DNA of 64,000 nucleotides from a virus (lineage: Duplodnaviria > Caudoviricetes), in IMG/VR virus record IMGVR_UViG_3300028833_000086, positions 32,001 through 96,000 of that record, one strand, 5' to 3'. The notes below the pieces were generated by a model, which saw only the letters and a list, made by a program, of their open reading frames with translations, was not told the DNA's origin and did not search any database. Each line of letters begins with the position of its first letter. Position 1 is the first letter of the stretch. The position numbers and the translations under genes are program-made. Below are positions 1-64,000 of the stretch, in pieces.

Positions 1-26
1 TGCCGTTTATTCACTTTTAATCAGTC

Positions 27-57
27 GTACAGGCACTGCATTATGCGGTGCCTGTAC
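27..57 (-). terminator. Stem-loop downstream of the discoidin-domain gene; possible terminator or processing hairpin
   Basis: GTACAGGCACTGCA-tta-TGCGGTGCCTGTAC, 14-bp stem; no clear U-tract. Confidence 0.45.
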
Positions 58-182
58 TAAATATGAGGGGTTTAAAAGACGCTGGGAAAACAAACCGACC
101 GTTTACTAAGTTCGTTTCCCCAATATATAATAATAGCTATTGCTACTATTACCAATTTAAGTTACTAACAAGCGGAGCGAGT

Positions 183-1145
183 TTAAACATCAACTCTGCC
201 GTAAATTTGAACACTGTATGCACCAAATCTTGATGCTGCTGATGCTGAAACTCTCTCAACTCTAAAATCTGAATATTCAGCAGGTGAATCAAGAACAATG
301 GTTGCAACTGCATATGAACCACGCCCTGCAGGGAGTGTCATTGAGAGATTATCTTTCAATACAACAGAACCATTGTTTGCGGTGATTCTATAATTAAAAG
401 TTATTTGAGAACTTGATGCATTGAATATAATTAAATAAAATTTTAATGCTTTAATATTTGACGGGAAAGTATATCCAATATATTCACCACCTGAAACAAC
501 AGTATTTGATTCCCACTGTGTTTGATTGTTGTTGTCAAATGCCAAATAAGGATATGCTGAACTGTAATAAGAACTTGCATAACACGTTCCGCTTGGTGTT
601 GTGTTTCCTGTCATTGTAGGGATTTTGGCATTATCAACACTTTCATAATATGCACTGTTTTGGATTGCAGTGTTCCATGTTGAATTTGCAATCAAAGTGT
701 TTGATGCATAATTGTTCAATCCAATCAGAGACATTGCATTTTGGTCTGCACATACATTGCTTGCAAATGTTGTTGACCTCACAAGATAATCAACAGCATT
801 TGAATCTGCTATAAGGGCTGATAAAACACCTGTGTCAGCCATAACTTCCGCAAGTGTAGTATAACCGCTATCCTCAATTCCCGCGCATTTTAACCATATT
901 TCCACATCGTCTGTAGGTGTAACAGTTTTTCCATCGGGAACATCTGGCACAGGCTCAGGCCCATCGTCAGGAACATGCAAAAGTTTCCAATTATGCAAAC
1001 TCTTTTCGGCATCCGTCAATTCAAGCCAGTCAGCATATTCGATGGGCACAAAGTCATTAGCCTTCTTAGCTATTTCCGTTTTTATTTTTCCGTCGTAAGT
1101 AGTTAAACCTTGGAGATCAAGGATATCTTTATTTATATTACTCAT
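183..1145 (-). CDS. Virion-associated protein: N-terminal LDLxGLTTYD motif, conserved scaffold, C-terminal discoidin (F5/8 type C)-like domain
   Basis: ASS..SSAYPYLAFDNN...W...Y..Y.F...QIYGR pattern; scaffold shared with 3663..4973 and 5091..6683. Confidence 0.65.
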   Translation of the reverse strand: MSNINKDILDLQGLTTYDGKIKTEIAKKANDFVPIEYADWLELTDAEKSLHNWKLLHVPDDGPEPVPDVPDGKTVTPTDDVEIWLKCAGIEDSGYTTLAEVMADTGVLSALIADSNAVDYLVRSTTFASNVCADQNAMSLIGLNNYASNTLIANSTWNTAIQNSAYYESVDNAKIPTMTGNTTPSGTCYASSYYSSAYPYLAFDNNNQTQWESNTVVSGGEYIGYTFPSNIKALKFYLIIFNASSSQITFNYRITANNGSVVLKDNLSMTLPAGRGSYAVATIVLDSPAEYSDFRVERVSASAASRFGAYSVQIYGRVDV

Positions 1146-1176
1146 TCTCGTTATCTCAACCTCCTTCAGTTTTTAT

Positions 1177-2595
1177 TTATGAGAATAAAGCATTGATCTG
1201 TGCTGTTGTTATTGTGCTAAGTGTAATAGTATCAGCACTTCCAGCCCCAACGACACCATCAGTCTCTTCAATAGAACCAGTAAGTGTTATAACGTCAGCC
1301 GCTCCAGATGTGCCAGTTGCGTATGATGCAATTGAAACATCGCTTGCAGTATCAAGATCGCCAATTGCATCCTTTATCTTTTTAGCAACTGATCCGCTAA
1401 CAGTATCTGCGCCATCAAGTCTTGTAAGTGCAGCAGCAACTGATTCGGTCATGGTACCAGCGCTATAAGTATATCCAACCTTAGAGCCATCAATATTAAC
1501 AACAGCAGCAGAAATTACATTGTTATTGTTAATTGTGAGCTGAACTTCGGCAGCGTTCTGCTCAGTGGTGTAGATATCAACAAGAGCCTTGGCAGCGATA
1601 TAAATAATATCACTTGTCGCATTGGCAATAACGAGCTTGATATATTTACCAGCATCGGCAGCAGTAGCGGTTCCGCCAGCTCCCTTGATAAGATCAGTTA
1701 CATCGGTAGTTCCATCATAAAGTTTTCCATCGGTTGAATCATAAGTAATGTCAACAACGCTACCAGACTCAACAACCATATCTTTAGGAATATCGATATC
1801 AACAAGTTTTTCAGCGGGAACGGGTGAAGTGGGATCGCCATCGGCACCCTGATATACTCCGTATCTCTTGCTGAAAGGATCGCTGGAAGTACCAGTAGTC
1901 TCGGTAACATATACAGTTTTAGAAGCAACTCCGCCAGAAGATGCCTGCGCAAGTTCCTGAAGAGCATCCTCAACATTAGTAGCGGTAAGATATCCGCCAG
2001 CATCAGCAATAGATACATCTTCAGCGGCGCCAGTTGTTGCAACCTTAGCAAGTGTTACGTCGTTAGCAGAGTTGGTGCCAACTTCGATAACACCATCAAC
2101 TTCTTTAATACCCTTAATGGTGACAACGCCTGAAGCCTCAGTAGCAAGTGCAAACTCAGAAGCATCAAGAGCTTCAACTGCATCTTTAACAGACTTTGCT
2201 ACAGATCCAGAAGTAGTGTCTGATCCATTAAGTACATTGATCTGTCCCTTAAGCTCGTTGAGCGCATCCAATATGGTGGTTGTAGCGGGATCAAACGTAG
2301 AATCAAGTGCAAGAGTGTATACTTCATTAGTGCTATCCCAAACAGCACCACATGCACTAGCGAGCGCATCAAGCTTTGTAGCAACATCACCGCCTCCAAG
2401 TGCAATAGTAGCATCAGGAGTATCGGTTCCAAGTACAGCGTTCGGCTTCTTATAGAAGTAAACGTTGTTACCATCCGCACTAAGCAGTACGCTCTTATAG
2501 CCTGCCTGTGCCGCGCTGTTGGCCCAATCCTTAATTTGAGTATCATAAGTTGTAAGACCAGCTAAATCGAGAAATGTTTTTTGTATAATTGCCAT
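1177..2595 (-). CDS. Acidic A/T/D/G-rich fibre-like virion protein
   Basis: 472 aa; repeated L.G.D...GSVAK.+KDA+..LD; N-term FLDLAGLTTYD, C-term ITTAQINALFS. Confidence 0.6.
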   Translation of the reverse strand: MAIIQKTFLDLAGLTTYDTQIKDWANSAAQAGYKSVLLSADGNNVYFYKKPNAVLGTDTPDATIALGGGDVATKLDALASACGAVWDSTNEVYTLALDSTFDPATTTILDALNELKGQINVLNGSDTTSGSVAKSVKDAVEALDASEFALATEASGVVTIKGIKEVDGVIEVGTNSANDVTLAKVATTGAAEDVSIADAGGYLTATNVEDALQELAQASSGGVASKTVYVTETTGTSSDPFSKRYGVYQGADGDPTSPVPAEKLVDIDIPKDMVVESGSVVDITYDSTDGKLYDGTTDVTDLIKGAGGTATAADAGKYIKLVIANATSDIIYIAAKALVDIYTTEQNAAEVQLTINNNNVISAAVVNIDGSKVGYTYSAGTMTESVAAALTRLDGADTVSGSVAKKIKDAIGDLDTASDVSIASYATGTSGAADVITLTGSIEETDGVVGAGSADTITLSTITTAQINALFS

Positions 2596-2621
2596 TTTTT
2601 TTATCCCCTTTTCTAAAATTA

Positions 2622-3128
2622 TTATGCAAACAATTGCATTATTTCTGTATCAGTTATTGCTCTTTCTTGTAACGACCATTTATATCCGTCCCATAACCAG
2701 AAAGCACAGTCTTGAATAGAGTAGTACATTCGCCTATCTGCAGGAGTAAAGCGCATTGGCAACTGAGAAGAATCTTCAACTATATCATATTGAGAATCCG
2801 CTCCGCCAATCTCAGACCACTTTGTACTATCAAACGTTATATCACTATTAGCAACGATACATCTATAAAATGCACCTGAATAAATAACTAAGTCCCCATA
2901 TTTATAATGATCACCAGATATCCATTCATATATAGGTGTTCCATCAGATATTGTAATAACCGTTGTCTGTTTAGTTCCATCATTGCCAGTCCACTCAAAT
3001 GTCAAAATATTTTGCCCATCTTGATGAACTGCAGATTTAATAGTACAAGGTGCTCCTTTAATAGCACCAAGACCAATAACTGTATTGTCCGTGTATTTTC
3101 GCGACAATGCATATGAAACAATATCCAT
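2622..3128 (-). CDS. Minor structural protein with CBM5/12-like carbohydrate-binding motif
   Basis: WISGDHYKYGDLVIYSGAFYRC...W; N-term MDIVSYALSRKYTD typical of phage minor structural proteins. Confidence 0.55.
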   Translation of the reverse strand: MDIVSYALSRKYTDNTVIGLGAIKGAPCTIKSAVHQDGQNILTFEWTGNDGTKQTTVITISDGTPIYEWISGDHYKYGDLVIYSGAFYRCIVANSDITFDSTKWSEIGGADSQYDIVEDSSQLPMRFTPADRRMYYSIQDCAFWLWDGYKWSLQERAITDTEIMQLFA

Positions 3129-3184
3129 TACATCCCCATCCTTTCTTTTATATTTAGTCCCCTAGTGTGATGGGGAATCACAAA

Positions 3185-3364
3185 TTATTCGTTGTCTTCC
3201 TTCTTGACAGCAGTTCCGTCCTCAAGAAATTCATAGCCATCAGCAATGACCTTTGCCTCGGTCTTTTTTCTCCAAGTGTTCGGAACATCCATGATTGTCC
3301 AAACCTTGTCTGTCTTTTCGTTGATGTCTCTTTCCTCTAAATGCCGACTGTATTTTGCTACCAT
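3185..3364 (-). CDS. Small CD1375/XkdX-like protein (59 aa, below ORF-track cutoff)
   Basis: Translated by hand: MVAKYSRHLEEKDINEKTDKVWTIMDVPNTWRKKTEAKVIADGY...; WTI.DVP..WR motif; GGAGG RBS. Confidence 0.6.
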   Translation of the reverse strand: MVAKYSRHLEERDINEKTDKVWTIMDVPNTWRKKTEAKVIADGYEFLEDGTAVKKEDNE

Positions 3365-3366
3365 CT

Positions 3367-3648
3367 TTATCCCTCCATTTCCGCAATCTTTTGAGCCAAT
3401 TCATCAACCATCTCTGCAAGATCGTCGATAGCCTGTGAATTTACATCGGATAATTCGGCAACATCACAGACGGCTGTATCATTTTCATTTATACCAACAG
3501 TATTAGTTTTAATTTCTTCACCTTGCTGAGAACTAGTCTGGCGCAATGCTGATTTGTCTGCCTCATTATATCTTGTTTTAATACCATACATACTAATAAC
3601 CGATGCGACTAAATTCTCAAGGTTTGAAACCCTCTTCTCTAAAGTCAT
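3367..3648 (-). CDS. Coiled-coil protein, fibre-associated
   Basis: Heptad pattern; precedes the CD1375-like gene as in fibre modules. Confidence 0.6.
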   Translation of the reverse strand: MTLEKRVSNLENLVASVISMYGIKTRYNEADKSALRQTSSQQGEEIKTNTVGINENDTAVCDVAELSDVNSQAIDDLAEMVDELAQKIAEMEG

Positions 3649-3662
3649 TATTATTTCCTCCT

Positions 3663-4973
3663 TTAAACATCTTCGCGACCATAAAACTGGATCTCAGATA
3701 TATAAATCATTTTATCGTGTTGTGTTTCGGCTCCTTCTTGTGGGCCTTTAGGTATATAAATTTTAAGTTGATACCAAACATCTTTAGTTAGATTTTGTTC
3801 AAACACATATGCGTGAGTTATCCCAGTGGTAACTGGGGCAATTTGAGTACCTATCATAGCATTACCACTTCCACAATCTACATTATATTTATCCATAAAT
3901 ACATTTGTTGATGTGTTACAAGGAGTTATATCATATCTATAACACTTTACACTACTAGGAAAACGATAACCTATACTCCAGTAAGGGATAACAAAGCTGC
4001 TATCCAACATTATTGCAGCGCTCATTCCAGATCTTGTATCTAAATCTTTGTCAAAAGCAAGATAAGAATATCCAATTGGCCCACTATGTGGATTCGCAGT
4101 GCATATTCCACTCGGAGTAGTATTACCAGTCATTGCAGGAACTTTAACATTAAGTACACTTTCAAAGTAGTTAGACATACATATTCCCACGCGCCAATCA
4201 TAATCATCAAGTAATGTATTAGCAGCATAATTGTTCAATCCAATATATGTCATGGCAGTAGCATTATCGCATAATCCACCAATTGTTTTAGTTCTAAGAA
4301 CTATTTCTTTAATAGTTGCTGTATATCCAGTAGCCATGGTGAATTCAAAACGATATTTTTTATATGCCGTATTATTGCCATACATCTTATGCTTTACAAC
4401 ATTATCATGTAAATTGTTAAGTTTCATGCTACCAATTTCAATTGGTTCTCCATCATTTATTCCATAAATTGTTAATGTATTTATGATGTTATAATTATTT
4501 ATCTTTTCATCGGTAAACTGTATGGTATCAAGAATTTCCGCAGTAGGAAGTTCAATTTGTAACCACTGCCCATCACCAGCAGTATCAGCTTTCCAAGCAC
4601 TAGAATTACCAGCATTATTAAATGCTTTATAAGGTTCGTAACCTTCAGCATAACTACTTGCGCTTGCAATATATCCAACAGGATGAGTATCATCAGTCAT
4701 TACTGGTGTTAAAACTTCAGTACTTATCCACGTCTTACTTCTGACCAGATAGTCAACTGCATTCTCGTCCGCCATCAGTGCGGACAGTGTTTCGGTGTCA
4801 GCCATTACCTGACCAAGTGTTTGATAATCTTTATCCCAGATGTCAGCACAGTTGAGCCACGTCTGTATGTTATCCGTGGGTAACTCTGTCTTACCATTGG
4901 GTAATATTTTAGGGGGAGTAAAGCTACTATCCGCCCACACAGGCGTTCTCCCCAGCGCTATTGCTGTAATCAT
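3663..4973 (-). CDS. Virion-associated protein with two discoidin-like domains
   Basis: ASASS...YKAFN...W...WLQIELP and AFDK...QFYGREDV; conserved scaffold split by the first domain. Confidence 0.65.
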   Translation of the reverse strand: MITAIALGRTPVWADSSFTPPKILPNGKTELPTDNIQTWLNCADIWDKDYQTLGQVMADTETLSALMADENAVDYLVRSKTWISTEVLTPVMTDDTHPVGYIASASSYAEGYEPYKAFNNAGNSSAWKADTAGDGQWLQIELPTAEILDTIQFTDEKINNYNIINTLTIYGINDGEPIEIGSMKLNNLHDNVVKHKMYGNNTAYKKYRFEFTMATGYTATIKEIVLRTKTIGGLCDNATAMTYIGLNNYAANTLLDDYDWRVGICMSNYFESVLNVKVPAMTGNTTPSGICTANPHSGPIGYSYLAFDKDLDTRSGMSAAIMLDSSFVIPYWSIGYRFPSSVKCYRYDITPCNTSTNVFMDKYNVDCGSGNAMIGTQIAPVTTGITHAYVFEQNLTKDVWYQLKIYIPKGPQEGAETQHDKMIYISEIQFYGREDV

Positions 4974-5002
4974 TTATTACTCCTCCTTATAAAAATAGAA
5001 AC

Positions 5003-5032
5003 AGGTACCACACTTTTGACGGCGTGGTACCC
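5003..5032 (-). promoter_or_regulatory. Leader hairpin (11-bp stem, CGUCAAAA loop) followed by UUUCUA, then RBS
   Basis: GGGTACCACGC-cgtcaaaa-GTGTGGTACCT on minus strand; homologous to 6717..6746. Confidence 0.6.
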
Positions 5033-5090
5033 TTGTATAAATAAATCGATTTTGAAATATATAACACTCCGTATGGAGTGGTATATTTAA

Positions 5091-6683
5091 TTAAATGTCT
5101 ACTCTTCCATAGAATTGGCATTCACGCACACCAGTATAGGATTGGGTACTGTTTATATTTCCTAATTCTACTCCAAAATATTCAGCATCTTCATCGTTGT
5201 CAAAATTCCAACTAAAAACACTTTGGTTTACTACGGCACTATAACACTCTTTTAATGAAGTATAATTCGTTCCATCGGAACTCTTAACAACACGTCTTGG
5301 ATAAGAGCCTGAATTTGTGTATTGAGGGAAATATGTATTTATCATATCTAAGTCACATCGATATATTTTTAAAGGCGAATCAAATTTGTAAATAAACCGA
5401 CCAAATGAATTACTATTTCCACTCATGTAACAAACTGTGGTGTTCCCATCAAATGCTTGATATGGTTGACTACTACCATATAATCCACTATTTGAAAGAT
5501 TAGTAAAAGAACATTCTCCACTCGGCTCAGTATTACCAGTCATCACGGGAACCTTAGCGTTGAGTACGCTTTCAAAATAAGTAGACGTACATATCTTAAC
5601 TCTCCAGTCACTATCAGCGAGCAACGTATTACTTGCATAATTACTATACCCAATATACGTCATGGCGTTCTCATTAGAGCAAATTTCGTCAATCCATCCT
5701 TTACAGGTAACGAGATAGTTGACTGCATTCTCAGATTGCATGAGTGTCTGAAGAGTAACGGGATCATTAAGAACTTGTGAGAGAGTAGTATAGTTCTTAT
5801 CTGTAACTCCGCCCGCAGTAAGCCACGACTGTACTCCACCATTTTGTCTGCCGTAGAATTGAAGCATGGAACAAGTACAAGGGTTTGTGCTTGCGTATGT
5901 TGAAGTTACATATAAACGATAGTATGTATAATCGTTATTGTTGTTAAAATTGTATTCTGCTGAATATGCCTCTGTGCTATCGGTTGCTATGCCAGTATAT
6001 AAATTAATATAAGAATTTCCGTCAATAGAGCCTTGAATATTAAAGTTTTTAACAGTAATGTGCTGAACACCACCAACACCTGCCGTTCTGTATCCAATCT
6101 TTGCTTTATGAACACGAACGGAAGAAGGAAAATGATATCCGACATAGTGTGGAAATGTATCACCGCTAACACTCGCCCAAGCATTGTCATCATTACCATC
6201 AAATGCTTTAAAAGCTGAATAACTTGCATTTAACTGACTATCAGCAAAGCACTCACCACTCGGAGTAGTGTTACTCGTCATAGCAGGAACTTTGACATTA
6301 TCAACACTCTCAAAGTATGTACTATTCTGTATTGCAGTATTCCAATCGCTATCAGCAAGAAGTGTATTGCTGGCATAATCATTAGCACCGATATATGTCA
6401 TAGCTGTTTGATCTGCACATACATCACTTGCCCATGTAGTAGACCTTACCAGATAATTAACAGCATTCTTACTATTCATCAGCGTTCTAACAATACCACT
6501 GTCCGCCAGCACTTCTGCCAACGTATCATATTGTTGAGTTAATCCAGCACACTTTTGCCAAATAACCACATCATTTATAGGTATAGCAGTTGTGCCGTCA
6601 GGTATATCTGGTTCGGGGGGAGTAGGACTACTGCCGCCATGAACCCATATTAAATCTTTATCTAAGGCTATTAGTGTGCCCAT
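5091..6683 (-). CDS. Virion-associated protein with two scaffold+discoidin repeats
   Basis: Internal duplication; AFDGN...W, QFYGR ends; AAGGAGG RBS. Confidence 0.65.
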   Translation of the reverse strand: MGTLIALDKDLIWVHGGSSPTPPEPDIPDGTTAIPINDVVIWQKCAGLTQQYDTLAEVLADSGIVRTLMNSKNAVNYLVRSTTWASDVCADQTAMTYIGANDYASNTLLADSDWNTAIQNSTYFESVDNVKVPAMTSNTTPSGECFADSQLNASYSAFKAFDGNDDNAWASVSGDTFPHYVGYHFPSSVRVHKAKIGYRTAGVGGVQHITVKNFNIQGSIDGNSYINLYTGIATDSTEAYSAEYNFNNNNDYTYYRLYVTSTYASTNPCTCSMLQFYGRQNGGVQSWLTAGGVTDKNYTTLSQVLNDPVTLQTLMQSENAVNYLVTCKGWIDEICSNENAMTYIGYSNYASNTLLADSDWRVKICTSTYFESVLNAKVPVMTGNTEPSGECSFTNLSNSGLYGSSQPYQAFDGNTTVCYMSGNSNSFGRFIYKFDSPLKIYRCDLDMINTYFPQYTNSGSYPRRVVKSSDGTNYTSLKECYSAVVNQSVFSWNFDNDEDAEYFGVELGNINSTQSYTGVRECQFYGRVDI

Positions 6684-6716
6684 GTTAAATCCTCCTTCGT
6701 CTTATAATTTAGAAAT

Positions 6717-6746
6717 GGACACTGCACCTTTGACAGCACAGCGTCC
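6717..6746 (-). promoter_or_regulatory. Leader hairpin (11-bp stem, UGUCAAAG loop) followed by UUUCUA, then RBS
   Basis: GGACGCTGTGC-tgtcaaag-GTGCAGTGTCC on minus strand; covaries with 5003..5032. Confidence 0.6.
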
Positions 6747-6817
6747 TAGCAGAGTGTTATCGTCAATAATAGACGATAAAATAACGACGCGAGTTTTGAG
6801 GCCCGCATCGTCTTATT

Positions 6818-8587
6818 TTATTTTATAATCGAACTTTTACGAATAGAAGATCCAAGTAAGTCTAACAAAGATTTTGTACTCTCATCATTTTTACGTTGCA
6901 TCTCGCGACCAATGATCTGAGCCACATAATAATTATATTCAAGACTTGAGAATCTATCCTTACGCATACCTGAATGTTCTTTGAGTTTAACCTTGTTATC
7001 TACAATCTTACCTTCGAGGTTAACCATCTCATTAACCAACGCAGTTGTCTGTGCGTACGGCATAAGTAATTTCACTTTTTCTTCAGTCGACATAGATGCA
7101 TAGCCAGCAACTTTTTTTACTACTTGCTCTGCATCATATTCATTGATTAATAGTGAGAGATTACCAGTCTGTATACCCGCACGAAGAGCAGTAGCCATTT
7201 CAGAGTTCTCTTGTGCATACGCCTTAATAGTCCATACGCACTTATTTGCGTTGGGCTCTCTACAACGTTCCGCCATGGCTACATCATTGCAACTACACAT
7301 AGCATCATATGTTTCACCAGTCTCCGCATCAAACTGCGGACGAGCGATAAAGTCATATACTGGAAGTCCAATACCATTTGTATCCAGTACTAGATCGGTA
7401 CACTTATAATGATTAAAATATCGCATTATAATAATACCAACCTCTTCGGTTGTTTTACCTTCAAAAGTTTCCACATAAACAATATGTGACGCCATTCCGT
7501 TATTACTAGGCGTTGCAATATTAATTTCTATTGCAGTAGCATCGTTATTGGTTGCCTTACTTGCCATGAGCGCAACATCCACAGATAATATTCGACGTTC
7601 ACCTTCTGCAAGATCAGGAACATTTATACCACGTTTTTCATAAAACTCAAATGGCAAGAAAGCATTCTTAATCACACGACAACTTGACACTTCGTCGTAT
7701 TTATAAAAAGCATCTTCCGCTTCGCCATAGAACAAAGCCTCACGTTCCATCCTAAATGAAATAGGATCAAAATCCGCTTCAGACATTTCGTCTTCAACAG
7801 CTTCTTTTGAAAAGATACCTTCTTCAATGCCAACTTCATATGGTAAGCCGCAGCAAAAATATCTCTTATTGTCATCTAGCATAAGCGCAGCATCAGACTT
7901 GCACTTTTCAAATATCCACGAACTCTTATAGTATGCGGATGTCGTATACATCTCTATATTTCTTTCCTGATATTTGGGATTATTTTTATATTCAGGCAGA
8001 TTCATATAGGGAGGTTTTCTGAGCGAGGTCAAGAATTTTTTAAGAACGTCTTGTACTATTTTTTTCTTAACCATTCTTGATTCATCTATTATTACTATAG
8101 TTGCACGATTACTACGAGCGGTATCACTTGCCGTAACAACTTTAATCCACGATCCATTTTTAAAAGTAACATGTGGATTATTTATTGCTGTAGTGATTTC
8201 TTCAATTTCATTTGATAGATTACTGCTACCCCAGTCATGTAATTTCATGAAGTCGGTTTCAATCTTACCTATAATCTCAACCGCCTGAGACTTAACTCCA
8301 GATGCTACACATACTTTTGTAGCGGGATAAAGAATACACCTAATCACACAATAAAGTGCAATTAAATACGTTTTGCCTAAGCCTCGGCTCGCGATCCAAT
8401 TGAAGACCGTACACAAATTCATTACATACAACAAAATTTTTTGAAATATACCCAATTGAATATTTAAAAACTCAGCAGCAAAGCGTTGAGGATTCGCACG
8501 ATAAAACGCTGTCCATATTGCCACACCTTCCATTAGGTTATCATATTTTTCCTGTTGTATCTGAGCAAAGCTCTTTTTATTACTCAT
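6818..8587 (-). CDS. terL: Terminase large subunit (SPbeta YonF-like)
   Basis: Walker A ASRGLGKT, Walker B IIIDES, RNase H-like SVDVA / LDTNGIG / RKDRFSS. Confidence 0.88.
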   Translation of the reverse strand: MSNKKSFAQIQQEKYDNLMEGVAIWTAFYRANPQRFAAEFLNIQLGIFQKILLYVMNLCTVFNWIASRGLGKTYLIALYCVIRCILYPATKVCVASGVKSQAVEIIGKIETDFMKLHDWGSSNLSNEIEEITTAINNPHVTFKNGSWIKVVTASDTARSNRATIVIIDESRMVKKKIVQDVLKKFLTSLRKPPYMNLPEYKNNPKYQERNIEMYTTSAYYKSSWIFEKCKSDAALMLDDNKRYFCCGLPYEVGIEEGIFSKEAVEDEMSEADFDPISFRMEREALFYGEAEDAFYKYDEVSSCRVIKNAFLPFEFYEKRGINVPDLAEGERRILSVDVALMASKATNNDATAIEINIATPSNNGMASHIVYVETFEGKTTEEVGIIIMRYFNHYKCTDLVLDTNGIGLPVYDFIARPQFDAETGETYDAMCSCNDVAMAERCREPNANKCVWTIKAYAQENSEMATALRAGIQTGNLSLLINEYDAEQVVKKVAGYASMSTEEKVKLLMPYAQTTALVNEMVNLEGKIVDNKVKLKEHSGMRKDRFSSLEYNYYVAQIIGREMQRKNDESTKSLLDLLGSSIRKSSIIK

Positions 8588-9659
8588 CTAATGCGCCACC
8601 ATAGATCTTATTAAATATGTCTTCTGAATCCTCATCTATACTAAACTCTGGACGGGTGGCAGCATATTGACGCATATAGTCATCGTACATTTTAGAATAC
8701 TTATTCTTAATACCAAGCATTTTACATAAGTGTCCCAAGAAATAAACACTGATATATAATCCAATCTTATCTACATCTTTAAACTGGGGGTCTATATCGG
8801 CAACAGGACGTGTCTCTTCAAGTTTCTGTATAAGTTGTCCGTAAGACTCCACGCCACCAGTAACATCATTCTTATTTTGTTTAGGCGTAATATCACCAGT
8901 TTCCATAAGCTTTTGCAATGTAGCGGTTAACTTATCAGTGGATTCATTGTTAAGTCGCGCCTTATGCAATTCAAGCTGAGTGAATGCAATATTCTTAAAT
9001 AACTCTTCTTGAGCTTTAGAATTACATTCATATCGATCACACCAGTCAGAATACTCTGTTTCAAGAAAATGCAAATCATGCAAGCTGTATTCATTACCAA
9101 AATGTTTCTTGGCATTTACAAATATCTCATCGCTCTCGTCAAACTTCTCTTCAACTGGACGCTGCTCATAACTTCCAAACTTACTATCTTTCCACTTACG
9201 CCCCTTATACTGCGGCAGACTTTGTATCTGCGTAATATAAACAGCGAAAGGAGATTGATAAGTTTTTCTGTTGGTCGGATCATTCTTCTGATTATCCACA
9301 CCATTAACAGCGTTCATATACACTTCGTCATAATAAGGTTTATCCATAAGCTCAAGAACCTTCATTACGCTTTCCTTTGTTTCGTTAGGTGGATCAGATT
9401 CTCTTTTTCTTTGTTCTACCAACATCTGCACGCATTCTTTACATATAGGAAAATATCCTGCCTTAAAGCGTGCGTCTTTATAGAAGCCAGTATGATAACC
9501 AGTGTTACGCTTCCAGTTGTCGCACTTAGGACAATACATAATGTCACAGTCAAGCATTTTATTATAGGTGTCAGCAAACTTGCTATAAATCCTGCGCATG
9601 TCGGCGACACCAAGTTTTGATTCCTCGCCTAATGGCGCGGGTTGTAAATTCGTTGCCAT
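8580..9659 (-). CDS. Zn-finger protein overlapping terL start; probable terminase small subunit
   Basis: CPKC...CKEC; position directly upstream of terL. Confidence 0.5.
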   Translation of the reverse strand: MATNLQPAPLGEESKLGVADMRRIYSKFADTYNKMLDCDIMYCPKCDNWKRNTGYHTGFYKDARFKAGYFPICKECVQMLVEQRKRESDPPNETKESVMKVLELMDKPYYDEVYMNAVNGVDNQKNDPTNRKTYQSPFAVYITQIQSLPQYKGRKWKDSKFGSYEQRPVEEKFDESDEIFVNAKKHFGNEYSLHDLHFLETEYSDWCDRYECNSKAQEELFKNIAFTQLELHKARLNNESTDKLTATLQKLMETGDITPKQNKNDVTGGVESYGQLIQKLEETRPVADIDPQFKDVDKIGLYISVYFLGHLCKMLGIKNKYSKMYDDYMRQYAATRPEFSIDEDSEDIFNKIYGGALDE

Positions 9660-9684
9660 ATTTCACCATTTTATCCTTTTAATC

Positions 9685-9714
9685 AAAAGCCCTCGGCGCT
9701 TAACGACCGAGGGC
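9685..9714 (-). terminator. Rho-independent terminator closing the ncRNA cassette
   Basis: GCCCTCGG-10 nt-CCGAGGGC-TTTT on minus strand. Confidence 0.7.
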
Positions 9715-9761
9715 AAACATTTGTAGCGCGACTATTTTTATCTTTAGCGGTCGCGACGCTT
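9715..9761 (-). ncRNA. H-type pseudoknot, CptI-like unit 3
   Basis: AGCG/CGCT stem, loop CGCGAC pairs with GTCGCG, linker AAAGATAAAAATA, followed by CAAATGTTT. Confidence 0.55.
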
Positions 9762-9797
9762 ATGACAGTCTATAGGCTCCATGCCTCCATGGAGTCA

Positions 9798-9856
9798 GTG
9801 CAGCAGCAAGGAGTTGCACCTTGCCTCGGGGAATTCTCCCCAAACTGTAGCTGCAT
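9798..9856 (-). ncRNA. D-arm-less tRNA-like element
   Basis: Acceptor-like TGCAGC/GCTGCA; TTGGGGA-gaat-TCCCCGA hairpin; T-arm-like GCAAGG-TGCAACT-CCTTGC. Confidence 0.5.
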
Positions 9857-10005
9857 AACAAAGGTTCCCGTAGGAACCTTTTCAGGTCACGGGCCCGCAA
9901 GCTTCCGTAACACGATCATTACTACCGCCTGTAATTACAGTCGATATGTATCATAGTAACTTAGCAGGAATATACGTCTCCCATAACGTTTAGATTTTAA
10001 TCAAA

Positions 10006-10035
10006 ATTTCAATATGCCTCACGTTACTATGAATA
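10006..10035 (-). CRISPR. Solitary CRISPR-repeat-like unit (type I-B-like); not an array
   Basis: TATTCATAGTAACGTGAGGCATATTGAAAT, 30 nt ending ATTGAAAT as in clostridial I-B repeats. Confidence 0.5.
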
Positions 10036-10037
10036 AA

Positions 10038-10101
10038 GCAGCCGAGGGGGGATCGAACCTCCATTAAGATACGCACTAATTGCGTCCACAGCCATCGACC
10101 C
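10038..10101 (-). ncRNA. D-arm-less tRNA-like element
   Basis: GGTCGA/TCGGCT acceptor-like; ACGCA-attag-TGCGT; GGAGG-TTCGATC-CCCCC T-arm (one mismatch). Confidence 0.5.
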
Positions 10102-10131
10102 CAAAAAACAAAAGACGCCATAATTGATCAA

Positions 10132-10161
10132 ATTTCATAACAGCTATCGTTATCGTTCGTC
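10132..10161 (-). CRISPR. Second solitary CRISPR-repeat-like unit (divergent)
   Basis: GACGAACGATAACGATAGCTGTTATGAAAT, 30 nt; overlaps the end of the tandem pseudoknot repeat. Confidence 0.35.
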
Positions 10162-10235
10162 GCTTATATAGGTGGACGTTCACCCATCTTTATCGTCCCT
10201 CGCTTCTTTTATGGTGGAGGTTCACCAATCTTTAT
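10151..10235 (-). ncRNA. Tandem 42/40-nt pseudoknot repeats, ToxI/TenpI-like
   Basis: GGTG-AACCTC-CACC..GAGG and GGTG-AACGTC-CACC..GACG; compensatory change in stem 2. Confidence 0.6.
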
Positions 10236-10322
10236 ATGACGTCTTCGAAGACTCCTTCTACACATGACAGATGAGTTGAAAATTTTGCGCCCCCTCCACC
10301 TATAGGACATAAGCGAGAGGAG
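10235..10322 (-). ncRNA. Duplicated structured motif, copy 2 (GUCCU-loop hairpin, GGCGCA, CAUGUGUAGAAGGAG)
   Basis: 16-nt and 15-nt blocks identical to 10453..10535. Confidence 0.55.
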
Positions 10323-10325
10323 ACA

Positions 10326-10430
10326 AAACATTTGAACCCCGAGCTTTTATATACCGCATCTCGGGTAGCGGGAAACATTTGGTTGCGTACCTTTTATTTA
10401 TGTCGATATACGCTCCCGACACAACATTTG
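10326..10430 (-). ncRNA. Two tandem H-type pseudoknots (49 and 47 nt) delimited by CAAATGTT; CptI-like
   Basis: TGTCG/CGACA + GCGTAT/GTACGC; CCGC/GCGG + CCCGAG/CTCGGG; linkers TAAATAAAAG and TATATAAAAG. Confidence 0.7.
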
Positions 10431-10452
10431 CAAAAAACACTATGTATAAAAC

Positions 10453-10535
10453 ATAACGTCTTTAGTAACTCCTTCTACACATGGTAGTCGAGCTATCTGC
10501 GCCCCCTCCACCGCTAGGACAGCAGTGGAAGGAAC
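10453..10535 (-). ncRNA. Duplicated structured motif, copy 1
   Basis: CCTTCCACTGCT-gtcct-AGCGGTGGAGGG hairpin, then GGCGCA...CATGTGTAGAAGGAG. Confidence 0.55.
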
Positions 10536-10600
10536 GCAATCACGGAAGGAAGAATCTATGAATATAATATAGAGGACAGAATTAGCCCTCTACGAGTGGA

Positions 10601-11818
10601 TTAATTAAGTTTATAAGTGTATTCGCACGTCTTTCCTTTACCACTTTCAAACACAAACATTGAAGCTCCAGCGTTTGAAGTTTTGTTAAGTGACATTCCA
10701 AATGGATCTACACCAATTATACTTCTAATATGGATTGCTTCGGCATTAATACCAACCTCAGTATTTTCGGCATGGTGTTTATGACCAGCTATTATATAAT
10801 CAAAGGACATATTATACGCTCGACCAATATCGTTTATAGCATCGGCAAGATTTTTAACCTCACCATGTATTCCAAGGACTGAGCTTCCCGCGAACACCCC
10901 GTAGTTCATTCCTGTCTCATTTTCCGTAACAATAATATTCTTATTATTTTTGAGACGCTCTTTTAAAAATGAACTAATTACCTTGCTCATATTTTCGTCG
11001 GGAAAAGCATTTTTGGGTGCCCCACACAGTCTAAGTTGATTATGATTGCTATCAACAACCATCTGGAAGTCGATAACTACATGTTCGCTCAAGGCGGTCA
11101 GCCAGTTTGCCATATACTCTGCATATAATAGAGAAGACTCAATCACTCCATATCTTAATTGCATTAACTGAGAATTAAGTCTTAACATCCCTTGGATACC
11201 ATCCCCAAGCTCCCACACAGATAATTTACGTATCTTTTCTCTTTTTATTGTTGTAACAACATCGGAGAGAAGAGCATTCATTCTCTGTTCAAATATCTCG
11301 GGGCTATAAGCGTTTACTATATTGCCAAATAAATCCTTGATCTCAAATTCTATACCATAATGAGCATCGGCTAAACACAGGAGATACTCCTTGTCGCTTT
11401 CGCCCACCGTCACAACCTTAGGAATCTTGATAGGCGGAAGAGTCTTAATTGCTTCTTTAATATGTTCAACAATCAATTCATCACGCGCTAATTCGCGTAT
11501 GTTTTTATTAAACTCAATTTTTTCACTTTGAATTTTATAACGCTCTTTTCGAAGACTACAAAGTTTATCATCAAATCCAAGGTTTCCTGTTGATCCATAT
11601 TTATTTTCATAATACTTCTTAACAGCATAGCCGCCAAATAAAGTACCATTTGCTTTTCTTAGTACATCGGTTGCGTAGGGAATATTATATATATCTTTTA
11701 ATTCTTCCCAATCTATATCAAGATTACCATCGAGCTTGTCCACGATATCCGACAGACACTGTTCATAATCTTCAACCGACATTCCTATCTTCTCAAGTTC
11801 TAATTCGATATTCTCCAT
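10601..11818 (-). CDS. Calcineurin-like metallophosphoesterase
   Basis: LADAHYG, LGD, SNHN, GIHG, AGHKHH motifs. Confidence 0.8.
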   Translation of the reverse strand: MENIELELEKIGMSVEDYEQCLSDIVDKLDGNLDIDWEELKDIYNIPYATDVLRKANGTLFGGYAVKKYYENKYGSTGNLGFDDKLCSLRKERYKIQSEKIEFNKNIRELARDELIVEHIKEAIKTLPPIKIPKVVTVGESDKEYLLCLADAHYGIEFEIKDLFGNIVNAYSPEIFEQRMNALLSDVVTTIKREKIRKLSVWELGDGIQGMLRLNSQLMQLRYGVIESSLLYAEYMANWLTALSEHVVIDFQMVVDSNHNQLRLCGAPKNAFPDENMSKVISSFLKERLKNNKNIIVTENETGMNYGVFAGSSVLGIHGEVKNLADAINDIGRAYNMSFDYIIAGHKHHAENTEVGINAEAIHIRSIIGVDPFGMSLNKTSNAGASMFVFESGKGKTCEYTYKLN

Positions 11819-11820
11819 TT

Positions 11821-12450
11821 TTATCCTTTCAATACCGCTTTTAATGTTACATCCTTGCCGATTATCTTATGGACTATCCCGTACTTTTTTGCTTCTTCGG
11901 CATACATGTAAAACTCTCGATCATTTTTTTCGTCGTATGTCTTCTCACTCATCTTAGTATTATCAAGAACATACTGTTTAATCTTCTCATTCATGCCATC
12001 AAAAAATTTCATTGTATCCTTTGCCTTACCAGTTGAGTTCGACAAATCAACTTCTCCGTCATGCTGAAGAAAAATACTGTTATTAAAAGCATATCTTTCA
12101 GGAGCCGCAAGATATATGTAATAAGCTGCCGAGGCAATGAAGCCAAGTCCAATTGCTCTAATAGGCGTCTCAGAAGTCTGAATAACATCCATGAGGGCAC
12201 CAGCGGCAAACATATCACCACCATAACTATGAATCATCAGCGTAATGGGTTTTCTATCTTTCTTAGCAAGACATACATCTTCAAGATTCCATTGGAGAAT
12301 CCACGACACCGCATCATCAATCAGTGTGGAATCTACATCCTGATTAAGTACGAGCATCCTATTTTGTAAAAATTCAGCCTGAAGTTTATCATATATGTCG
12401 CCTTTGTCTCCGTTGATTATGGAACTGAGGTCTATATAACACTCTGCCAT
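11821..12450 (-). CDS. clpP: ClpP-like serine protease
   Basis: HSYGGD, ASAA (Ser), LQHDG (His), DREFY.A.EA..YGI; ATG at 12450 has an AAGGAG RBS. Confidence 0.85.
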   Translation of the reverse strand: MAECYIDLSSIINGDKGDIYDKLQAEFLQNRMLVLNQDVDSTLIDDAVSWILQWNLEDVCLAKKDRKPITLMIHSYGGDMFAAGALMDVIQTSETPIRAIGLGFIASAAYYIYLAAPERYAFNNSIFLQHDGEVDLSNSTGKAKDTMKFFDGMNEKIKQYVLDNTKMSEKTYDEKNDREFYMYAEEAKKYGIVHKIIGKDVTLKAVLKG

Positions 12451-12536
12451 TTCTGTTATCTCCTTGTTCAATCAATTTATGTTCCGTATGAGAGGGCAAT
12501 AATGCCACCCTCTCATATACGGACTTTGTTATTATG

Positions 12537-15128
12537 TCAAGATGCTGTATCCATGCGGGTTTCAGGCACATCATTTGTCGAGGTGGTACCAATTTTTGCC
12601 TGATTTTGCAAATTTTTTGAAAAACATTTTAATAATGCTTCAGGGTTTACCTCATATAATACTCTTAATAAGATCGCTCTATTCTTATATAATTTACTTT
12701 TAAGTCCCGCAGTTTTCTGTTCCAGTTGTGGCGTCATTATAAACGCACGATCGAGTAACCAACTAAACAAACCTATATACTTGCTTGGTAATGTTACATG
12801 TCTTATATCATCCACGAGCTGTTCGAAATCTTCTCTGAGTAGGAGATAGTTCTCCACATCACTCACACAATCATCTTTATCTATTCTAGTCTCCAATAAT
12901 TCCAGCTGATATTTCTCTATTAGTTCCTCGACATTACGCGATACTCTTTTGTTCATCTCTAATGGAAACTTCTGGAAGAAGTCTGCCGTGGGTATTGTTT
13001 CCGTTTCGGGCTTATATGACTCGAACTCCATTTTATATAGTCGGCACATAGGAGAGTCGAGTTTAAAATTTATTCTGTTTGTTGGGAACCCCTTCCTGAT
13101 CTGTTGCCAGAACGGAGGATATTTATTGTCTTTGATGCCGATGTCGGCACGTATACGTTTGATCTCATTTGTGATGTCTACTGCAGTAGATTTCTTTGCT
13201 GAATCTATACTTAATTGAGCAAGAACTGCAAGAATACAAGCATAGTCTTTATATTTTTGATCTGGATAATTATATGTATATGTTAGACATACTTGTGCGA
13301 GATTACTTGACTCACCGATATTTCTTTGGCTCGCACTTAATAAATTATCCATTGCCGCAAATGATGCAGGAGTTGAATCATATTTCTTTTTACTCTGTGG
13401 TATATTATTAACTATTGTTGGATAAACCTTGTAACAATACTTTGCATGCTCAACAATAGCTGGTGCGTTAGTTGTATATACTGAGTCACTATCAAAATCT
13501 GAGCCGTTATTTCTATCGCAGAAGCTAGTTCCTTGTACATTTACAGCCATACATAATTTGCCGAATCTAAAATACTTTTTAATCAATGGATGTAAACGAT
13601 TATGCAGATACCCTAGATTATTTTGTGAGTTAAATGGATTCCTGAACTCTGCCAGATATTCTCCGTCTCCAAATCTTTCTGAGTAACATTGTATTGCATC
13701 ATCCTCGACTTCAAACGTAGGATCCTTGCTTACATCTTCGCCCACAGAATGCAATAACATTGCGTATGGACTCCCGCACAACACAAGGTTATCCGCAACT
13801 TGTAAAAGCTTTCCCGTCTTTACCGACATAGTATAGTCGTAAATAATTTTTTTCTTACGTTCTCTAAAATATTCACTTTGTTCAAAGCTATGATCCTGAG
13901 TCCATAATGCTAATAACGCCTCATAATCATTTGAGAAATTTGCGTTCCTTTTAAGAAAGTCAAGGTAAGTATTAAGATCGGTCTTTAATGCTTTCACATA
14001 GTCTCTGGTTGGCGCAGCTACCTCATCCACAAATTCGTTATTGAGAGCATTCACCATTTGATATGACATTCTCTGGTAATTACCAAACTTACTAGGATGT
14101 GCAGTCTTAACTATTCCGAACATTGACCCATTCTCACGCACCTTCTCACACCAAGTTTCATATGGTACTCCAAATTTAACCCATTTTATGGAATTATTAG
14201 TTGTTACAACTTTTACATTCTTTACAAGATGTTTATTACCCCACATATCCGTCAGATAAGCTGTATCATAATTCTGACCAAAATAGTCTTTGAAAAATCC
14301 CTGCAAGTCTGTAGCAAATGCCGCCGCCTTTGTAAAATGATGACGTAAAAGCACATATCCATTTGTCCATTCAGGACATATCGACAAATCAATCAATGCC
14401 TGTCCATCGAACATATCACAACCAAGAATATAATCTTGTTTATATAATGCCCTACACTGATTCTTATCTAGCTCGACACTTACCACATTGGTTTTAAATT
14501 CAGACCTTACATCATTCAGGATCACAATGTCTTCAGGGTTAATTTCTATTTTTCCTACGATAGTTGAGGTCACCAACGATGTATATGCTCCAAACTCTGT
14601 TATTGGTGCATCGTGCTTTGGAAGTTTGAGGCCCATATAAAGAAAATCATGTGCTTTCTTATACAGGCTCTGCTTGATAAACATACACGACCCAACCTTA
14701 GCCTTACCTGCCGTACGATATAAGTATTTGTACTTTACGTCACCGTTCTTATAGTGAATTGTAACTCCGTTCTCATAAAATATCTTTCGTATCTCATCTG
14801 CACTTTTGCAATCAAATTTGTCTTTATTTGCTACGCATTCTTCACGCAACGCCTTTAAATAATCATTATCTGGATCGGATTCTAATGCAACATCAATACG
14901 CGCTAGCTCATCATCGTAAGTTCGGCTCCCGTAATTAAAGTTGAGACATATCACGTCGCGCGTATATTTTTCATTTCGAGTACTTAGCCCGTTAGCCTTT
15001 AAAAAATCTAGGAACAATGAATTAGTTAGCATGGCACATTTAGTATCATACTTCTTGCGCACCCCAGTCATAACTTCGTACACTGATCCAGCTTCATAGT
15101 TGTTGATCTTGTAACCAAAATCCCCCAC
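12537..15128 (-). CDS. yonO: YonO-like single-subunit DNA-dependent RNA polymerase (RdRP-related)
   Basis: 863 aa; FDGQALID, LLRHHFTK, FRNP, catalytic GSDFDSD, SIDSAK; upstream of packaging genes as in SPbeta. Confidence 0.82.
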   Translation of the reverse strand: MGDFGYKINNYEAGSVYEVMTGVRKKYDTKCAMLTNSLFLDFLKANGLSTRNEKYTRDVICLNFNYGSRTYDDELARIDVALESDPDNDYLKALREECVANKDKFDCKSADEIRKIFYENGVTIHYKNGDVKYKYLYRTAGKAKVGSCMFIKQSLYKKAHDFLYMGLKLPKHDAPITEFGAYTSLVTSTIVGKIEINPEDIVILNDVRSEFKTNVVSVELDKNQCRALYKQDYILGCDMFDGQALIDLSICPEWTNGYVLLRHHFTKAAAFATDLQGFFKDYFGQNYDTAYLTDMWGNKHLVKNVKVVTTNNSIKWVKFGVPYETWCEKVRENGSMFGIVKTAHPSKFGNYQRMSYQMVNALNNEFVDEVAAPTRDYVKALKTDLNTYLDFLKRNANFSNDYEALLALWTQDHSFEQSEYFRERKKKIIYDYTMSVKTGKLLQVADNLVLCGSPYAMLLHSVGEDVSKDPTFEVEDDAIQCYSERFGDGEYLAEFRNPFNSQNNLGYLHNRLHPLIKKYFRFGKLCMAVNVQGTSFCDRNNGSDFDSDSVYTTNAPAIVEHAKYCYKVYPTIVNNIPQSKKKYDSTPASFAAMDNLLSASQRNIGESSNLAQVCLTYTYNYPDQKYKDYACILAVLAQLSIDSAKKSTAVDITNEIKRIRADIGIKDNKYPPFWQQIRKGFPTNRINFKLDSPMCRLYKMEFESYKPETETIPTADFFQKFPLEMNKRVSRNVEELIEKYQLELLETRIDKDDCVSDVENYLLLREDFEQLVDDIRHVTLPSKYIGLFSWLLDRAFIMTPQLEQKTAGLKSKLYKNRAILLRVLYEVNPEALLKCFSKNLQNQAKIGTTSTNDVPETRMDTAS

Positions 15129-15146
15129 TACAAGTCCTCCCGTTAC

Positions 15147-17159
15147 TTAATTTAAAATTATTTCTCTAGCAAACTGCATGGTTTTGCTGCCACACATTTT
15201 GCCAAACAAAGCCCCCGCCTCAACAACGAGTTCTTTTTCCTCCTTTACGCAATCATCATAAACAAACTTAGGCAATACCTTCGCTACCGCCCCCATATCT
15301 TTAGGCGTAATCTCTGCAGGTACTTCACCGTCGTCGCGAAGTTTCTCAATTGCCTTTTCAACACGGCGCCTTGTAACAATGTCATCTACAATACGCTGGC
15401 ATTTTTCAGCATCGATAATTTCCTCTGGTGACTTTTCCCTAGGACGCGACTTGGTTTCTTTAAATGAATCATTAACTAACTTTAAATAAAACCACTTGTC
15501 AGTTCCCTCAAGTCTGTCCTGAGATTTAACCACACAACCTTCCTGTGTTGGCCCGTAATATCCATCGCCCGCCATAAAAGACTTTACATGATCCCATGAA
15601 ATAAATGGGCCATCATATAAAACATGAATATAAGTAAGTCCAACCTCGTCGCACATTTTCCTAACAAAAGTCTGTGGGAGGTAATGTCCAGTCGCATTGT
15701 CGTATATGTCGTATACTATCCAATGATTACGGGCGTATTCGGGCTTATAATCTTTAATGGCATTGCCGCAAAGATTCCACTCTCCAAATACCACCATCGA
15801 TTCATGACCGTTTTGAAACCAGCCGAGCAGCGTGTCAAGTTCTGTTCCGTACTGATAGAAACCATTGAGATTATTATTATAATCTAATACCTTATTTCTT
15901 GAGCACGCTACCAAATGTCCATCTTCGTAATATAAGGACGCATTAGAATTATGTGTTAAAATTCCATGTGCAAAAAAATTATGATTATCTTCCACCTCAA
16001 TATCGTATCCTTTACTACTACACATAGAACTTTTACATTCTTTATTTATTGAAATGATCTTATGTTCGTATAACGCCTTATCAGAGGGTATGAGTTTTTC
16101 AAAATAGTTATCCCAAAATGTATAAGACATTCTATACTCTTCAGGTAATTTATATTGCATTGACGGAATAATATATGGAGCGACTAACGAAAAGAAAATA
16201 TTACTTCCAACCAAATTCATATCTAGTTTATAATATTTATTTTTATAAAATTGAATATGACTTTCTATCCCATATTTCTCATAAAGCATATCTTTCATAT
16301 TTACTACTTCATCATATGAATAAGCTTCTACATGTAAAGATGCTCTATCTTTTTGAACAGAAGAGTGTTTTAAACTTCCGTCATCCATATACCATATACT
16401 TAATCCTATAGGTGTTAGATTTTTTATAAATTCTTTACTTATATATTTTTTATTATTTATTATTGCTTTCGATATTTCATCGTTTATACTAGGAAGACAC
16501 CTTGTTCTTCCTTGATACACTTTAGTACCATATCCACTTATTCCTTCTCGTTCATTACAAATAAAAGGAGATAGCAACCTAACTTTAAAATTGAAATAAT
16601 CTTTTTGCTGAATGGAATTACAAAAATGAATACCCTTATTAGCAAGTGGTCGCGTTGTAGGGTTTGGATAAATACTTCCATCGCCAAGAATACTTGCGTA
16701 TATAACTTGTTTTTGTATTTCTGTAGGATAAATAGCCGTTGAATATACACTATCTCCAACTTTTAATTCTCCTGCTGCGACATATCCGTTTTGAGTCCAG
16801 AATTTATGATTTGGTGTTGGATAAACCGATGCAGAATGACCAAATCCCTCCACTTTATCAAATGTAATTTTCATAAAATCTTGTCTACCATTATCCGACC
16901 AACCAATAACTTTTTTAGGCTCGACTTTTTGAGTTTCTGTATTATAAGATAGTACTTCCACGGAAAGTTTATTTTTTACTATTTCGCCAATGGTTTTTTC
17001 TGTTCCGTCTGCTAGTCTAATAGGTGTCTTACTAGGCAAACACCCGTCAACTTTAGTAGTAATTTGTATATGCTCTCCAACATTAAAACCCGACACATTA
17101 TTTTTGCGAAACTCAGTATCCTCTATACGAGCCGCCTCAATGTCTATAAATTTTTTCAT
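15147..17159 (-). CDS. ATP-dependent RNA ligase (Rnl2-like) interrupted by an intein
   Basis: Spliced motif I TTKVDG|SNAS, SRN, FGEW, YDI, EGCVVK, KLV. Confidence 0.8.
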   Translation of the reverse strand: MKKFIDIEAARIEDTEFRKNNVSGFNVGEHIQITTKVDGCLPSKTPIRLADGTEKTIGEIVKNKLSVEVLSYNTETQKVEPKKVIGWSDNGRQDFMKITFDKVEGFGHSASVYPTPNHKFWTQNGYVAAGELKVGDSVYSTAIYPTEIQKQVIYASILGDGSIYPNPTTRPLANKGIHFCNSIQQKDYFNFKVRLLSPFICNEREGISGYGTKVYQGRTRCLPSINDEISKAIINNKKYISKEFIKNLTPIGLSIWYMDDGSLKHSSVQKDRASLHVEAYSYDEVVNMKDMLYEKYGIESHIQFYKNKYYKLDMNLVGSNIFFSLVAPYIIPSMQYKLPEEYRMSYTFWDNYFEKLIPSDKALYEHKIISINKECKSSMCSSKGYDIEVEDNHNFFAHGILTHNSNASLYYEDGHLVACSRNKVLDYNNNLNGFYQYGTELDTLLGWFQNGHESMVVFGEWNLCGNAIKDYKPEYARNHWIVYDIYDNATGHYLPQTFVRKMCDEVGLTYIHVLYDGPFISWDHVKSFMAGDGYYGPTQEGCVVKSQDRLEGTDKWFYLKLVNDSFKETKSRPREKSPEEIIDAEKCQRIVDDIVTRRRVEKAIEKLRDDGEVPAEITPKDMGAVAKVLPKFVYDDCVKEEKELVVEAGALFGKMCGSKTMQFAREIILN
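15948..17042 (-). mobile_element. Intein (365 aa) with LAGLIDADG homing endonuclease
   Basis: Starts CLPSKT, block B TPNHKF, ILGDGS and WYMDDGS, ends YDIEV..NHNFFA...THN followed by Ser; more AT-rich than flanks. Confidence 0.92.
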
Positions 17160-17160
17160 C

Positions 17161-17397
17161 TTAATCTCCTACGTATGTTACCTCATAACCCGCCGCCTTA
17201 AGTAGCGCCACAGCCGCATCAGTTATAGCATTTGTATTAGTCAACGACTTTCTGTATTGATTAAGCGTTGTCTCGGAAATCTCAAGAGCATCCTTATAAC
17301 TATCAATTTCATCCTCAAGCTCTTTAATATACTCGCGCTGATTATCGATCAAATTCTCATAAGTATCAATCAGCAGCAAATCATCCCATTGACTCAT
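17161..17397 (-). CDS. Hypothetical coiled-coil protein
   Basis: GGAGG RBS, abuts neighbours. Confidence 0.6.
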   Translation of the reverse strand: MSQWDDLLLIDTYENLIDNQREYIKELEDEIDSYKDALEISETTLNQYRKSLTNTNAITDAAVALLKAAGYEVTYVGD

Positions 17398-17398
17398 A

Positions 17399-17584
17399 TT
17401 AATCCTCCGTTTTAAGTTTTTCTTCGGTCTTGCCGCCTGTCAGTGCGAGAAACCTATAATGTTTCTGACACACCCAGTAATAACGGCTCGACTTTATTGT
17501 AAACATCGCGTCAGCTGGCACTCGCCTCTGCTCACGTAAACATAGGTCGCATAGCGCCCCCGACTTTCTTACCGCCTCGCTCAT
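17399..17584 (-). CDS. Small Zn-finger protein
   Basis: CDLC...CQKH. Confidence 0.5.
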   Translation of the reverse strand: MSEAVRKSGALCDLCLREQRRVPADAMFTIKSSRYYWVCQKHYRFLALTGGKTEEKLKTED

Positions 17585-17828
17585 TTTTATTTCTCCCGAA
17601 GTGCTTGGTTACACACTTACTACAACAAATGTCGTCCTGCCCGCCGCATCCAAGATCACCAAGCGACGCCACATCATCGCCGCTCCTCATAATCTTATGG
17701 CAGAAGAAACATCTCTGCTTAACGGGCAAGGGGAACCAAGGAAAACAATGTATATGATATACATATCCCAAAGCTTCATACCCCTCTCCGTCATTAACGG
17801 GCTTACCACAAACACAACATTTACGCAT
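17532..17828 (-). CDS. Cys-rich (LIM-like) Zn-binding protein
   Basis: CCVC..HIHC..CFFC..CSKC; AAGGAG RBS. Confidence 0.5.
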   Translation of the reverse strand: MRKCCVCGKPVNDGEGYEALGYVYHIHCFPWFPLPVKQRCFFCHKIMRSGDDVASLGDLGCGGQDDICCSKCVTKHFGRNKNERGGKKVGGAMRPMFT

Positions 17829-17856
17829 TATTCAATTATACTCCTTTGTAATTATG

Positions 17857-18444
17857 TCATCTTGAAAACCAGTGGCCTCTATATTTAAACAGTGGGGTAG
17901 GGCCATTATATCCACTATTGCAAAAATATAGAGCACCCTGAGATCCATCCCAGCCAGCCGCCACCATTAATAGCGCAATTTCACACTCTTCATCGGGCTC
18001 ACTCATGCCCGCCACATAAAACTGGTTGGGCGCATATATAACATCGTGTATGCTCTTACCGTCGCGCTCAACCCTATTGAGCACCACGTTCATTACCAGC
18101 ATTTTGCCCACAAGTCCCTGACCTTTGGCCTCCGCCATTGCGATACCCATAAGCTCCTTTTCGTCTTTAGGTGTCAGCTCTATAAGTGTGCCGCCAAATA
18201 ATGACATAGGATTCTCCATCATCTCAAGTGTTGTGTCAAGTTCTTCCCTGAGAGTCAAGCTCTCCTCACGCGCCTCCGCCAGCTCTGTCTCAACCTCCGC
18301 CTTCTCATTTGCCAGCTGCACTATTTGCTTCTGCAGTTCAGCCATTTGGGTCTCTGCCTGCGCCTTCTCGTCGCTCGCTCTGAAGATCAGTATGCTGGCC
18401 AGCAGTAAGGCCACCGCCAGAAAAATATCTGTTTTATTATTCAT
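17857..18444 (-). CDS. SleB/Hydrolase_2-family cell wall hydrolase with N-terminal membrane anchor and coiled coil
   Basis: AMAEAKGQ...V.NVVLNRV...NQF...GALYF...GHWF. Confidence 0.8.
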   Translation of the reverse strand: MNNKTDIFLAVALLLASILIFRASDEKAQAETQMAELQKQIVQLANEKAEVETELAEAREESLTLREELDTTLEMMENPMSLFGGTLIELTPKDEKELMGIAMAEAKGQGLVGKMLVMNVVLNRVERDGKSIHDVIYAPNQFYVAGMSEPDEECEIALLMVAAGWDGSQGALYFCNSGYNGPTPLFKYRGHWFSR

Positions 18445-18637
18445 CTGACTTCATCACCTCAATCTGCTGCTCGTAGTTACGCATGCGCTCATCCATGATA
18501 CCCAGCTTGTATCCGAGCACTACTGAGCTTGCCACAATTCCGAGCACTAATAATGTCGATATAATTTTGTTACGTAATTCTTGATTCATAATCATTCCTC
18601 CAAATTTAATTAGGCGCGCACCATGCCCGCCCACCAA
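18437..18637 (-). CDS. Small membrane protein (true start probably internal)
   Basis: One hydrophobic segment; promoter at 18639-18668 and GGAGG RBS favour a later ATG. Confidence 0.45.
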   Translation of the reverse strand: MVGGHGARLIKFGGMIMNQELRNKIISTLLVLGIVASSVVLGYKLGIMDERMRNYEQQIEVMKSDE

Positions 18638-18638
18638 T

Positions 18639-18668
18639 ATAATAACATATCAATTAGTATAATGTCAA
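18639..18668 (-). promoter_or_regulatory. SigmaA-type promoter
   Basis: TTGACA-18-TATTAT with TG extension. Confidence 0.6.
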
Positions 18669-19237
18669 GTACTATGCTTTAAATAATAATAACTGGGCAT
18701 ATCCATGCGAGGCACAATGATTATTACGCCCAGCTTCTTTAATAAAGAGTTGTATCTTGTCAGGGATGCCTCGTTCATTTTGAGTTTATTGGCAAAATAC
18801 TGGCGGCTATATGAACACCTATTATCTTTAGTCATATGATCCGCCAACATTAAATAGTAGCGCAGTGCACCTTGCCAACTTTGCCCGCTCTGCATTATTT
18901 TCTTTATATCTTCGTACACCAACATCTTGCCGCCATGGGACAGTCGATCCAAATCATAATGAAAGGATCTTTGACAATCTACAATATAATTGCCATGCCC
19001 AAGCGCAATCGCCACCACATGTCCCTCATTAATAAGAAACTCTAGCGCTTCATTCACGTTCTCGCGCTGCTTCTGGTTGGGCAGCTTACCCATCATATTA
19101 AAATAGATAGCCTTGTCGCTCAGCAGTATCTGGTCGCGGTATGCGGTGCCCAGATCCATGGCTGACAGGAATGTCCCGAACTGCATGCCTGTCAGCGGCG
19201 CCGTCATAAACTCGCGATCAACAATTAGCTTACTCAT
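18665..19237 (-). CDS. HTH protein adjacent to the putative origin
   Basis: C-terminal winged-HTH-like SRQYFANKLKMNEASLTRYNSLLKKLGVI. Confidence 0.55.
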   Translation of the reverse strand: MSKLIVDREFMTAPLTGMQFGTFLSAMDLGTAYRDQILLSDKAIYFNMMGKLPNQKQRENVNEALEFLINEGHVVAIALGHGNYIVDCQRSFHYDLDRLSHGGKMLVYEDIKKIMQSGQSWQGALRYYLMLADHMTKDNRCSYSRQYFANKLKMNEASLTRYNSLLKKLGVIIIVPRMDMPSYYYLKHST

Positions 19238-19257
19238 AGAATAACCTCCTCGCTACC

Positions 19258-19286
19258 ATATTAACACATAGGTAGTATAATGTCAA
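19258..19286 (-). promoter_or_regulatory. SigmaA-type promoter
   Basis: TTGACA-17-TAATAT with TGTG extension. Confidence 0.65.
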
Positions 19287-19294
19287 GTAAAAAA

Positions 19295-19560
19295 TTATAT
19301 AGATCTGTATGAACTATATTAATATACATTTAATTAATAATTATATATATATTATTAATAATAATAATATAAATATAATAATATTATATATATTTAACAT
19401 AATAAATATAATATACATAACATAATAATATTATTATATATAATATAACATAATATATATATAATATATTAATAATATACTATATATTATATTAGTTAAT
19501 AGTAGATTATACTACCTGCGCAGATGTGTATATTTTTTTATATAGATCTGTATGAACTAT
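19295..19560. other. Putative replication origin / unwinding element flanked by 23-bp direct repeats
   Basis: TTATATAGATCTGTATGAACTAT at 19295-19317 and 19538-19560, ~180 bp almost pure A/T between; coding-strand switch. Confidence 0.6.
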
Positions 19561-19833
19561 CCTCATCCTCACAGCATGGCGGTATCGCGCGATTGTTCGC
19601 CGATATGCGCCGCGTACGGATAATGTGCGAGATGTGTGTAGGTGAAAGCGCTTAGCCTCACCCACCCAAAACCCGCATGGATTCTGCGTTTTCCACCCCC
19701 CACCCACCATAAAAAACATTCCAAAAATCGCCATTTTTGCCACGTGCTATGATGCCATTGTCATCGAGAGACGACTACTCCCTCTCCCGATGACTTGATT
19801 AACAGGGAGTAGAGATAAGGATAGGTGAACCCT

Positions 19834-20295
19834 ATGAGTAGAATTACTGTATCAGAACTTGCAACTATGATGAACTCCATTCAGAACGACATGTCTATTA
19901 TTGCCAATGCTGTCAAGTCAGTAGATGAGCGGCTGACTGCCCTCGAAGAGGGCAAGAAATCGGCAACTGCAAAGAAGCCGACCACGCAGAAGTCGAAGAC
20001 TTCTGACGACACCATTTCGAAGCAGTATGATGAGATGCAGAAGACCAAGAAACCTGCAAGTACCGAGCCTAAATGGGTACTTGATAAGCGTTGTGTATAC
20101 TCTGTTCCCAACGAGTTCATCAGCAAAAAGGCTCGCTATGCATTCAAGATGCAGGCAGAGGAGAACGGTGGTACCGCCCTCACCAAAGAGCAGAGAGAGG
20201 CACTCGTCAAGAAGACACACGACAAGTACATCACTTGCAGACAGTTCAAGACTGAAAAGGCTGCTAAAGAGTTCTTCGCAAAGTGGATGGCATAA
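19834..20295 (+). CDS. Hypothetical basic protein, first gene of the rightward arm
   Basis: Open frame with RBS; followed by terminator. Confidence 0.7.
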   Translation: MSRITVSELATMMNSIQNDMSIIANAVKSVDERLTALEEGKKSATAKKPTTQKSKTSDDTISKQYDEMQKTKKPASTEPKWVLDKRCVYSVPNEFISKKARYAFKMQAEENGGTALTKEQREALVKKTHDKYITCRQFKTEKAAKEFFAKWMA

Positions 20296-20302
20296 CTCCC
20301 AC

Positions 20303-20351
20303 GGGGGCGGTTCTTCCGCCCCTCGCCCTACGGGGTGCTTTTTTTTGCACC
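20303..20351 (+). terminator. Hairpins plus T-tract
   Basis: GGGGCGG-ttctt-CCGCCCC; GCCC-tacg-GGGT; T8. Confidence 0.6.
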
Positions 20352-20354
20352 TTG

Positions 20355-20940
20355 TAGTCAACCCTCAAAAGTTGAGTAGGGCTGTCTGTAAGCGTTTACT
20401 CCGTAAACGCGGTATGAATCATCCCTAAGCGTAGGCATTAGAAGTCGGCGCATAGTCGGGGGACAGGGACATCCCGACAAATGTGGGCACTTTGGTCAGG
20501 CGATGGCTGAGGTGACGAGTACGGCGACGTAAGTCGCTCCACTACATAGAGGCTATTTGGCAAAGTTGCATAGCAACTGTCGTGAGTCTGCTCACCGTAA
20601 GCGTGAACATCATAGGCACGCAAGTCGGGTGGAAGAGTGGCAGATTTGGCAGAGCGAAGTTGCGAAACACCGTTGCGGAGGCGTCAGGAAGTCGCATTAC
20701 CCGACTATGAGGGATCAAATAATGCGAGGACGTAGCGAGTAAGTGGACGGTAGGCAAGCGTACGACCGAATAGGGGGTAGACGAGGGAGTGCTTGATATG
20801 TGTTCCCTGACGAAGACCGTGGTGGGGATTACCCATCGAGGTACGCAGTACCGCCATCGAGGTACGCAGTACCGAGATAACACGGCGTCGAGGTGTGGGA
20901 TAACCGTGCAATGCGGACAACCCAGTAATAGCCTAAACAA
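20355..20940 (+). ncRNA. Candidate large structured ncRNA
   Basis: GC-rich, no credible ORF, several 8-10 bp long-range complements. Confidence 0.5.
20833..20874 (+). repeat. Perfect 21-bp tandem duplication
   Basis: CCATCGAGGTACGCAGTACCG x2. Confidence 0.9.
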
Positions 20941-20946
20941 CCATCA

Positions 20947-21009
20947 ACCATCAGCTATGGAGCGCACAGGTTTGACACTGTGGGACGGTTCGAATCCGTC
21001 ATGATGGTG
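20947..21009 (+). ncRNA. Minimal tRNA-like element
   Basis: ACCATCA/TGATGGT acceptor; GCT-atgg-AGC mini D-arm; CACAG/CTGTG with 8-nt loop; GACGG-TTCGAAT-CCGTC. Confidence 0.6.
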
Positions 21010-21144
21010 TCGGGACATAGCGTCCCACCCCTGCAACGCTTGTTAGTAAGCACCATAACAGTTGACACAATTCGAATGGTGTTGAACACGGTGAGGGGAT
21101 AAACAATGAACCGCCCAAAGGGGCAGAAAGACGAGGTATTAATT

Positions 21145-22478
21145 ATGGCACGAGTATTTGGACGTAAGAACGGCAGAGGACACAGAGTATATCTTGAGAC
21201 TGTATCACTTGAAGATATGGTACGGTTACAGGCAATAAAGGTGTACCGCACATTTGTGGCGGACTACACTAACCTTGAGTTTGAGATTGTATGAAACAGG
21301 AGATATGCACAATGGCAACACGTGAGGTTTTCAAACAAGTATCCGAGAAGATACTCGCAGACTACATCGACGGCAATATCACCGAGGAGTACTATCACAA
21401 AGCACTTGAATCGCTCACCGATAAGTTCCTCGAGAATGAGACACAAATAATCAGCGAAGATATGCTCCGCTAATAACAGGAGGATTGATTATGGCAGGAA
21501 TTATATGGCAAATAATCCGTGAGGATGATGACGGACGAGAGACAGTGGTCGAGGAGTACAACAGTAAGATAGTGGCACAGAGCCGTCTTGCGTACTTCCA
21601 GTCTCACGGCGACTGTTATTACTACCTCGACAGCAGGTAATGGAAAGGAGAACGGAAATGAACTTCATACTCGGAATTATTTGGGATACAGGCGAAAAGG
21701 AAATCATCCCATACTTAACGATAGAAGAGGCTTCAAGAGCCGAACTTGACTACAAAATAGCGTTCGGTAGTCAAATTCAGTATAGCTGGGTAGGACGAAA
21801 ATGAAAGCGAGGTAACAGTATGGACTTGAATCAAAGATGGCTTGACTACATAAAGGAAAACAACATAGACGGGATATTTCTTTATAATCCCGAAGAGACA
21901 ACACTAATGACAATATACGAGGGAACGGGTGAAAATCTGTTTCCCGAGGATGAAGAGAACGGATATGTCGACTATTGGATGGTCGATGTATTCAGTACAA
22001 AGGGAAACGAAGACGGAGCACAAATAATGTGTACTGCCATCATAAGGGAAACGAATCCCACCATCGGCGAAATTATAGATATGGTCGAAGAAAGCGAAAT
22101 GGTAATGAGCATAGGATCCTTACCACTTCAGGATTACATCATTAGACCCGAATATGGTACACGTCTTGAGGATGCGTACAAAAGAGCAAGCGCAGCGATT
22201 TCTAATAAGCGAAATGCCGAAATGGCATACGACACGGCGATGATATTGCTTAATAATTTATATGCTTATGCAGAAGCAGAAAGGAAAGGGAAATGAAAAA
22301 CTTAATGGAAGCAGTAAACGAAACGGTATGCTTAATATTGTGGTCGCTTGTAATCATCATGGCATTATTACTCGATTCGCCGAGTAATGTTCCAGCAATA
22401 GTAATAGCAATATTGTTAATTCCCACAGGATTAACAAGTTATATATGGTACTTGACAGAATACGGAAAGGAGGATTAA
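21145..22478 (+). other. Cluster of small hypothetical early genes (incl. 21291..21473, 21820..22296, 22293..22478)
   Basis: Abutting ORFs with purine-rich RBSs. Confidence 0.55.
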
Positions 22479-22533
22479 ACTGTCAAGCAAAGGAAAATGA
22501 AGTTAACACTATTACAGAAAGGGAAATGAAATT

Positions 22534-24276
22534 ATGGAAAACACAGCAATTAACGTACTCGCAGACAATAACACAGAGGAAACAACTATGCAGAATGTAA
22601 AGGAAACCGCATTCAAGCGGTACAAAGAACTACTCAATGAATACGGATACGACTACGAAGAAAATTCAATAATGGATACCATAAATGTATGGTGGGAACA
22701 GAAAGAGGAGCTGAGAAACATACTGAGAAAATCTCAGTACTGGAACGAGGACGAACAGATGATAGTCCTCAAAAACAAAACAATTCTCCGCTCATTCAAT
22801 GAGCAGGGCATCGGAGATTTCGGAAAGTGGATGCTCGAAATGTTTAGAGCTCAAAAAACAGACCAAACAATATCACACTGTTTCATAGAAATATATGAGA
22901 CAATGAGGAAATGCTTTAATGATAGCACAACAAATCTCATTTCAATTTCAAAAATCAAAGAAATAATTGACAACCCTGAAAAAGCAGATAAAATCATTAA
23001 CAATGAAGTTCTGCCTCTTGTGGACGGGCAGAAATGGAGCCGTTACATCGGTAATTTCTGTAAGAAAATCGGTTTTAATACCATAACCGATGTCAAAACA
23101 GAGATATACTCCGATGACGAAGGAAATGCCCATCAGCGTACAAAAGATATGGGCTACAATTATCACTTTGCCCTGTTAGGAGATAGTATAAATCCCCTTG
23201 AAATCAAAGGGAAAACATTTATAATATCTCTCAATTTCATCGACTATCTTACGATGTCCTTTGGTAATAACTGGGCATCATGTCATACAATTGATAAAGA
23301 CAATGTCCGTTGCTGTCACGGATCATATGAGGGACAGTGGTCAAGCGGAACACTGTCATATGGACTTGACAATGTAACAATGATTAGTTATATTGTGGAC
23401 GAAGAGAACGAAGCGGTGGTAGGAAGAAATGACCATCACAAATACGGAAAAGATGTTCCATATTGCCTGAGAGACAAGGAACACAGATGTGTTACATCTT
23501 GGCAAAATGACAAACTCTACTTTGGCAGAGTATATCCCGATGGAAGAGATGGTGGAGAAAAGGGAATCGCCGCACAGTTCAGAGAAATCATTCAGCAGGT
23601 ATTTGCCGAATGTTTAAGCGCATCAAATATTTGGACTACCAAAAAGGGTGTATCAAACACGTCCACCTATGTCAAGGGAAACCCTGATGGCTATACCGCA
23701 TACGATGACTGGAACCATTACGAAGACTGTTCCGTATCATTTCTCCGTAAGGTAGACGGAATCCTTAATGAGGATCCTATTAAAATAGCTGCAAGACCTA
23801 TGTGTCCTTGTTGTGGAGATAGACATAGAAACAATGAGAATATTTGTTGTCCTATCCATGATACAAGTGGTAATAAAGAAATTTGCCAAAGATGTGGATG
23901 CGTAATTGATCTCGATAATGATAATTATGAATATATCGACGGCAATTATTATTGTTCATGTGAATGTGCGGAAAGTGATGGCTGGGTATGGAGTGAGCGT
24001 TATGGAGAATGGTTGGATGAAGATAATGCCGTATATTGCGAAGATGATGGCATTTATTATTCCGATGACGATGACGATGTCGTCTATTGTCAAGATGATT
24101 GTTCCTATCATTTAAGGGAAAATTGCAGACAGGACGCATACACCGAAGATTGGTATTCTGACAACCACGAAGGAATTGAGACATACGACGATAATTGGTA
24201 CGCTGACGAAGAAAATGCAGACAAAGCAGGATACATATTATGTGATGACGATGACGAGTGGCATCACGTAGCGTAA
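22534..24276 (+). CDS. Conserved phage protein with acidic Cys-rich C-terminal repeats
   Basis: MSFGNNWASCH, SGTLSY, GRVYP core; CxxC and YC..D repeats. Confidence 0.7.
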   Translation: MENTAINVLADNNTEETTMQNVKETAFKRYKELLNEYGYDYEENSIMDTINVWWEQKEELRNILRKSQYWNEDEQMIVLKNKTILRSFNEQGIGDFGKWMLEMFRAQKTDQTISHCFIEIYETMRKCFNDSTTNLISISKIKEIIDNPEKADKIINNEVLPLVDGQKWSRYIGNFCKKIGFNTITDVKTEIYSDDEGNAHQRTKDMGYNYHFALLGDSINPLEIKGKTFIISLNFIDYLTMSFGNNWASCHTIDKDNVRCCHGSYEGQWSSGTLSYGLDNVTMISYIVDEENEAVVGRNDHHKYGKDVPYCLRDKEHRCVTSWQNDKLYFGRVYPDGRDGGEKGIAAQFREIIQQVFAECLSASNIWTTKKGVSNTSTYVKGNPDGYTAYDDWNHYEDCSVSFLRKVDGILNEDPIKIAARPMCPCCGDRHRNNENICCPIHDTSGNKEICQRCGCVIDLDNDNYEYIDGNYYCSCECAESDGWVWSERYGEWLDEDNAVYCEDDGIYYSDDDDDVVYCQDDCSYHLRENCRQDAYTEDWYSDNHEGIETYDDNWYADEENADKAGYILCDDDDEWHHVA

Positions 24277-24336
24277 GGAAAAATGACACGGGCTATGTCA
24301 TACGGCATAGCCCTATAACGAAAAGGAGATAAGCAT

Positions 24337-25302
24337 ATGATGAACTTAAAATTATTCAAAAATATATGTAAGATTCACAACCAGATAGACCTTAAAAGGG
24401 AACTGCGGAAAGAACTTGAGAAATATTATGAGACCATCATTGAAGAGGACGGTTTCTTATATGCACCAAGTGAAAACATTGACGTAATGTTGACAGCACA
24501 TATGGACACCGTACACGAAAAGAAATGCAAGAAAATAATCGAAGTGGTACGGAACGGAAAGAAAGCATTATGGTCGCCACAAGGCATAGGGGGTGATGAT
24601 AGATGTGGAATATTTATGATACTCGAAATTCTCCACAACACATGCTTACGTCCTGCTATTGTGTTCTGCGAAGACGAAGAAATAGGTGGACGAGGATCTA
24701 TGAAGTTTGCTAATTGGCTTAACAAAAAGGCAGACACAAAGGAACTCAACATTAAATTCATCATTGAACTTGATCGTAGAAACGCAAACGACGCAGTGTT
24801 TTATGACTGTGGGAATAAGGAATTTAAAAAATATATAACAGAAATAACGGGATACAAAGAGGCGATAGGAAGTTTTAGCGACATTGGAAATATAAGTCCC
24901 GAACTTGACGTAGCAAGTGTAAATCTATCTTGTGGATATTATCTTGAGCATACGCTCGACCATTACGTAATACCTGAAGAAATGGAGCGTACATATGATG
25001 CAACAATTCTTTTGCTCACGGCAAGCGTAAATGTAGATAAATTTGACTATCAGGAAGATAACTGGTGGGATCGTAATTATTTTGGCCGTTTTAAATCATT
25101 TTACGATGACGAACAGTGCATTGTCGCAATTCATAACGGAAAGGAGATAATTGAAACATACGATGCAGAAGACGGCGCAGACGAAGCATTGTTGGATTTC
25201 TTAATGTGCTACGATGAAGTATGTTATGGAGAAATTGTGTATATCGGAAGTGTGTATGAGTATGAATCACTTTACACAATAAAGGAAGGAGATGTAGTAT
25301 GA
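24337..25302 (+). CDS. M20/M28-family Zn metallopeptidase
   Basis: AHMDTV, GGDDRCG, DEEIG, ELDRR, GYY.EHT. Confidence 0.8.
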   Translation: MMNLKLFKNICKIHNQIDLKRELRKELEKYYETIIEEDGFLYAPSENIDVMLTAHMDTVHEKKCKKIIEVVRNGKKALWSPQGIGGDDRCGIFMILEILHNTCLRPAIVFCEDEEIGGRGSMKFANWLNKKADTKELNIKFIIELDRRNANDAVFYDCGNKEFKKYITEITGYKEAIGSFSDIGNISPELDVASVNLSCGYYLEHTLDHYVIPEEMERTYDATILLLTASVNVDKFDYQEDNWWDRNYFGRFKSFYDDEQCIVAIHNGKEIIETYDAEDGADEALLDFLMCYDEVCYGEIVYIGSVYEYESLYTIKEGDVV

Positions 25303-25541
25303 GCAAGATTTCAGTAATGAACAGTGAGGTGGGTTTTATTAATACGGTCGGTGAAAGTGCAGATGACGGACTTAAAACCGCAAAGAAAATGGCAATAAGC
25401 GCCTGTCGGGATTTCATAATGTGGCACAATAGATACCCAGATGAATACAAGGGGTATAACAATGAACTTGTTGCCAAAATAAAAAACGCAAAGTCGGAAG
25501 TTGAAATAAGGGATCTGCTCCGTAAGGCAAGGGCAGCATAA
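25299..25541 (+). CDS. Hypothetical protein
   Basis: ATGA overlap, RBS. Confidence 0.6.
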   Translation: MSKISVMNSEVGFINTVGESADDGLKTAKKMAISACRDFIMWHNRYPDEYKGYNNELVAKIKNAKSEVEIRDLLRKARAA

Positions 25542-25644
25542 TTAGAGAGTGGGGTTTAGAGATGATAAAAATAAGAGCTCGGCCGTAAAAATCAAAATTG
25601 AATAAGCATATAATCAACTTAACACAATTAAAGGAGAGAATATT

Positions 25645-26556
25645 ATGATTAACGACATCAAATCTTTCGCAGATGCAGTAGCAGAAACCATCAAAGTACA
25701 GGCAGATAATTATTTCCCGAACAACTTTAAGGTAGGCAGGGTTGAAGTTAATGAGGTGGTTAAGGGAAATGATACCAAGTTGATCGGTATCATCATCGGA
25801 AAAGAAAACAGCAATGTCGCACCTAATATCTATCTTGAAAAATACTATGACAGGTATCTTAAGGGAACGGATATGGATACGCTTATCGATGAGATTTGCG
25901 CTGTTTGTGTTCAAAACGACGTACCTAATTTGAGTGCTGATGACCTCACAAATTTTGACAAGGTAAAAGATAAGATCTGTGTAAGGCTAATCAATGCGGA
26001 AAAGAATACAGAGTATCTTGCTAACAAACCGCACAAGTTAATCGAAGACTTGGCAATAATGTATTGCATCTCAGTTCTTATAAGCGAGAGTGGACAAGGT
26101 AGCGTCCCCATAACCGATCAGTTGCTTGATGCCTATGGAATTACTGTGGATGAACTGCACAATATTGCCATGACAAATCTCAAAAAGCAGACACCCAAAT
26201 TTGTTTCTATGAGGGAAATGTTACTGGAAATGGGATGTCCCGAATTTATGTTGCCTCCAAAGGATGATCTTTCAATGTATGTACTAACTAACGAAAGTAA
26301 AACGCATGGAGCCGCGATGATACTCAATAACGAGGTATTGTCTAATATAAGAGAAAAATTAAATAGGGATTTTATTATAATCCCGTCAAGTATTCACGAA
26401 GTGCTTATTGTTCCTATTTCTGATGATATCATGGACATAAATGAATACTCGAAGAAGATACAGAAAATTAATGCTTCTGAAGTCAATAGTGAGGAAGTTC
26501 TTTCTGATCACCCCTACCTTTATACTAAAAATAACGGATTCAAATCTATTATGTAA
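25645..26556 (+). CDS. DUF5688-family protein
   Basis: V.K.N...L.G, P.IYL, MYVLTN...GAA, IIPSSIHEVL, LSD..Y.Y. Confidence 0.8.
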   Translation: MINDIKSFADAVAETIKVQADNYFPNNFKVGRVEVNEVVKGNDTKLIGIIIGKENSNVAPNIYLEKYYDRYLKGTDMDTLIDEICAVCVQNDVPNLSADDLTNFDKVKDKICVRLINAEKNTEYLANKPHKLIEDLAIMYCISVLISESGQGSVPITDQLLDAYGITVDELHNIAMTNLKKQTPKFVSMREMLLEMGCPEFMLPPKDDLSMYVLTNESKTHGAAMILNNEVLSNIREKLNRDFIIIPSSIHEVLIVPISDDIMDINEYSKKIQKINASEVNSEEVLSDHPYLYTKNNGFKSIM

Positions 26557-26764
26557 AAGAGAGGTATGGAGTATGATAGATGTGGTGGGCTTCGAGCTTG
26601 AAGCGAAACTTAAATATTTTGCAGAACAAGACACAGACGAGTGTGATGCAATGCTTGAACTTTTAAAGGCTGGTTTTACTCTTGAAGATTTTAAGTACAA
26701 TGAAGAGCGTTATGAGTGGGCAAAAAGAGTAATGAATGATTATGGTCTGATATAAGAAAGGAGA

Positions 26765-27043
26765 ATGCATATGGGAAGAACAAAGAATTATTGGTACGTA
26801 TTGGTAATGACTAATTCGGGCCCGACTTTTGTAACTAAGGTAAATTATTCAGATAAAACAGCAGAGTGGAATAAAGATGACAAGCCTTTAAAAATGAGTA
26901 TGGAATCCGCTAAGGATCTTGCTATGGGGTTGATGGCAAATCTTAATTTTGCTTTTGCAGTATGTAATTTTTATGAACTTGAAGATCAGCCTTATAGATA
27001 CAAATTGGGCAAATTTGAATGGAAACCAAATAGCAATACTTAA
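26765..27043 (+). CDS. Hypothetical protein
   Basis: AAGGAG RBS. Confidence 0.6.
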   Translation: MHMGRTKNYWYVLVMTNSGPTFVTKVNYSDKTAEWNKDDKPLKMSMESAKDLAMGLMANLNFAFAVCNFYELEDQPYRYKLGKFEWKPNSNT

Positions 27044-27106
27044 AGTGCACTTGGCATAACAACAAAGGAGGTGGTAAGATAATGACAATCTTACGGAAGG
27101 AGGGTT

Positions 27107-27301
27107 ATGAAATACGCGGTACTAAGCGATCGGGAGTTCGCTAAACTCCTAAAGAAAAACGGATATGTGGTCGTCAGAAGTAGTGGCGACCACACCATTT
27201 GGACAAATGCTAATCGTAAAGACAGCATAACAGTAAACAAAAACATAAACCCAATGGTAATGAGGCGACTTATTAAAGAACACAATATAAAAGGAGAATG
27301 A
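27107..27301 (+). CDS. hicA: HicA-family dsRBD-fold RNase, no adjacent HicB
   Basis: REFAKLLKKNGY..VRSSGDH.IW. Confidence 0.7.
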   Translation: MKYAVLSDREFAKLLKKNGYVVVRSSGDHTIWTNANRKDSITVNKNINPMVMRRLIKEHNIKGE

Positions 27302-27305
27302 TTTT

Positions 27306-28310
27306 ATGGCACAGATTATTAATTTTAATTCTTTTGTAACTCCTAACGTCACGGCACAGGCAGAAGTTATTGCTCCTCAGCCGAAGACACATATCAACCC
27401 CTTTGAAAACAGAAAACTTCCTTGGTCAGGCATCGGTGCTGATATTCCCGAGGATATGAAAAAGTATGGAACCGCAGAAGATATTGTTAATGCATTTCTT
27501 CCTTGGCAACTTGGACTGTCTGAAGTAAGTGTAGGCGGTCAGGTAGTACCTAACTACAAGGCCATTGTCCGCTCTGACACTGGTAAAGTATTTGGTATTA
27601 CAAAAGACAGATACAGGCCTGTTCAGAACGCAGACGCCTTTGCTTTTGCTGATGTACTCCGTCAACAGGGAGCAACCTTTGAGAAGGTTGGATGTTATAA
27701 GGGAGGAGAAAAGATTTGGTTCCTCATGAAACTGCCCAGCAGATCCTATGGCGGAGATCAGCATGACCTTTACATGTTCCTTATGAACGGTAATAACGGA
27801 AAGCAGTCGCTCTTCGCTGCCTTCACTACCATCAGAGCAATGTGCTGCAACATGGCACACCTCGTAAGTAAGAATGCAACCTACAAGGTAAGCATTCAGC
27901 ATAGAGGTAATCTTGAAGGTAAGATGCTTGAGGCACAGGAAGTTATGGCTGGAGCCACTGCGTACTTCGACGGACTTACCCATACCATGGAAGAGTTGAG
28001 AAATATTAATCTCACCCGTGCTGAAATGGGAAAGATAATCGAAGGACTGTTCCCTTATGCTGAGGATGCGACGGATCGTGTAAAGAGAACAGCGGTAGAG
28101 AAGAGAAATCAGCTCACCAATATCCTTTATAATGCTCCTGATCTTCAGAACGAAAACATGAACGGGCTCAGATTGGTACACGCACTGACTGACTATGAGT
28201 CACATGCGATACCCGCAAGACGTCCCGAGGGATTTGAAGAGAACCGTCTGATCAACCTTGTGGAAAAGCCTATGCTTGCCGATAAGGTAATTCAGCTCCT
28301 CACAGCTTAA
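27306..28310 (+). CDS. DUF932-family protein
   Basis: PW.G.G, A.VRSDT...FG...RY.PVQN..AF, GGEKIW, R..C.N, I.HRG. Confidence 0.82.
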   Translation: MAQIINFNSFVTPNVTAQAEVIAPQPKTHINPFENRKLPWSGIGADIPEDMKKYGTAEDIVNAFLPWQLGLSEVSVGGQVVPNYKAIVRSDTGKVFGITKDRYRPVQNADAFAFADVLRQQGATFEKVGCYKGGEKIWFLMKLPSRSYGGDQHDLYMFLMNGNNGKQSLFAAFTTIRAMCCNMAHLVSKNATYKVSIQHRGNLEGKMLEAQEVMAGATAYFDGLTHTMEELRNINLTRAEMGKIIEGLFPYAEDATDRVKRTAVEKRNQLTNILYNAPDLQNENMNGLRLVHALTDYESHAIPARRPEGFEENRLINLVEKPMLADKVIQLLTA

Positions 28311-28319
28311 CCAATAACC

Positions 28320-28349
28320 AAGAGGGTGGGCATAGTGCTCACCCTCTTT
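28320..28349 (+). terminator. Rho-independent terminator
   Basis: AGAGGGTGGGC-atagt-GCTCACCCTCT-TT. Confidence 0.65.
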
Positions 28350-28360
28350 ATGAAAGGAGA

Positions 28361-30191
28361 ATGATTATGACAGTAGAAATCCATATTACGGAACATGAAT
28401 ATCACGATGAACTTCTCAAACAGATACCAGTACATTCAGACGGGACGCAACATCGTGAAGACTTGGCTCGCCTCGCCGCAGAGAGATGTAATATTCCTTT
28501 TGAATCTCTTGATTGTGTTATTTATGACACCAATGCATTCTCTATCCCTATATGGCCAAGAGAAGGAGAAAAATGATGATAAAAATAATGCTTGCATTTG
28601 ACGGAACAGAAGAAGACTTTCAGAAAAACATGGAAGCAGATGAAAATTTTGATCTTGTTGACAGTATTTATTATGCAATAAATTACTGTCAAAGAGGAGA
28701 AGAAACTTATCATAATAATATTCAAATTACCGTAAAAGAGGAGGATTAAATATGAGTAAAAGCGCAGTTGTATTTGAAGCACCGAGAGATGGATATACTA
28801 TAAAGCAGATAGAAGATAGAGCATTAACCATAGGGGAAGTTAAAGATATTCTTTCCCAGTATGACGAAGATGATTTGTTTGTGCTTAGCCACGACAACGG
28901 ATATACCTACGGATCAATTGAAAGGTATCCTGAATGTAGAGAAGTAGAAGAGGAGGAATGAATATGTTATATACAGCACCAAATCAAACATATACGAAAA
29001 AATATCTTGCCGAACTTAAAGATAAGTACGGAATTATTTATGACGGAAAAGGATGTTTTGCTTTTAAAGTAATTCCAAGAAAAATGAGTAATCCGCTTAT
29101 TCAATTATTAGCCGAAGATGATGGTACTCTTTCTGAGACCGATATTAAGTTTGATATCTATTGGATTAAAGATTTTATTAATAATTTACAAGCGGCTCAA
29201 ACATATGCAGATAAAATTAATTTCTGATAAGGAGAATGTGACTATGGAAAAGAAAATTATAGATAAGATTGATGAAACATATGAAATCTTAAACAAGAGA
29301 ATTGAGGATATTAACCTGAAGTTCAAGATATTGTTTGATGAATTACTTACAAAAGACGTAATTCATATGATAATCGCCATAAGAGACTTTAATAAAGGCA
29401 ACTATTCGTATAGATTCGCTGGTAATAAAACCATTATAATAGGCCTTCAATATAGAGCGAGTGAAAAAATAACCTGTTTTTATACGTTTAGATACGATGA
29501 CAACAGAAGTTTTAAAATGAATCTGTTAAATCCTATAGCCTACAATGATAATTACATTTATCACTTAGAAAGCCGAGCAAAAGAATTAAGTGTAATGGAA
29601 GATTATTATAAACTTATTATTAATAATCTCAAGAATATTATAGATGATATCACCGAGACTTATAGGAATATATCTGAAACTCAGTCTGATAAGTTAGATG
29701 CAATATTATCTCAATTTGATGCAGACTACACACCAACTAAACACATCAAAGTAACTGTTGAATGGGTATAAGGAGAAAAGCATATGAGAAGGGTAATCGA
29801 TGATACACATTTAGAAAGACTTGCAGATATGTTAACGGAAATCATTTTTGCTATTCCTGCTGACAAGGTAAGCGAATATGATTACGGCACATATCGTAGT
29901 CAGTCCCACTTAATAAAAGATTTTATATTAAAACACACAAATAATATTAAGTTTGGTCAGAGTATGAATAAGACGGGAATTGGGAACAATGGGTGTTATG
30001 AACTTATATATACTGGCGATCCCTTAGAAGAACAGATATTCGGGCTTATACATCTGACCAATAATATGTACGGAGGAACTATTTGTTGGATAAGTGATTA
30101 CGATAATAACATAGAATGGAAATCTCGTACGATTCATGGATGTAATCCCAAAGATGAAAGAGCCGTTGCAAGATTAAGATATGCAGAATAA
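28361..30191 (+). other. Cluster of about 6 small hypothetical genes
   Basis: Consecutive ORFs with RBSs. Confidence 0.55.
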
Positions 30192-30272
30192 AAGAGGTAA
30201 ATATGAATAAGGATCCGCCGCACTTAACACAGCAACAAGTTAACAGCAGACTTAAATCTAGGAGGAACGAAT

Positions 30273-30923
30273 ATGAATGTTAAAGTTGTATCGGTTGCTC
30301 AATTTGAAAGGGAGACAGGAATTCACATCTCACATTTGTCTGGCAAAATGGATAAGGTAAGAGCGCTTTCAACATATGCGGGACAGAACCCGAGTTGTAA
30401 AGCAATGATGAAGAACGATAAGACTGTTTGTTCTCATTGTTACGCCTATAAGCAGGTTGAGTCTGGTGTATACCCGAATCAGAGAACGGCGCTTGAGCGA
30501 AATGGAAAGGCGTTAAGTAATAAATTACTTACTATCGTACCCAACTTATCAAAGCAGGAGATATTCCGTTTTGAATCTCACGGCGACATTATAAATGTAA
30601 TTCATGCACGCAATTACATTAGGATCGCCAAGGCAAATCCAACTGTAAACTTTGCAGCATGGACAAAACGTCCTTCAATATGGGAATCGGCAATTGGAAA
30701 GGAGGGAAAGCCCGATAATCTTAAGATAGTTTACAGTAGTCCTATTGTAAACTATCCTGCTGAAGTTTGGAACAGATTCACTTTCGTAGATAGCATATTC
30801 ACGGTGTATGAGAAAGGAGTTGTAGCACCAAATCAAACACCATGCCAGTGTGGTAAAGGATCTTGTAACAGATGCAGATTCTGTTATACCAAAAGTGGAA
30901 TGATCGCCGAAACATTACGATAA
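30273..30923 (+). CDS. Gp88-like (radical-SAM-related) protein
   Basis: SGKM, C....VCSHCYA, FRFESHGD, WTKR, C-terminal C..C.FCY. Confidence 0.72.
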   Translation: MNVKVVSVAQFERETGIHISHLSGKMDKVRALSTYAGQNPSCKAMMKNDKTVCSHCYAYKQVESGVYPNQRTALERNGKALSNKLLTIVPNLSKQEIFRFESHGDIINVIHARNYIRIAKANPTVNFAAWTKRPSIWESAIGKEGKPDNLKIVYSSPIVNYPAEVWNRFTFVDSIFTVYEKGVVAPNQTPCQCGKGSCNRCRFCYTKSGMIAETLR

Positions 30924-30950
30924 CTTGACAATATAACAAAGGAGAGTATA

Positions 30951-31310
30951 ATGAGTAGAGTAGCATACAAACTTATGAGACTTAAGAAAGACGGAAAAGT
31001 TTATCCATTGTTTATTGATAAGGGAACGCCAACCAAGTTTGGTAAATGGCTCCCTGCAGAATGTCACCCGACAAAGGGATTTGCTGTTCGTCAAGGTTGG
31101 CACTGTTGTTTTACGCCCTATGCTCCACATCTCAAAGAGAAGTTAGCAAGTGGAGAACAGAGAGTATGGGTTGAGGTAATGGTTGATGATTATACAACTT
31201 ACGACCGTCCTGAATCACAAGGAGGAGCGTGGATCCTTGCTAATAAAATGAAGGCAATTCGCACCATAACAATGGAAGAGGCCGAACAGATTAGAAAGGA
31301 GGCAGCATGA
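30951..31310 (+). CDS. Conserved hypothetical phage protein
   Basis: YPLFI, GFA.R.GWH, ESQGG.W. Confidence 0.7.
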   Translation: MSRVAYKLMRLKKDGKVYPLFIDKGTPTKFGKWLPAECHPTKGFAVRQGWHCCFTPYAPHLKEKLASGEQRVWVEVMVDDYTTYDRPESQGGAWILANKMKAIRTITMEEAEQIRKEAA

Positions 31311-32544
31311 TTACATTTGAACAGGGAGTTGAAATAGGACATCCCGATAGGTTAGGTATGACAAAACTCTTATTGGCTTGTGAACACTTCGAACGCTTAA
31401 GTAATTATCAAATACAGGCTAGAGTTAAAGATACATGGGCTGACCTTGGTGCTCGATTATGGTACAAGCAAATCGTAATCTATAGAGGTTGCGAAAATGA
31501 TTCTTTTCAAATAAATCCGAATGAAAGGGAAGCAATACTTAATTCCAGCAATGATGCTGAAATAATCTGGGCTGTTAAACACGCAATGGAAAACTATCCT
31601 GAACTTTATACAAAATCAAAATGGAGGAAGTAAATATGGCAAAATATGAAGTGCAGCTTGTGAACCAACACTATTATAGCTCAATAATTGAAGCTGAGGA
31701 TAGAGAAGAAGCCGAGAAAAAAGCAGAAGAACTTTTATCTGAACTTGGTACCAGCATCATGACATTCAATGAAGAATCTTGGGTTGATGAAATAGAGGAG
31801 GTAGAAGAATGAGATATTATTTTACAGACTTTTATAATTGGGAACAGCCGAAAATTGATCAGCTCCGCAAGGAAGGTAAGTATGTCTATTCTGTAATTGA
31901 TGATGAGGGCGAACATTACTCTATCAGAAGATGGGGGATCTGTAATAGATTCGCTTTCCTTGTTACAGATGTAGACATCATACCCGCCGATGAAGATTCA
32001 ATAATGGATGAAGAGTTTTTTGACATTGACGGTGAGGAAGATGAATGGGTTGCAATTCCCTTTAAAGATGTATCGGCCGAGTGTGCAGCAAAGAGAAAAG
32101 AGTTTGAAGCAGGGAGATACGCATGAAGTACACAATTAAAATTCAATACAATGACGGAACAGTTGTTGGCTGGGTAACAAAAGATCGTTGGCTTGTTAAG
32201 TATATACTTAACAAAGAGGGTAGACGATATGATAAGCAAATTATAAGAGCAATTGTGAGAGGGGAGTGCGTATGAATATCGATATAGTATATGACAATAT
32301 AACAAACTTATTAAAAGAGAACCACATGTTTGCCGAAATAGGAGTGATGCCGATAGAAAATAAAATTGAATTTGAAATTCATCGGGGAGATTGGAAACAT
32401 GATCATCTGCGCCTTGATTTGTTAGTTCAGGACTATCTTAATAATAATGGAATTCACTTCATCAAAAGTGAGTGTGTAACCGAAGAAGATAGCAGCGACT
32501 GTTACTCATCTATCCATTATTACAGGCTGCTAGGTGTAAGTTAA
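31307..32544 (+). other. Small hypothetical genes (incl. DpnD/PcfM-like 31621..31812)
   Basis: Coupled ORFs; KYEV...IEAEDREEA. Confidence 0.5.
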
Positions 32545-32747
32545 TGGGCGGCAAGATGCATGCTGGGACATATAGTGTGAGAGATTTTAAACGCTTATTA
32601 TTAGATAATGGTTTTGAGCATATAAGACAAAGTGGTAGTCACATAATATATAAGCGCGGAAAAGAAACACTATCAATGCCCAGTCATAAACCTAGTCAAA
32701 CTTGTTTGTACGATCTGATCAAACAATATAATTTAAAAGTGAGGTAA
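32544..32747 (+). CDS. hicA: Second HicA-family protein, no adjacent HicB
   Basis: RDFKRLLLDNGF..IRQSGSHIIY...SMPSH. Confidence 0.78.
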   Translation: MGGKMHAGTYSVRDFKRLLLDNGFEHIRQSGSHIIYKRGKETLSMPSHKPSQTCLYDLIKQYNLKVR

Positions 32748-32754
32748 ACTTATT

Positions 32755-35537
32755 ATGAGTAAAAAACTTTGGTATGAAGGGATCCGCTTTAACGATTACA
32801 TTGATGCAGAAGATGATAACGAACTTGGTATCTGTTGGAACTACTTATGTGCGCAGCACTACAACAAGTACCGTAAGATGTTTCCAAAGAAAAGAATTAG
32901 TGACTGCCCCGCAATAGCCACATGTTCAGTGGCTGGTTGTGGATGCCAAGCTCGTTATTGTCTTGATGTATATAAGAAAACTGCGGAGGGATTTAAATAT
33001 GATAAAACATTACACGGTTGATGATTTTCTATCAGCAACAGAACTAAAAGCAATGCCGATCGGTTCCCACATCACGGGAACCGATACTTACTACACAGCA
33101 ATTAAGACGGAAGCAGATGTATGGACATTTAATGATCGCATTGATACGATGCATGATCGCACGTCTTATTTTATTGCCAACGTATTTGAAGATACAGAGT
33201 TTGATGTTTACACATTAGATGTGTAATTGACAATATAATATGGAGGAAAAACATGAGTCAAATAACGGAAAACACCGTAGTCATTAAGCCTGATGCTGAA
33301 GAAAGAGTTATGAATGATCTCGCGGATTATGGTTGCTCTGGTATCAATAAGGTTTGGAGCAATGATAAGATGGTCATAATCTTATTTGACAACAACGGAG
33401 ATAATCCTTGGGATATTGAGGGAATAGATAACCTTCAGGCTGATTGGGAAGATTTCTATGTAATAGAAACTAATTATGAAGATGATGATGGGTATTGGAC
33501 ACAGGTATTTGTTGATGGTTGTGGTGTACCATATGATGGTGAAGCTCTTGATTGGTTGTTTGACAATTTGACTTTTGATGAATATCAGAAAGTAAAAGAA
33601 CTGGTTGTATACACAATTTAATAGGGAGGTGTAGCATGTATAACTTTAATTGGCATATGTCAGAAAAAGATTGGGACAATTTTAGGAAAGGAACTGGTAA
33701 CTTCTGTGGTTCTGTTCTAATAGGAATTATGTTGATTGAGTTTATTTATGATGAAATTCAGTATACAAATAGTTTTGTTGCTGGTATGGACGCTGGATAC
33801 GGATATCTTAAAGATGGTACCCCTTATAATTTAATAGATGATGAAATTAATTTGAAATACGCACTTAAAGCGAGATCCTTTGAGAGCTTTAAACACAGGA
33901 TTGAAGAGTCGTTTATAACTATATGTAAGAAATATCCTCAATGGGAAGAATGGGCAACAACAGAAAAGGAGATTGCTTGGAATTAAGGAGGGAATAATAT
34001 GATAGCAACAAGAAAAGTAAACAAAAACGTAGTGGCGGTATTATCATTTGGAGCTTATCCCGCATCCATGGCTCTTCGCAATAGTGGCCGAGATTATTAT
34101 GGTACAGAAAAAGACGCTGTACATTTTGAAGAAGATAAATTGGTTATAAACAAAAAAGTGCTGGATCATTTTGGACTAAGTTTGGAGGTGAGAGTGTGAA
34201 AGCAACAGTAACTTTAATGCATAAGGTAACCGTAGTTGTAGAACCTATCGTAAAAAAGGAATATATTGAGCCAACACGCAAAGAAAAGAAAGAATGGAAA
34301 GAATATCTTTACAATTCTTTATGCATCCTTGCAACGGAAAGACCAGAGTTTTACCCACGCAAAAAAGATTCTTTACAGACTATGCTTGAGTCTTTCTTAA
34401 GTTGGGCTGACAATTATAACGATGGTTATTTCACAGAAAAAGATAATGCCGACACAGACAGATACTGTGCTTGGCTGGTACAAGAACAGATGATGAAAAA
34501 TGACTGGAAACGATTTTTACAAGAATACGACCACCCGTTTGATGCATAAAAACACGAACAAAGAACGCTCAAAAAAGGAGAATTCTATGAAAATAAAACA
34601 TTGGCAAGGATACGGTAGCGTTGATGTATTCAAAAAAGAAAGAGAAGTACGCAGTGATGGCTGCGTGAGATTGCATTTACAGGTTCGCGGCAATCATGAA
34701 TGGGGCATCGAACGCAAAGATGTTTATGATGTAGTGCGCTGGATCGGACATAAGTGTGATGCAAACTTAATTGACGAGCGTCAAGTATGTGAACTGCTAA
34801 CTGATAACTGGTGGGATAGTAATAAGCATGAAGATGTATGCGATTACTACATACTCTATTTACTGGAGGGCTAACATGAAAATTGAAATCTATAACTTAA
34901 ACCATTCAGGTAATCATCCGCCAGCCGAAGTCTTTACGCCTAAAAAGAAAATTGAAAAGGGTCATTTCCTTTCTGAATTTGATATAAACATGTAGAAGAA
35001 GACACCAGAAGTAAACACACCTCGCTGGACAGGCTATACCTTATCGGATGGGACGCATGTACCCGCTGTCCTTTGTGGGCGAATCTTCAAAGGGAAGAAG
35101 GAAAAACTTAAGGAACAGGAAGCTAAAGAGTTTGATAAGATAAGGAGGGAATACACATGAAAGTAAATTTTTATGATGATCCTGAAAAAATGCGTGACTT
35201 TGTTGTGCTTACAAAAGATCAATTTCTGTGTAGTTATAGTTACCTAACAGAAGAAGAATATGATAACACAAAGGCAATTTATTTGAAACAACATATTGAT
35301 CACAAGGTAAAGAAGATTATTGACGAATTTAATCTTCCTGCAAATTATATTCAGGTAAGCATTGATGATGATGATATGTACTCAATAATCATAGATAATG
35401 GAATATGGTTATCTTGTGCTAGTGGAATAGAAGTATACGATGAACTAATAACGTTGGAACGTGGTATTGCTATAGGGAGGGATACAATTTGGAAGCAACT
35501 TTGTGACTATATTCACTTGACAAAAAAGCAATTTTAA
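32755..35537 (+). other. Cluster of about 9 small hypothetical genes
   Basis: Consecutive ORFs with RBSs. Confidence 0.55.
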
Positions 35538-35543
35538 TATATT

Positions 35544-36371
35544 ATGCAAAAGAAAGGAGAATTGCTTATGGTAATTATAGTTTTTCTATGTATCTTTATT
35601 ATCTCCAGTATGCTTGCATCGGGCAGCGAATTATTTGGTGATATAAGAAAGATGTTTGATGCACAAGAAAATAATAGGCCGACTTACCAAGATCATAAAG
35701 GAACTCTAAGAAATAGTTCCAATGGCCACAGTGTTAATATAGGAGAAAGTGGAAAATTATATGACTCATGGTCAGGTGAAATGATCCATAATCCTTATGC
35801 CAGCAAGGAAAGTGAACAGCGAGCCAAGGAAAATAAATTAGGATATGGCAAACATAGAGTATTTAACAATAGTACTGAAGAATGTATTAATTTTGGTAAC
35901 TATGGTCATAAGGTAGTTTATAGAGAAGGCGGCGTTCTCTATGGAAAACTTAATTGTAATCTTGGTTATCAGTTCTGGGTTAACCTGAGCAATGGAATTA
36001 TGGAGGAAACGGAACTCTCAAAGAGGATCCCTCATACAGAAGTTGAAAAGTATCATAGAAAACCTATTGATAATAGGAAGAGAAAAAATCAAACATATAT
36101 AGATGATTATAAGAGACCTTATACTCAAGCTGAAAAGGAAAGAGAAAATGAAAAGATATTAAAACATCTCGAAAATCATAATCGAAATGTAATGAATGAT
36201 CCAACATTATCTAAAAAACAGAAGTTCACACCATGGTGGTGTCATAATCCAATAAATGGTCGATCAGAAAATTGTCATCATGAATATGATGATGATATTA
36301 TTTACGATTATGAATTTAAATACGAAGAGAAACCTTTTATGACAAAAACAGAGGAGGGCTGGAATGATTAA
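35544..36371 (+). CDS. Membrane-anchored hypothetical protein with own promoter
   Basis: N-terminal hydrophobic helix; TTGACA(35517)-17-TATTAT implies a start at the second Met. Confidence 0.6.
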   Translation: MQKKGELLMVIIVFLCIFIISSMLASGSELFGDIRKMFDAQENNRPTYQDHKGTLRNSSNGHSVNIGESGKLYDSWSGEMIHNPYASKESEQRAKENKLGYGKHRVFNNSTEECINFGNYGHKVVYREGGVLYGKLNCNLGYQFWVNLSNGIMEETELSKRIPHTEVEKYHRKPIDNRKRKNQTYIDDYKRPYTQAEKERENEKILKHLENHNRNVMNDPTLSKKQKFTPWWCHNPINGRSENCHHEYDDDIIYDYEFKYEEKPFMTKTEEGWND

Positions 36372-36843
36372 TGAATATAATGTTCTTTATGACGTCAATG
36401 ATATTCCAAAAATAAATGTTTTACGAAGTTATAAAGACGCTCCTAAAGATAATACTTCAATATTAAGCCAGCTTAAATATCTTGAAAGCAAAACAAATTT
36501 AAAAGATTTAGCTTATGAACAAGTTTATATATTGTCTCATAATATAAATCAAAGAATTAAAGGTTTTATGTGTGTAGGCAGTGGAGATTATGATCACTGT
36601 GATATTTTCTTTAGAAATATTGGAATGTTTCTCCTCTTATCAGGAGCAGAAATGGCAACTATAGTTCATAATCACCCCGAAGATGTAAGGGAACAGAGCA
36701 CAGATGATGAAGACTTGACACAAAAATTCAGTACCGTGTGTGATATGTTTAATATAAAGAATTGTGGATCATATATAATATCTCGTAGCGGCATAACACA
36801 GATACCCCTTGGAGTATTTTATGATTGGAGGTTTATAAAATGA
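36364..36843 (+). CDS. RadC-like JAB domain protein
   Basis: E..(YEQV), HNHP.....S..D. Confidence 0.75.
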   Translation: MINEYNVLYDVNDIPKINVLRSYKDAPKDNTSILSQLKYLESKTNLKDLAYEQVYILSHNINQRIKGFMCVGSGDYDHCDIFFRNIGMFLLLSGAEMATIVHNHPEDVREQSTDDEDLTQKFSTVCDMFNIKNCGSYIISRSGITQIPLGVFYDWRFIK

Positions 36844-37874
36844 AAGGTAGATTAGAGAATGAACTTAAAATTGATAAGACAATTGAAAGAATGGTGGAAG
36901 ATTTACCGATTGAAGTTACAAAATGGAATAACCTTATGGACGCATCAAGAAAGACACCTGCGACAAGGAGAGATTTTGTAACAAAAATAAGATATTTTAT
37001 TTGCGCCCTTACTGATAATCCCAGAAAATATAAGCTTAATACTCTTACTGAAGAAGATGTTATTAGGTTTATGAAGAAGATCCGCACAAGGGAAAATGAG
37101 GTAGGTGATATAGTTGAAACGAGTGATTCATACCAAAATACAGTATGGTGTTGTCTAAATAGTTTTCTTGGATATCTTGCAAAAGAAGGGGTCATTCCAT
37201 ACAACTACATGCAGGATATAAAGAAGGGTAGAAATCATGATCTCGAAAGGATCAATGAGCACAGAGTTCTTTTGACCAGCAGAGATTTTAAACAGATAGT
37301 AAGAGCACTTGACAAGGTAGATCAAAATCAAATTGGTCGCACAAATGCTTATAATAGAGATAAACTTATTATTCTCTTGCTTATGACTACTGGTATGAGA
37401 GAAACGGCACTCATTGAAATAAATCTTGAAGACATTCATCTTGACACTCAAAGTTTATATGTAATTGATAAAGGAAAATTGCCTCATAAATATTTCCTTG
37501 AAGATGAAGTGTGTGATGTTATAAGAGATTATCTTGCTGATCGAAAAGAAATGTTATTTGATAAGGCAGAAATGACCGATGCTTTATTTATTTCAAAGTA
37601 TGGAGAAAGAATATCTGCAAAAGGAGTTTCAAATATTGTAAAAAAATATACCAAGGCTGCCCTCGGCAAGGAATTGTCTCCTCACAAGTTAAGAGCTGGA
37701 TTCTGCTCCATTCTTTATAATAAGACACACGATACAGAATTTGTTCGTCGTGCGGTTGGACATTCAAATATATCTACTACTCAAAGATATATTGTAACTG
37801 GCGGAGACGAAAAGAGACAGAGTGCTTCCATAATTAGCAAGGCAATTGGAATTGATATTTCTGATGATGATTGA
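36840..37874 (+). CDS. Tyrosine recombinase
   Basis: TGMR, K, PHKLR, GHS, TQRY catalytic set. Confidence 0.9.
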   Translation: MKGRLENELKIDKTIERMVEDLPIEVTKWNNLMDASRKTPATRRDFVTKIRYFICALTDNPRKYKLNTLTEEDVIRFMKKIRTRENEVGDIVETSDSYQNTVWCCLNSFLGYLAKEGVIPYNYMQDIKKGRNHDLERINEHRVLLTSRDFKQIVRALDKVDQNQIGRTNAYNRDKLIILLLMTTGMRETALIEINLEDIHLDTQSLYVIDKGKLPHKYFLEDEVCDVIRDYLADRKEMLFDKAEMTDALFISKYGERISAKGVSNIVKKYTKAALGKELSPHKLRAGFCSILYNKTHDTEFVRRAVGHSNISTTQRYIVTGGDEKRQSASIISKAIGIDISDDD

Positions 37875-37891
37875 TATAGGAGGTAATTAAT

Positions 37892-38242
37892 ATGAAACAT
37901 GCAAATCTCAACTCTCGCGGAATCGAACGTGTATGTATCTACGGCGACTGGGGACGCCGCACAGTGTACCAAAAGCCAAACGAATGGGTGTTCTACGTAT
38001 TTATAGACGGTTATCAGATCCGAGTGTGGCATAAGGCAGATTATTTTTCCACCACACCTGACGAGGAATTCATCCATAACTTGCCCACCACATACTGCTG
38101 TCACGGCTGTGCCGTAAAGTTAGACCGTGCCACAGATATCTACTACGTGCCAGTACGCGACGGTTATAAGGTAATGTACAGTACAGAGGAAGTGCGTGCC
38201 TATATAGAAAAGCAGTTAGAAAGACTTGACATAATAATATAA
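37892..38242 (+). CDS. Hypothetical protein
   Basis: GGAGG RBS. Confidence 0.55.
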   Translation: MKHANLNSRGIERVCIYGDWGRRTVYQKPNEWVFYVFIDGYQIRVWHKADYFSTTPDEEFIHNLPTTYCCHGCAVKLDRATDIYYVPVRDGYKVMYSTEEVRAYIEKQLERLDIII

Positions 38243-38253
38243 GGAGATATATA

Positions 38254-38679
38254 ATGAGACTATGGCATAGAGATTTAATTAAATATTTGCCTAAATTGCA
38301 GCTGCTGTCCCAGTGGCGCGAGTGTTGCTGCATAGCAAAGAATATAGCGGATAAGGGAACGCCCAACCACATCCTTGTTAACAAAATCATGAACTATCCA
38401 ATGGACGACTTTTGGAATTACACACGCCTTGTAACGGAAGAGATGCGCCGACGTGGATATAAGGTAGATGTGGACAAGTTTACTAAACATTATTACAAGT
38501 TCGGGGATCCGCTGCCAGCGCCTAACAACAATCCATTTGTTGGCTGGCACAATGATCGATACTTAAAACAGTGCTATTACAATTTATCCGAGAAATATGA
38601 TTGTGGCGGAATACCAAAGGAAGAATGGGAAAGAATAGCAGTTTATTGGTATATGGCTCATATTGCAAAAGGAGTTTAA
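38254..38679 (+). CDS. Pyrimidine dimer DNA glycosylase (DenV-like)
   Basis: MRLWH..LI..LP..QLL.QWRE, EM.RRGY, H.D.YL..C..NL.EK. Confidence 0.78.
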   Translation: MRLWHRDLIKYLPKLQLLSQWRECCCIAKNIADKGTPNHILVNKIMNYPMDDFWNYTRLVTEEMRRRGYKVDVDKFTKHYYKFGDPLPAPNNNPFVGWHNDRYLKQCYYNLSEKYDCGGIPKEEWERIAVYWYMAHIAKGV

Positions 38680-41600
38680 ATGACTAATCAAGAAGTCCAC
38701 GACATAATGGAAAACGAATTACGCTGTGTTCAGACGGCAAGTACAAACTGTTGTGACAGAGACTGCGGTAAATGTCCACTGGTAATGGATACAGATAGGA
38801 TCATCAAGGCATATGGTATTGTAATTAAGATATTGGAGGGAAAAGATGAAGGTAATGATTGATATACCTGATCACATTTACGGTATGGTAGTGAATTCAG
38901 GTACCTTTGGCTGCTATAGATTTAAAACAACAGCAGCAATAAAGAAAGGTATAGCATTTTCTGATGATGATACAAACGGAGATGTGTTACACACATTATT
39001 TCCTGATGTAGAAATAGAACATTTCACTGAAGAAGGCTATGATTCTTATGATTTTGGAGATATAGCTACATTTGATTCTGACTGGTGGAACGCACCTTGG
39101 TGCGGCTATGAAAAGAAAAAGGAGACGAATAATGAGTAGATATATAGATGCAACTGAATTAAATGGTTATAAGTTTGGTCTTATATCTCCGTATGCTCAG
39201 AAGTTGTTTCATCAGACTATTGATGAAGCACCCACAGTCAAGGCAATTCCCATATCGGAATTAGAGTATATTATAAACCATATTGAAGAAGACGTGATTC
39301 GGTACAAGATGATATGTGCATTGGTGGAGAGGTATAAGAATGAGTGATTATAGGTGAAATATAATATCTGCGCGTCAAAAAGAATCGAAATTCTATTGAC
39401 GCAAGATGAAGTTGGAGGTAATCATGAGAATAATTGATAAACAGTATGACTACTATGATTATTTGCAGAACTATACAGACACCATAGTATTTGATCGCAG
39501 AGGTTCGTGTGTATTAACTAAGGAAAATGTGTGTCAGGCGTTATTACCTTATGATGACAGAACTGATAAGTATTTACTCTTACTACATTGTGGCGCAACA
39601 TACTGGCTTATTTTAGCCACAATTACCGAAAAGGGAAAGGATTATTGGGGGACACGTGTGATGCCCAAGGATTACGACCTCAAGGTTCTGAGTAAGTGGT
39701 CAGATTATTCTAAAGAAAGAGAGCTGATTTCTCTTAGCGTTATCACGGTTCCTATGTGGAAAATATATAGCAACGTATACTCACGCGAAGTGGTCGAAGA
39801 AGCTGTTATTAAGTACATGGACGAAATTAAAGAAGCAATTCGAGTTAATGATTATAATTGTTCTGTAATACGTAACTCATATTGTAGGGAGTGGGATTAT
39901 GCTGAACAGAAGTATATCAAGCAGTATCGACCTCCACTTCTTAAGGCTTGTGGCATATCTGATATAATTGATCCTATGGAAATTTTCCTCGCCATTGAGG
40001 AACACTTCTCGTTGCTTAAGACCGAGGCTGAGCGAACGGAACCATTGGGTGCGACCAATGATGACAAAATAATTATGCACGGATTTGACACAAAGACGTC
40101 GTTTAGAGGAAAGTAATTTGATCCAATTCACTTACGAAAGGGAGACCATAATATGTCAAACGCAATCAAAACCTACAACAGCATCATGTGGAGCATCTGC
40201 CGCGAGTATAACACAATTGGTACGTCCATGACCGAGGATGCGGAAACAAGAAACAAGTGGAATTTGCGCGATCTGGTGTCCGAAATGCAGTACACATTAG
40301 ACATCTACAATGATCCAGACTGCTGCTACTATGAAGAAGCACACGATCCTGATGCAAGTTACCACAAGGAGGCGTTAAAGGAATGGAAATCACTTACCGC
40401 CCGCATGAAGAGATTTATTAACAAATACAGAGCAGAAGCAATGACAATGCGATGCACGGAAGGTCACTGTTCAAAATTTGATTAAGGAGACTAAAATGGA
40501 AAATAAAACTGTAATAATGTTGTGTCCTACTTTCCGTAGAGCCGTGTATGAGTGGGAGAGGCTGGCTGAACTGCCTTTGTGGGCGAAGGTAAACAAGCCT
40601 CAGCTCACCTTGACCTCGATCTTTGGCAACACATGGAAGTTTGTGGTCGAGACAGAGGGGCAGCGTGGGCTGCGCGGCTATCATGGAGAAATAATAAGTG
40701 TTGATGATTTCGATTGGAATACGGAGGGATAATAATGGAAAGCAAACTTGACATTGCAAAAAAGATAATAGAGGAGCAGTACGAATATTACCGATGCGGC
40801 ATCTTTAACAGTCGCAACACAGCGGGCGATCACATGTGCACTATCTATAACGAAAACGGTTTAGTCATAGATGTGTGCGACGACTGGGAGTACTTTGAAG
40901 TGTTTGGACTTACTCAGAAAGAGTTTAATGAGCTGTCAGATTTCTATGACAAATTAAGGGGGGGAAGAGAAAATGATAGACGCAAAGAAAGCAAGGTTTG
41001 AAACAAAGTATAGGGAACGAGTAAACGAGATCCTGATTGATTGTGAAAAAGAAATAAAAGCGGCGATCAGTAAGGGAAAATATGAGGCAAATGTAAATAT
41101 ATGGATTGGTAATACTTCTGAAGAAGTATATGCAGAGGTGTTAAAGCAACTTGAAGACCTTGGGTACAATACTCATCTTGGTGATGAAAGAATAAAAACT
41201 AAAGACGCGCCTTGTGATCAGTGTGCCTATTGGGAGAGTCTAAAAATTAATTGGGTGGATTAATTATACACTATGAGAGGAAGAGAACGATATATGATCT
41301 ACTTTAGCACACGCGAAAAACTTGTTAAAGAATATTATGACTGGTTAAAAGAAAATCCAACTGTTGAAGATTGTGCTTTTAATTTAATATCTTTTTTGGA
41401 ATCAAAATATTATCTGGATGATCTCTATATAAAAAAGACACACCCACCATATAATTATTATCTTGAAACTTTAGATAAGGAGGAAATAATATGTATGCAG
41501 AAGTAATTGTTTATGATGATAACGGAATAAAAAAGAACGATAAGCCATATCGGATTCCTGCTGAGAAAATATATGAACACACGACTATGGAACCTTATTA

Positions 41601-43648
41601 TGAAATGATTGATTACGAGTTTAAATTTACATGGTGCGAGCGCATACCTAAGGATCAAAAAGAAATTGATATCCATAAGATAAAGCGCGAGGCTTATGAA
41701 AAAGGATATGAAGAAGGAATGGAAGCTATCGAAAGGTATTATGCCGGAGGGAGATATTAAATGAAGATAATTAAGCAAGGTGATCCAAACAAAGCCAATA
41801 GCGGCGTAGAATTTGAGTGTGACCGATGCGGCTGTATATTTGTGGCTGATAGAACCGAGTGGGACTACACACCTCAGATAGCCCAGCAAAAGGGCGAAGG
41901 AACTTATATGTGCACATGTCCTTGTTGCGGATATAATGTGTGGAAATAAATAGGAGGATTAAAAATGAAAGTATACTTAGTACACCATGGCGAGTATAGT
42001 GATTATACAGTTGACGCGATATTTGCCGACGAGAATATGGCCGATAAGTATTGCGAGCTGCATAATAAGTATGACTACGGTTGGCATACTTATGAATATG
42101 AAGAGTGGGATACCATGCAATGCGTTATAAATATGCAAAAGGAAAGGGATCAGATTGGATATTTGTATTTCTTTGATAAAAAGGGTCACCTCAAAGAAGA
42201 AGATCCTAGCCCTAAATTAAAAATTCAGTGGCGCGAAAACGGAAAGGTTTACGTAGGCAAAAATGGATATAGCGTGACGATATTCGCCAACGACAGAAGC
42301 GAAGCTCAATGCCGCAAGATAGCGTGCGATAAGGTGGCTGCGTTCAGAGCAATGGAGGAATTAATATAATGGGAGAAAAAGAAATGGAAGGTCTCTTATA
42401 TTTCAGATCCGAAGATGGTAATTCTTATCACACATTGGGTGTTCTTAAAGAAGAAGATCTTACGCCAGAAATTAATGATAAAATTTGTCATACATTTTAT
42501 GACGCACGCACATTTTCTGGCTCTTGTACTACTCAAATAAATCTTGCCGATATGCACAAGCTGGATGTATTGCTTAGACCTTATGTAATTTGTTGTAATC
42601 CTGAAGATGAACAACTTTTTGAGGAATATAAAAAGAAGGGATTTATTATTTATACTGATGCAGTTATAGAGAAGGGAATGTGTTACATTATCGATAGAAG
42701 TAAACTTGAACTGGAGGCTGATGCATGGTACACAATGTAAAAGAACTGAGGAAGAAGGTAATGTCTAATATATTAAACATTATGGACGTTAGTGTATATC
42801 ATACTAAACATTATATTTTTTGAGGAGAAACAGAATGACATTAGAAAAGTTAAATAAAATATGCGCTGATAATAATATACCGTCTGATGTAACGCTTAGT
42901 GGCTGGGATTGCGGTTTGGCAGAAATGAATGGAGTTTGGTATAATCCTGAAACTAGAGTAATAGTATTTACTCAGCGCTTTCAAGAATTAACATCTTATA
43001 ATGATTATGAACGAACTACAGGGTATGGAGTTGATCCTAATTATATTTGTTTGTATTGTGTATAATTTGTAAACCAAAATAGTTTACATTACAAAAAAAA
43101 GTAATGTAAGGTAATGTATAAAATAATTTACATTTCAGCAATGGTCGTTTATGACGAAGAGTAAGGGAGAAATAAATTATGAAATGCGAAGATTATATTG
43201 AGATGAATAAATTGCAAGAATTAGTCACAGACATGTCTAATACATTAGACCATCACAATAAACTTACGTCAGTCGCTTATATAGGTTATAATCCAGTTTA
43301 TAACACCATAGATTGTGCATCTTATCATCGTGATATAGTTTATATTCACAAAACAAATTGCCCAAACTGTGGTGGTTTATTAGATGGAGACGAACATAGT
43401 CCATACGTTAAGTGCGCATGCTGCGGAGCTAAGATATGGTCAGAAAGAGAGGTATCGTGATGGAAGATAAACTCATTGTAACTTATGATAATAATTCAAA
43501 GGATATGCCAGCCATTGCAATAGCAAGAAAATGTGACAATGATATAACCATGCTACGCATGTATGTTGGTAAAAGAGCAGAGGATCTATATCGCATAATC
43601 ACTGATCAGAGCGTAAAGTTTAAAATTGTGGAGGATAAGGAGCGATAA
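38680..43648 (+). other. Cluster of about 15 small hypothetical genes, several with Zn ribbons (incl. 39406..40116)
   Basis: Coupled ORFs with RBSs. Confidence 0.55.
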
Positions 43649-43650
43649 TT

Positions 43651-44835
43651 ATGCTTAAAGGTGTTCGTATTAGGATATATCCTAATAAAACGCAGAAAAA
43701 GTTAATATCGAAAACCTTTGGCTGTTGTAGGCTTATTTACAATAAAGGTCTTGCTTTGCGTAAAGATACCTATGAGTCTACAAAGGAATCTATTGGTTAT
43801 AAGGAAACCAGCGCTATGCTTACGGCTTTAAAGAAAGAGGATGATTTCTCTTTTTTAAAGGAAGTAGACTCCGTATCTTTACAACAATCCTTACGGGATT
43901 TAGATAAAGCATATAAGAACTTTTTCCGTACAAAGACAGGATATCCTAAATTTAAGTCAAAGCATAATCCTTTACGCAATTATCGTACTCAAAATGTAAA
44001 TAATAGTATTTGTGTTACTTTGGATGGCAAGCATATTAAGTTGCCTAAATTAGGCTATGTAAAGGCTAAATGCTCATACGACCTCACCTCTGCTAAAATT
44101 AATAATGCTACGATAGAACAACTACCAAGTGATAAATATTACTGTGTTCTTAATATCGAAGTAAAAACACCTACGTATACCAATGATGGTTGTATGGTAG
44201 GTATTGACCTTGGTATTAAGGATTTCTATACCGATAGCAATGGTTACAAATGTCCTAACCATAAATGGATTGCTAAATCTATAGCTAAACTCCGTAAAGA
44301 GCAACGGAAACTTTCTAAAATGATAGAAAGTCATATTGTAGAGTATAAAATCATTAAAGGTTATAGACATCCTGTATATGATAAACCGCTATCAGAATGT
44401 AAAAATATCCAAAGACAGCGTATCAAGGTAGCAAAAATACAAGAACATATTGCTAACCAAAGAAACGACTTCTTACAAAAAGAGTCAACCAAACTTGTGA
44501 AAGAAAACCAAATCATAGGTTTAGAAGACTTAAATATTAGAGGAATGGTTCGTAATCATAAGTTAGCAAAATCCATTTACGATGTATCGTGGTCAAAGTT
44601 TGTATCCATGCTCAAATACAAAGCACCTTTGTATGGTACAGAGATCATTAAAGTACCAAGGTTCTATGCAAGTAGCCAACTTTGCAACTGTTGTGGCTAT
44701 CAAAACAAGGAAACTAAAAATCTTCTTGTTAGAGAATGGACTTGTCCAGTCTGTGGTACTTACCACGATAGAGATGAAAATGCTGCTATCAATATTTTAA
44801 ATAAGGCTTTAGAAATTAGGAATAAGGTTGCCTAA
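43651..44835 (+). CDS. tnpB: TnpB RNA-guided endonuclease (IS200/IS605 family)
   Basis: RIYP...FGCCR..YN HTH; Ruv[20 protein letters not shown]; C..C/C..C finger. Confidence 0.93.
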
Positions 44836-45003
44836 TTTCCCCATAAACTACCGTAGGGACTACGGGAAGTTACGCCTGTGGAGTGTATGTAAGTCGCTTC
44901 TACTCCTGTCCGTAGGACAGGCTTCGGAGTGCAACCGCACAGAGAAGCAGGAATCCTATTAGTTTTAGCTGATGGGTGGTTCAAAAATTTCTGCTGTATT
45001 TTG
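44836..45003 (+). ncRNA. TnpB reRNA scaffold / right end plus putative guide
   Basis: ACCGTAGG..CTACGGGAAGTTACGCCTGTGGAG...GAAGCAGGAATCC...TTTAG...GGTTCA (44983), then AAAATTTCTGCTGTATTTTG. Confidence 0.75.
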
Positions 45004-45012
45004 GACATTAAC

Positions 45013-45041
45013 TTGACAAAATAACATATAAATGATAATAT
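45013..45041 (+). promoter_or_regulatory. SigmaA-type promoter
   Basis: TTGACA-17-TAATAT, TG extension. Confidence 0.65.
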
Positions 45042-45089
45042 ATAAGAGAAGTGAGTCCCACTTCTCTTTATTTATTAGGGGTATAACAA

Positions 45090-48000
45090 ATGAGAAATAG
45101 ATATGCTGGAACTTGTTATAAATGCGGTTGCCATGTGCCTGTTGGTTTTGGATTCTTTGAAAGACATCAAGGCGGATGGAGAGTGCAATGTGTAAAGTGC
45201 TGCGATGGACGTGACGCCAAGGAGACTGACAAGGAAGTGTTAAGAGCAAAGAGATTGAGAGGTGAGTGAATGAAACTGATAATTGATCTTCCTGAGTTAG
45301 ACTATGAATGTGCTAAACAGCGATGGATGATGGGATATGATGCTCATAAAATAGATTACTACATATCGAAAGGTACATTGCTTGACAGAATGACAAACGG
45401 AGAAGTAATGATAACGTTATGCCCGAATCTAAACAAAGAACAACTAATATGGTTTTTTGGTGAGGATTGGTGGAACGCACCTTATCAGAAAGGCGGTGAA
45501 GAATGAACACATACACGATTTATCTTGATGATGAAGAAGAAACAGAAATAACTGTTAATGCCGATTCCTTTGAAATATCCAAGGATAATGAATACGTCAA
45601 CTTCAAACATGGTATGCAGATCATCGGCTTTTTCAAGATGTGCGAAATTATTGGAGTTGCAAAGGAGTGAGTGAATGAGCGATACAGTAAAACTAATTAT
45701 AGAGATACCCAAAGACTACTACGAAGCGTTATCAAAAACCAAAGAAATAATATCTTCGCAAAGAAGTGGCAAAACTCTTATGAGTGTTATCTATTCTGCC
45801 GTAGCCAAAGGCACTCCACTTGATGATGTAAAGGACATAATACGAGATAAAAAGGCGGCTGAAACCGATGTAGCCAGAGAATATTATAATCTGGGGCTTG
45901 GCGATGCGATAAATATTCTTGACTATGTAGGCAAGGCAGAAAGTGAAGATAAGGAATGAAACTAATCGTTGAAAAGCAAGGTGAGATCGTCAAAGCAATC
46001 AAAGCCGAATATACTCCAGCAGAAGCACTCATAATCAATCACGCTATGCGCAGATATGCTTGTGATGAAGAAGTGAACGCAACAGACCGTGAGATTATGG
46101 AACAGATGCTTGATGTTAAGCCGATCTTCAGAAATATAAGGGCAGAAAGTGAGGACGCTCTTGGCAAGATAAGGGCAGAGATAGAGGAAAAATACGGCGA
46201 CTATGATATCTGCGAATGGTTTGAAGATTATGACTACGAAGAAAATGATATTTCAGAATACAGCCCGATAGGAAAAATAGCTGATATATTGCAGATTATC
46301 GACAAGTACAAAGTAGAAAGTGAGGATAGGTGATGCTTATAAAGTTATATCTTTTCTTTACTTTATTTATTGGAATGACTACATACATATCATTAAAGGC
46401 TATTGAGTGGTTCACAAATTAAGAAAGTGAGAATAAGGAATGGCAGAACAAGATACACCTAAAATGACACATGATGAAATGATTGATACCTTAAAGGGGT
46501 TGGTATTTGGTACTTTTGATAGAACGACAGCAAAAGAACGTGAAGCCCTTGATATGGCTATATCGGATTTATCCGAGAACAAGGGAGAGTGGATTCCTGT
46601 TTCCGAGAGATTGCCCGAAGATGGAAAATACGTTTTATTCTGCGACATTGATGATGATATTATGATTGGATATCACGTTAAGGGCAGACCTGTCACGCAC
46701 TTTTTACAAGACGGGACTTATGAGGATATGAAGAACGTGAGAGCGTGGCAACCTTTACCCGAACCCTATAAGGCAGAAAGCGAGGTAAGTAAATGAAAAA
46801 TAGATTTGTCATAATTCATTGTCCTTATACAGGAAGAAATTATATTTACACCAAAACAATCGTTAACGGCAAGATTTGTGTTGACATAGTAAGGATTGAT
46901 TAGGAGAAAGGTGGTGAGTAAATGACAGTAAAGGAACTTAAAGAAGAGTTAAACGATATGCCCGAAGATAATATCGTTCAGATATTTAACCCGTACAAAA
47001 ATACGTCCTATGAAATCGGGTTTGTTGAAAAAGGGGACGAGTGCATAATATCAGAAAAAGGCTATGTGTTTATCAACGTCAGATAAGGAGTGAGTAAATG
47101 AGTGATTTAATAGACAGAGAAGCGGTTATAGATGCGATAGCAGATACTATTGTGTACGGGGAGAGTCTTGGATATGTACGTGCAGAAGAAATTGTGAGTG
47201 AGATTCCGTCTGTAGAGAACAAGGGAGAGTGGATAAGATTTAAGAACTTTGAAAATGGTTACTACCATATCAAATGTTCTAAATGCGGTCAGTATTGGAG
47301 CATAGACGACCACGCAAAGATTTTCAAATATTGCTTCAATTGCGGGGCAGATATGAGAGGTGAAACATGAGTAGAAAAATAACAATGCCAAAATGCCCGT
47401 ATTGCGGCAAAGAAAAAGAATATCGAGTAGGCGACTATGACACATCAAGGTTAGTATCAATGGCAATAGGTACAGGCAGTAGTGATATCACCATTAGATG
47501 TGTGGAATGTGGTAAGGATTATAAAGTCAGTTGTAACATCAAATTTTACGGCAGAAAGAGAGGATAACCCAAGTGATAAAACATAATCTACTTAATATTG
47601 GATATCTGAAAGGTAAGAAAGACGGAGAAAGAGAAATTCTCATTAAAGTAAGAGACGAGATTATAAGAGCTGGACTTTGTGATGTAGTTAGCATAGGCAG
47701 TGATGATCTGCTTGTAGGCGAAATTAATATAAGAGATGTAATAAAAATTATTGACAAATATATAGAGGGTGGAATAAATGATGTCAGTTTCGGATCTGTC
47801 TGATATGTTAATTGTTTCTTTTGACTAGGAGATATGAAATTAATGGAAATTAATGACGATATAACTGTAAATGGAAGTATATTATATATGGCTCATGGCA
47901 ATGATTTTGATATATATAAAATTAAGCTAAAAAGTGGGGACGTTATTTGGATCAGAGATGTGGACGTTAATACGGTTCGTCCTCATATGCCAATACCAAC

Positions 48001-50380
48001 AGAAGATAGGAGGACAGGATCATGATTAAAGAAATAGTTATATGTGATCGGTGTGGAAAAGAAGTAAAACAACCAGCTAAAATTTATATGCGTAAAACTA
48101 AATACGCTATTATGGGCTGGAGCATATCAGAAGATCGCATTGAACTTTGTGAGGAATGTGGATGTGAGCTTAAGAGATGGTTAAAAGAAGGAGGCATATA
48201 TCATGATTAATCCAATAACCAGTTTATTGTCAGTAATACTCAAACCACCCTCAGTTATTACGCCCGATGCTGTGGCATCCGAGATCAAGGTGGATAACGA
48301 GCAAGACGCAGTACAGGCAGAGATTGCAGTCAATAAGATCCAGCACTATCTGAGCGCTGGCGAGAACATTGATGAATCTACTTGATATTATAATATATGT
48401 GTGATATATTATTTTACGCGGGAGGTAATATTATGAATAATATTTTTAAAGCAATAGGTTCACTTACATTCAATGCTATGCTGATTTTACTACCAATGGT
48501 TACAGTGATGGCAATACAAAACAACAGGCCAGTGGCGACAATACTTGTCATAATAACAATAGTGCAGTGGATCCTTAGCAGCATCTTGTGGTACTGCTGG
48601 ACGGAGGTAATATATGGTGAATAATGCAGGAGGATTTCCCCTTAATAAAAGTTTGTCGGAAATTGATCAGACTTTTAATTGTGTGTGTAATGCATTAATA
48701 GAAAAGCAAACTGACTATAAGGTGCTTAAAAAACAATACGACGAACTGCTCGAAAAATATCTGGATCGAATTGATAAGTCAGAGAAAACGTGTGCTGAGT
48801 GTAACATAATTGAGTCTCTATGTGAGGATAATAAGAAGCTTAGACTTGAGAATTACCAGTTACAAAAAAGAATTTCGGAACTTGAATGTCCATGGAGGAA
48901 ATAATTATGAATAAACGACAAGCCAAAAAGAAGCGTACTTATCTTGAGGATCGTGAGTATATGGAGTTCATGTGTGGTGGTCGTATAGACAATTATACCC
49001 AGTTACGCAAGATTACCCGTTTTGTAAAAGGAGAGGTGTCTTATGGCAAGAACAGAAGAGTTTAATCGTGGAGCTGAATGTATGCTCGCTGCTATCAAAT
49101 ATCTTTATGATAATACCGATGAGGTGAAAGATTTTGATCACATAGGTTTTCATATTCCAACCCGCGGCGTTTATTGTTGGTCAGATGCTTTTAAAAAAGT
49201 CATAGATGATTATAGTCCAGATGTAATAATATCTACTGTCACTAATCATATAGAGAAAATGAGTGAGGTTACCATTGGATCTCTTACAGAGGAGGATGTA
49301 CTCGAACTTCGTGATCGATATGGTGACGAGGTTGAATCTGTAGTTAGAGATATGCTGAGTGGTAAGAATAAGCGTTGGGAACGTCGTGGCACGCGTGCCG
49401 CAATGGGAGGCTGATATGTTTAAAGGCAGAAATACAGGATGCACATGTATAGGAATGTTGGATATGATAACGAATATTAGTATGAGGACAACTTGTCTTT
49501 CTAATATATCTTATGCCATAGATATCGGTTATTATAACGGTAAAAATGTTCGCCTTGAATATGACGATATTGATGCTCGAGATCATGATTATCTTAAACT
49601 TTTAGAGGAGATAGAAAATGTTGAGAGAATTAGACTTGAAACTTATAAAAGCGGAGGAGAATGGGTTTTTCCCACTTAAGCCAGTAAACTTTGCCATTGG
49701 TAAAGTGCTTCGTAAATACTACGCACATGAGATCACTGAGCACTGGTACGATTCTATGGCTCCTGAATGTGAGAGATGCGAAGATTGTCAATGCGAAAAG
49801 TGTGAAGTGTGGGAAAGATATAGAGGTAGCGAAGAACAATTATCTTATGCGAATTGGATTGATGCATGGGGTGCTGGGATCTGGGGTATGACACAACAAG
49901 AAGTTGATGATTTTGCCAAAGAGCTCTTGACAAAACACATTACAAAAGATAAGGGGCATAAGGAAAGATTATTCTACAGTACCACCTCTGATCCCAATCA
50001 GTTAATTATCTTTTACTATAATCGTGATCGACAGGGTAGCGACTATTGGTTTATATTTCAGAAGAAAGGAACAAATATAGGTGATAGAAACTAACGTAAT
50101 GACAACATGGACAAGTGGAACCGAAACAACAATTAAGATCGTCGCAGTCTTATTGATTGTTTGCCTAGTAATTGTTCGTAACCTATCAAAATAATGGTAA
50201 GATTGATAAAATTTACCATCAAAATGGAGGTATGGTATGATAAAAATTGAAGTATATAATGAAGATGCAACCGAATTAATTCGCATGTCTAGTCGTCTTG
50301 GAACTACAATAGCGGAAGTGATCAGTGTGTTGCTGGAAATTCATGGCGGAGATATAATGAGTGAATATGAAAAAGTTAAG
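45090..50380 (+). other. Cluster of about 20 small accessory genes (nin-like region)
   Basis: Coupled small ORFs, Zn ribbons, shared junction repeats. Confidence 0.55.
46440..46796 (+). CDS. DUF551-domain protein
   Basis: WIPVSERLPE...V.AWQPLPEPY. Confidence 0.8.
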   Translation: MAEQDTPKMTHDEMIDTLKGLVFGTFDRTTAKEREALDMAISDLSENKGEWIPVSERLPEDGKYVLFCDIDDDIMIGYHVKGRPVTHFLQDGTYEDMKNVRAWQPLPEPYKAESEVSK

Positions 50381-50409
50381 GAAGAGAGTTGATCTCTTCC
50401 TTTTTTTTT
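50378..50409 (+). terminator. Rho-independent terminator
   Basis: AAGGAAGAGA-gttga-TCTCTTCCTT, T-tract. Confidence 0.85.
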
Positions 50410-50691
50410 ATATACACAACTACACAAGAAAGTTTTCTTAATTTTTTATAAAATCTCTTGACAAAATTCTAAAAGGTACTTGATTTTGATCTTCGTGTGT
50501 GATACACTTGGTTATAGATAATAATAAGATAAATGATTTAAACAAGTAGTGATAATACATAATAACAAATCATCTATTAAACATTAAATCAATTCAGCAA
50601 ATAGTAATAATAAAAATGTGATGTTACGCGATAACTATATAATAATAAGACTTTTTCATTTTGTTCCGCTAATGCGGAGAGAGGAGCTCAT

Positions 50692-51900
50692 ATGAGAGGA
50701 AAAGAGGAGTTGTGTAAGAGGTTAACGACTGAGTTAACAAAAAAAATTACCACTAATACGTTCTCATATAAAAAGGAGGTAACAAATATATGTACCAGTC
50801 TTAATGACGCGCACGGTATTCCAATTGATGTGGCAAGAGATATATTTTGTTTAACTAAGGATCTGGTATTTGAATCTGAATTTATAATCTATTGTTTCTG
50901 CGATAAGTTGTTGCCACATTTAGTTCCACAATATTATGACAAGAAAGAAATTGATGTTTATAAGACAATGAGATATGAATCAACTGGAGTCACCTTCCCA
51001 ATTCATATTCCAGTTATTCAAGTATCCGATGATCAATGGATTGGATCAATTACTGCAAGAAAATTATTGGAGTTAAAAAATGCGGATTTAATTAATTATA
51101 ATAAAAATGCACAGCGTACAATGAAACATGTTATTAAAGGCGATGCGGAATATTTCCGAATAGCTCTTAATAAAAATGCTGTCAAAAAGATTAAAGAATT
51201 ATATTTATCTGGTGTGTATATACCAAACACAATTACTCTTAATCTACCCGAAGAAGAAACCATTTTTAAGTATGATGAAGATAAAAAAGAAATTGTTATC
51301 AAAGAGATTAAAGCCTTTGATATTACAGATGGTTATCACCGCTTTGTTGCCATGTGCGACATAATGAACACGGATGATATATTTGATTACCCCATGGAGC
51401 TGCGCATTACAAATTTCCCTGATAATAAAGCTTTGCAGATGATATGGCAAGAAGATCAGAAAACAAAAATGCGCAGAATTGACAGCGACACATATAATCA
51501 AACTTTATTTGGTACTAAGGTTGCTGATTTTCTCAATATATCCACTACCTCAAATCTTAACGGTTTGATTTCGCGTAATGGTGGAATAGTAAATGCATCA
51601 TGGTTATCAGCGTGTATTGATGCTCTTTGGTTTAAAGATAAGAACGCTCAAGATAATTGGATTCAAACAAGAAAGGATATACTAAACAGGATAAATGAAT
51701 TAACTGATGAGAATCCAAAGATTCTTTCTAAACCTTGGTCGTATATTTATCTTGTCACATTCTTATTTGCCGCACGTGAGATGCGAGATACAGGCTGGAT
51801 AAATGATAGTGTTGAAAAAATAGAAAAGGATCATAAAGAATTATTTATTCCTTCACCACGTAAAATAACAGCGCAAATCAAAATATTAAATAAGATTTAA
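50692..51900 (+). CDS. DndB/DGQHR (ParB-like) domain protein, SPbeta YopQ-like
   Basis: AQR, PNTITLN, DITDGYHR. Confidence 0.72.
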   Translation: MRGKEELCKRLTTELTKKITTNTFSYKKEVTNICTSLNDAHGIPIDVARDIFCLTKDLVFESEFIIYCFCDKLLPHLVPQYYDKKEIDVYKTMRYESTGVTFPIHIPVIQVSDDQWIGSITARKLLELKNADLINYNKNAQRTMKHVIKGDAEYFRIALNKNAVKKIKELYLSGVYIPNTITLNLPEEETIFKYDEDKKEIVIKEIKAFDITDGYHRFVAMCDIMNTDDIFDYPMELRITNFPDNKALQMIWQEDQKTKMRRIDSDTYNQTLFGTKVADFLNISTTSNLNGLISRNGGIVNASWLSACIDALWFKDKNAQDNWIQTRKDILNRINELTDENPKILSKPWSYIYLVTFLFAAREMRDTGWINDSVEKIEKDHKELFIPSPRKITAQIKILNKI

Positions 51901-51919
51901 CAGAGAGGGGGTGGCTATT

Positions 51920-52855
51920 ATGTTTAACAAAGAAATAAAAGAGGAATTTATTCAGTCAGCAGCACAAACAAATTCAAATATCGTCGAGTATATGGAGCGT
52001 GTATTTGATCGAGCCGAAGAAACGGAAATATTAATTAAAAAAGATATGCGTGATTGGAATACGGCTGATATTATTACGTTTTACAAGATGCAATTTTACA
52101 CATCGTATTCTACTCTTAAAGTTCTTAATACCATGTTGTCCAATTATACAGAATGGTGCTTAAGACATAATCTTGTAGCTGATAGCCAGAATCATTATGA
52201 TGAGTTGTCGGTAAAGACACTTATGTCGTGTGTTAATACGGCCCTTGCTAAGACTGGTATATTTACTCGCAAGCAGCTTCTGGCTAATATTGAAGGATTC
52301 TTTAATGTAAGCGATAAGTTTCTTGTCTTGGGCTTATTTGAAGGTTTAATGGGCACAGGAATGAGTGATTTTTGGAATATCACATCAGAAGATATAGACG
52401 GCAACAAACTTAATCTTAAGGGCAGCGGAAGAGTGTTAGAAGTGTCTGATGAATTAATTCATTTTGCTTATAATTCTATCGATGAATTTGATTATCATCC
52501 GTTTGTTAATACTGAAAGTGATAGCACCCCTAAGGATAAGAGTTTTGCAGTTGATGATCCGCGAGTAATTAAGGCTATGTGGAATACATCAGTAGAAAAT
52601 GACGCAATACTTCGTAGACGCATGATGAATAGACTTGCACGTTTGACCAGAAGCGACGAGCAACCTTATAGACGTGGACTATTAATGGAGTCTGGACGAA
52701 TAGATGCTATTAAACACTACATGAAACAAGATGAATGTAATGATATTCGTACTGTTTATAAAAAACATAAAGACGAATTGGAATACAGATATAATACTGT
52801 ATATGATCTCGGATCTTGGATTCTTCAGTATTCATCGCATTTTGAACAGGCTTGA
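51920..52855 (+). CDS. Catalytically dead recombinase-fold protein, MrpR/YopR-like lytic repressor
   Basis: MFN.E.K..F, Y..WC, N.SDK....GLFEG, ESGRI; no HxxR/Y set; follows the YopQ-like gene. Confidence 0.65.
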   Translation: MFNKEIKEEFIQSAAQTNSNIVEYMERVFDRAEETEILIKKDMRDWNTADIITFYKMQFYTSYSTLKVLNTMLSNYTEWCLRHNLVADSQNHYDELSVKTLMSCVNTALAKTGIFTRKQLLANIEGFFNVSDKFLVLGLFEGLMGTGMSDFWNITSEDIDGNKLNLKGSGRVLEVSDELIHFAYNSIDEFDYHPFVNTESDSTPKDKSFAVDDPRVIKAMWNTSVENDAILRRRMMNRLARLTRSDEQPYRRGLLMESGRIDAIKHYMKQDECNDIRTVYKKHKDELEYRYNTVYDLGSWILQYSSHFEQA

Positions 52856-52897
52856 CATTTTTGTGGTTCGATGGTATTATAATCGAACAGATGTTTT
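52852..52897 (+). promoter_or_regulatory. SigmaA promoter with Gram-positive LexA (SOS) box over +1
   Basis: TTGACA-17-TATTAT, then CGAACAGATGTTTT (GAAC-N4-GTTY). Confidence 0.72.
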
Positions 52898-52923
52898 GAT
52901 GACACAATAACGGAGGATATTAT

Positions 52924-53193
52924 ATGTGTAAAACAATGATCTCTTATAATAATTTTTTAACTAAGGTATTATATAAAAATCTTTTTGTGAGTACTGGATT
53001 TTTCAAAATGGATATGCATGCTGATCATGTTTTAATTGGCGGAGAGATAGAAGATATCAGTACTGAAGCGTCTATTACAGTTAAGCCTACTGATAATATT
53101 TATGAAATTTACGAGGATGATGAAATATTGTTTGAGATAAAAGACGAGGATGATAACACAAAATTGTATATTTTTGTTAGGGATACTACTTGA
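52924..53193 (+). CDS. Small acidic protein under predicted SOS control
   Basis: GGAGG RBS directly after the SOS box. Confidence 0.6.
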   Translation: MCKTMISYNNFLTKVLYKNLFVSTGFFKMDMHADHVLIGGEIEDISTEASITVKPTDNIYEIYEDDEILFEIKDEDDNTKLYIFVRDTT

Positions 53194-53218
53194 CATAAAT
53201 ACAATAATGTGTTATTAT
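53190..53218 (+). promoter_or_regulatory. SigmaA-type promoter of the replication operon
   Basis: TTGACA-17-TATTAT with TGTG extension. Confidence 0.75.
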
Positions 53219-53282
53219 AATTATGTCGCCCAGATGGGCACAATCAAATTAACATTATTACAAAGAAAGGACAGAGAGAATT

Positions 53283-54404
53283 ATGAGATTTAAGTTCACA
53301 GGAAATGCTCATGCAGAAACCGACGAGAGTAAGAAGGGTTATTACAATCGTAGCGGTACAGCAAAGAATGGACAGCCCTACAGCAGCGTCTCGCTGTCAG
53401 TAGCGTCCTCAGCCAACAACAGAGGATATGTTGAATGCTTCGGTATGAAGCAGGATCCTATCCACACATTCGACACAGACGGAAAGAAGATTGATATCGA
53501 TTGGGATGATCGTGAGAGCGAGGGAGTCCTTAAGACCGTTCGTTCCAAGAATGTACTGAACTTCACTGAGGAAGGCAGAAAGGAGTTCATAGCAAGTAAG
53601 GATGTGGCAGATTTTATTATTGATCACATCTTCGAACTTGACAAGAAGAAGGTTACTATTACTGGTCAGGTTCAGAAAGACTTTTATAACGGCGCCGCAA
53701 GAGATAGATTTGTAATCTCAAGTATTTTTGTAGCTGAAGATTCAGTTAAAAATGGATTAAATATTTTGGGTGACTTCTTCTTTACCAAGGATAGCATGGA
53801 TACTTCTGAGTGGAAGAAAGAAAAGAAGCTTATCATTGACGGTTATACCAAAGAGTATGTATCATCTGAAAAGAAGCAGATGTATGTACCTCGCCAGCTT
53901 ATCTTTGATTGTTCAAAGATCGACTTTGACAATGATAAGCATGTGAGCCTTGTAAACTATAGACTTGCTCAGATTGGGCTTGCTCTTGACGGAGATAGCA
54001 TTAAGAATAATCTTAAGGCTAAAAAGGTTTACAAGATTGCAGTAATCATTTCTTATACCAACGGACAGGAAGAGATTGCTTTTGATGAAAAAGAGCTTAC
54101 TGAGAACCAGAGAACTGCTATTGATCTGGGCCTCAAGACTCTTGACGACTTCAGACCTAAGGGTAAGATTTATGGAGACAGAAAAGTTGAGTATAAACTC
54201 GTAGACTTTGATCTCAGGGATGACTACGCAGACGGCTGTATAGAAATCGACGATACACTTTCAGAATTTGAAGACGAGATTTATATCCCCGCTGAGCCTG
54301 AGAACGAGGAAGATGTTTTTATAAATAAGCCTACTGAGAAGAACGCTGAAACAAAAGACGATGATGATGAGGAAGAAGATGATGATCTTGATCTCTTCAA
54401 CTAA
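53283..54404 (+). CDS. Probable ssDNA-binding protein (SPbeta YorF-like)
   Basis: Very acidic tail ending DDLDLFN; position before the AAA gene. Confidence 0.55.
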   Translation: MRFKFTGNAHAETDESKKGYYNRSGTAKNGQPYSSVSLSVASSANNRGYVECFGMKQDPIHTFDTDGKKIDIDWDDRESEGVLKTVRSKNVLNFTEEGRKEFIASKDVADFIIDHIFELDKKKVTITGQVQKDFYNGAARDRFVISSIFVAEDSVKNGLNILGDFFFTKDSMDTSEWKKEKKLIIDGYTKEYVSSEKKQMYVPRQLIFDCSKIDFDNDKHVSLVNYRLAQIGLALDGDSIKNNLKAKKVYKIAVIISYTNGQEEIAFDEKELTENQRTAIDLGLKTLDDFRPKGKIYGDRKVEYKLVDFDLRDDYADGCIEIDDTLSEFEDEIYIPAEPENEEDVFINKPTEKNAETKDDDDEEEDDDLDLFN

Positions 54405-54463
54405 CTTGACAGTATAACAATGTGTGGCGTAACTGCCCCACGAGATTAAAAAGGAGAAAAGAA

Positions 54464-55594
54464 ATGGGTAAATTTGGAAAGAAGATGGAGATTAGCACCA
54501 ATCCTCTTGACTATAATATCTGTATTCTTGGTGAGTCTAAAATTGGTAAGACCACCATTGCTAAACAGATGTGTGAAAAGCTTGTAGGCGATGATGGATA
54601 TATACATTTTGATATTGGTCGTGAAGAAGGATCCTCAGCAATTGAAGGACTTGTATCTGAAACTATTGAGGACTGGTCAAAACTCTCTGAAGTTATAGAC
54701 GATATCGTTGAGAATAAGGAATCCGATTATAAGAGCCTTAAGACCGTAATCTTTGATACACTTGATGAGCTTATTATTCTTGCAGAGAATGAATCTATTC
54801 GTCAGTATAATAAGGCACATCCAGATAAGAAAGTTGACACAATTAACGGTGCATGGGGTGGCTTTGGAAAGGGTCAGGATTATGCAACCAATCTTATTCT
54901 TGACGCTATCTGGGAACTTAAAAAGGTAGGCGTTAATTCTATCATTATTGGTCACGTTAAGAGAAGTGATATTACTGATCCTGTTACTCAGGAAACCTTT
55001 TCTAAGTTGACCGCTGATACTACTCAGAGATACTTTAATGCTATTAAGAACAAGATGCACTTTGTTGCACTTGCTTATATTGACAGAGAAATTGTCAAAG
55101 AGAAAACTGGCAGACAGAATGTTATAACTAAAAAGGATATTGAAATTAACAAGGCTGTAAAAGAAAGCCGTGTTATTTCCTTTAGAGACGATACTTATTC
55201 TGTTGATTCTGGATCTCGTTTTGCAGATATTGTTGATAGAATTGCATTTGATTCTGATGAGTTCATTAATGCTATGCAGGATGCTATCGACAAGGAAAAG
55301 CATAAAGGCGGCAAGACTGACGCTCAGATCAAGAAAGAGCAAAAAGCAAGAGATGACGCAAAGGAAAAAGCAGCTAAGGAGTATTCAGAAAATAAGAAGA
55401 ATGCTGAAGCTAATGCTGAAAAATCTGATGAACTTTACGAGAAGATTAAGAATGCGGCACTCAGTATGGATAGCGACACCAAGGCTAAGATTGTTGCATT
55501 CTTGAAGGATAATGGTCTTAAGAACTTCAAGGATAAGGATGCATTCTCCCTTGATCAGCTTGAAGAAGCAGCGCAGATTCTTGGAGTGGCATAA
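54464..55594 (+). CDS. AAA_24/Sak4-like ATPase (YorG-like)
   Basis: GESKIGKTT, IFDTLD, IIIGH; ATG with AAGGAG RBS. Confidence 0.8.
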   Translation: MGKFGKKMEISTNPLDYNICILGESKIGKTTIAKQMCEKLVGDDGYIHFDIGREEGSSAIEGLVSETIEDWSKLSEVIDDIVENKESDYKSLKTVIFDTLDELIILAENESIRQYNKAHPDKKVDTINGAWGGFGKGQDYATNLILDAIWELKKVGVNSIIIGHVKRSDITDPVTQETFSKLTADTTQRYFNAIKNKMHFVALAYIDREIVKEKTGRQNVITKKDIEINKAVKESRVISFRDDTYSVDSGSRFADIVDRIAFDSDEFINAMQDAIDKEKHKGGKTDAQIKKEQKARDDAKEKAAKEYSENKKNAEANAEKSDELYEKIKNAALSMDSDTKAKIVAFLKDNGLKNFKDKDAFSLDQLEEAAQILGVA

Positions 55595-55893
55595 TGGCAA
55601 CAAAAAAGAAAATAGTTGAACCCGTTGAGGCTAAGAAATACGTTAAAGAAAAATCCTATAAAGAGCTGGCAGTTGAAAAACTGCTGGCTCGTGGGGTAAA
55701 CGTTACGCTAGAGAGCGGGGTAATAATGACAAAAGTTAGAACACCTGACGAGTTGAAGATATATAAACAAGCAATCAAAGATATCGGATACAATGCAAGT
55801 TGGGGAGCAAAGATTATAAAAGGAGAAAATAATTATGAAACTGAACGAGCAGCTGAGAGTACTCAGGGACAAGGAACAGAAGATTACTGTTAA
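55594..55893 (+). CDS. Hypothetical protein
   Basis: Coupled ORF. Confidence 0.55.
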   Translation: MATKKKIVEPVEAKKYVKEKSYKELAVEKLLARGVNVTLESGVIMTKVRTPDELKIYKQAIKDIGYNASWGAKIIKGENNYETERAAESTQGQGTEDYC

Positions 55894-56041
55894 GGATGGC
55901 GATACTATTATCGTCGACAGGGGAATAAAGAACGATGTAACCTATGGCGTTCTCAATAGGGATGTTTTCTCAACCATTGTTGAAGACGATAAGAGTGTAA
56001 CTATCTCACTCGTCAATAGAGATGCAGTAAAGAGAAAGTGA
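55835..56041 (+). CDS. Hypothetical protein
   Basis: AAGGAG RBS. Confidence 0.5.
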   Translation: MKLNEQLRVLRDKEQKITVKDGDTIIVDRGIKNDVTYGVLNRDVFSTIVEDDKSVTISLVNRDAVKRK

Positions 56042-56048
56042 GAATAAT

Positions 56049-56543
56049 ATGAGACAAGTTAAGTGTCAGGATACTGGAATACTTGTCTCAAAATCAGATG
56101 CGTGGAAGGCTCCAGACGGTAAATATTACACGTCACAAGGAGCCTTCGAGCATCTTGAAAAGGAGAAAGTATACCGTCAAAAATGCCTCGAAGAAATAGG
56201 GAATATTATGGGATATACCAGAGGTCAAAAGTTCCCTACAATTGTAGCTAAGAAACTTAAGGAATATGAATCATATGGGTTTGAAGTGGTATTCAATACC
56301 ATAATTGAAAAAAGGCAAGTCATAATTAATTCTATTAGTAATAAGGATTTTACTTCTGAATACAATAAAACATCTTATATCATGGCAATTATTACAAACA
56401 GTATTAATGACGTGTATAAAAAACAACAAAATAAAATCAAGCAACAACATATTAGTAGATCAGTAGCAACCACAGAAGAAGTTGAATCCATAGTAACTCC
56501 AGCAAATACTGGCAATATACACGATATATCTAGATTTTTATAA
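56049..56543 (+). CDS. YorH-like protein, possible helicase loader
   Basis: Precedes DnaB; YIMAII.NSIND, C-term DISRFL. Confidence 0.55.
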   Translation: MRQVKCQDTGILVSKSDAWKAPDGKYYTSQGAFEHLEKEKVYRQKCLEEIGNIMGYTRGQKFPTIVAKKLKEYESYGFEVVFNTIIEKRQVIINSISNKDFTSEYNKTSYIMAIITNSINDVYKKQQNKIKQQHISRSVATTEEVESIVTPANTGNIHDISRFL

Positions 56544-56555
56544 AGGAGTGGTTGA

Positions 56556-58019
56556 ATGATTGATATAAAAGAATTGCCCTCAGAACTTACTGAGGGACGA
56601 CAGGAAATTGAATGTAATTTCGTAATAAGTTTCTACAAGGATCCCGAACTAATTGCGGACTATAAAAATAAGCTTACTGCGGGTGAAGATATAATAACAG
56701 ATGCTGGGCAATTTTATTACAATCTTGCCCTCGGCATGGCTAAGAATGGTTATGAATCGTTTGATGATATGGCAATCATAACCTATCTATCTAATAAAAA
56801 TACAGTTAAGAAACGTTTTGATGAATACGGCGGATTATCCACACTTCATGAAATGATGGGGCTTGTTAATGAAAACAATATAGATTCGTACTATGATAAT
56901 CTTGCTAAAAATAACTTCCTCACCAAGTTATACCTTAAAGGTTTTGATATTCTTCGCGACATGAATAAGTATAAGGCTATGAGCGCTGAAGAGTGCTATG
57001 ATTACATTGAGTATCAAATAAGTGATAGCATGGTTGATGGCGTAGATAAGATCTATTCCGAAGATGTTAATGAGGACAATGATAAGTTTATCGATGAACT
57101 TGATGAAGGTGCAGAGCAGGGATATCCACTTGGTCTTAACACTCTCAATTATATGCTGGGCGGACTACACGCTGGAACAATGACGCTTTTGGGTGCGCCT
57201 ATCGGACAAGGAAAGACCAGTGGATCGGTACCTATATTTATCATGAAGAATCTTGAAGAGGGTAGGAATGTTCTTGTAATTAGTAACGAGCAGACTTGTA
57301 AAGAATATAGACAACTCATGCTCACATATGCGCTATTTAATAACTCAGAGTTTAAGGGTTGTGGTCTTAATAGAAAAAAGATTTCTCGTGGACACTTTAC
57401 ACCTGAACAGAAAGCAGAACTAAAGAAAGCAGCTGATTGGCTTAAAAACCTTAAGGGTCATGTAAGGTTTGTAGAACTTCAGGATTATAATACGGCGGCA
57501 GTGCGTAAGATTATTACCAAGTATTCTAAGATTGGTTATCCCATTGTGATCTATGATGTACTTAAACCTGCAGACGGCGCTTCAGACAGGGCATGGGCAG
57601 AATTTAACGCCTGTGCCGAAACTCTTTTTCAAATGGCTAAGAAGACTAAGGTGGCACTTGTATGTACATTTCAGCTGGCACCTGACTCACTCACAAGAAA
57701 GTATTTGGATCTCAGTTCAATTGGTAAGTCAAGAGGCATTGCAGAAACATGTCATGCATGTATAATGTTCCGTCCTGTGTTTAATAATGAATACGAGAAT
57801 TTGCATCCGTATAATTATAGAACAACAGAAGATGGCAAGAAGATTAAAGTATTGCTTGATCTTGATCCCGAGAAGCATTATATAATCATTTTTGTACCTA
57901 AGAATAGATCGGGAGAAGTTGAACCACAGATATGTGTACAATTTGATATGGCGTTTATGAGAATGAAAGAGATTGGCTGGATAGATATATCGTTTGATAA
58001 TTTTTCACGCAATCATTAA
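56556..58019 (+). CDS. dnaB: DnaB-like replicative helicase
   Basis: GAPIGQGKT, SNEQ, TFQL, KNRSG. Confidence 0.85.
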   Translation: MIDIKELPSELTEGRQEIECNFVISFYKDPELIADYKNKLTAGEDIITDAGQFYYNLALGMAKNGYESFDDMAIITYLSNKNTVKKRFDEYGGLSTLHEMMGLVNENNIDSYYDNLAKNNFLTKLYLKGFDILRDMNKYKAMSAEECYDYIEYQISDSMVDGVDKIYSEDVNEDNDKFIDELDEGAEQGYPLGLNTLNYMLGGLHAGTMTLLGAPIGQGKTSGSVPIFIMKNLEEGRNVLVISNEQTCKEYRQLMLTYALFNNSEFKGCGLNRKKISRGHFTPEQKAELKKAADWLKNLKGHVRFVELQDYNTAAVRKIITKYSKIGYPIVIYDVLKPADGASDRAWAEFNACAETLFQMAKKTKVALVCTFQLAPDSLTRKYLDLSSIGKSRGIAETCHACIMFRPVFNNEYENLHPYNYRTTEDGKKIKVLLDLDPEKHYIIIFVPKNRSGEVEPQICVQFDMAFMRMKEIGWIDISFDNFSRNH

Positions 58020-58020
58020 C

Positions 58021-58049
58021 TTGACAAAGTAACAAATGTGTGTTAGTAT
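58021..58049 (+). promoter_or_regulatory. SigmaA-type promoter
   Basis: TTGACA-17-TAGTAT with TGTG extension. Confidence 0.6.
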
Positions 58050-58073
58050 GCTCTTTGATGGGAGGTAGTATAT

Positions 58074-59186
58074 ATGAATTTAGTTTATCTTGATTATGCG
58101 GCAACAACGCCTGTATTACAATGTGCAAAAGATGCGGTAAATAAGTACATGGATATTTATTATAATCCATCAGCCGCTTATCAGGGCGCGCGTGAAGTTA
58201 GATCTGATATTGAAATGGCTCGTGGTATTATAGCAGAATGCATTGGAGCAGATCCTGAAGAAATATTCTTTACCAGTGGAGCAACAGAAGGCAATAATAT
58301 TGTAATACGTGGATTACTGCATTGTACTAATGGTAGACTTGTTACAAGTAATATCGAGCATCATTCAGTACTTAATCTTGTTAATGGTAATTCATATATA
58401 TTACATGTAGATCCCACAGGACATGTTGATCCAGACGATTTAAAAGGTGCGATCGACAAGGGTGATCTTGTATCTGTTATGGCTATTAATAATGAGATAG
58501 GGACAATTCAGCCCATTAAAGAACTTGCCAAAATAACACACGAATATGATGCATTATTTCATACAGATATGACTCAGGCGGTAGGACATATGCCTATAAA
58601 TGTGCATGAGTTAGGCGTTGACTTTGCAACAGCAAGCGGACATAAATTTGGAGCTCCTAAAGGTGTGGGCTTCTTATACATGCGTAAAGGATTAAGACTC
58701 TTTCCACTTGTAAATGGAGGTGGACAGGAACGCGGTCTTAGATCTGGTACAGAGAATGTGTGTGGAATTATGGCTATGGCCGCAGCGCTTCAGCATATGA
58801 CAGATCATATGGACGATAATCTTAGACACATTGCAGACATTAAAAGTTATCTTTGTGATGAACTTGATCATAGCGGATTTCACTTTGCATACAACTATGT
58901 CATTACAGATCATTACATGGGCAATTGTAATATATGTTTTATGAACCAGCGTGGTGAAGAGATTGTTGAGTTCCTGTCTAACAACGGAATTTACGTATCG
59001 TCTGGTAGTGCATGCACAACACATGACGAGGAACCTTCTCATGTGCTTAAGGCTATAGGATTAACGGATGATCAGGCGGAAGCGTCCATCCGTATTTCAA
59101 TAAGTGAACAAACTACTAAAGAAGAAATAGATGAACTTATTAAAGCATTAAGAATGTATTTTTCTTTGAGGAGGAGTGATGATTAA
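58074..59186 (+). CDS. iscS: Cysteine desulfurase (IscS/NifS class I)
   Basis: YLDYAATTP, FTSGATE, EHHSV, SGHKFG (PLP Lys), RSGTEN, SSGSACT. Confidence 0.95.
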   Translation: MNLVYLDYAATTPVLQCAKDAVNKYMDIYYNPSAAYQGAREVRSDIEMARGIIAECIGADPEEIFFTSGATEGNNIVIRGLLHCTNGRLVTSNIEHHSVLNLVNGNSYILHVDPTGHVDPDDLKGAIDKGDLVSVMAINNEIGTIQPIKELAKITHEYDALFHTDMTQAVGHMPINVHELGVDFATASGHKFGAPKGVGFLYMRKGLRLFPLVNGGGQERGLRSGTENVCGIMAMAAALQHMTDHMDDNLRHIADIKSYLCDELDHSGFHFAYNYVITDHYMGNCNICFMNQRGEEIVEFLSNNGIYVSSGSACTTHDEEPSHVLKAIGLTDDQAEASIRISISEQTTKEEIDELIKALRMYFSLRRSDD

Positions 59187-60217
59187 TGATCGACGCCGTA
59201 AGTCTCAAAGAATATTTGAGAGGTAAAGAAGACGAAATAGTTACCGTGCTTGAGAAAATAGGCATAGAAACCGAAAATATAAAATACCATCCAACACAGA
59301 ATTACCTATCAATGCCAAGAATCGGAGGAGATAATAAGAATGGATTACTGATATGGCTTGATAGTCTGAATTATAAAATGATGACAAGAAATAAATCGGG
59401 TAATCTTTTCACGCTGGTAATGGATGAAATGGATTGTAGTTTTCCTAGTGCGTTGGATAAAATAGCCAAATGGGTAGGATATAAAGATGACATTAGGATT
59501 AGACTTCCGTTTGACGGTTTTTATAAGCAAGCAAAGAAAGATATATTTGGTAATTATGATTTAAATTTTACCTATTATTCAGAATCTGACCTACCCCCAG
59601 CCAATGCATTATCACAGAAATTCTTTAAGGATGGTGTTGATTTTAAAACTCAGGAATTGTTTGGGGTACGAATGGATCTCTCGGATAATAGTATTGCAAT
59701 CCCCATACATGATTATGGCGGTAAATTAATAGGATGTAAAAATAGAAATAACGATCCTTTCTGTGATAAAGACCATAGATATTATGCTTCTTTACCCTAT
59801 CCTAAAAACAATGTTGTATATGGATATTCGATGAACTATTACAATATCATTAATAAAAATAATCTTGTTTTATTGGAAGCAGAGAAGGGGGTTCAGCAGT
59901 TATATAGTTTCGGATCAGGCATTGGATTGGGCGTTAGCGGACATTGTTTAAGCACCGTACAGGCACATTATATAAAAAGTCTGGGGGTGAAGAACATTAT
60001 AATAGCGTATGATGAAGGAATATCTGAAGACGAGATAAGATTTGAGGCAGAAAAACTTAAAGTCAATAATCACATGATGAATAATAATGTGTATTATCTT
60101 TTTGATCGGAATAATTATTATCTCAATAAAGGATCAAAAGACAGTCCTTCCGATCATGGAAGATATGTATTTGAACAAATGTGTAAGAACTCTATAGTGA
60201 AAGTAGGTGCAGCATGA
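59186..60217 (+). CDS. DNA primase (TOPRIM; YorJ-like)
   Basis: IPIHD..G.LIG...R, EAEK, IIAYDEG, K.SPSD. Confidence 0.8.
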   Translation: MIDAVSLKEYLRGKEDEIVTVLEKIGIETENIKYHPTQNYLSMPRIGGDNKNGLLIWLDSLNYKMMTRNKSGNLFTLVMDEMDCSFPSALDKIAKWVGYKDDIRIRLPFDGFYKQAKKDIFGNYDLNFTYYSESDLPPANALSQKFFKDGVDFKTQELFGVRMDLSDNSIAIPIHDYGGKLIGCKNRNNDPFCDKDHRYYASLPYPKNNVVYGYSMNYYNIINKNNLVLLEAEKGVQQLYSFGSGIGLGVSGHCLSTVQAHYIKSLGVKNIIIAYDEGISEDEIRFEAEKLKVNNHMMNNNVYYLFDRNNYYLNKGSKDSPSDHGRYVFEQMCKNSIVKVGAA

Positions 60218-60663
60218 CTAAAAAAGAGTTAAAAGATTATAAGATAGTTGACATAAATATAAAGGGCAATACAGTACGTTATTATCTTGCTAAGGACGAA
60301 ACACTTTTAAAAGAGTATTGGGGCGACGACTGGGGTGATCGTCCGTATGAACACAATGCGGGAACTGTATATAGAGAATATGTAGAAAAAATTATTGATA
60401 TTTTTTACCCCTATGACATGGTTGTAACAGAACCTAGCGATGATTGGACATATCACGGCAATTCTCCCTTCTGTAAAGAAGACTTTAAAAAACGCAAAGC
60501 ACCTAGAATATGTATTTATTATCCAGCACAGCCTTGGGATGAAGGCCCATATTCAAAAATTATGGGTGATGAATCAGTTAATAGAATTTACTATGGGGAT
60601 CTTATTACAAAGGCACTTAAAGATAGTGTTTATTTTCAGGAGGTAGAGAATGAAGTTAAGTAA
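60214..60663 (+). CDS. Conserved hypothetical phage protein
   Basis: WGDDW.D.PYEHNAG motif. Confidence 0.7.
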   Translation: MTKKELKDYKIVDINIKGNTVRYYLAKDETLLKEYWGDDWGDRPYEHNAGTVYREYVEKIIDIFYPYDMVVTEPSDDWTYHGNSPFCKEDFKKRKAPRICIYYPAQPWDEGPYSKIMGDESVNRIYYGDLITKALKDSVYFQEVENEVK

Positions 60664-60976
60664 GGTTGGGTGTTTTAATCTTATTACTGCATATATTAAA
60701 CAGATTGGAATAGATTATATCGATGCTATGCATAAAAATAACATTGAAGAAATGATTGAAATTGAAGAGCATATTTTATCAGATGATTTTTTAGGAGAAG
60801 CAATAGGCGTATCGGCAAAATCCACACTTTCATATCTGCGAGACATTAACGAAAGACATCTAGATTACTTTCATTACAAACCTGAAAAGTATGATTACGA
60901 GATTGTAAGGGATAAAATAAGTGGTTATCCTGTTGAGATTATAAAGAAGGAGAAGGTATTAAATGGAGAGGGCTAA
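60650..60976 (+). CDS. Hypothetical protein
   Basis: Coupled ORF, GGAGG RBS. Confidence 0.55.
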   Translation: MKLSKVGCFNLITAYIKQIGIDYIDAMHKNNIEEMIEIEEHILSDDFLGEAIGVSAKSTLSYLRDINERHLDYFHYKPEKYDYEIVRDKISGYPVEIIKKEKVLNGEG

Positions 60977-62039
60977 GGAATCTCGCCTTGAAGAATTAAA
61001 AGAGCAGGGCAAGAATATATATTCCATATCAAGACTGAATAGTCTTAATCAGTGCCCCTATGCAGCGTACATAACGTACGTTCTTGGAGATAGGGGAGAC
61101 AATAATGTATGGGCTGCACTTGGATCTATAATGCACGATACGCTCCAGTATATTATTGATAAGGGCGTGGCAACACCAGCGTTAACGGCTGGGTTACTTA
61201 CTAATAAACTCAATGACGGTATAGATAATATGGAGATCAGCGGCGTTGATTTTCCTAAGGATAGAAATGGCGGCACTGCTATCAGAGATAATTGGATAGC
61301 CAACATGACTACCTTCTGCGATCACTTCAAGGCTCCCGAAGGTGAGTTTAAAACAGAGCAGTTGGTTATATATAGGACTCCCGAAGATGATTATGTGCAA
61401 GGCTACATAGATCTGCTCAAGATTAATGATGACGGAACCGTAAGTGTATATGACTGGAAGACAAGTTCTCAATTCGTTGGAGACCATCTTATTGAGGCTG
61501 GTAGACAGTTGGTTCTTTATGCTCAGGCTCTTGAACAAGAGGGATATAAAGTTAGAGATCTAGCATGGGTAATGCTCAAGTATTGTGTAGTCAAGTGGAA
61601 ACAGAAGAATGGTAAGATCAAAGAAAAGGTTTGCGAGTGGCGTAACTATGTATCACAGATCCGTCCATATCTTCTCAACCCTTCTGTGGCAGTCGACATT
61701 GATGAATTTGAATTGGATATGTTAGTCAGTAAGGCTGTCGAAGAAAACTCTCTTGATGGGCTTCCTAAGGAGTTAAGAGACCAGTTTGAAGTCGAACAGT
61801 ATGTTAGATATTACGATTACACTCAGGAAATAATTGACGAGACACTTGACTATGTAACAAATCAAATCCAATCGTTTAAAGATCGTGGTCAGGACGAGAA
61901 GAATTATCCACCTAAAGATGTAGCAAAGGATAGTTATTTCTGTTCATCATTGTGCGGACATAATAGAAGATGTCCGTATTATAAAGATTATTGCGCAACG
62001 TTTGTTAAAAAAGATAAAGAAGATGAGGATTTATTTTAA
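60963..62039 (+). CDS. PD-(D/E)XK exonuclease, AddB/Cas4-like with four conserved Cys
   Basis: SISRL...QCP, G...H, GYIDL, DWKT, QL.LY, C..LC....C. Confidence 0.82.
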   Translation: MERAKESRLEELKEQGKNIYSISRLNSLNQCPYAAYITYVLGDRGDNNVWAALGSIMHDTLQYIIDKGVATPALTAGLLTNKLNDGIDNMEISGVDFPKDRNGGTAIRDNWIANMTTFCDHFKAPEGEFKTEQLVIYRTPEDDYVQGYIDLLKINDDGTVSVYDWKTSSQFVGDHLIEAGRQLVLYAQALEQEGYKVRDLAWVMLKYCVVKWKQKNGKIKEKVCEWRNYVSQIRPYLLNPSVAVDIDEFELDMLVSKAVEENSLDGLPKELRDQFEVEQYVRYYDYTQEIIDETLDYVTNQIQSFKDRGQDEKNYPPKDVAKDSYFCSSLCGHNRRCPYYKDYCATFVKKDKEDEDLF

Positions 62040-62211
62040 TGAGTAAACGTAGCCTTGATAAGAAAAGAGTATTTCAGGATAACTTTATAAAGCGTTGGTG
62101 CTGTTCTGCGGTTAACCATCCTGAAGGCTGGGCGTGGTGGAAGCGTAAGAATCGTAAGCGTGCCAGACAAAAGAGAAAAGAAGAAACAAGGAAGGAGGTA
62201 GAAAGCTAATA

Positions 62212-62517
62212 ATGAAGTGTAAATGTGATAGATGTGGTAAAGAATATGAATATTACGGAAAGGATGTCGGAGAGGATCTTATTAAGGTTGGGGGAGAGTA
62301 TATTAAATTATGTGAATCCTGCATGTTTAAAGTTGCAACGTTACTAAAAAAGACTGATTATGAATGGATCCGTGACGCTCTTACCCGAGTAGGATATGAA
62401 AATGATATTATACCTCATGATGACAAACATTATTTTGTTCTCAATGCTTATGGTAATAAGATTGCCATAGAGTTTGATGAAGCTGGCGAGTTTGAAAAGA
62501 TCACCGAGGCTGAATAA
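62212..62517 (+). CDS. Zn-ribbon hypothetical protein
   Basis: CDRC...CESC. Confidence 0.55.
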   Translation: MKCKCDRCGKEYEYYGKDVGEDLIKVGGEYIKLCESCMFKVATLLKKTDYEWIRDALTRVGYENDIIPHDDKHYFVLNAYGNKIAIEFDEAGEFEKITEAE

Positions 62518-62640
62518 TGCGGGTTAGTAAGCGTGCGGCGGCTACGTCGCCGTGTAAGAATTGTAAGAATAGATCTGCAGAGTGTCACAGAAATTGTATT
62601 AAATACGTGACATATATAAAATCAAATAAGAAAAGAGGTT

Positions 62641-62895
62641 GTGTTAAATATTATGAACACTAATGAAGATGTGGTAAATCATCCCAGTCATTATACTGCT
62701 GGGAAGTATGAAGTAATTGATATGATTAGTGAGATTGTGGGACATTATGAAGGAGAGGTGGCGTATGATCTTGGCAATACAATAAAGTATATATCTCGTG
62801 CAGGGCTAAAGAATCCTGATAAATTAGTCGAAGATTTAAAAAAGGGACGTTTCTATTTAGATCGTGCTATAAAAAAACTTGAAGAGAGTACTTGA
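62641..62895 (+). CDS. DUF3310-family protein
   Basis: VNHPSHY..G..EVID, GN.IKY..RAG.K, EDLKK..FY. Confidence 0.85.
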   Translation: MLNIMNTNEDVVNHPSHYTAGKYEVIDMISEIVGHYEGEVAYDLGNTIKYISRAGLKNPDKLVEDLKKGRFYLDRAIKKLEEST

Positions 62896-62920
62896 CATTA
62901 TAACAATAATATGTTAATAT
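62892..62920 (+). promoter_or_regulatory. SigmaA-type promoter of the RNA gene region
   Basis: TTGACA-17-TAATAT, TG extension. Confidence 0.7.
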
Positions 62921-63019
62921 ATAATTGATGAGGGGCGTTAAGTCCTGTTCATGTTTTTACCTCCTAGAGTCGGGGCGGAGGTGTCGCAAGCCTCCGCCTC
63001 ATATGGTCTAATCATATAA

Positions 63020-63092
<73 letters not shown>

Positions 63093-63096
63093 GTTC

Positions 63097-63750
63097 AACC
63101 GCAGTAATACTTGAATTGACAAGTTATGTCGGGCAACAGGGTTGACCGTAGCGGTGCGGTTTCTTCTCGTCTGTACCAACAGGATTAATAAAACAGATAT
63201 ATAGGTTGTAAAGAAGGTGATCCTGACTAAATAGTCTAAAAACCATCTTCGGTGCTATGAGACCGAGAATCTCATAAGGTTCTCCCTAAGAACTGAAATT
63301 AGGCGTATGGAGAGATTGCAGAGCATCGCTCATCCTCACTCCACCCCACGAAAATGGTAATTAAAGATGACTGAGAGATGTGTGTAGTGAGAGCGACGAA
63401 GAGGACAACATAAGACTCTAACCTCCCATGGCGTAGTTATGGTTCTGCGTGTGCATGGGGATAAAAACCAACTAAGCCCAAACAGTTTGCTATTGTACGT
63501 ACAAGATGGTAACTTGGCGTGACGCAATATAAAGGTCGGCTCTGATCTTATCATAACCAATCAGGGCGTAGGTTCGAATCCTACTTTGGGCGTGATCCTA
63601 ATCCGAGAATCCTAGGAATGGCAAAAGCTGAAATGCTATGTCTACTCGGAGGGCGCGAGCTAATCCGCGAACGAAAGCTGGTCACAGCCCCTTGATTGGA
63701 GGCATGAGTATCTTTGAGACAGGAATCCTAGCGATAGGACGAAAGATATA
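63097..63750 (+). ncRNA. Candidate ornate large ncRNA (ROOL/GOLLD-like) with embedded tRNA-like domain
   Basis: ~650 nt without a credible ORF, between tRNA genes; many hairpins, repeated CCGAGAAT and CTGAAAT, GAGTA...GAAA. Confidence 0.5.
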
Positions 63751-63760
63751 TGGGGCAAAT

Positions 63761-63863
63761 CGGTGAGTGGTGTAATGGTAACACGGCAAGGCTTTTATTC
63801 TCCTGTTGCTTACAAAACTTTTCCAAAAATTCGCAGATGTTGGTTCAATCCCAGCCTCACCGA
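63761..63863 (+). tRNA. Atypical tRNA with ~30-nt expansion of the anticodon loop
   Basis: CGGTGAG/CTCACCG acceptor; GTGT-aatggta-ACAC D-arm; GTTGG-TTCAATC-CCAGC T-arm; 103 nt. Confidence 0.6.
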
Positions 63864-64000
63864 TGTTAAGTGAGAATTAAATGTTGCAGAAAACCAGAGG
63901 GTTAGAAGGAGCAACACTGATATGGTGTTGGAGCCTGATTACTAGTTTCGATGAGAGGACGCTCTTGCAACAGCTAGCATTTTAAATATAATAATACAAA

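What the first reader, a model, noticed from the sequence alone, without database searches (positions are those of the whole stretch)
10326..10430. Orphan CptI-like type III antitoxin mimics: tandem pseudoknots delimited by CAAAUGUU
Seen: CAAATGTT(T/G) recurs at 49- and 47-nt spacing. Each interval has a different sequence but the same fold: 4-5 bp stem 1, 10-11 nt loop, UAWAUAAAAG linker, 6-bp stem 2. Unit 2 (AUGUUU-CCCGC-UACCCGAGAU-GCGGU-AUAUAAAAG-CUCGG-GGUUCA) closely parallels the ~45-nt Eubacterium rectale CptI repeat as I recall it, which needs verifying. Real antitoxin arrays have near-identical repeats and a toxin gene downstream; here the units are diversified and no toxin follows. 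Inference: decoys for several CptN variants, cut out at the conserved A-rich motif.
Basis: partly seen in the sequence, partly recalled or inferred. Interest (0 to 1): 0.88.

Follow-up and report, generated by a model that had tools for sequence, protein, structure and literature searches.

The report
Toxin-less CptI antitoxin array in phage
A large gut phage carries a complete copy of the small knotted RNA (CptI) that gut bacteria use to hold their CptN suicide toxin in check, but no toxin gene, so the phage most likely makes the antidote itself to disarm that bacterial defence.

Summary
On the minus strand, CAAAUGUU occurs three times at 49- and 47-nt spacing and bounds two H-type pseudoknots. 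Unit 2 is a significant sequence match to the crystallised E. rectale CptI (nhmmer E 4.7e-6 over the whole 122.7-kb phage genome).

The decisive result is that the 104-nt stretch 10429-10326 aligns without gaps, at 91% identity, to the two-repeat cptI array of a bacterial cptIN locus (metagenome contig L299). That array is followed by a terminator and a curated CptN toxin. Seven natural loci of this clade have the same two unlike repeats. The "diversified" units are therefore the native repeat-1/repeat-2 pair of one array, not decoys for several CptN variants.

No cptN, toxN or tenpN gene was found in the 97%-complete phage genome, and a positive control for the search worked.

Best reading: an SPbeta-like phage of gut Clostridia captured a cptI array and uses it as an antitoxin decoy against CptN abortive infection. 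The closest precedent is pseudo-ToxI/hijacked ToxI of phage PhiTE. Function is inferred, not shown. A third, more deviant unit lies at 9760-9722.

This scan noted toxin-less CptI copies before on other DNA, both phage and bacterial. This is a new member of a known kind.

The parts
10423..10430 (-). First junction CAAAUGUU. This is the predicted CptN cut CA^AA that frees the 5' end of unit 1.
   Evidence: By homology with the junction of natural cptI arrays and with the scissile A45 of CptI_Er (PMC4627078).
10380..10428 (-). Unit 1, a repeat-1-type CptI pseudoknot of 49 nt. S1 is UGUCG/CGACA, S2 is GCGUAU/GUACGC, and the A-rich linker ends in G.
   Evidence: It matches repeat 1 of L299 apart from one compensated pair in S1, linker changes and tail changes.
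10333..10379 (-). Unit 2, a repeat-2-type CptI pseudoknot of 47 nt. S1 is CCGC/GCGG, S2 is CCCGAG/CUCGGG, and the linker is UAUAUAAAAG.
   Evidence: nhmmer E 4.7e-6 against the E. rectale-type CptI profile. The core is identical to repeat 2 of L299 and to single units in L300 and L301.
10326..10334 (-). Third junction CAAAUGUUU, which closes unit 2. Homology to the bacterial array ends here.
9722..9760 (-). Unit 3, a deviant CptI-like pseudoknot. S1 is AGCG/CGCU, S2 is CGCGAC/GUCGCG, and the linker is 13 nt. It has no 5' junction. I could not confirm that it belongs to the same system.
   Evidence: No relatives in viral contigs.
9715..9723 (-). Fourth junction CAAAUGUUU, directly after unit 3.
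9689..9714 (-). Intrinsic terminator that closes the non-coding transcription unit. A terminator stands at the same place in related phages.
10497..10539 (-). Module A1, a conserved ~20-bp hairpin that precedes the cptI pair. I suggest it is a leader or processing element of the RNA island.
   Evidence: 20 pairs, 8 with compensatory changes among 4 copies, including relatives L004 and L006.
10285..10327 (-). Module A2, a second copy of the hairpin. It lies directly after the cptI pair and before module B.

Best explanation
Shown: window 10429-10326 (minus strand) is a complete two-repeat cptI gene. cptI encodes the RNA antitoxin of the CptIN type III toxin-antitoxin family. The copy lies in the non-coding RNA island of an SPbeta-like phage of gut Clostridia and has no toxin gene with it.

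Inferred: the phage captured the array from a bacterial or prophage cptIN locus of the clade represented by contig L299. The array is transcribed as part of the island. The host's own CptN endoribonuclease would cut the precursor at the three CA^AAUGUU junctions. That would release 49- and 47-nt pseudoknots, which stay bound to CptN in an inactive complex.

The phage would thus keep supplying antitoxin when host transcription stops and the labile host CptI decays. CptN-mediated abortive infection, or exclusion by cptIN-bearing prophages, would then not fire.
For: 1. The stretch aligns gap-free to the L299 array at 95/104 (91.3%) identity. The homology starts and ends exactly at the outer junctions.
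2. In L299 the array is followed by a terminator and a 158-aa protein. That protein scores 163 bits on NCBIfam NF047359 (CptIN family toxin, cut-off 90).
3. Unit 2 matches the E. rectale CptI profile at E 4.7e-6. It keeps A29 and U30 of the A-minor twist, whose mutation abolishes antitoxicity (PMC4627078).
4. Only 2 of the 9 differences from L299 lie in stems, and those two compensate each other.
5. All three junctions are intact, so both units can be released whole. In wild-type PhiTE, by contrast, the 1.5 repeats encode no full unit (PMC3475682).
6. No cptN, toxN or tenpN was found in the 97%-complete genome. The positive control gave E 1e-74.
7. Related phages have the same gap with the same leader hairpin and terminator but different cargo, so the array is an acquired insert.
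8. Toxin-less CptI-like units recur in other large viral records. L267 lies in a complete 167-kb genome, L261 in a 144-kb contig, plus L249. None has cptN.
9. cptIN loci with the same junction sit on proviruses, which gives a natural target.
10. The precedent for the mechanism is pseudo-ToxI and hijacked ToxI of PhiTE.
Against: No functional data exist.

CptIN has not been shown to abort phage infection. E. rectale and R. torques cptIN gave no protection in E. coli (PMC3401426).

CptN toxins are highly specific for their cognate CptI (PMC4627078). The phage copy differs from L299 in the single-stranded tails that contact the protein. The true target toxin is therefore unidentified, and it is unknown whether the host carries a matching cptIN.

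No sigma-70-like promoter was found in front of unit 1.

Toxin-less cptI arrays also occur in bacteria, according to earlier notes of this scan. Being orphan does not by itself prove an anti-defence role.
Confidence: 0.68

Rival explanations
1. Neutral remnant. The phage, or an ancestor, picked up part of a cptIN locus by illegitimate recombination, the toxin gene was lost or never taken, and the array is a passenger without function.
For: Toxin-less cptI arrays are common in gut bacteria according to earlier notes of this scan, where some were read as fresh remnants. Close relatives of the phage lack the array. No promoter was detected directly upstream.
Against: Both units and all three junctions are intact. 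The only stem changes relative to L299 are a compensating pair. The captured segment is trimmed exactly to the functional array. Toxin-less units recur in at least three other large viral records.
Confidence: 0.15
2. One reading: each unlike unit is a decoy tuned to a different CptN variant.
For: Units 1 and 2 share no stem sequence. A third unit (9760-9722) and a second kind of tandem pseudoknot (10235-10154) lie in the same gap, so the island as a whole might still address more than one toxin.
Against: Units 1 and 2 are the repeat-1 and repeat-2 types that stand together in front of a single cptN in seven natural loci. All units share one junction motif, which points to one nuclease.
Confidence: 0.07
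3. A cis-acting RNA element, such as a transcript stabiliser, a processing signal or 'punctuation', that merely shares the H-type pseudoknot fold and has nothing to do with CptN.
For: The units sit among other structured RNAs in a non-coding island.
Against: The stretch is 91% identical to a genuine cptI array over 104 nt. Unit 2 hits the CptI profile at E 4.7e-6.
Confidence: 0.04
4. A complete toxin-antitoxin pair whose toxin is an unrecognised phage protein. One candidate is the 359-aa gene (8580-9659) that follows unit 3 and the terminator.
For: The order pseudoknot, junction, terminator, gene mimics the type III layout.
Against: The 359-aa protein matches no CptN, ToxN or TenpN model and no Pfam or NCBIfam family. 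It is 78-83% conserved in relatives that lack any CptI-like unit. It is more than twice the size of CptN.
Confidence: 0.04

Closest known systems
CptI, the RNA antitoxin of the CptIN type III toxin-antitoxin system (Eubacterium rectale; PDB 4RMO; Blower 2012 PMC3401426; Rao 2015 PMC4627078)
   Same: Same H-type pseudoknot: S1 of 4-5 bp, S2 of 5-6 bp, a conserved AU spacer, and a 9-10-nt A-rich linker ending in G with the A29-U30 kink. The units stand in tandem and are bounded by the A^AA processing junction. Unit 2 is about 79% identical to CptI_Er, with compensatory changes in both stems.
   Different: No cptN follows or exists in the genome. The array lies inside a phage non-coding island instead of behind its own promoter. 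It belongs to a clade whose junction is CA^AAUGUU and whose two repeats are unlike each other.
cptIN locus on metagenome contig L299 (JAEEGL012634646.1) and its Lachnospiraceae relatives L304-L308 and L312
   Same: The array is 91.3% identical over 104 nt. It has the same repeat-1/repeat-2 order, the same junctions and the same S2 helices.
   Different: In the bacterial loci the array is followed by a terminator and a CptN gene (NF047359). In the phage it is followed by another structured RNA module. The phage copy has a full CA^AAUGUU junction in front of unit 1 as well.
Pseudo-ToxI and hijacked ToxI of Pectobacterium phage PhiTE (Blower et al. 2012, PMC3475682)
   Same: A phage-borne, toxin-less copy of a type III RNA antitoxin. 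There it was shown to suppress ToxN abortive infection by molecular mimicry, and one escape phage acquired ToxI by recombination.
   Different: A different family (ToxIN, not CptIN). Wild-type PhiTE encodes only 1.5 repeats and needs expansion in the laboratory. Here a wild phage genome from gut metagenomes already carries two complete, excisable units.

Membership tests
CptI (RNA antitoxin of CptIN) | H-type pseudoknot with two coaxial stems, a short L1 and a long A-rich loop that ends in G | tested here: met
   Units 1 and 2 were segmented by a descriptor scan. All pairs are Watson-Crick or G-U.
CptI (RNA antitoxin of CptIN) | Sequence homology to an experimentally defined CptI | tested here: met
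   Unit 2 scores E 4.7e-6 against a profile of 43 E. rectale-type units. Unit 1 is not found by that profile but is near-identical to repeat 1 of L299.
CptI (RNA antitoxin of CptIN) | Tandem units bounded by the toxin's processing junction | tested here: met
   Three CAAAUGUU junctions at 49/47-nt spacing. The same junction occurs in loci with a confirmed CptN.
CptI (RNA antitoxin of CptIN) | Array followed by a terminator and a cptN gene | tested here: not met
   No CptN was found with NF047359, PF13958, NF047358, two custom profiles or tblastn. The positive control gave E 1e-74. The RNA therefore qualifies as CptI, but the locus is not a cptIN module.
CptI (RNA antitoxin of CptIN) | Cut by CptN and neutralises it | not testable with these tools
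   Needs kill/rescue and cleavage assays.
Phage-encoded type III antitoxin mimic (pseudo-ToxI kind) | Encoded in a phage genome without the toxin | tested here: met
   The flanking genes are terminase, head protease and exonuclease. The terminase is 42% identical to SPbeta-like phages. The record is a virus record, 97% complete.
Phage-encoded type III antitoxin mimic (pseudo-ToxI kind) | Expressed during infection | tested here: inconclusive
   Contigs of two metatranscriptome runs from one sheep-gut sample cover 9940-10381 at 100% identity. Contigs cannot separate RNA from carried-over DNA, and they cannot show strand or level.
Phage-encoded type III antitoxin mimic (pseudo-ToxI kind) | Suppresses abortive infection by the cognate toxin | not testable with these tools
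   Needs phage deletion mutants and cptIN-positive hosts.

The most novel reading that the evidence does not exclude
The whole 941-nt gap (9660-10600) is a modular anti-defence RNA island. A conserved leader hairpin (module A) and a terminator frame exchangeable cargo. In this phage the cargo would be a library of decoys:
- the cptI pair;
- a third CptI-like knot;
- a second family of tandem pseudoknots (10235-10154) for an unknown toxin;
- tRNA-like folds.

If so, the phage's possession of cptI would be the first indirect evidence that CptIN acts as an anti-phage system in its native gut hosts.
Probability: 0.3. Interest if true: 0.75.

Novelty: new member of a known kind. Interest (0 to 1): 0.55.

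Why it matters
CptIN is widespread: it was found in 43 of 401 sampled Lachnospiraceae genomes, and one near-identical locus occurs in at least 120 species. Yet it has never been shown to stop a phage, and its natural role has been left open since 2012.

A wild gut phage that carries an intact, toxin-less copy of the matching antitoxin is the footprint one expects if CptN does threaten phages in these hosts. It gives a concrete toxin-decoy pair to test.

It also extends RNA-antitoxin mimicry beyond a laboratory-evolved Pectobacterium phage to natural phages of the gut microbiome. And it shows that cptI arrays of one clade are built from two unlike repeats, which matters for how such arrays are searched for.

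Tried and rejected
- Rfam gave nothing in the gap, at gathering score or at E up to 10. ARAGORN found no tRNA there.
- blastn of the gap against GenBank phages gave no match.
- Minimum-free-energy folding of single units was uninformative, with z between -0.9 and +0.7, because nested folding cannot see pseudoknots.
- A first viral scan with a 15-base pattern gave only chance hits.
- Unit 3 has no relatives in IMG/VR under a stem-specific pattern.
- Module B (10235-10154) has no relatives in IMG/VR. A junction-pair pattern in 401 Lachnospiraceae genomes gave only coding-repeat noise; I inspected one tandem hit, and it was a coiled-coil gene.
- Another first-stage note proposed a CRISPR-repeat-like 22-mer at 10027-10006. 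A search allowing 3 mismatches found no array in 251 Lachnospiraceae genomes, only single hits at the control rate.
- RNA runs: a contig of one metatranscriptome run abuts Illumina adapter at 10381. That is 2 nt upstream of the predicted cut between units 1 and 2. It is one contig from one sample, so I do not count it as an RNA end.
- DNA runs from other samples hold short pieces that match only the unit-2 core (10338-10371) with unlike flanks. I could not retrieve those pieces.
- MAFFT put stem 1 of unit 1 one column out of register and misaligned unit 3. I therefore segmented the units with a descriptor script instead of using count of structure pairs.
I redid the table from the files.

Full report
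**Setting.** The finding lies in a 941-nt stretch without credible ORFs (9660-10600). It sits between two minus-strand phage genes: an exonuclease (10601-11818) and a conserved 359-aa protein (8580-9659). The head protease lies upstream and the large terminase downstream. The record is a 122,737-bp virus contig judged 97% complete, with 37% G+C. Its terminase is 42% identical to those of SPbeta-like Bacillus phages, and weaker matches include phages of Clostridium and Enterocloster. Sequencing runs that hold the stretch come from sheep and goat gut. Any RNA made here is read from the minus strand.

**The observation.** CAAATGTT is not over-represented in the window as a whole: 6 copies against about 5 expected. 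But four of the six lie on the minus strand inside this one gap, and three of them are spaced 49 and 47 nt.

I wrote a descriptor for that architecture: stem 1 of 4-5 bp, L1 of 1-3 nt, stem 2 of 6 bp, L2 of 0-2 nt, and an A-rich linker of 8-13 nt. I ran it over both strands of the whole phage genome. It found 7 sites, against 1.25 expected in composition-preserving shuffles. The only three followed by NNN-CAAATGTTT are unit 1, unit 2 and a third unit at 9760-9727. Nested energy folding says nothing here, because it cannot see pseudoknots.

**Is it CptI?** Rfam has no hit. I therefore took the CptI sequence from the literature. Primer CptI-WT of Rao et al. 2015 gives the 45-nt repeat. Its numbering fits every nucleotide named in that paper: G13, G22-24, the A27-G35 loop with A29 and the U30 kink, G44, and the scissile A45 (PMC4627078).

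A pattern that covers both that repeat and unit 2 hit at least 120 genomes, almost all Lachnospiraceae. All of them have the canonical layout of promoter, two repeats, terminator and cptN. The published 45-mer is present letter for letter in 95 loci. A profile of the 43 distinct units, searched against the whole phage genome, finds unit 2 at E 4.7e-6 and nothing else. Unit 2 differs from CptI_Er in both stems by compensating changes. It keeps the loop positions A29 and U30, whose mutation destroys antitoxicity.

**The junction.** A viral scan for two CAAATGTT motifs at unit spacing recovered a cptIN subfamily, found on proviruses and other viral contigs. In these loci the repeats are bounded by exactly this motif and are followed by a terminator and a CptN (HMM E 8e-33; NF047359, 220 bits). 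CAAAUGUU is therefore the counterpart of the E. rectale junction GA^AAGUUU, where CptN leaves a cyclic phosphate on A45.

**The source array.** A metagenome scan with the unit-2 core found contig L299. Its array has the order repeat 1, repeat 2, junction, terminator, then a 158-aa CptN (NF047359, 163 bits against a cut-off of 90). The gene beyond it looks, by eye, like a PEP-utilising (PtsI-type) enzyme, which suggests a bacterial chromosome; I did not test this.

The phage stretch 10429-10326 aligns to this array without a gap at 95 of 104 positions. The homology begins and ends at the outer junctions. Of the nine differences, two form a compensating pair in stem 1 of unit 1, none touches the other three helices, and the rest lie in the linker of unit 1 and in the single-stranded tails.

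I searched 401 sampled Lachnospiraceae genomes with the L299 CptN and found the family in 43 of them. The closest loci (L304-L308, L312) all carry the same hetero-repeat design: a repeat-1 type followed by a repeat-2 type, with co-varying stem 2 sequences between genomes. The two units are unlike each other because that is how arrays of this clade are built, not because the phage diversified them.

**Orphan status.** No CptN, ToxN or TenpN was found in the phage genome. I used Pfam PF13958, NCBIfam NF047359 and NF047358, a 32-sequence CptN HMM run with filters off on all six frames (best E 0.074), an 11-sequence alignment spanning two subfamilies, and tblastn with the L299 toxin (best E 0.41). 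The same alignment finds cptN at E 1e-74 in three viral records that are known to have it. The next ORF downstream of unit 2 is 660 nt away. It matches no toxin model and is 78-83% conserved in relatives that have no CptI-like unit.

**Acquisition.** Five related phage contigs have the same gene order but a gap of only 111-367 nt. Two of them (L004, L006) share the leader hairpin (module A) and the terminator, but carry a tRNA-like fold as cargo instead. Module A is a ~20-bp hairpin with 8 compensated pairs among four copies. The gap is thus a variable RNA island, and the cptI pair is one insert in it.

**Recurrence.** Single CptI-like units with the same junction and no cptN occur in other large viral records. 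L267 lies in a complete 167-kb genome with terminal repeats. L261 lies in a 144-kb contig, where the unit is followed by five tandem 37-nt repeats of another kind. L249 is a third case. Units identical in core to unit 2 stand alone in L300 and L301. Earlier notes of this scan report toxin-less CptI copies in another sheep-gut phage and in gut bacteria. I did not check those notes.

**Mechanism.**
- Shown: the sequence identity, the fold, the junctions and the absence of a toxin gene.
- Inferred: the array is transcribed with the island. Host CptN cuts it at CA^AA. The released 49- and 47-nt knots keep CptN locked in its inactive complex after host CptI has decayed.

The model rests on the established behaviour of type III systems (Rao 2015; Blower 2012) and on phage PhiTE. 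There, expanded pseudo-ToxI or recombined ToxI suppressed ToxN abortive infection (PMC3475682).

Several points count against it. CptIN has not been shown to abort infection. CptN is very specific for its cognate RNA, and the phage tails differ from those of L299. I found no sigma-70 promoter in front of unit 1. The RNA-run evidence consists of contigs only.

**Novelty.** In the papers searched I found nothing on phage-borne cptI. The only precedent for an RNA antitoxin mimic is PhiTE. The mechanism would be the same, in a different family and in a wild phage, so I class it as a new member of a known kind. The wider reading, that the whole island is a decoy library, remains open. Module B and unit 3 have the right fold but no identified natural counterpart.

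Noticed in passing
window 10154-10235 (minus): Module B is two tandem units of 42 and 40 nt, bounded by AUAAAGAU, plus a partial third junction at 10153-10146. Each unit can form an H-type pseudoknot. The 4-bp second stem covaries between units (CCUC/GAGG versus CGUC/GACG). I found no natural counterpart and no toxin partner.
   Followed up: partly
window 9795-9859 and 10028-10100 (minus); L004:3870-3935; L006:3740-3805: These are tRNA-like folds with an acceptor-like stem and a T-arm with a UUCGAUC/UGCAACU-type loop. ARAGORN and Rfam do not call them. The one at 9775-9862 folds with z -3.65. Relatives carry such folds as the cargo of the same gap.
   Followed up: partly
window 10285-10327 and 10497-10539 (minus); L004, L006: Module A is a ~20-bp hairpin with a conserved UGUCCUA loop, followed in the window by CAUGUGUAGAAGGAGU. 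There are two copies in the window and one in each of two relatives. Eight pairs show compensatory changes. Its role is unknown; it may be a leader or an RNase III-type processing site.
   Followed up: partly
L299, L304-L308, L312: Natural cptI arrays of this clade consist of two unlike repeats in a fixed order. CptIN is a 2:2 complex, so this raises the untested possibility that one repeat of each type enters each complex.
   Followed up: no
L127-L246 (genome contigs): One E. rectale-type cptIN locus, with the first repeat identical to the crystallised CptI, occurs in at least 120 species-level genomes across many Lachnospiraceae genera. That implies very recent horizontal spread.
   Followed up: no
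L261:1680-1900: In a 144-kb viral contig, an orphan CptI-like unit behind a sigma-70-like promoter is followed by five tandem 37-nt repeats of another pseudoknot-like unit and then a terminator. No cptN is present in the record.
   Followed up: partly
L004:599-895: A related phage contig carries a group I intron (Rfam RF00028, 58.5 bits) about 3 kb upstream of the gap.
   Followed up: no
window 15147-17159 (minus): A 670-aa ORF combines RNA ligase matches with a LAGLIDADG homing-endonuclease match at residues 147-340. This may be an intein or a fused endonuclease.
   Followed up: no
window 63761-63863: Rfam calls a 103-nt tRNA (41.7 bits) that ARAGORN does not report. It may be an intron-containing or otherwise unusual tRNA at the edge of a second RNA island.
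   Followed up: no
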